Positions 1-32,000 of a DNA stretch of 32,000 bases are shown piece by piece (positions within the stretch are counted from its first letter, which is position 1; every line of letters begins with the position of its first letter). Origin of the DNA: Candidatus Heimdallarchaeota archaeon (GTDB lineage Archaea > Asgardarchaeota > Heimdallarchaeia > JABLTI01); the NCBI GenBank assembly GCA_030614005.1, contig JAUWKS010000005.1, positions 1-32,000 of the forward strand, given 5' to 3'. Below the pieces are notes generated by a model, which was given only the letters and a program-made list of their open reading frames with translations, was not told where the DNA came from and ran no database searches. A program made the position numbers and the translations under genes.

Positions 1-105
1 AGAGAAGCAATCGTAAATTGTTACTTCTTCTTCCATTCCAAGAAGATGTTTTGCTAAATGATGTCCGATAAATCCTGCTCCACCAGTTATCAAGAAATTA
101 GTCAA
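1..105 (-). CDS. NAD-dependent epimerase/dehydratase (extended SDR), N-terminal fragment; gene runs off the left edge
   Basis: Not in the ORF track. Reverse strand from TTG at 105 reads MTNFLITGGAGFIGHHLAKHLLGMEEEVTIYDCFS, containing the TGGAGFIG Rossmann motif. An in-frame TGA lies just upstream and GAGCTGA (SD-like) is 6 nt before the TTG. Confidence 0.85.
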   Translation of the reverse strand, partial: MTNFLITGGAGFIGHHLAKHLLGMEEEVTIYDCFS

Positions 106-243
106 TTTTTGTCAGCTCTTTCAGTGAATTCAACCATTCACTTGAAAATTTCCTTTTTAAAGAGCTAAACTGACAAAAATAGTGATAAAAATACCACCTA
201 AAAAAAAGAAAGAGAAAATGTGAGGAAGTTTATACGAAACGGT

Positions 244-1020
244 TTATTCCGGATCGTAAGTTTTGTCTAATGCCTCACCAATTCGACAATTTTCACCAGC
301 ATTCATTTTTGGACAAATGACTTTTTCAGCGATAACATAGTCAATATCAATTTTATTTTGTGAGATAATTTCCTTTACTCGTAGATATGCGACATTTCTT
401 GCTTTTTTATCAATGTCGATTTTTATTTTGTTTGCTTGTAGTTTTCCATTGATGAATGAAGGTCCCGATATTTTTAATTCAAAACTTTCGCACTCAATAT
501 CTTCATCTACTTCAATTGACCCTCGAGCGATTATCGATTTCTCTACTTTAACATTTCTTTTTGAAGTAAAACCACCAATAGCGATTAAATTTTCTGCTTC
601 AATTTTTCGATCTGAAACAAGCCCGCCTTCTACATCAATTAGACCGTCAACTTTTATTTCTCCGCCTGCTTTCACTCCACCTTTTACTTCAAGAGTTGCT
701 GATTTTATTCCTTCGCCAATGTCAACTCCTCCATAAACAACAATTTCTCTTCCTTGAAATTTCCCTCCAGCAGTTACTCCACCTTTAATGTTGACTTCAT
801 TTTCAGCAATAATATCTGCTCCTACGGATATTCCACCTAAAACTTCAATATCGTTCACCCAGAGACTGCCATCAACTTTTATTGATCCTTTTATATTCAC
901 GTCATTTGCGTTTAAACTTCCTCTGCAAATCAGTCCGCCTAAAATGCGCACTTGGTCAAAGTCTCCATCTCCATCTATTACAATTCCTGCTAATCCTTTT
1001 AGGTCAGGCTTCTTACTCAT
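244..1020 (-). CDS. Bactofilin-like (polymer-forming cytoskeletal) beta-helix repeat protein
   Basis: Nine tandem 17-18 aa repeats of the type VxIxGGxxxGGxIxAxx. Start moved to ATG 1020 (MSKKPDL) because the ORF-track GTG at 1029 is part of the SD AGGTG, 6 nt upstream. Confidence 0.7.
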   Translation of the reverse strand: MSKKPDLKGLAGIVIDGDGDFDQVRILGGLICRGSLNANDVNIKGSIKVDGSLWVNDIEVLGGISVGADIIAENEVNIKGGVTAGGKFQGREIVVYGGVDIGEGIKSATLEVKGGVKAGGEIKVDGLIDVEGGLVSDRKIEAENLIAIGGFTSKRNVKVEKSIIARGSIEVDEDIECESFELKISGPSFINGKLQANKIKIDIDKKARNVAYLRVKEIISQNKIDIDYVIAEKVICPKMNAGENCRIGEALDKTYDPE

Positions 1021-1228
1021 TTTTAACACCTAATTTCTAACTATCTATTTTTTCACTTTGATATGAGTAGCTTTTCTTGAATAAAAATTAATCGAATTAC
1101 ACTTCATTTTCCTACTAGTTTTAACCTCAAATATTTAACAATTATTTTCTAGAACCAATTACTTTAAATGCTCGAATAATATTTATCTAATATTTACAAT
1201 AAAGTTGTTATAATCAGGTGAAGAAAAG

Positions 1229-1975
1229 ATGTACTTTAGTCACCCAACCAATTATGCTTATCTTATTGGCGGAGCCGTTGCAATTATTGTCAGTATTGTA
1301 ATTCTAGCCAAAGATATCCGTCTTCCCCTGAATATTCTATTCGCAAGTTCTTTGTTCTTCTTTGGTAATTCTTTGTTGTTCAATGCTTTAACCTATCTCT
1401 TTACAACTGACCAAGGTGCTGTAAACTACATTCGAGATGTTTCTACAATTAGTGGGGGGGTTGGCGCATTCCTTGCTTTTATTACTGCTTTTACAATGTA
1501 CAAAGGATTACATTATCTCAAGAAATGGTACTTTATCATTCCAACCGTATTGGTATGCATAGTTGATATTGCAATAGGAGCAATTTTTGATACAGTAGTA
1601 CCTGATCCTGACCTAGGAGGAATAAAAACAACTCAAAAACCTTGGGTAATGATCTTTCTTTATGGGATACCTGTACTCATGCTAATTTTAACAAACATCT
1701 ATTTTTTCCATACAAGAAAAGAGGTAGAAGAACCAATAGTTAAAAAACGAATTTTATTTTTTATTCTTGGATTTCTTTTTATGATTTTAGGTGTTTTAAT
1801 ATATGCTATATTTGGCATATTAGAACAAGTCTTCAGTTACTCCTCTCCTACTGTTGAATTTATAACTTGGATTTTTGCTTCTTTATCTTGGGTTGCTGGT
1901 CCAATATTAATGTTAATAGGGTTTTACATCGGAAAAATCAGCAAAGATTCTGTGGAAGAGATACAAGTACAATAA
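1229..1975 (+). CDS. Stand-alone 7-TM membrane protein resembling the HisKA_7TM sensor input domain
   Basis: Seven hydrophobic segments; KDIRLPLNILF after TM1 and KKRILFFILG before TM6 resemble HisKA_7TM-type sensors; no cytoplasmic kinase domain. SD GGTGA 7 nt before ATG. Confidence 0.55.
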   Translation: MYFSHPTNYAYLIGGAVAIIVSIVILAKDIRLPLNILFASSLFFFGNSLLFNALTYLFTTDQGAVNYIRDVSTISGGVGAFLAFITAFTMYKGLHYLKKWYFIIPTVLVCIVDIAIGAIFDTVVPDPDLGGIKTTQKPWVMIFLYGIPVLMLILTNIYFFHTRKEVEEPIVKKRILFFILGFLFMILGVLIYAIFGILEQVFSYSSPTVEFITWIFASLSWVAGPILMLIGFYIGKISKDSVEEIQVQ

Positions 1976-2146
1976 TAATAGTTTTTTTATTTTTTTAGCT
2001 TGAAGTTTAGAATATATATTATTATTTGTCGGTTCTTCAACAGTTTAATTGCAACACTTTATAAATATTTGAAGGTAATAGTAATGTATGCATGCAAGTG
2101 TTCTTCTTGCCTTGCTAGAAAATTAGCACTAAACGGTGAAATTATT

Positions 2147-3772
2147 TTGAGGTCGAAAAATCTAGTATTGATAACCTTAGTTCTCTTAATGCTCACACCA
2201 ATCTTTGCAGTTAGTAGCAGAAACGTACCAGATTATACGTACACTACACCTGATGATTGGGATTCGAGCGTAGGCGTAACTCCAGGGTTAACAATCAAAT
2301 ATAATATTAATGAGTTAGTTGCTCCCGCGATGGAAAATGTAACTATTCCAGATCTTGCTGGCAATCAACTCTATGTAAAGGTTATGTCCGTAGAAAATGA
2401 CATTGACTTCTCTTCAGCAGATACCGGAGTTCTCATTCGCTATGGATTGGGTATTATCTTTTCCACTGATACTACATTCTCCATTGGAGAAGGTTTTACA
2501 GCAATTGATGTTACTTTACCAGCTGGTTCAGCAACCCCAGCTATAGTTATCCCAGGTGTTCCCCATTTCAACGCTACATATGCAGCTACTTCACTATTCT
2601 TCTTGAATAATGATTGGTCAGAGCATGCAGCAGTGTTCAATTTCCTTGGATTTGTTGTTGATGATACTGTTGATGAATTAGCTGTCTCATTAGTGAATGG
2701 TACAGGATCCATTTCCGCAAGTTGGAGAAAATCAGATGGTATCCTAACTTCTATGATGATTGATGATATTGTAATAATGGGTATGGATTATACCGGAATG
2801 ACTATGGATATTAGTTTAGCTTCAGTTGCAGACAAAGCGCTAGCTGTCGCTGTTGGTGATGAAATCATTTTATCAAATGAAATTGCTACTATGGACATTA
2901 CAGGCACTGGTGATTTGTATTCACTAATGAATCAAACTCAATTGACATCCATTGAAACTGAATTTGAAGCAGTTCAAGATGAGATAATGCTAAAATACAT
3001 TGTCACAGAAGTTGAAGGACTTTATTACAAATGTGATGCCTTCATGTATGATTTTGAAACAAAATCATTAGTTGCTTCAGATCTTCCTGTTGTTTTCAAT
3101 GGCTTTTTGGGTGCAATTGATCTCCAAGATCCACCTATGATTTATAATGCGCTATTTGACAAATATACAACAAAAGGACCTGTTGCTACAGCAACATTTA
3201 TTCCAGCTGTTGCACCCGTAATAACTCCTGATTTTGATATCTACGGGGGATATTTAGTACTCGCAGATACCATTGTAGGCGTCTATTTGGATGACATATT
3301 GGACTTCATTCCATCAACAGATCTTGGTGGAGTTACTATCAATACCATTGATGGAGACTTTTGGATGTCTGAGAAAAGAGGTTATTACTACTTCCAAGAA
3401 TCACTCAATGCTGATATTTCGTTGGAACTTGATCAAGTTGTAGCTAGTCCTTTCACAGCAAATATGGCACTCACTTTTGATATTGATGCAACTCTCATAG
3501 AAGAAGGTTGGTTAGGATATCACGAATCTGGCGTTGTCGCAGGAATGCGTATGAAATTAGATGTTTCAATAGAAGTAACTTCTGAGTATTCTGTTTCAGG
3601 ATTACCAACTGGTAAATTGACAATCAGTGTTGACTTTAAGGTAACAAATCCAGATTATAATCCTCGAGACCCAATGGGTGGAGGCGTTATCCCAGGTTAT
3701 ACTTGGTTAGTAGCAATTCCAGCTTTGCTTGGTCTTGCAGCTGTTGGGTTAATCTCTCGTAGAAGAAAATAG
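2147..3772 (+). CDS. Secreted cell-surface (S-layer-like) glycoprotein with C-terminal PGF/PGY-CTERM-type sorting signal
   Basis: Start moved to TTG 2147 (SD GGTGA 7 nt upstream), giving the signal peptide MRSKNLVLITLVLLMLTPIFAVSS. Acidic, beta-rich body with sequons NVT, NAT, NGT, NQT. C-terminus is IPGY + hydrophobic helix + RRRK. Confidence 0.75.
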   Translation: MRSKNLVLITLVLLMLTPIFAVSSRNVPDYTYTTPDDWDSSVGVTPGLTIKYNINELVAPAMENVTIPDLAGNQLYVKVMSVENDIDFSSADTGVLIRYGLGIIFSTDTTFSIGEGFTAIDVTLPAGSATPAIVIPGVPHFNATYAATSLFFLNNDWSEHAAVFNFLGFVVDDTVDELAVSLVNGTGSISASWRKSDGILTSMMIDDIVIMGMDYTGMTMDISLASVADKALAVAVGDEIILSNEIATMDITGTGDLYSLMNQTQLTSIETEFEAVQDEIMLKYIVTEVEGLYYKCDAFMYDFETKSLVASDLPVVFNGFLGAIDLQDPPMIYNALFDKYTTKGPVATATFIPAVAPVITPDFDIYGGYLVLADTIVGVYLDDILDFIPSTDLGGVTINTIDGDFWMSEKRGYYYFQESLNADISLELDQVVASPFTANMALTFDIDATLIEEGWLGYHESGVVAGMRMKLDVSIEVTSEYSVSGLPTGKLTISVDFKVTNPDYNPRDPMGGGVIPGYTWLVAIPALLGLAAVGLISRRRK

Positions 3773-3788
3773 TTTTAGCATATTAAAA

Positions 3789-3827
3789 GTGCGAAAATTT
3801 CGCACCTCTCTTTTTTCTTTTTTTTTT
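3789..3827 (+). terminator. Inverted repeat followed by a long T-tract downstream of the surface-protein gene
   Basis: GTGCGAAA-A-TTTCGCAC (perfect 8-bp inverted repeat, 3789-3805) followed by T6-C-T10 (3811-3827), starting 16 nt after the stop codon. Confidence 0.6.
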
Positions 3828-3969
3828 ATCTTTATCATCTATTTTTGAATTTAGCTCTTTTTAAATTAAATTTAGTTAGTGTTTCAATGAAAAGGAGTAT
3901 CTAATATCTCAAGTATAGTATTTGCCTCTGCTTTAGGGATTTTGTGAGTAGACAATATTAGAATAGTCT

Positions 3970-5424
3970 GTGAACAAATTGGCTTCGGAAATTGATGATA
4001 CCACTGCTGAACTGCATAAGTTCAATCATTTTTGGAATGTAATTTCAGATGGTCCAAGAAAACTATGGATGAAACCAGAAGCAAGGATTATTTTTCTACT
4101 ATTACTTGCTCGTTTCGTGTTTGTTGTTTTCACTCATTGGGGTATGGATTTTGATTTCTATATTGAAATCTCTGAAAGAATTTTCAATGGAGAACAACTT
4201 TATGTTGATATTGATTCAACGCACATGCCCTTAGTTGATCTAATTTATCTCGCAATGTACACTATTTGTCCTTGGAAAGGAAGTATTGTTGCAGTACGCA
4301 TTTTTCTTAAATTTCCTTTTCTACTATCTGATATTGGAATTGCATTAGCGGTAATGAAAATTATTGAATTTGAATGTAAAAAAGAGTTTACTGAGAATAA
4401 TGAATTGACTACTGAGCAATTAGCAAGCATTCGAAAAGCCAAATTGATTGCAGGTTATTTTGTTGCTTTTAGTTTACCACTGATCTTTCAAACTGGTGGG
4501 GGAAGATACGATAGTTTGTTGATATTCTGTTTTACAATGGTAGTTTATTATCTTCAAAGAAAGAATTGGTTTGGAGTAGCTTTTTTTGCTGCTTTAGGCA
4601 CTTCTGTAAAATATATAGGGATCATTTTCCTTCCCTTTGTTATTTTCTGGATGCGCAAAGAAGATTTCAAACCATTTATTTTTGGTTTACTTCTCGGCTT
4701 TTTACCAATTTATCCTTTTCTTATTATTTGTCCAGAAGCTTTCATCAGAACTATCATAAATCGTAGTAGCCATATCGCTTATGGTTTTGCTTTATGGCAT
4801 GCTATTTATATTATTTGGAATAACTTTTCCATAAAATACGTTGGTGATATTGAAGCTACATATGATACTAGTGATGAACCTTGGTTTGTTAAAGATCTCT
4901 ATATGCCAGTTTTCATTGCTGTTTATTCACTTATTTTTGTTTTTTATGTAATAAAATGGTGGAAGACTATGCGCTCTGAATCTATTGATCAACAATCACT
5001 TTCTACAATTACTAGTTTAGTTTTCATCCCACTGCTTATTTTTAGTTTAACTTTCAAAGCAATTAATATCCAAGTTTTGGCTTGGTTCATACCTTATATT
5101 GCATTGCATAAAAAACTCGATTTGGCTTTGGAATACACTTTTCTAACTTTAATAAATGGTGCTGGTTTGATTATCTACGGAGCTTATGATCCAATTTCTT
5201 TTGCTAAATTAATTGCTCTAGCAGCTGGAGAAGGATCTTTGTTCAACATTATTTTGATTCAACCAATAATATATATTCAAGAGCATACTTCAGAAAAAAT
5301 TTGGGCTACTGTTATTTTTATCTCAATTATCTGGTTTCTAGTTAGAACTTTAGCTGAATTATTACTTTGTTCAAAGGAGTTGCTTTCAAATGCACCAAAA
5401 CTAAAACCTACTCTGAGCTTGTAG
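3970..5424 (+). CDS. GT-C fold multi-pass membrane glycosyltransferase (GT87/DUF2029/PIG-M-like)
   Basis: Polytopic protein with an acidic motif after TM1 (WGMDFDFY...NGEQLY), KFPFLLSDIG, GRYDSLLIF and ALGTSVKYIGIIFLP, matching the pattern of lipid-linked-sugar-dependent GT-C transferases. Confidence 0.7.
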   Translation: MNKLASEIDDTTAELHKFNHFWNVISDGPRKLWMKPEARIIFLLLLARFVFVVFTHWGMDFDFYIEISERIFNGEQLYVDIDSTHMPLVDLIYLAMYTICPWKGSIVAVRIFLKFPFLLSDIGIALAVMKIIEFECKKEFTENNELTTEQLASIRKAKLIAGYFVAFSLPLIFQTGGGRYDSLLIFCFTMVVYYLQRKNWFGVAFFAALGTSVKYIGIIFLPFVIFWMRKEDFKPFIFGLLLGFLPIYPFLIICPEAFIRTIINRSSHIAYGFALWHAIYIIWNNFSIKYVGDIEATYDTSDEPWFVKDLYMPVFIAVYSLIFVFYVIKWWKTMRSESIDQQSLSTITSLVFIPLLIFSLTFKAINIQVLAWFIPYIALHKKLDLALEYTFLTLINGAGLIIYGAYDPISFAKLIALAAGEGSLFNIILIQPIIYIQEHTSEKIWATVIFISIIWFLVRTLAELLLCSKELLSNAPKLKPTLSL

Positions 5425-5506
5425 ATTGGTGATTTTTCTTTTTCAGCTTAAAAATTCAAATGATTTCTAAATGTTTATTATAGCTTAGTATTAAGAGGAT
5501 AGTATT

Positions 5507-6469
5507 ATGGCTCAATGTAATTATCTTGGTTGTGAGCGAAAAGAAGCACTACCTTTCAAATGCAAATATTGTGGTAAATCTTTCTGTACGAAACATCGTC
5601 TGCCAGAAAATCATGCCTGTGAACAATTACATTTGAGCAAATCACCTATCTCTATTGTGAGTAAATCTGAAATTGCCACTAAAAAGCAGGTTGATGTTAA
5701 ATCTTCAGATGCTCCTCCAAAAGATCAACGATTTACGACTTATGATTTTAATGATGATGATTCACAATATTATGGACAAGGTTCAGACGGTACAGTTTAT
5801 AATATAAAACCAACCGAGAGACAGACACAAAGAAGAGCTATTTTTTCCCAAGTGGGTGATTCGTTTACAACAGGTAAAGAATTCCTAGATATTATAATAG
5901 GCTCTCTAATTGTTATGCTTTCTTTTGGATTCACTGCCATTTTAATGTCTGGTGTTCGTTGGGCTTTTTCAGGTTTTCTTATTGGAATTATTTTAGTGTC
6001 ATACCTCTCTACAATAATTCCACAAAAATTACTTGCCAAGAGATTTGGGTACACATCACGATATATGCTCACAAAACTTGGTCTGCTGCTTTCTTTTTTT
6101 ACCATTATCTCTCCGGTAAAGTACCTAAGTCCTGGAATGTTGATGATTCCCGAGCTAGATTTTATAGCTAAGAAAAGAAGTGGTTTAATAAGTGCAATTG
6201 GATTATTAATCAATATTACTCTTGGAATAATCTTTATTATTCTCGGAATACTTTTAGCTGAACCCTCAATTGCAATTCTAATGCTCACTGGTGCATTTAT
6301 CACTTCACAACTAACCATTTTGAGATTAATTCCGATGCGTTTCTTACCTGGTAAGAGAATTTTGAATTGGAGTTGGCCTTTATTTACAATTATGCTAGTA
6401 TTAACATTAGCTATCTTTATCTTATCAATTCTATTTGGAGTACTGGGTGTAAAAATTATCTCCATCTAA
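5507..6469 (+). CDS. AN1-type zinc finger fused to a degenerate M50 (site-2 protease)-like membrane domain
   Basis: N-terminus CxxxxC...FKCKYCGKSFCTKHRLPENHAC is a zf-AN1 pattern. The membrane part follows the archaeal M50 layout (QKLLAKRFG, GLISAIGLLIN, RLIPMRFLPGKRI) but lacks HExxH and the NxxPxxxxDG Asp. SD GAGG present. Confidence 0.7.
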   Translation: MAQCNYLGCERKEALPFKCKYCGKSFCTKHRLPENHACEQLHLSKSPISIVSKSEIATKKQVDVKSSDAPPKDQRFTTYDFNDDDSQYYGQGSDGTVYNIKPTERQTQRRAIFSQVGDSFTTGKEFLDIIIGSLIVMLSFGFTAILMSGVRWAFSGFLIGIILVSYLSTIIPQKLLAKRFGYTSRYMLTKLGLLLSFFTIISPVKYLSPGMLMIPELDFIAKKRSGLISAIGLLINITLGIIFIILGILLAEPSIAILMLTGAFITSQLTILRLIPMRFLPGKRILNWSWPLFTIMLVLTLAIFILSILFGVLGVKIISI

Positions 6470-9267
6470 TTTCTGATTGCTATTGCAATGTTCTCTTTTG
6501 AAAATTTATATATGGATGGTAGAATTGTCAATGAAGATATTAGCAATAGAGTAAAAACAAATATTGGTATTCCAATGTAATCGAAAGAAAATGAAAAGGG
6601 TAGAATGTTATGACTAGTAAAAATCGGTCGATTTATTCCAATTGATAATACTGCACAAGGTATTCCAATAATTAATCCAGTAATGATTGCTACAAAATTA
6701 ACAATGAATAATTCGTTCAAAATTAAAGTCAAGAGATTTTTATTAGAATTCCCGATAGTATTCAAAATAGCATTGTATTGTTTTCTTTGTGATAATAGGA
6801 ACTCTAAATTTGAAACTATTATTATTATTGCTACAATATTTATCAATATAATTTGAGATATTATAAACGCATTTACTCCTGGAATATAGAGATTGATATA
6901 TTGACCAATGAATTGCTCGTTGATAATCTCAGGATTTATGGTTAAAATATCGTTAAGTGTTAGTAGTTCTTCAAGAACATCATCAAAATTTGTGTCCTCT
7001 GTTTGTTTTGCAAAGAAAAGATTTGTATCAGAAACGGCATAGTCTATTTGCATCTTTCTCTGATTAACCAAAATGTATTCTTGACTTGTTTGCCCAATTT
7101 CGACATTTAAACCATAAGCCAAACCTAATCCTGGTGCAGAATGAATGATCCCTGAGACATTAAAAATTTCAATATAACTTCTATTTGGCATACCGGTTAC
7201 AGGGATGACTGAACCAATAGTTAGATTTAGTTTTTCAGCGAGAACATCACTTACTATAGCTCCATCTTGAGTGTTGTTCAATGTTCGCAAAGCAGTATCA
7301 ACATCTCCATTTTGAGCTGAGGCAATTTCCCATCGACCAATATTTAGATACTTTATTGGATCAATTCCAAAAACTGTAACACTATTGTAAATTAGCTTGC
7401 CTTCTGCACTAAACACTGACATGACATCATCTATTCCAGTGATGTTGCTTAAAGCATCAGCAAAGTCTGCGTCAACATAGGATGTTTGAATGCGAAAATC
7501 AGCTCCATTATTGTAATATTGTTCATCTGCATAATTTCTAGCGGTAGTTGTATATAAATTCAAATAGAAAATATTCACGCTTGCTAAAATAATTACCACT
7601 AAAAGTATTGAAGAGATCTTCGAGTTAGAACTTTTAAAAGTGTTCGCAAGAAAGAATGCATTATTTTTGAATAGCTTATCATAAATCCCTTTTATTTTTC
7701 CCAACATAGATCTCATTCCAACTGAGGCAATATATGAAAAGAGCAATACTAATAATATAATGAATAAGAATACAATCATATTTTGTTGCGTTTCTTCGAT
7801 GGTAAAATTAAATTCTTCATTAATGTCAATAAAAGATAAAATGCCAAAAGTAACAAGCAATGCAATAATTGATACAAGTGCTGCTGAGATAACAACTATT
7901 GTTGCTATTTTTTGAATTCTTGCTCGATTTCTTCTTTGGTGATCTTCTAAATCATTGTCGAAGACAATATTGAATTTTATTATTGCAAAAGTACCTGTAA
8001 TCAAGAGAGTGCTTAAACAAATATAGAATAACATTGAAAATGGAAACATCACACTACCAATAAATTCAGTAAATGTCAGCCAGGTAAACGAACCCGAGGC
8101 GAAAGCAGGTATTAAGCCAGCAATGACAAAGGAACTTGCTATGGAAATAATAAAACCAATAATTGCTAGAATTAGGAACTCCAGTAATAGAATACCAAAA
8201 ATCTGCCATTTTTCTCCTCCCCTTTCCTTGTATGTTTCAATCTGTTTCTTTCTTTTTTCAATTACAATATTGGTTGTGAATAATGAGAGTATTATACTTA
8301 TTACTACAACTGGAACAGCAAATATCAAGGCAGTTTTTGAGACACTGTAAGATTGTTCCAATTCTTTAGTGGGTGAATCCAGAATCATAGATTGAGATGA
8401 TTGGTAGGCAATTTTCAACCTACTTGCTAAATCTTGAATTTTCGGTAGAATTTGATCTATACCATCTCTTTTGAGTTCATTAATATCACACTTGACTAAC
8501 AGTTCGGGTTGTAAACCGTTTTGTTTCATTTCAGTTGTATGGTTTACCATATTTTCTGTAAGAAAAATAATTGAATCTTTTAGAAAAGTCTTAGGTAAGA
8601 CTTTTTGGATCATGGATATTGTTGGAATCGTTCGATAAATCCCTCTAATTGTTACGTTGTAGAAATGCTCAAGGTCACAATTGTATAGGTATACTTCTCC
8701 CAACTCTGGACCATTTTTTGCAATGCTAACATTCATTTTCATTCCTGGTTCAATTTCATATCCATATATCCTTTCAATTTCTTGGGCTTCAAATTCACTG
8801 ATTAGCACTTCATTTTCATTTAATTCAAAATCTCCTTTAACAAGGAATTGCGATTGGATTCTTTCTATCGCTTCCTTTGGCAGGAGTATTAGTGACGTTA
8901 AGGATACTGGGTCATTCATATCATCTTGGTCATCTTCTGGAGCAAATCGGTAAGTTACCGGCTTATCTTCAGCATTGAAAAAGGCAATGTTGTAGTAAAG
9001 TTCAGCTATTTCTCTAACAACAGGGTCATTTTCTAAGAAATCCTTGATATAAGGTAAATCATCATATAAGTAAGTTGTAACTTTTAATTCATAATCTTGA
9101 TCTACTAAAAAGTCTCGAGCAGCTAAATTTTCAGCTGTTGAAGACCACAATTGTAATGATAGCAATAAAGTGATTGAAATTACTATCCCCAATGTATAGA
9201 GTGTAGACTGCTTTTTATTATTTGAAATATTTTTCAAAGCTGAAGTGAAATAGAATTCAACGCCCAT
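6466..9267 (-). CDS. FtsX/MacB-family ABC transporter permease (two-lobed)
   Basis: 933 aa; N-terminal TM, large soluble domain, TM cluster with EKRKKQIETYKERGG, second soluble domain, and C-terminal TM cluster with SQRKQYNAILNTIGNS, the repeated FtsX 'R..E.....lG' pattern. Its stop overlaps the stop of the convergent AN1 gene. Confidence 0.8.
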   Translation of the reverse strand: MGVEFYFTSALKNISNNKKQSTLYTLGIVISITLLLSLQLWSSTAENLAARDFLVDQDYELKVTTYLYDDLPYIKDFLENDPVVREIAELYYNIAFFNAEDKPVTYRFAPEDDQDDMNDPVSLTSLILLPKEAIERIQSQFLVKGDFELNENEVLISEFEAQEIERIYGYEIEPGMKMNVSIAKNGPELGEVYLYNCDLEHFYNVTIRGIYRTIPTISMIQKVLPKTFLKDSIIFLTENMVNHTTEMKQNGLQPELLVKCDINELKRDGIDQILPKIQDLASRLKIAYQSSQSMILDSPTKELEQSYSVSKTALIFAVPVVVISIILSLFTTNIVIEKRKKQIETYKERGGEKWQIFGILLLEFLILAIIGFIISIASSFVIAGLIPAFASGSFTWLTFTEFIGSVMFPFSMLFYICLSTLLITGTFAIIKFNIVFDNDLEDHQRRNRARIQKIATIVVISAALVSIIALLVTFGILSFIDINEEFNFTIEETQQNMIVFLFIILLVLLFSYIASVGMRSMLGKIKGIYDKLFKNNAFFLANTFKSSNSKISSILLVVIILASVNIFYLNLYTTTARNYADEQYYNNGADFRIQTSYVDADFADALSNITGIDDVMSVFSAEGKLIYNSVTVFGIDPIKYLNIGRWEIASAQNGDVDTALRTLNNTQDGAIVSDVLAEKLNLTIGSVIPVTGMPNRSYIEIFNVSGIIHSAPGLGLAYGLNVEIGQTSQEYILVNQRKMQIDYAVSDTNLFFAKQTEDTNFDDVLEELLTLNDILTINPEIINEQFIGQYINLYIPGVNAFIISQIILINIVAIIIIVSNLEFLLSQRKQYNAILNTIGNSNKNLLTLILNELFIVNFVAIITGLIIGIPCAVLSIGINRPIFTSHNILPFSFSFDYIGIPIFVFTLLLISSLTILPSIYKFSKENIAIAIRN

Positions 9268-9527
9268 TTTAGGTCACTCTTTGGGGAATTAAGAGACTTT
9301 AGAATTATCATAACTTCTAGCTATTAGTTTACCAAAGTATTAATAACACTTAGTTAAACCTTGATAATTAATCTAAATCGCTGCTTTTCAATTTATATAT
9401 TAAAAAAGCTACCCTTCATTAGAATCTAAAGAGCATTGTAAATTAAGATTATTTGTTATGCTAGATATGCACAACTAAGTGAATTGCTAAATAATGATAA
9501 TTGGTCGATTAGGTTAAGGTATCTATA

Positions 9528-11786
9528 ATGACAATGAAAAATCTTGCACTCAAAATTATTGGTATTGATTGTTCTGGTTGCGCAAAAAACTTTGAGAAGA
9601 AATTATTAGCTGAACCAGGAATAACAGATGCAAGGATTAACATTGCTTATAAGAAATTGTTTGTTAATTATGACTCCACTATTATTACTGAAGATGAAAT
9701 TTATGCTCTAGTAAAAAATTCTGGTTTTTCAATAATTAAAGAAGTCTCAAACAAGGGTCAAAAAAACTCACTTTCTTCAAATAAGAGTTTTTTCAAATCG
9801 AGTATTTTTCAGAAAAAGGAAGTTTACACAACAACACTATCTGGCATTTTACTTCTTGTAGGCATTCTTCTAGAATTTGGTTTTAAATTAGAATTAGCTT
9901 CCCTTCTTGTTTATATTTTTGGTACAATAATTGGTGGCGTTTTCATCTTTAAAAAAGCCTTTTTTGCAGCAAAAACGCTAAATTTAGATATAAACGTTCT
10001 AATGACCATTGCTGCAATTGCAGCTTTAATAATTGGCGAAGAGGTTGAAGCAACAAGTATAGTATTTCTGTTTTCCATTGCAGAATTGGCTGAATCGTTT
10101 AGCGTTGAAAGAGCAAAGAACTCAATTGAGAAATTGATTGATTATGCTCCCTCTGAAGCAATTGTTCTTATTGATAAGAAAGAACGCATAATGTTGGCAG
10201 AGGAGGTTGAGGTAAATTCTCATATACTCGTTAAACCAGGTCAACGAATTCCTCTCGATGGGGAAATTTTCTCAGGTGATTCATATGTCAATCAAGCTCC
10301 AATTACGGGGGAATCACTTCCGGTTTCAAAAACAGTTGGAGATGAAGTGTTCGCGGGAACATTGAATGAAGATGGCGCGTTAATCATCAGAGTAACCAAA
10401 CCGTATGAAGAAATTTTCTTGAAGAAAATAATTGCTTTAGTAGAAAATGCTGACCAACGTGCTCCAATCGATCGTTTTGTTGATACCTTTGCCAAATATT
10501 ACACTCCTGTAATGTTTTTAGTTGCTTCATTAACAATGGCGATTCCACCATTTATTACTGGTGATCCTTTCATTGAATGGGTTTATGTTGCGCTAATAGT
10601 GTTAGTTATTTCTTGCCCCTGTGCTGTTGTTCTTTCAACACCAATCACTATTGTTACCGCTTTAAGTCGCTCTGCTCGTAATGGTGTTCTTATCAAGGGT
10701 GGTTTCTATATTGAAAGCATTAGTAAAGCGAATGTCTTTGTTTTTGACAAAACTGGTACTTTAACTGTTGGGCATCCTCAAGTAGAAGAAATAATCTCGA
10801 ATGGTGATATATCACAAGAAGAATTGTTAAAGATAACAGGGTCTCTTGAAAGCAATTCATCTCATCCAATTGCTCGTGCAATAAAGGAAAAGATGCACGA
10901 GAATGATATTGAACCTTACCACGTTGAAGATTTCAAATCAATAGCTGGAATAGGAATACAAGGAGAAATTGATGCTCAGCTCTGGATAATTAGTAGTCCA
11001 AGACTAATAATGGAACGAGAATTAACAATATCAGATTCTCTTGCATCTGAGATTTCTGTAAATCAATCTGAAATGAAAACTGTTGTCATAATAAGTAATA
11101 GCTCAGCAGTTCATGGAATTATTACCATTAGTGATCAGATGAAACCTCATGCAAAGGGTCTTGTCTGTGAATTGAAGAATATCGGGGCAAAGAAAATTGT
11201 TATGCTTACTGGAGATAATGCTAAAACTGCAGCTCGCGTAGCAAATGAATTAGGAATCGAAGATTATCGTGCAGAACTTCTTCCAGATCAAAAGATGGCC
11301 TATATTGAAAAATTGAATGATGAATTTGGTCATGTAGTTATGTTAGGTGATGGAATAAACGATGCACCTTCTTTAGCTCTTGCAGAAGTAGGCATTGCTA
11401 TGGGGGCATCAGGTTCTGATATTGCTTTAGATACGGCGAATGTTGTATTAATGACTGATAGGTTGGATGCACTCCACTATCTAATTACATTGAGCAAAAA
11501 GTCAATGAGAATTATCAAACAGAACATTGGAATAGCTATCATAGTGAAGCTAGTTCTTTTTGTATTGTCATTTATGGGACTAATTTCATTATGGATGGCT
11601 GTTTTAATTGGTGACATGGGTGTTTCTATGTTTGTAATATTTAACGCAATCCTACGTGCACGAGGAAAGAAGATGGAACATCTAAATTGCGATCAAACTT
11701 TATGTTTATTGGATGAATCTTTGCTTAGTCATAAGAGACATGAAGTTTGTAAAGATGGCTGTGCATGTATCCAATGCCATACTTAA
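9528..11786 (+). CDS. zntA: Heavy-metal-translocating P1B-type ATPase (Zn/Cd/Pb, P1B-2 subgroup)
   Basis: N-terminal HMA domain GIDCSGC; TGES; transmembrane SCPC; phosphorylation site DKTGT; HP; GDGINDAP; TM Lys (IIVK) and Asp (GDMG) typical of P1B-2. Confidence 0.93.
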   Translation: MTMKNLALKIIGIDCSGCAKNFEKKLLAEPGITDARINIAYKKLFVNYDSTIITEDEIYALVKNSGFSIIKEVSNKGQKNSLSSNKSFFKSSIFQKKEVYTTTLSGILLLVGILLEFGFKLELASLLVYIFGTIIGGVFIFKKAFFAAKTLNLDINVLMTIAAIAALIIGEEVEATSIVFLFSIAELAESFSVERAKNSIEKLIDYAPSEAIVLIDKKERIMLAEEVEVNSHILVKPGQRIPLDGEIFSGDSYVNQAPITGESLPVSKTVGDEVFAGTLNEDGALIIRVTKPYEEIFLKKIIALVENADQRAPIDRFVDTFAKYYTPVMFLVASLTMAIPPFITGDPFIEWVYVALIVLVISCPCAVVLSTPITIVTALSRSARNGVLIKGGFYIESISKANVFVFDKTGTLTVGHPQVEEIISNGDISQEELLKITGSLESNSSHPIARAIKEKMHENDIEPYHVEDFKSIAGIGIQGEIDAQLWIISSPRLIMERELTISDSLASEISVNQSEMKTVVIISNSSAVHGIITISDQMKPHAKGLVCELKNIGAKKIVMLTGDNAKTAARVANELGIEDYRAELLPDQKMAYIEKLNDEFGHVVMLGDGINDAPSLALAEVGIAMGASGSDIALDTANVVLMTDRLDALHYLITLSKKSMRIIKQNIGIAIIVKLVLFVLSFMGLISLWMAVLIGDMGVSMFVIFNAILRARGKKMEHLNCDQTLCLLDESLLSHKRHEVCKDGCACIQCHT

Positions 11787-11906
11787 TGATCATTAACAAA
11801 ATGGTTATTTTATCTTTTTTTTGCAAACAATATGCAGAGATTATCAACCTATTTAAATAATAAGGGGCATTTTTCTTTTTGAGATATAAAACAACGGTGC
11901 AATTAA

Positions 11907-12515
11907 ATGACAATAAATATGTATAGTTCTGATTCAATCCAATATCTATTAACAAAATGGTTTGATGAAGTGTCAGCAAAACATACACAATACACTGAAA
12001 TGCTTACTAATCACATTGAAACTAGTAATAAGAAAATTCTTGGTATTGCAAAAGAACTTCAAAAAATGCAAAATAAAGTAGTAACTCAAGAAGCGCTTGC
12101 AAAGAAAGCAGAATTAATCAATAATGTTTCTGAGATAGAACCTGATAATATACTATTAATCGAATTTATTTATAGTTATAAAAATTTGATGACTGAAATT
12201 GAAGGATTCAATTTAGAGCTTACTTCAAGAAAAAATATTCTAAAACTGATAAAATCAGAAATAAGATATCTTGACAATTTAATGATTTCACTAAGAAATC
12301 TCGTAAAATCAATTAATGCTGTTTTCAAATCAAATTCAAAACCCAAAAAGAAAAATGAAGAAGAATTTGAGCAATTTTTGAAAGCTTATTCAAGATTATT
12401 GCGTAACCTTGGAAAGGGATTTAGTGATTTCAAATTAGAATTTCAAGATTTAATACTTGAATTAGAAACTGAAGTAGAGCAAGCAAAGAAAATAGATGAA
12501 GAATATACAGAATGA
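11907..12515 (+). CDS. Hypothetical all-helical (coiled-coil/helical bundle) protein
   Basis: 202 aa ORF filling the gap between zntA and a convergent gene; charged amphipathic helices; no recognisable motif. Confidence 0.6.
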   Translation: MTINMYSSDSIQYLLTKWFDEVSAKHTQYTEMLTNHIETSNKKILGIAKELQKMQNKVVTQEALAKKAELINNVSEIEPDNILLIEFIYSYKNLMTEIEGFNLELTSRKNILKLIKSEIRYLDNLMISLRNLVKSINAVFKSNSKPKKKNEEEFEQFLKAYSRLLRNLGKGFSDFKLEFQDLILELETEVEQAKKIDEEYTE

Positions 12516-12529
12516 TATTCTCCTTTTTT

Positions 12530-13420
12530 TTATTTTTCACTTTTTATGAAGATTGCCGCAGCAAACATTTCTGCTAAAACAATAACTAATGAAATAACAA
12601 GCCACGCACTTAGTAAATTTTGACTTGTAAGAATATCTTGTAATCCATACTGAGGTTGAATCATAAAGTCTGCTGCTACAGCTAACTGATGCATGAACGT
12701 CCAATTTTGATAAGTTGCATTTACATAGTTGAATTGTGCAGTAAAATAAACAACAAAGGGAATGATATAAAATAGAAACAATGTTGGCACTATTGCTAAA
12801 GAGCTTGAAAAATTGAAGTAATTTGCTATTACAATGAATAAGGTTGTTGTAGCAATAGCCAATAACGCTCCAATAAATGTTAAGAAGAACGCAGCCATTA
12901 TTAAACCAAAGGATAGGGAAATGCCTGTCCATATCCATAAAATAAGATTAAACATGAAGATAGAAGCAATACCTGTTATTGCAGTACCAATACACGTAGT
13001 TATTGTGTGACCAATATAAATACTAATTTTTCGTATAGGCATTGCGAAATATCTTTGCATACTATCATTTGTGCTCTTTCCAAAGCTGTCCAAAGTTAAC
13101 ATAATAGCTATCATTTGCATTAGAAATTGCCCAAGAATAATATACCCGGCAGCGCTTCTTCTCATAAAAGACTCTACACCAAAATCTATTAGAAACGCTT
13201 CTACCTCTCGAGCAGAGGCATCAAGATAGAATATCGCTGGTAGAAGAATTAATGTTAATGCAATAATGAACTTAGGAGTAATAATGATTCTTTTTGATTC
13301 GAATCTAATTATTTCAAAAATTTCCCTAAAAATGAAATTGTTTTTTAGTTCAAAATCTGATGAAACTCTACTAGTTATTTCAGGTGTTTCGCTCGACATT
13401 TCTAATCTTTCCTTCTGCAT
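12530..13420 (-). CDS. ABC-2 type transporter permease
   Basis: About 6 TMs; EIIRFESKRII N-terminal helix; RYFAMPIRKISIYIG motif; lies 24 nt downstream of an ABC ATPase on the same strand. Confidence 0.75.
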   Translation of the reverse strand: MQKERLEMSSETPEITSRVSSDFELKNNFIFREIFEIIRFESKRIIITPKFIIALTLILLPAIFYLDASAREVEAFLIDFGVESFMRRSAAGYIILGQFLMQMIAIMLTLDSFGKSTNDSMQRYFAMPIRKISIYIGHTITTCIGTAITGIASIFMFNLILWIWTGISLSFGLIMAAFFLTFIGALLAIATTTLFIVIANYFNFSSSLAIVPTLFLFYIIPFVVYFTAQFNYVNATYQNWTFMHQLAVAADFMIQPQYGLQDILTSQNLLSAWLVISLVIVLAEMFAAAIFIKSEK

Positions 13421-13444
13421 TATCTAATGGATTTTTTTTCATTT

Positions 13445-14368
13445 CTAGTTAATCTTTTCTCTTCGCTGTTCAACTAAGGGACGATACGAGAAAACAGGTA
13501 TTTTTGATTTCTGCAATTTGTTTATTATTTCAACGCTTACTTGTAAGGTGTTTTCTGATTTGACCAATATTTTTCTACCTGTTATTTTGAAGTCATATCC
13601 CTCAATTGCAGAATAAATTTCGTTGATATTTGGAGTATCATCAGCTAGAATTATTTCCATTGAATGACATTTGCTCCGAACTGTTTCTGCAATTGGCCCA
13701 TCCGCAATTATTTGTCCACGATCGATTACAATAATTCGATCACTTAAAATCAATGCTTCTTGAATATTATGAGTTGACATAATTATCGTTTTGGATTTAC
13801 GAGCTATATACTCTTGAATAAGCTGATTTATTTTCATCCTTCCTTGAACATCAATAAAGGAAACAGGTTCATCAAAAAGAATGATATCTGGATCTGCAAT
13901 TATCGTTAACGCTAAACTAAATCGTTGTCTCATACCTGATGACATAAGCTTTGGTTGAAGGTCATACCATTTTTGCAATCCTACAACCTCTAACAATCGA
14001 TCAGCTTCTTCATTAGCTATTCCCCAACTTAATCCTCGAATAATTCCAAAATGAACTAATGATTCTCTACATGGAACATCTAAGAAGAAATTCAAATCTG
14101 ACGGCAGATAACCTATTGAACGTTTTACCATTAACTTATTCTTTCTAACATCTAAACCATTAACGTATACATTGCCTGAAGACGGTTTAATTAATCCCAT
14201 AATTACTTTCATTATTGTAGATTTACCTGCTCCATTAGGTCCGAATAAACAAACTCTTTCACCTTGTTTTATATTAATGGAGACATCTCTCAAAGAAGTT
14301 ACTCTTGCACGCGAAATATACCAACCAAATGTCTTGGTAACATTTTCCAATGAAATTATTGTTTCCAT
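13445..14368 (-). CDS. ABC-2 type transporter ATP-binding subunit
   Basis: Walker A GPNGAGKST, Q-loop region GYLP, signature MSSGMRQR, Walker B ILFDEP, H-loop STH; C-terminal regulatory extension. Confidence 0.95.
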   Translation of the reverse strand: METIISLENVTKTFGWYISRARVTSLRDVSINIKQGERVCLFGPNGAGKSTIMKVIMGLIKPSSGNVYVNGLDVRKNKLMVKRSIGYLPSDLNFFLDVPCRESLVHFGIIRGLSWGIANEEADRLLEVVGLQKWYDLQPKLMSSGMRQRFSLALTIIADPDIILFDEPVSFIDVQGRMKINQLIQEYIARKSKTIIMSTHNIQEALILSDRIIVIDRGQIIADGPIAETVRSKCHSMEIILADDTPNINEIYSAIEGYDFKITGRKILVKSENTLQVSVEIINKLQKSKIPVFSYRPLVEQRREKIN

Positions 14369-14535
14369 TTTCAGTAATTCCTAATGATGATGGGATTGGT
14401 TCTTATTGGTATTCCCTAGTTAAAATGTTTTGTGGGATTTGGTTTACTTAAGAGGAATGTTATAAATTAATTAATAGGTAGTATATACGTAATATTGTTT
14501 AATTAGTAATTCTAAAGTAAGTTGGGAAATAAACC

Positions 14536-15387
14536 ATGAAAATACTAAGGAAAAATCATTCTTATCTTCTTTCGTTCATAGTTTTCCTAGTAATTTTAGT
14601 AAGATTATTGCCAGCAAATTCGTTTCCCAATATACAAGATGCTCCTACTCTTTTAGCTGAAGATGAAACTCCCAATCAATTTCCCTTTGTTGGACAAGAA
14701 ACCACTTATGAGGTTATTCAAACAACAGCAGGTGTTCCTGCTGCATCTGGGACATTAAAAGTTCACTATGATAGAATGCTAGATTCTACATCAATACATG
14801 GTTTTTTTGATGTCGAAGTTATCTCACTTATTGAGTACTATAATGAATCTGCTGATGGTTCAGAAAACCTTGAAACAAGGCATCTTAATATTGATGCATC
14901 TGACACATACATAATTGATCTCTTTATGGTACATTTCTTCAGCTGGGAAGGAATAACCCCAACTCCTATGTGGGTTTTCCCTGATGACGTAAAAGTTAAT
15001 GCAACTGTGAAATTCTGGAATTATACTACAACTTGCAAAGCTAGTCATTCAGTATCTTTTAATGATAGGAATTATGAAGTATTTGTTTTCCGGACAAATG
15101 GTACTCTATTAGATATGACTCTTATGTATGGGTTTGGGCGCCATGGTGAGAGTGATTGGTATGGATTATTATTTTATATGTCAGGCTCATTTTACGAGCC
15201 TTATTTAGGTAGCAGAATGGAAGCTACTTTCAAACTAAAAGAAACAAATGTTGAACTTATACCTCTTGCTGAATTGAATAGAAATGTCATCTTAGTTACA
15301 ACAATTTCCTTTTACTCCGTAGTTTTAATTGGTACAGTTACTTATAGATTTAAAACCCGTAGAGACCTTATTGGTGGCGAAATATAG
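14536..15387 (+). CDS. Hypothetical exported protein with C-terminal membrane anchor
   Basis: N-terminal signal-like segment, beta-rich body with sequons (NES, NAT, NYT, NGT), C-terminal TM followed by basic residues (YRFKTRR). Divergent from the ABC-2 pair. Confidence 0.7.
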   Translation: MKILRKNHSYLLSFIVFLVILVRLLPANSFPNIQDAPTLLAEDETPNQFPFVGQETTYEVIQTTAGVPAASGTLKVHYDRMLDSTSIHGFFDVEVISLIEYYNESADGSENLETRHLNIDASDTYIIDLFMVHFFSWEGITPTPMWVFPDDVKVNATVKFWNYTTTCKASHSVSFNDRNYEVFVFRTNGTLLDMTLMYGFGRHGESDWYGLLFYMSGSFYEPYLGSRMEATFKLKETNVELIPLAELNRNVILVTTISFYSVVLIGTVTYRFKTRRDLIGGEI

Positions 15388-15496
15388 TTTTAGTAAAAAC
15401 GTTTCGCTTACATTTTTTATTTGAAAAGCTCAACAAAAGATTTAAAGATAATTAAAGTTTCTCGGAGTATTATTAACAGTGCTTAGGTGAACATCA

Positions 15497-15850
15497 ATGA
15501 GTGCCCAAGAAGTAATCGAATTAACAGAACCTAAAATGTTTGCAAATTGGCGAGAATATCCTATTGAAGTAAAAATTATGGATCTCTCAACACTCGCTTG
15601 GTTAGCTATCTTTATTCTTGAAATATTCTTTCTACTAATAAAATTTGAAGCAAATATCAGAACTTTTCCAATGATTATGATGCCTATCTTCATGTTTATT
15701 GTTACATTTACTTTAAGATTAAAGTTAGTTGATAAACCAGCTGCGATTAAAAATATCTTTGCAATTTGGGTAACTATTTTTCTGTTATTTGCCCTTGGTG
15801 CAATTTTAGTTTTAGCACTTTATCCAGCATTGATGCCTTCAATTGCTTAG
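15497..15850 (+). CDS. Hypothetical small membrane protein (3 TM)
   Basis: SD AGGTGA before ATG; three hydrophobic segments. Confidence 0.65.
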   Translation: MSAQEVIELTEPKMFANWREYPIEVKIMDLSTLAWLAIFILEIFFLLIKFEANIRTFPMIMMPIFMFIVTFTLRLKLVDKPAAIKNIFAIWVTIFLLFALGAILVLALYPALMPSIA

Positions 15851-16015
15851 GGAAATTACTTTCCCTTAATTTATTTCTTTTTATGTAATAGATAAGCTAC
15901 ATTTACCGTAAATGCATAATAGTGGGATTTAAAATATTAATATACCATTTAATTATAATAGCTAAATTCAATAGTTAACATTACCTATGATAAAAGAGGA
16001 AAAAGGTGCAATTCT

Positions 16016-16972
16016 TTGTCTCATAAAAACTTGGATGATATGTCTTCACTTAATAAAGAGCTCTTACAGAAATTATCCAAAAAGGGCTATAATACTATTG
16101 AATCACTTAGCTGGCTAAATCCAGATGAACTCGCAGAAGAAATAAAAATTGATATAGAAACTGCTCAAAAAATTATCAGTGAATCTATTTCAAATATTGA
16201 TTCTCAACAATTTTCCGCTGCTGATTTACTTTTGAAAGAGAAACAAAAGCAAAGAATTTCTACAGGATCAAATAATCTCGATGAACTTCTTGGTGGAGGA
16301 ATTTATACAGGTGAAATTACCGAAATCTCGGGAGAATTTGCTACCGGTAAAACACAAATATGCTTTCAATTATCTGTAAATGTTCAGCTCCCAACTATCC
16401 AAGGTGGTTTAGAAGGTAGCGTTTATTATATTGATACAGAGGGAACTTTTTCCTCAATAAGAGTTGCCCAGATTGCTCGTGAAAGAGGCTTCGACCCTAA
16501 AAAATTTTTAGAAAATATTGCTGTAACACGTACTTTTAACTCTGATCATTTAATGTTTTTAATTATGAATGTTGAGAAAATTATTCGTCAAAGAAATGTT
16601 AAGCTCTTAATTATCGATTCAATAGCATCTCATTTTCGAGCAGAATACATTGGTGATAATAAACTTGTAAAAAGACAACAAGTAGTTATGAGTTTAGCTG
16701 AGACATTGAAAAAACTGCTTGCTCAATTTGAGCTTGCCATAGTGGTTACAAATCAAGTAATTGCCACATTTGATGAAAATCTATTTGATAAATCACCTCA
16801 TCCCGCGTTGGGATTTGCCTGGGCTCATCGACCTCACCAACGACTTCTTCTACGAAAAGGTCGTGGTCCTGCTCGTATTGCTAGAATGTATGACTCATCT
16901 AGGTTGCCGGATAGAGAATGCATCTTCTTTTTAGCAAAACGAGGAATAGTTGATACAGAGAAATCGGTTTGA
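16016..16972 (+). CDS. RadA/Rad51-family recombinase, divergent paralogue type
   Basis: N-terminal HhH-like domain, FxxA polymerisation motif (FSAA), Walker A GEFATGKT, YIDTEGTF, Walker B LLIIDS, VVTNQV. L1/L2 DNA-binding loops diverge from canonical RadA. TTG start with SD AGGTG. Confidence 0.9.
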   Translation: MSHKNLDDMSSLNKELLQKLSKKGYNTIESLSWLNPDELAEEIKIDIETAQKIISESISNIDSQQFSAADLLLKEKQKQRISTGSNNLDELLGGGIYTGEITEISGEFATGKTQICFQLSVNVQLPTIQGGLEGSVYYIDTEGTFSSIRVAQIARERGFDPKKFLENIAVTRTFNSDHLMFLIMNVEKIIRQRNVKLLIIDSIASHFRAEYIGDNKLVKRQQVVMSLAETLKKLLAQFELAIVVTNQVIATFDENLFDKSPHPALGFAWAHRPHQRLLLRKGRGPARIARMYDSSRLPDRECIFFLAKRGIVDTEKSV

Positions 16973-16986
16973 AATATTCTTCAGTA

Positions 16987-17649
16987 TTATTTTACTTGCA
17001 AATGTTCTTTCCAAGATTTTTGAGGAATGTTTAGTATAGAGAAGATTTCGGCAGCAGAAATTTCTCCTTCTCGAGTTATTTGAGGGACTGGTTGAATAGT
17101 AAAATCAATAATTGTTGATGGTTTTCTTTTTGAGATAGATCCAGAATCAAAAATAACATCAATTTCGGATTCATTAAATGATGATATTATATCCTGAATA
17201 TTAAAAGGGGTTGGTTCACCAGTTCTATTTGCACTTGTAGAAATCAAAGGTTTTCCGAGTTGTTGAACAATCGAATTTGCAAATCGGTTGCTAGAAATTC
17301 TGAGAGCGATACTATTCACATTTACTTCATTTGGTATAATCGATTTTTTTGGTAAAGCTATTACTAAAGGTCCAGGATGAAATCTTTCACTCAACATTTT
17401 TGCAGAAGAACTTGCCTCTGCAATTGTATCGATCATCTCAAATGAATCAACAATAACCGAAAGTGGATGATTTTTTTGTCTATTCTTTATTTTAAAAATT
17501 CTTTTTACAGCTTGAACATTTAAAGCATCACACCCTAATCCATAAGCTGTTTCTGTTGGGTAAGCAATCACTCCACTATTTTCTAAAATTTCCACTGCAT
17601 TCTTAACTGCATCTGAATTTTTTCTTTTAGGATCAATTTTTATTATGAT
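16987..17649 (-). CDS. sua5: Threonylcarbamoyl-AMP synthase, short TsaC/YrdC-type Sua5
   Basis: YPTETAYGLG, KNRQKNHPL, HPGPL, STSAN motifs. The frame stays open upstream of the ORF-track GTG (17595) through IIIKIDPKRKNSDAVKNA. Start placed tentatively at ATC 17649; exact start uncertain. Confidence 0.92.
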   Translation of the reverse strand: MIIKIDPKRKNSDAVKNAVEILENSGVIAYPTETAYGLGCDALNVQAVKRIFKIKNRQKNHPLSVIVDSFEMIDTIAEASSSAKMLSERFHPGPLVIALPKKSIIPNEVNVNSIALRISSNRFANSIVQQLGKPLISTSANRTGEPTPFNIQDIISSFNESEIDVIFDSGSISKRKPSTIIDFTIQPVPQITREGEISAAEIFSILNIPQKSWKEHLQVK

Positions 17650-17681
17650 AGTACATCCCTCAAAATGTTAGGAGTTGGTAT

Positions 17682-18722
17682 TTATTCCCATTCTATTTTT
17701 ACCTTATCACTGCGCCAATCTGGTTTGACTTGGGAATCGCTTACTTTTAATTCACCTGATGATTGATATGCTAAGATTCCACCCCATGCAATCATTGTTC
17801 CATTATCACTTGCAAATTGAAAAGGACAAACGGAAAGAGTGAGTTCCCAATCATCGCAAATAGCTTGAAGCATTTCCTGAAACCGTTTATTTCTAGCAAA
17901 ACCACCTACAACTAATAACTCAGTTATACGAGTATGAGCTATTGCTCTTTCCGCAATTTCTGTTAACATGGATAAAGCAGTTTCCTGTAAACTATAAGCT
18001 ACGTCTGCAACATCAACTTTATCTTCTTTTACTAAGCGAATCGCTGCAGTCAATAAACCAGAAAAGCTAACACTCATACCTTTCACACTATATGGCAATT
18101 GATGATAGGTTTTGCCTTTTGCTGCTACCTTATCAAAAAGAGGTCCTGGCCAAGGTTGTTTTGGATCATGTATGCCAACTTCTCTCGAAAATTTGTCAAA
18201 ACAGTTGCCAATTGAAATATCTAAAGTTTCACCAAAAATTGTGTAGTAATTATTTGTTAATGAAGATATTTGAGTTGTCCCGCCACTAACCATCATAATC
18301 ACTGGATTTTTTGAACCCGTAAGTACTTTGCCAATTTCAATATGACTTACAACATGATTTACACCCACTAGAGGGATATCAAGAATATTGGCTAAGGTTC
18401 TGGCTATAACAGCTCCTGTTCGTAAGCAAGGACCCATACCTGGGCCTTGAGAGAATGAAATAAGATTAAGATTTTTTGACTTTAACTTTGCTTGGTTAAG
18501 AGCTTCATTAATTAGTTTTGAAGCAATATCACTGTGATGTCTTGCAGCTTCTCTAGGGTGGATACCTTGCCCAATTGGTGGCAAATAGGATGAACGACAG
18601 TCAGCTAAAACCTTCCCCGAAGAATCTATTATCCCTACTCCAAAAGTATGTGCGGTGCTTTCAATGCCTAAACTAATTAATTTAGGAGTTTCCTTTTTGT
18701 TATTTTTTGGAGAAGAATTCAT
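17682..18722 (-). CDS. kae1: tRNA N6-adenosine threonylcarbamoyltransferase Kae1 (KEOPS), not fused to Bud32
   Basis: LGIESTAHT, HPREAARHH, GPGMGPCLR, metal-binding NHVVSHIE, SGG, GETLD, GNCFDKF, SDNG; adjacent to sua5. Confidence 0.95.
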   Translation of the reverse strand: MNSSPKNNKKETPKLISLGIESTAHTFGVGIIDSSGKVLADCRSSYLPPIGQGIHPREAARHHSDIASKLINEALNQAKLKSKNLNLISFSQGPGMGPCLRTGAVIARTLANILDIPLVGVNHVVSHIEIGKVLTGSKNPVIMMVSGGTTQISSLTNNYYTIFGETLDISIGNCFDKFSREVGIHDPKQPWPGPLFDKVAAKGKTYHQLPYSVKGMSVSFSGLLTAAIRLVKEDKVDVADVAYSLQETALSMLTEIAERAIAHTRITELLVVGGFARNKRFQEMLQAICDDWELTLSVCPFQFASDNGTMIAWGGILAYQSSGELKVSDSQVKPDWRSDKVKIEWE

Positions 18723-18844
18723 TATTTCACGCCTGCTGGGGATACGTTAATCACTAATTCAATAATTGATTATAAAACTCTTTAAAAAGTTAAAGAAAAT
18801 TTGGAAAATACAAGCAGCTATATTAAAAGAAATAGCTGTTGGAA

Positions 18845-19147
18845 TTATTTATTATCAAGTTCCAATGGGAAAACAGTTGCAAGTGCGTTGTATATGGTTT
18901 GATTAACATAACTATCCGCATCTGAAAGCAGTAATTCAAGTACTTTTTGGAGTACAGTTCCATCAGAATCATTCACCGTATCAATTGTGATAATAGCTGA
19001 TAATGTTTGATGGGACGTATGAACATATTTTCCATCCTCAACTTCTTGATAACCTGCACTAACTAAAAGTTTGTGGATTTTTTTCAAATCTTTCTCCAAT
19101 TGTGGAGTTCCGATTCTAAGGATCATTGGTCTCTGTATATTACCCAT
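18845..19147 (-). CDS. Hypothetical 100-aa alpha/beta protein, probably co-transcribed with the Arf GTPase
   Basis: Strong SD AGGAGG; starts 13 nt after the Arf stop codon; no recognisable family. Confidence 0.65.
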   Translation of the reverse strand: MGNIQRPMILRIGTPQLEKDLKKIHKLLVSAGYQEVEDGKYVHTSHQTLSAIITIDTVNDSDGTVLQKVLELLLSDADSYVNQTIYNALATVFPLELDNK

Positions 19148-19160
19148 TGCTATTTTCCTC

Positions 19161-27546: not shown

Positions 27547-28680
27547 TTAATTCAATAATTGATACAACATTCCAAGAAGGAAAGCTAAACCAATAAACAT
27601 GATAATGCGGATTGCATACCTCATCAGTGGGCTACGCATTGCTTTTCTACTACCTCCAACAACATCCATTGTTGGAACTTTCGGAGCTTTAAAGTTACTA
27701 ACTAAATCATTAATCATTTTCATAGTTTCATTATTACCAAAAAGAGAATATGCTGTTTCATATAATTCTTGAGAAATGAAAAATTCTTTGATAATCTCTG
27801 GATCAATAGTATCTTTATCTAATTCCGTCTTTATTCTACTAAAAATTTCAATAAGGGCAAGTTCATTCTTGGTTTTAAGAGAAAGATCAATTAGAACAGT
27901 AATACCTGCTGGAGGAATCTTTTGAATCATTCTTCTCAAATAAGGAATTTCTTTTTGATCATCTATAACAGAAGAAAGTTTGTTTTCTAAATCAGTTGCT
28001 GATAATTTCAAATATTGAGTAATTTCTTTTTCAAAACTATATGGAATGCAAAGTGGTTGGAAAGTTTGAATATGCAAAATTCCTTGAATTAGTTCGTCTG
28101 ATAATGTTTCTTTTGTATAACTTCTAATGTATTTTAAAGCGATGTCTAATGCTTGAATTTCACCTGATTCAGAGAATCGATACAGAGCTGCTAAAAGTTT
28201 CTTCTCTTCAGAGAATCCAAAGAAAACCGCTTCCTCAAGAAATCTCCCAAAGAAAAGTAGAAAAATAATTTCTAAACAACCAATCATCAAAGTAATATCT
28301 AATTCTGCAACATCAAATATAACTCCAATAAAGAGGAGAATAAAAATCAATGCAGAAACAATATAACTAATAATCAGTACTGCATTCAAAATTCGAGTTC
28401 GCTTACATATAGAGCATTCCACACTTTCAGAATTATCTACTAATATTTGTGACGATGAGGCTTCCTTATTAATTGCTTTAAATCTTAAAGGTTTAATGTG
28501 AATAGGAAAACCACATTTTTCACACCGAGTAATGTGTGATTGATAATTTTGCTGATTTTCAGGCAACTTATTTTCATTATCTGTTATTCTTTTAACAACA
28601 AAAAGTCTTTGGTGATTTTTTTTATCGTCAATTTTAGTATCAATCAATGCTTCTAGATAATAATCACTTGCCAATTTCAT
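27547..28680 (-). CDS. Hypothetical membrane protein with Zn-ribbon (2x CxxC), two central TMs, a helical domain and a C-terminal TM
   Basis: CEKC...CSIC precede two TMs; C-terminal TM. Start probably ATG 28680 (SD GAGG upstream); the ORF track uses 28722. Confidence 0.65.
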   Translation of the reverse strand: MKLASDYYLEALIDTKIDDKKNHQRLFVVKRITDNENKLPENQQNYQSHITRCEKCGFPIHIKPLRFKAINKEASSSQILVDNSESVECSICKRTRILNAVLIISYIVSALIFILLFIGVIFDVAELDITLMIGCLEIIFLLFFGRFLEEAVFFGFSEEKKLLAALYRFSESGEIQALDIALKYIRSYTKETLSDELIQGILHIQTFQPLCIPYSFEKEITQYLKLSATDLENKLSSVIDDQKEIPYLRRMIQKIPPAGITVLIDLSLKTKNELALIEIFSRIKTELDKDTIDPEIIKEFFISQELYETAYSLFGNNETMKMINDLVSNFKAPKVPTMDVVGGSRKAMRSPLMRYAIRIIMFIGLAFLLGMLYQLLN

Positions 28681-28728
28681 ACCATCCTCAATATCAAAGT
28701 GTTTAGTAAAAAAGAATAACAAAATGAT

Positions 28729-28989
28729 TCATCTTTTACTTGATTGCAGTTTCAAAACTTCCAAAGCTTTCCCAAGAACTTTATCCGAAGAAAGTAAACT
28801 ATCAAAAGTAGAACCGTCATCTAATGAATCCTCAATTGTTTGAACAAAATCCAAAAATTCAGGTGATTCGAGTAACTTTTTAATTTCTTTTTCAGATATG
28901 GAGCTACTTTTCGGCTTTAAATTATCGATGGGATTTTCTTCATTAGTTACGAGAAGATTTTGTAAGTTTTTCTCAGACATACTTATCAT
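28729..28989 (-). CDS. Hypothetical small acidic protein
   Basis: 86-aa ORF co-oriented with and immediately upstream of the Zn-ribbon membrane gene. Confidence 0.55.
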   Translation of the reverse strand: MISMSEKNLQNLLVTNEENPIDNLKPKSSSISEKEIKKLLESPEFLDFVQTIEDSLDDGSTFDSLLSSDKVLGKALEVLKLQSSKR

Positions 28990-29182
28990 TAGATATTCAT
29001 TAGAACAATATTAAAACACCACAATCAATAAAGACTTAGAATCCTCTCTCACAAAATGATCATTATTTCCTCTACTGATATTCTTATAAAGTACAAGTTC
29101 TTTCGTATGAAATCATATTCGTAATTGTGAAGTATGACTGCAAGAGAAATATTAGTATAATTTGAAATTTGGAGAAATAAAA

Positions 29183-29713
29183 GTGAAACTATTAGCAAAA
29201 GTTGTCTTAGCAGGAGATGGCGGAGTTGGAAAAACTACCTTAATCCATCGATACATCACAAATAGTTTTATTGATTCTACAAAAATAACAATAGGTGCTG
29301 CTTTTCATACACACGAAATAGAAACAGAAGAACATAGCGTTTTAGTTCAAATTTGGGATTTGGGAGGACAAGAGCAATTTAAACAAATGGGTATTTTTGG
29401 CAAATATTTCAAAGGTGCCTCAGTATCAATTATTATGTTTGATCTCACTCGACTAAGCACCATTGAAAGTATCCCTGAATGGGCAGACTTGGCTCTAGGT
29501 GCAAGTAATACTAAGATAATTTTAGTTGGTGGGAAGAAAGATCTAGCGGGCGGTATAACCTTTGATAAGGAAACATTCCCTGAATTGTTTGAAAAATACG
29601 ATTTCGTTTCTTACCATGAAACATCATCAGCAACAGGTGAAGGGGTCCTTGAAGTCTTTCAATCGATAGCAAAAACCATCGTTGATTTAACTATAGAGAA
29701 AAAGTCACTTTAA
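29183..29713 (+). CDS. Rab-like small GTPase
   Basis: G1 GDGGVGKT, G2 TIG, G3 WDLGGQE, G4 variant GKKD, G5 TSSA; no C-terminal Cys prenylation motif. Start probably GTG 29183 (SD GGAG 8 nt upstream). Confidence 0.9.
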   Translation: MKLLAKVVLAGDGGVGKTTLIHRYITNSFIDSTKITIGAAFHTHEIETEEHSVLVQIWDLGGQEQFKQMGIFGKYFKGASVSIIMFDLTRLSTIESIPEWADLALGASNTKIILVGGKKDLAGGITFDKETFPELFEKYDFVSYHETSSATGEGVLEVFQSIAKTIVDLTIEKKSL

Positions 29714-29857
29714 ATTGATATTCTGGTAAAGTTATTCAATTTATCTTTGAATAGTATTTCAAAGAATTAATCATAGTAAATACAATAATTATATATTACA
29801 GTAGAACTAAATTTATTCGAAAATTACCAAAGAAAGAATATAGGAGAACCAATAGAA

Positions 29858-30637
29858 ATGTCTGCTGATCCAGTAATACCTGAGTTGAAATCTCTTTTAA
29901 GTTCAATTGTATCACACGGAAAAACTGGCAATGTGCGAGCAGTAGTTCAATCTCTTCATGAATTTGAGAAGAAAGCAAGAAATAAAAAGAATGATCCTAC
30001 TATTCAAGAGCTATTAGCACGAGCATACCGGCATACTTTGGAACCATTTGGTGTTGCAAAGAAATTCAAAGATGTTGAACAGATGCTTATAAAAATAGAA
30101 CATCTTCTGAAAGCAAATTCAGCTTCAGAGGATATGCAAGAAATATTAAGTGATGCATTGAATGCAGCTGTTTTTCATTATATTATGAATGAAAAGGATA
30201 AAGAAATCCATCAAACACTTTCGCGACTTGGCGCATTTGCAAATCAGCACCAAATTAATCCCTTCGTGCAATTTAATTATGCAATGTCTCTTTCAAAAGT
30301 GGCGGAATATTTTGTTGCAAAGGAAAACAAAGATGTGGCTTATAATATTTTGTGGGAAATTATTGGTTTAGTAACGTTTTATCCCGGAAAGGAAATCTTA
30401 ACACAAGTAAGTGAAGGGTTATTACAATGTGTGAAAATTGCTGGGAGTAGACTTAACATGACTGAACTAGATAACTTGGCTAACAGAGTAGATGAATTCA
30501 TTAATTTTACAAACGAATTCGAAATCCAACAGAAGTTAACTGCTTGTCAAGGACTAATATTTCAATTTGTTGCAGGATTACGAATGAGAAATGGTTATAG
30601 TCCTGATGGTAAACTCCAAAAAGGTTTAAAGAAATAG
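29858..30637 (+). CDS. Hypothetical alpha-solenoid (TPR/HEAT-like) protein
   Basis: 259 aa of repeated amphipathic helix pairs with small residues at packing positions; SD GGAG; sits between two Rab-like genes. Confidence 0.6.
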   Translation: MSADPVIPELKSLLSSIVSHGKTGNVRAVVQSLHEFEKKARNKKNDPTIQELLARAYRHTLEPFGVAKKFKDVEQMLIKIEHLLKANSASEDMQEILSDALNAAVFHYIMNEKDKEIHQTLSRLGAFANQHQINPFVQFNYAMSLSKVAEYFVAKENKDVAYNILWEIIGLVTFYPGKEILTQVSEGLLQCVKIAGSRLNMTELDNLANRVDEFINFTNEFEIQQKLTACQGLIFQFVAGLRMRNGYSPDGKLQKGLKK

Positions 30638-30660
30638 ATAAAAAAAACTAATCAAACAAT

Positions 30661-31482
30661 CTAAACACTTTTTTCAAGCATTTGATGTAATATTGATTCT
30701 AAGTGAGCTATTTGAACAATGCCAACTAAATGCCTTCCACCCGCAATAATTGTTGGATAGGCTGTAACTCCATAAGCTTCTGCTAGTCGAGGATCGGTTT
30801 CGGCATCTATCGTTTCAACCTCTAAAGCAAACTTCTTAGCAACTTTCTCAATGTGATTTAAAGCAACCTTTGACCAAGCATCTCCTTTTTTAACAAAAAA
30901 GAGAATCTTTGTAGAGGCTTTTTCAATAATTTTTGGTGAAATATCGGGAATGGGAATAACGCCTGTTACTATTTGTTGAACTATTAAATTAAAAGCGGCA
31001 TCAACATTCGTATCTGTTTTTGCACTTGTGAAAATCAAATTAGCTTTTGCTGCTGGAGTATCGCCTAAAGTTTTAATATTATAAGATAATGGAAGATGTT
31101 TTTTTTGTGCTAAATCAAGTTTAGTTCCGACTAAAATAACTGGAACATCCTTTTGATTATTAGCTGTTTTAAGATCCTCATACCAACCAGGTAAATTGTT
31201 AAACGTTTCAGGCTTAGTTAAGTCATATGTTAAAAGAGCCCCTGAAGCTCCCTGCAAATATCTCAGACCAATTTTTCGCCTGCTCTTTTGGCCAGCTATA
31301 TCCCATATCATAAGTTTTACTTCTGCACCTGGGTATTCAAAAGTTCTAACATAAAAATTGAGGCCTAAGGTGGTCATATAATCTCTCTGAAATCTATCAT
31401 AAATATACCTTTGAACTAAGCTTGTTTTACCTACGCCTGGGTCGCCAAGTAAAACGATTTTTCTTTGGTACAATTTTGTCAA
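30661..31482 (-). CDS. Rab-like small GTPase fused to a C-terminal thioredoxin-fold domain without CxxC
   Basis: G1 GDPGVGKT, G2 TLG, G3 WDIAGQ, G4 TKLD, G5 SAK. aa 191-273 follow the archaeal thioredoxin/glutaredoxin pattern, including the cis-Pro motif YGVTAYPT. Confidence 0.85.
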   Translation of the reverse strand: MTKLYQRKIVLLGDPGVGKTSLVQRYIYDRFQRDYMTTLGLNFYVRTFEYPGAEVKLMIWDIAGQKSRRKIGLRYLQGASGALLTYDLTKPETFNNLPGWYEDLKTANNQKDVPVILVGTKLDLAQKKHLPLSYNIKTLGDTPAAKANLIFTSAKTDTNVDAAFNLIVQQIVTGVIPIPDISPKIIEKASTKILFFVKKGDAWSKVALNHIEKVAKKFALEVETIDAETDPRLAEAYGVTAYPTIIAGGRHLVGIVQIAHLESILHQMLEKSV

Positions 31483-31554
31483 TAGATCTCGACCTCTTTA
31501 TGAAAAGGAGTTTTAATTCCTTTTGTAAGTTTTGTTCTATACATTTAATAAATA

Positions 31555-32000
31555 CTAGTTTACTACTGTGGTAATTTCACACCCATTCTCAGTAATAATA
31601 ATTGTATGTTCTGCTTGAGCAACAGGTGTTTGACTTTTACTAACTAGCATAGGATATCGGGTTAAAGTATTATATGAAATTAATTCTTTTAATGCTTCAA
31701 ATAATCTTGTTTGAGACATTAGCTCTTCTAGCCAGCGCAAAGCAAAAGGCAATCCATTGTATTGTTCTACAAAATCACGGATTGTTTTTGAATCGGGTGA
31801 TTTGGCTTTTGAACCTATTTTAGAAAAAATATAACTATAGGATTCATCATAAATCTTCTCAGAACCTTGTGCTGTAGTTACAAAAGGTTCAATTGCAAGA
31901 ACTTGACCCGCTTTTAATTTCGGTCCGAGAAAACCAAACTTAGGTTTCGAATTTGGAATACTGATTCCAGTGTGAAGTTTCCAACGTTCAATGACATGAC
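31555..32000 (-). CDS. map: Type II methionine aminopeptidase, C-terminal part; gene runs off the right edge
   Basis: The frame is open to the window end: HVIERWKLHTGISIPN...LAIEPF...LPFALRWL (type II insert)...YPML...VAQAEHT, with the metal-ligand His and Glu residues. Confidence 0.93.
   Translation of the reverse strand, partial: HVIERWKLHTGISIPNSKPKFGFLGPKLKAGQVLAIEPFVTTAQGSEKIYDESYSYIFSKIGSKAKSPDSKTIRDFVEQYNGLPFALRWLEELMSQTRLFEALKELISYNTLTRYPMLVSKSQTPVAQAEHTIIITENGCEITTVVN

What the first reader, a model, noticed from the sequence alone, without database searches (positions are those of the whole stretch)
16016..16972. RadA paralogue carrying the PALGxxW motif of eukaryotic RAD51 paralogues
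At 16802-16828 the L2-adjacent motif reads PALGFAWAH, whereas canonical RadA/RAD51 has PIGG(H/N)I(L/I)AH. PALGxxW/AALGxxW is characteristic of RAD51B, RAD51C, RAD51D and XRCC3. L1 is also altered (YIGDNKLVKRQQ instead of GRGELxxRQ). Unlike archaeal RadB, it keeps the N-terminal HhH domain and the FxxA polymerisation motif. Inference: a possible archaeal relative of the eukaryotic RAD51-paralogue (mediator) lineage, or a convergent mediator.
Basis: partly seen in the sequence, partly recalled or inferred. Interest (0 to 1): 0.7.

Follow-up and report, generated by a model that had tools for sequence, protein, structure and literature searches.

The report
Heimdall RadA paralogue resembling RAD51 paralogues
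This gene encodes an extra, strongly conserved RadA-like protein of Heimdall-group Asgard archaea that is measurably closer to the eukaryotic RAD51 paralogues (RAD51B/C/D, XRCC3) than ordinary RadA is, so it may be their long-sought archaeal relative, but no tree containing those paralogues could be built here.

Summary
Window 16016-16972(+) is an intact 318-aa Rad51-family gene with PALGFAWAHRP at 16802-16834. The same genome also has a canonical RadA, a third full-size paralogue and a RadB-like gene.

- **Family:** the gene belongs to a monophyletic clade (100/100). PALGxxWxHRP is invariant in 114 distinct sequences. The motif occurs once per genome in 76 of 82 genomes of the window's class, and in only 3 of 317 genomes of other Asgard classes. 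Named hosts include Heimdallarchaeum, Hodarchaeum, Kariarchaeota and Wukongarchaeum.
- **Conserved:** all ATPase and trans-interface residues.
- **Lost:** the L1 GRG arginine, the HhH glycine hairpins and the canonical FxxA phenylalanine (Pro in the family, Gln here, with Phe one residue later).
- **Affinity to RAD51 paralogues:** against solved structures it scores 20-30% lower than canonical RadA on RadA/RAD51/DMC1, but higher on RAD51C, RAD51B and XRCC3. This holds with the motif removed. A second divergent Heimdall paralogue does not show it.

Best reading: an ATP-binding accessory or capping partner of RadA, plausibly the closest archaeal relative of the RAD51 paralogues. A tree with those paralogues could not be built, so common descent is unproven.

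The scan has flagged this family before on other genomes. A 2025 paper reports the Asgard paralogue clade without linking it to RAD51 paralogues.

The parts
16016..16972 (+). Gene for the 318-aa RadA paralogue (PALG clade), TTG start, TAA stop included
   Evidence: Pfam Rad51 8.7e-73. NF003301 326 bits, over its cut-off; TIGR02236 299.5, below its cut-off of 361.
15992..16008 (+). Purine-rich stretch (AAAAGAGGAAAAAGGTG) upstream of the TTG start; possible ribosome-binding site
   Evidence: Read directly from the sequence. Inference only.
16016..16207 (+). N-terminal four-helix domain (aa 1-64). The RadA-type fold is kept, but the HhH glycine hairpins are lost
   Evidence: AF2 helices 14-22, 28-32, 36-43 and 47-60 at pLDDT about 90. 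HHH_5 scores 24.3 bits, below its cut-off. Compare the consensus sequences.
16208..16222 (+). Linker with the degenerate polymerisation motif Q65-F66-S67-A68-A69. The canonical Phe column is residue 65
   Evidence: Column counts: position 65 is Pro in 100/114 and Gln in 9. Position 66 is I/V/F. A68 is invariant. Canonical sequences have F/W at 65.
16331..16354 (+). Walker A, GEFATGKT (aa 106-113)
   Evidence: G106, G111, K112 and Q114 are invariant in the family.
16439..16441 (+). Catalytic glutamate E142 within IDTEG
   Evidence: D140 and E142 are invariant. The catalytic role is inferred from RadA/RAD51 knowledge.
16604..16618 (+). Walker B, LLIID (aa 197-201)
   Evidence: D201 and S202 are invariant.
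16634..16681 (+). Loop L1 region, FRAEYIGDNKLVKRQQ. The GRG arginine is replaced by Asp214; R220, Q221 and Q222 are kept
   Evidence: Column 214 is R in 12/12 canonical sequences, D/E in 68/75 close relatives and K/Q in 34/39 distant relatives.
16757..16801 (+). Loop L2 (aa 248-262), VIATFDENLFDKSPH. Low-confidence loop, similar in length to the RadA loop
   Evidence: pLDDT below 50 at residues 251-255. Column counts.
16802..16834 (+). Signature PALGFAWAHRP (aa 263-273), including His271, the equivalent of the trans ATP-sensing His of RAD51
   Evidence: Invariant P263, A264, L265, G266, W269, H271, R272 and P273. DNA pattern match at these coordinates. RAD51C and RAD51D carry PALGxSW.
16886..16912 (+). 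ATP-cap region MYDSSRLPD (aa 291-299)
   Evidence: D293 and S294 are invariant. The role is inferred from RAD51 knowledge.

Best explanation
The gene encodes a member of a single-copy RadA-derived paralogue family, here called the PALG clade. The family is found in Heimdallarchaeia and Wukongarchaeum, always alongside a canonical RadA in the genomes examined.

What the protein keeps and loses:
- It keeps a complete ATP site, in cis (Walker A/B, Glu142) and in trans (His271, Asp293).
- It keeps the pocket that receives a neighbour's FxxA motif.
- It has lost three recombinase-specific features: the L1 GRG arginine, the HhH glycine hairpins of the N-domain, and the canonical Phe of its own FxxA donor motif.

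Most likely function (inferred): it is not the strand-exchange enzyme. It is an ATP-binding accessory subunit that docks on RadA through RadA's FxxA and nucleates, stabilises or caps one end of the RadA filament, as RAD51 paralogue complexes do for RAD51.

Evolution (inferred): it is probably the closest archaeal relative of the eukaryotic RAD51B/C/D/XRCC3 lineage, although this rests on similarity measures and distribution, not on a tree.

Shown: the gene, the family, its distribution, the residue pattern and the raised similarity to RAD51 paralogues. Inferred: the mediator or capping role and common descent.
For: 1. Paralogy. The genome has a canonical RadA (318 bits to Pfam Rad51), this gene (246), a third full-size copy (209) and a RadB-like gene. 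Five other genomes each carry canonical copies plus one PALG copy.

2. Family and distribution. The clade has 100/100 support with a stem of 0.55. The motif pattern occurs once per genome in 76/82 genomes of the class and 3/317 genomes elsewhere in the phylum, with controls at 0.

3. Residues. Walker A/B, E142, H271 and D293 are invariant. Column 214 is never Arg (canonical 12/12 Arg). Column 65 is Pro or Gln instead of F/W.

4. Affinity to RAD51 paralogues, single sequences in bits, ordered P0001 / canonical P0122 / control paralogue P0294:
- RAD51: 201 / 284 / 237
- Alvinella XRCC3: 122.6 / 90.3 / 62.3
- human RAD51C: 104.6 / 77.1 / 70.2
- RAD51B: 103 / below 75.5 / 70.1

5. Profiles, PALG against canonical RadA: RAD51 306 vs 388; RAD51C 188.7 vs 164.6; RAD51B 165 vs 154.

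6. Profiles with the motif and C-terminus removed: RAD51 247 vs 304; XRCC3 164 vs 146.5; RAD51C 149 vs 141.6; RAD51B 149 vs 138.6.

7. Structure-based identity, P0001 model against canonical model: Rad51 35 vs 44%; DMC1 40 vs 46%; RAD51C 31 vs 28%; Alvinella RAD51C 35 vs 31%; XRCC3 28 vs 25%; RAD51D 27 vs 22%; RadB 24 vs 29%.

8. Complex model of the RadA core with this protein. ipSAE was 0.66 against a best control of 0.11; this mark was reached by 58 of 80 solved complexes and 2 of 110 mismatched pairs. The runs agree in at least 55% of contacts and the partner's pLDDT is at least 79. RadA's FSTA linker sits on residues 137-138, 144-151 and 164-171 of this protein. Because RadA/RAD51 filaments are solved, this shows likeness to a known interface, not that this copy binds.
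Against: - No tree with RAD51B/C/D or XRCC2/3 could be built.
- In trees without them the clade sits among RadA sequences on a weak backbone (support 50-82). A position next to RadB is not rejected (p-AU 0.80), so its depth is unknown.
- Overall it is still far closer to RadA/RAD51 (200-240 bits) than to any RAD51 paralogue (91-123 bits).
- The excess similarity outside the motif is modest for profiles (+7 to +18 bits). It could come from parallel loss of the same recombinase constraints.
- R220, Q221, Q222, an L2 of normal length and the full ATPase site are compatible with a DNA-binding, filament-forming enzyme.
- P0001 itself has Phe66, which might still serve as a donor.
- Neighbouring genes (Sua5, Kae1, membrane proteins; S25e and URO-D in other genomes) give no repair context.
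- There are no expression or biochemical data.
Confidence: 0.55

Rival explanations
1. It is a lineage-specific duplicate of RadA that arose in the Heimdall/Wukong ancestor and became an accessory protein. The PALGxxW motif and the diffuse similarity to RAD51 paralogues are convergent, produced by the same shift from recombinase to mediator. On this view the eukaryotic paralogues have another origin, for example a RadB-like or an independent post-eukaryogenesis duplication.
For: - Classical phylogenies place RAD51B/C/D/XRCC2/3 with RadB in RADbeta (Lin 2006, as cited in PMC3637515).
- The clade falls inside the RadA radiation in free trees.
- Overall similarity is highest to RadA.
- The motif-independent excess over canonical RadA is only 7-18 bits with profiles.
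Against: - Three co-occurring substitutions in a 7-residue motif, plus raised identity to all four solved RAD51 paralogue types but not to RadB.
- A comparably divergent Heimdall paralogue shows the opposite trend.
- The clade is present in the lineages named (Hodarchaeum, Heimdallarchaeum, Wukongarchaeum). Published phylogenomics (Eme 2023, from knowledge) places these around the eukaryotic stem, so the eukaryotic ancestor probably had the gene.
- RAD51B/C/D and XRCC3 have an N-terminal domain, as this protein does and RadB does not (Greenhough 2026, for RadB, XRCC2 and Rad55).
Confidence: 0.3
2. It is a second working recombinase. It would form its own ATP-dependent filaments and carry out strand exchange with altered DNA-binding properties, perhaps specialised for a particular substrate or condition.
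For: - Complete ATPase and trans-interface residues, L1 R220/Q221/Q222, an L2 of normal length with conserved Asp253 and Phe257 in the close subclade, and strong conservation.
- Phe66 in this copy.
- NF003301 (RadA) is scored over its cut-off.
- Heimdall genomes carry 3-6 full-size copies, so specialisation is plausible.
Against: - The GRG arginine is replaced by an acidic residue.
- The HhH glycine hairpins are lost.
- The canonical Phe column is Pro in 100/114 members.
- The score is below the TIGR02236 cut-off.
- A canonical RadA is always present alongside it in the genomes examined.
Confidence: 0.14
3. It is a decaying or non-functional gene copy.
For: None, beyond the altered DNA-binding loops.
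Against: The reading frame is intact. There are 46 invariant positions across 39 diverse members, and the gene is single-copy in 76/82 genomes of the class.
Confidence: 0.01

Closest known systems
Archaeal RadA and eukaryotic RAD51/DMC1 (RADalpha recombinases), for example Pyrococcus furiosus RadA 1pzn, Saccharolobus RadA 2bke, human RAD51
   Same: Same length and two-domain architecture. Best sequence and fold matches: 240/233 bits and Z 33.2 to yeast Rad51. Identical Walker A/B, catalytic Glu, trans His and ATP-cap Asp.
   Different: PALGxxWxHRP instead of P-[IV]-G-G-[HN]-x-x-A-H-A. The L1 GRG Arg is lost. The HhH glycine hairpins are lost. The Phe of FxxA is replaced by Pro or Gln. It scores 20-30% lower than the genome's canonical RadA against every RADalpha structure. 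It is not the only copy in the genome.
Eukaryotic RAD51 paralogues RAD51C, XRCC3, RAD51B and RAD51D (BCDX2, CX3 and XRCC3-complex subunits; 8faz, 8gja, 9omy, 9q25)
   Same: (P)ALGxxW after L2, tool-checked for RAD51C and RAD51D. N-terminal domain plus ATPase core. Higher bit scores and higher structure-based identity than canonical RadA gives. Loss of recombinase-specific DNA-loop residues with the ATP site retained. Predicted to accept the recombinase's FxxA.
   Different: It is much less diverged from RadA than any eukaryotic paralogue. The C-terminal RLLLRKGRGxARIAR...DS block is RAD51-like. HRP follows the Trp. There is one gene per genome rather than a set of five. No partner subunit is known. 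Monophyly with them was not tested.
Asgard 'second RadA clade' of Matsuo et al. 2025 (Genome Biol Evol 17:evaf240, PMC12722695)
   Same: [quoted passage not shown] By distribution it is probably this family, or includes it.
   Different: The paper gives no motif analysis and did not include RAD51B/C/D or XRCC2/3; the terms do not occur in its text. Identity of its clade with the PALG clade was not checked sequence by sequence here.
Archaeal RadB (for example Thermococcus RadB 2cvf), currently treated as the archaeal RAD51 paralogue (Greenhough et al. 2026, PMC7618403)
   Same: A RecA-fold accessory protein proposed to cap RadA filaments. The window's genome has its own RadB-like gene.
   Different: RadB lacks the N-terminal domain and the PALG motif. 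TIGR02237 scores 116 against a cut-off of 172. Structure-based identity to RadB is lower for this protein (24%) than for canonical RadA (29%).

Membership tests
Canonical archaeal RadA recombinase | Scores over the curated equivalog cut-offs | tested here: inconclusive
   NF003301 scores 326.3 against a cut-off of 259 (met). TIGR02236 scores 299.5 against a cut-off of 361.15 (not met).
Canonical archaeal RadA recombinase | L1 with G-R-G...R-Q, and a post-L2 P-[IV]-G-G-[HN]-x-x-A-H | tested here: not met
   The sequence has G-D-N...R-Q-Q and P-A-L-G-F-A-W-A-H. Column 214 is R in 12/12 canonical sequences and 0/114 in the family. Column 265 is G in 12/12 canonical sequences and L in 114/114 family members.
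Canonical archaeal RadA recombinase | FxxA polymerisation motif in register, and HhH glycine hairpins in the N-domain | tested here: not met
   Column 65 is Gln here and Pro in 100/114 family members, against F/W in 11/12 canonical sequences. Phe66 is shifted by one residue. PGVGP and GxGE are absent from the family consensus.
Canonical archaeal RadA recombinase | Walker A/B, catalytic Glu, trans His and ATP-cap Asp | tested here: met
   G111, K112, D201, E142, H271 and D293 are invariant.
Eukaryotic RAD51 paralogues (RAD51B/C/D, XRCC3; RADbeta) | (P/A)ALGxxW after loop L2 | tested here: met
   The window has PALGFAW. RAD51C has PALGESW and RAD51D has PALGRSW, shown by tool alignment. RAD51B and XRCC3 are known only from memory.
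Eukaryotic RAD51 paralogues (RAD51B/C/D, XRCC3; RADbeta) | Closer to the paralogues than ordinary RadA is | tested here: met
   Bit scores and structure-based identities are higher than for canonical RadA and for a control paralogue. This also holds without the motif.
Eukaryotic RAD51 paralogues (RAD51B/C/D, XRCC3; RADbeta) | Monophyly with the paralogues in a phylogeny | not testable with these tools
   Paralogue sequences could not be obtained as session sequences.
Eukaryotic RAD51 paralogues (RAD51B/C/D, XRCC3; RADbeta) | Binds the recombinase and acts as mediator or cap | tested here: inconclusive
   The complex model scored 0.66 against a best control of 0.11. This may reflect likeness to solved RadA/RAD51 interfaces. 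There is no experiment.
Archaeal RadB | Core-only protein of about 220-240 aa without an N-terminal domain, scoring over the RadB model cut-off | tested here: not met
   The protein is 318 aa with a folded N-domain. TIGR02237 scores 116 against 172.4, and NF006861 scores 73.7 against 278.
KaiC-like archaeal RadA paralogues (aRadC, Sso2452 type) | KaiC-type core without the RadA N-domain | tested here: not met
   Pfam KaiC scores only 33.5 bits against Rad51 at 245. Sso2452 gives Z 18.6 and 19% identity, against Z 31-33 for Rad51 and RAD51C.

The most novel reading that the evidence does not exclude
The PALG clade is the archaeal sister, or stem lineage, of the eukaryotic RAD51 paralogues RAD51B/C/D/XRCC3 (and XRCC2 by later loss of the N-domain). 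On this reading the split between recombinase and mediator paralogue arose in the common ancestor of Heimdallarchaeia and Wukongarchaeia, before eukaryogenesis. RadB would then not be the archaeal counterpart of the eukaryotic paralogues.
Probability: 0.45. Interest if true: 0.85.

Novelty: new variant of a known kind. Interest (0 to 1): 0.72.

Why it matters
The origin of the five RAD51 paralogues is unresolved. These are cancer-predisposition genes that load and cap RAD51 filaments. The standard view ties them to RadB through an ancient RADalpha/RADbeta split, and recent structural work still uses RadB as the archaeal paralogue (PMC3637515, PMC7618403).

A full-length, single-copy paralogue confined to the Asgard lineages closest to eukaryotes would move that origin into Heimdall-group archaea. 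It carries the paralogue signature and is measurably closer to RAD51C/B/D and XRCC3.

It would add a recombination mediator to the list of eukaryotic signature proteins. It would also give a simple one-subunit model for how a recombinase turns into a filament cap.

The question is directly testable, both by phylogeny and with recombinant proteins.

Tried and rejected
**Fetching RAD51B/C/D/XRCC2/3 sequences for a tree. All routes failed.**
- A 25-aa motif query was too short for the protein search.
- Length-windowed, motif-region searches from P0094 and P0096 found 1 and 34 word-sharing candidates, none with E <= 10.
- The exhaustive representative search listed only RADalpha in its best 150. 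There were 584 hits at E <= 1e-30, and the paralogues would rank below that.
- A fungal chromosome reached through RAD51 could not be searched.
- A local test showed that a motif-only profile would give RAD51C E >= 18 at database size, with canonical RadA ranking higher, so that design was dropped.

**Other steps that led nowhere.**
- A 25-aa segment of P0001 gave no PDB hit.
- The C-terminal 83 aa alone are more RAD51-like (48 bits) than RAD51C-like (21 bits).
- The ESM Atlas look-alikes are all RadA/RAD51 clusters and add nothing on the paralogues.
- Gene neighbourhood gives no repair genes. Synteny (S25e, URO-D, flavodiiron protein) holds only within one family, and Sua5 adjacency is seen in two lineages.
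- Trees give no resolved position for the clade. Quick and careful searches differ, and a constrained PALG-next-to-RadB tree had a higher likelihood than the quick free tree.

**Rejected readings.** RadB or aRadC membership, pseudogene, and sole genomic RadA.
Full report
**The gene**

Window 16016-16972(+) is an open 318-aa frame with a TTG start. The start is supported by two things. The N-terminal peptide SHKNLDD(M/L)SSLNK is conserved in relatives that lack Met9. A purine-rich stretch lies just upstream.

Pfam gives Rad51 at 8.7e-73. NCBIfam scores the RadA model NF003301 over its cut-off (326 against 259), but TIGR02236 below its cut-off (299.5 against 361). The RadB models score far below their cut-offs.

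P263-ALGFAWAHRP-273 is encoded at 16802-16834, and L1 reads FRAEYIGDNKLVKRQQ.

**It is a paralogue**

The assembly is 3.6 Mb in 126 contigs, 90% complete and about 32% GC. It holds the following Rad51-family genes:
- A canonical RadA on contig C11: 412 aa with PIGGHIVAH and GRGTLAIRQQ, plus a roughly 95-aa Lys/Glu-rich N-terminal extension.
- This gene.
- A third full-size copy on contig C1: 456 aa with a Lys/Glu-rich C-terminal tail.
- A RadB-like gene.

**The family**

The word-indexed search returned about 113 clusters that all carry PALGxxW[AGS]HRP. Identity ranged from 100% down to 43%, before the first canonical RadA (PVGGHVLAH) appeared.

Across 39 diverse members, 46 positions are invariant. 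They include P263, A264, L265, G266, W269, H271, R272, P273, Walker A/B, E142 and D293.

A DNA pattern for PALGxxWxHRP gave the following counts:
- Exactly one hit per genome in 76 of 82 genomes of the window's GTDB class.
- Hits in only 3 of 317 genomes of other Asgard classes (families f8 and f21).
- No hits in 135 genomes of the largest other family.
- No hits for the reversed control pattern.

Record titles name Ca. Heimdallarchaeum endolithica and aukensis, Heimdallarchaeota AB_125 and B3_Heim, Ca. Hodarchaeum mangrovi, Kariarchaeota and Ca. Wukongarchaeum yapensis. LC_2 is named.

In five further genomes the PALG copy sits beside one to three canonical-type copies. Five complete or near-complete genomes of other Asgard classes have other paralogues but no PALG copy.

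At 50% identity the whole family collapses to three representatives among 1.84 billion proteins.

**Functional residues (114 distinct PALG sequences against 12 RadA/RAD51/DMC1 sequences)**

Kept: Walker A GxxxxGK[TS]Q, Walker B D201, E142, R208, R220-Q221-Q222, the trans His271, and the ATP-cap D293-S294.

Changed:
- Column 214, the GRG arginine (human RAD51 R235; Ferlez et al.). It is D/E in the close subclade and K/Q in the rest.
- Column 65, the Phe/Trp of FxxA. It is Pro in 100 of 114 sequences and Gln in this protein.
- Phe66, which is out of register and present in only 13 of 75 close relatives.
- A68, which is invariant.
- The two HhH glycine hairpins, which are absent from the family consensus although the helical N-domain folds confidently.

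So the statement that it keeps the HhH domain and the FxxA motif is only partly right.

**Affinity to RAD51 paralogues**

1. *Motif.* A 31-aa segment of family member P0094 found only RAD51C and RAD51D in the PDB, apart from one unrelated chance row (complement factor H, E 1.3). The matches were [26 protein letters not shown] in human RAD51C, a similar segment in the Alvinella protein, and KPALGRSWSF in RAD51D. E-values were weak (0.25-1.2), and no RADalpha protein appeared.

2. *Single-sequence phmmer bits.*

| Target | This protein | Genome's canonical RadA | Control Heimdall paralogue (P0294) |
|---|---|---|---|
| Pfu RadA | 240 | 348 | 253 |
| RAD51 | 201 | 284 | 237 |
| Alvinella XRCC3 | 122.6 | 90.3 | 62.3 |
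| Alvinella RAD51C | 107.2 | 77.8 | 57.0 |
| human RAD51C | 104.6 | 77.1 | 70.2 |
| RAD51B | 103 | below 75.5 | 70.1 |
| human XRCC3 | 91.4 | 75.8 | below 57 |

RadB scores 93.5 for canonical RadA and below 91.4 for this protein.

3. *Profiles, PALG against canonical RadA.*
- RAD51: 306 vs 388.
- RAD51C: 188.7 vs 164.6.
- Alvinella RAD51C: 186 vs 153.
- RAD51B: 165 vs 154.

4. *Profiles cut at residue 250, with no motif and no C-terminus.*
- RAD51: 247 vs 304.
- XRCC3: 164.4 vs 146.5.
- RAD51C: 149 vs 141.6.
- RAD51B: 149.2 vs 138.6.
- Alvinella RAD51C: 145.7 vs 128.3.

5. *Structure-based identity of AF2 models (pLDDT 90 and 88) to representative chains, this protein against canonical RadA.*
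- Rad51: 35 vs 44%.
- DMC1: 40 vs 46%.
- RAD51C: 31 vs 28%.
- Alvinella RAD51C: 35 vs 31%.
- XRCC3: 28 vs 25%.
- RAD51D: 27 vs 22%.
- RadB: 24 vs 29%.

The protein is therefore further from every recombinase, and from RadB, but nearer to every RAD51 paralogue tested. A similarly divergent paralogue shows the reverse. Part of the signal lies outside the motif, but that part is modest. It could also come from parallel relaxation of the same recombinase-specific sites.

**Trees**

With RadB-like outgroups, 65-74 sequences and LG+C20+F+G4 (PMSF), the PALG clade is monophyletic at 100/100 with a stem of about 0.55. Its attachment to the RadA/RAD51 radiation is unresolved, with backbone support of 50-82.

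A constrained tree that puts it next to RadB is not rejected (p-AU 0.80), and it beat the quick free tree by 9.9 log-likelihood units.

Eukaryotic RAD51 plus DMC1 group at 98-99 SH-aLRT in the quick trees. Their nearest neighbour is a different Heimdall paralogue type (GGNIMGHW) at 86-88 SH-aLRT. This agrees with group 12 of Ferlez et al.. So the PALG clade is not the RAD51/DMC1 sister.

The tree that matters, with RAD51B/C/D and XRCC2/3, could not be made, because every route to those sequences failed.

**Mechanism (inferred)**

A complex model of the RadA core with this protein passed its controls. ipSAE was 0.66 against a best control of 0.11; this mark was reached by 58 of 80 solved complexes and 2 of 110 mismatched pairs. 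The runs agree in at least 55% of contacts, and the partner's pLDDT is at least 79.

In the model, RadA's FSTA linker lies on residues 137-138, 144-151 and 164-171 of this protein. Since RadA/RAD51 filament interfaces are solved, this shows that the acceptor surface looks intact, not that binding occurs.

An intact acceptor with a degenerate donor motif would place the protein at one filament end. Greenhough et al. 2026 propose that RadB, Rad55 and XRCC2 cap filaments because they lack the N-terminal domain, with the XRCC3 complex capping the 5' end. By analogy this protein would be a cap at that end. The intact ATP site in cis and trans fits an ATP-dependent contact with the terminal RadA.

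**Literature**

Matsuo et al. 2025 report two Asgard RadA clades, with a paralogue clade in Heimdall, Njord, Gerd and (weakly) Loki archaea. They did not include or mention RAD51B/C/D or XRCC.

Ferlez et al. define 18 Asgard groups and likewise do not mention the paralogues.

Searches for Asgard together with RAD51 paralogues found no paper that makes the link.

Earlier models place the paralogues with RadB, and their origin is poorly resolved.

**Earlier notes of this scan**

The same family has been flagged on several other genomes. One follow-up reached the same tentative conclusion from the motif alone.

This report adds:
- The class-wide single-copy distribution.
- The motif-independent and control-checked similarity measurements.
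- The register shift of FxxA.
- The complex model.

**Verdict**

This is a real, conserved, lineage-restricted RadA paralogue. It is most likely a mediator or cap for RadA, and it is a credible but unproven candidate for the archaeal relative of the RAD51 paralogues.

Noticed in passing
L001:979-2217 (own genome, contig C11) and L003:1192-2562 (contig C1): The canonical RadA has a Lys/Glu-rich, low-complexity N-terminal extension of about 95 aa. The third paralogue (KATGGHVIAH; L1 HQLNLLAVRQKK) has a Lys/Glu-rich C-terminal tail of about 120 aa and a very long branch (2.8). Extended canonical-type copies of 360-430 aa recur in other Asgard genomes.
   Followed up: partly
L041, L045, L046 (Heimdall genomes G054 and G074); P0294: A separate Heimdall paralogue type (TNQVQSNP..FFGDPT.A[IV]GGNIMGHW) is the nearest neighbour of eukaryotic RAD51+DMC1 in the trees (86-88 SH-aLRT). 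This matches the Heimdall-only 'group 12' of Ferlez et al. No close member of this type was recognised in the window's own genome; the C1 copy is too divergent to place.
   Followed up: partly
window 16987-17595(-) and 17682-18722(-): Immediately downstream and convergent lie Sua5/TsaC and Kae1/TsaD, both enzymes of tRNA t6A synthesis. A Sua5 homologue is also next to the PALG gene in G025 (family f21), but not in family f2, where the neighbour is ribosomal protein S25e.
   Followed up: partly
Asgard genomes G054, G220, G074, G147, G038: Asgard genomes carry unusually many Rad51-family genes: up to 7 Pfam Rad51 matches and 3-6 full-size copies per genome. These include several divergent forms with altered L2 ends, for example AVGGHIVAH with a truncated L2, and GGNVVGH.
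   Followed up: no
one search match table (families f13, f26): Many RadA matches in other Asgard classes are listed with one in-frame stop (TAA, TAG or TGA) within open frames of 330-440 aa. This probably means the match runs past the true start into upstream sequence. It was not examined.
   Followed up: no
rows P0016 and P0095, rows L093, L107, L148, L161: Several family members sit in records labelled Zixibacteria, Bathyarchaeia, Thorarchaeota, Hermodarchaeota or Methanobacteriota. These are likely mis-binned or mislabelled MAG contigs rather than true occurrences outside the Heimdall/Wukong group.
   Followed up: no
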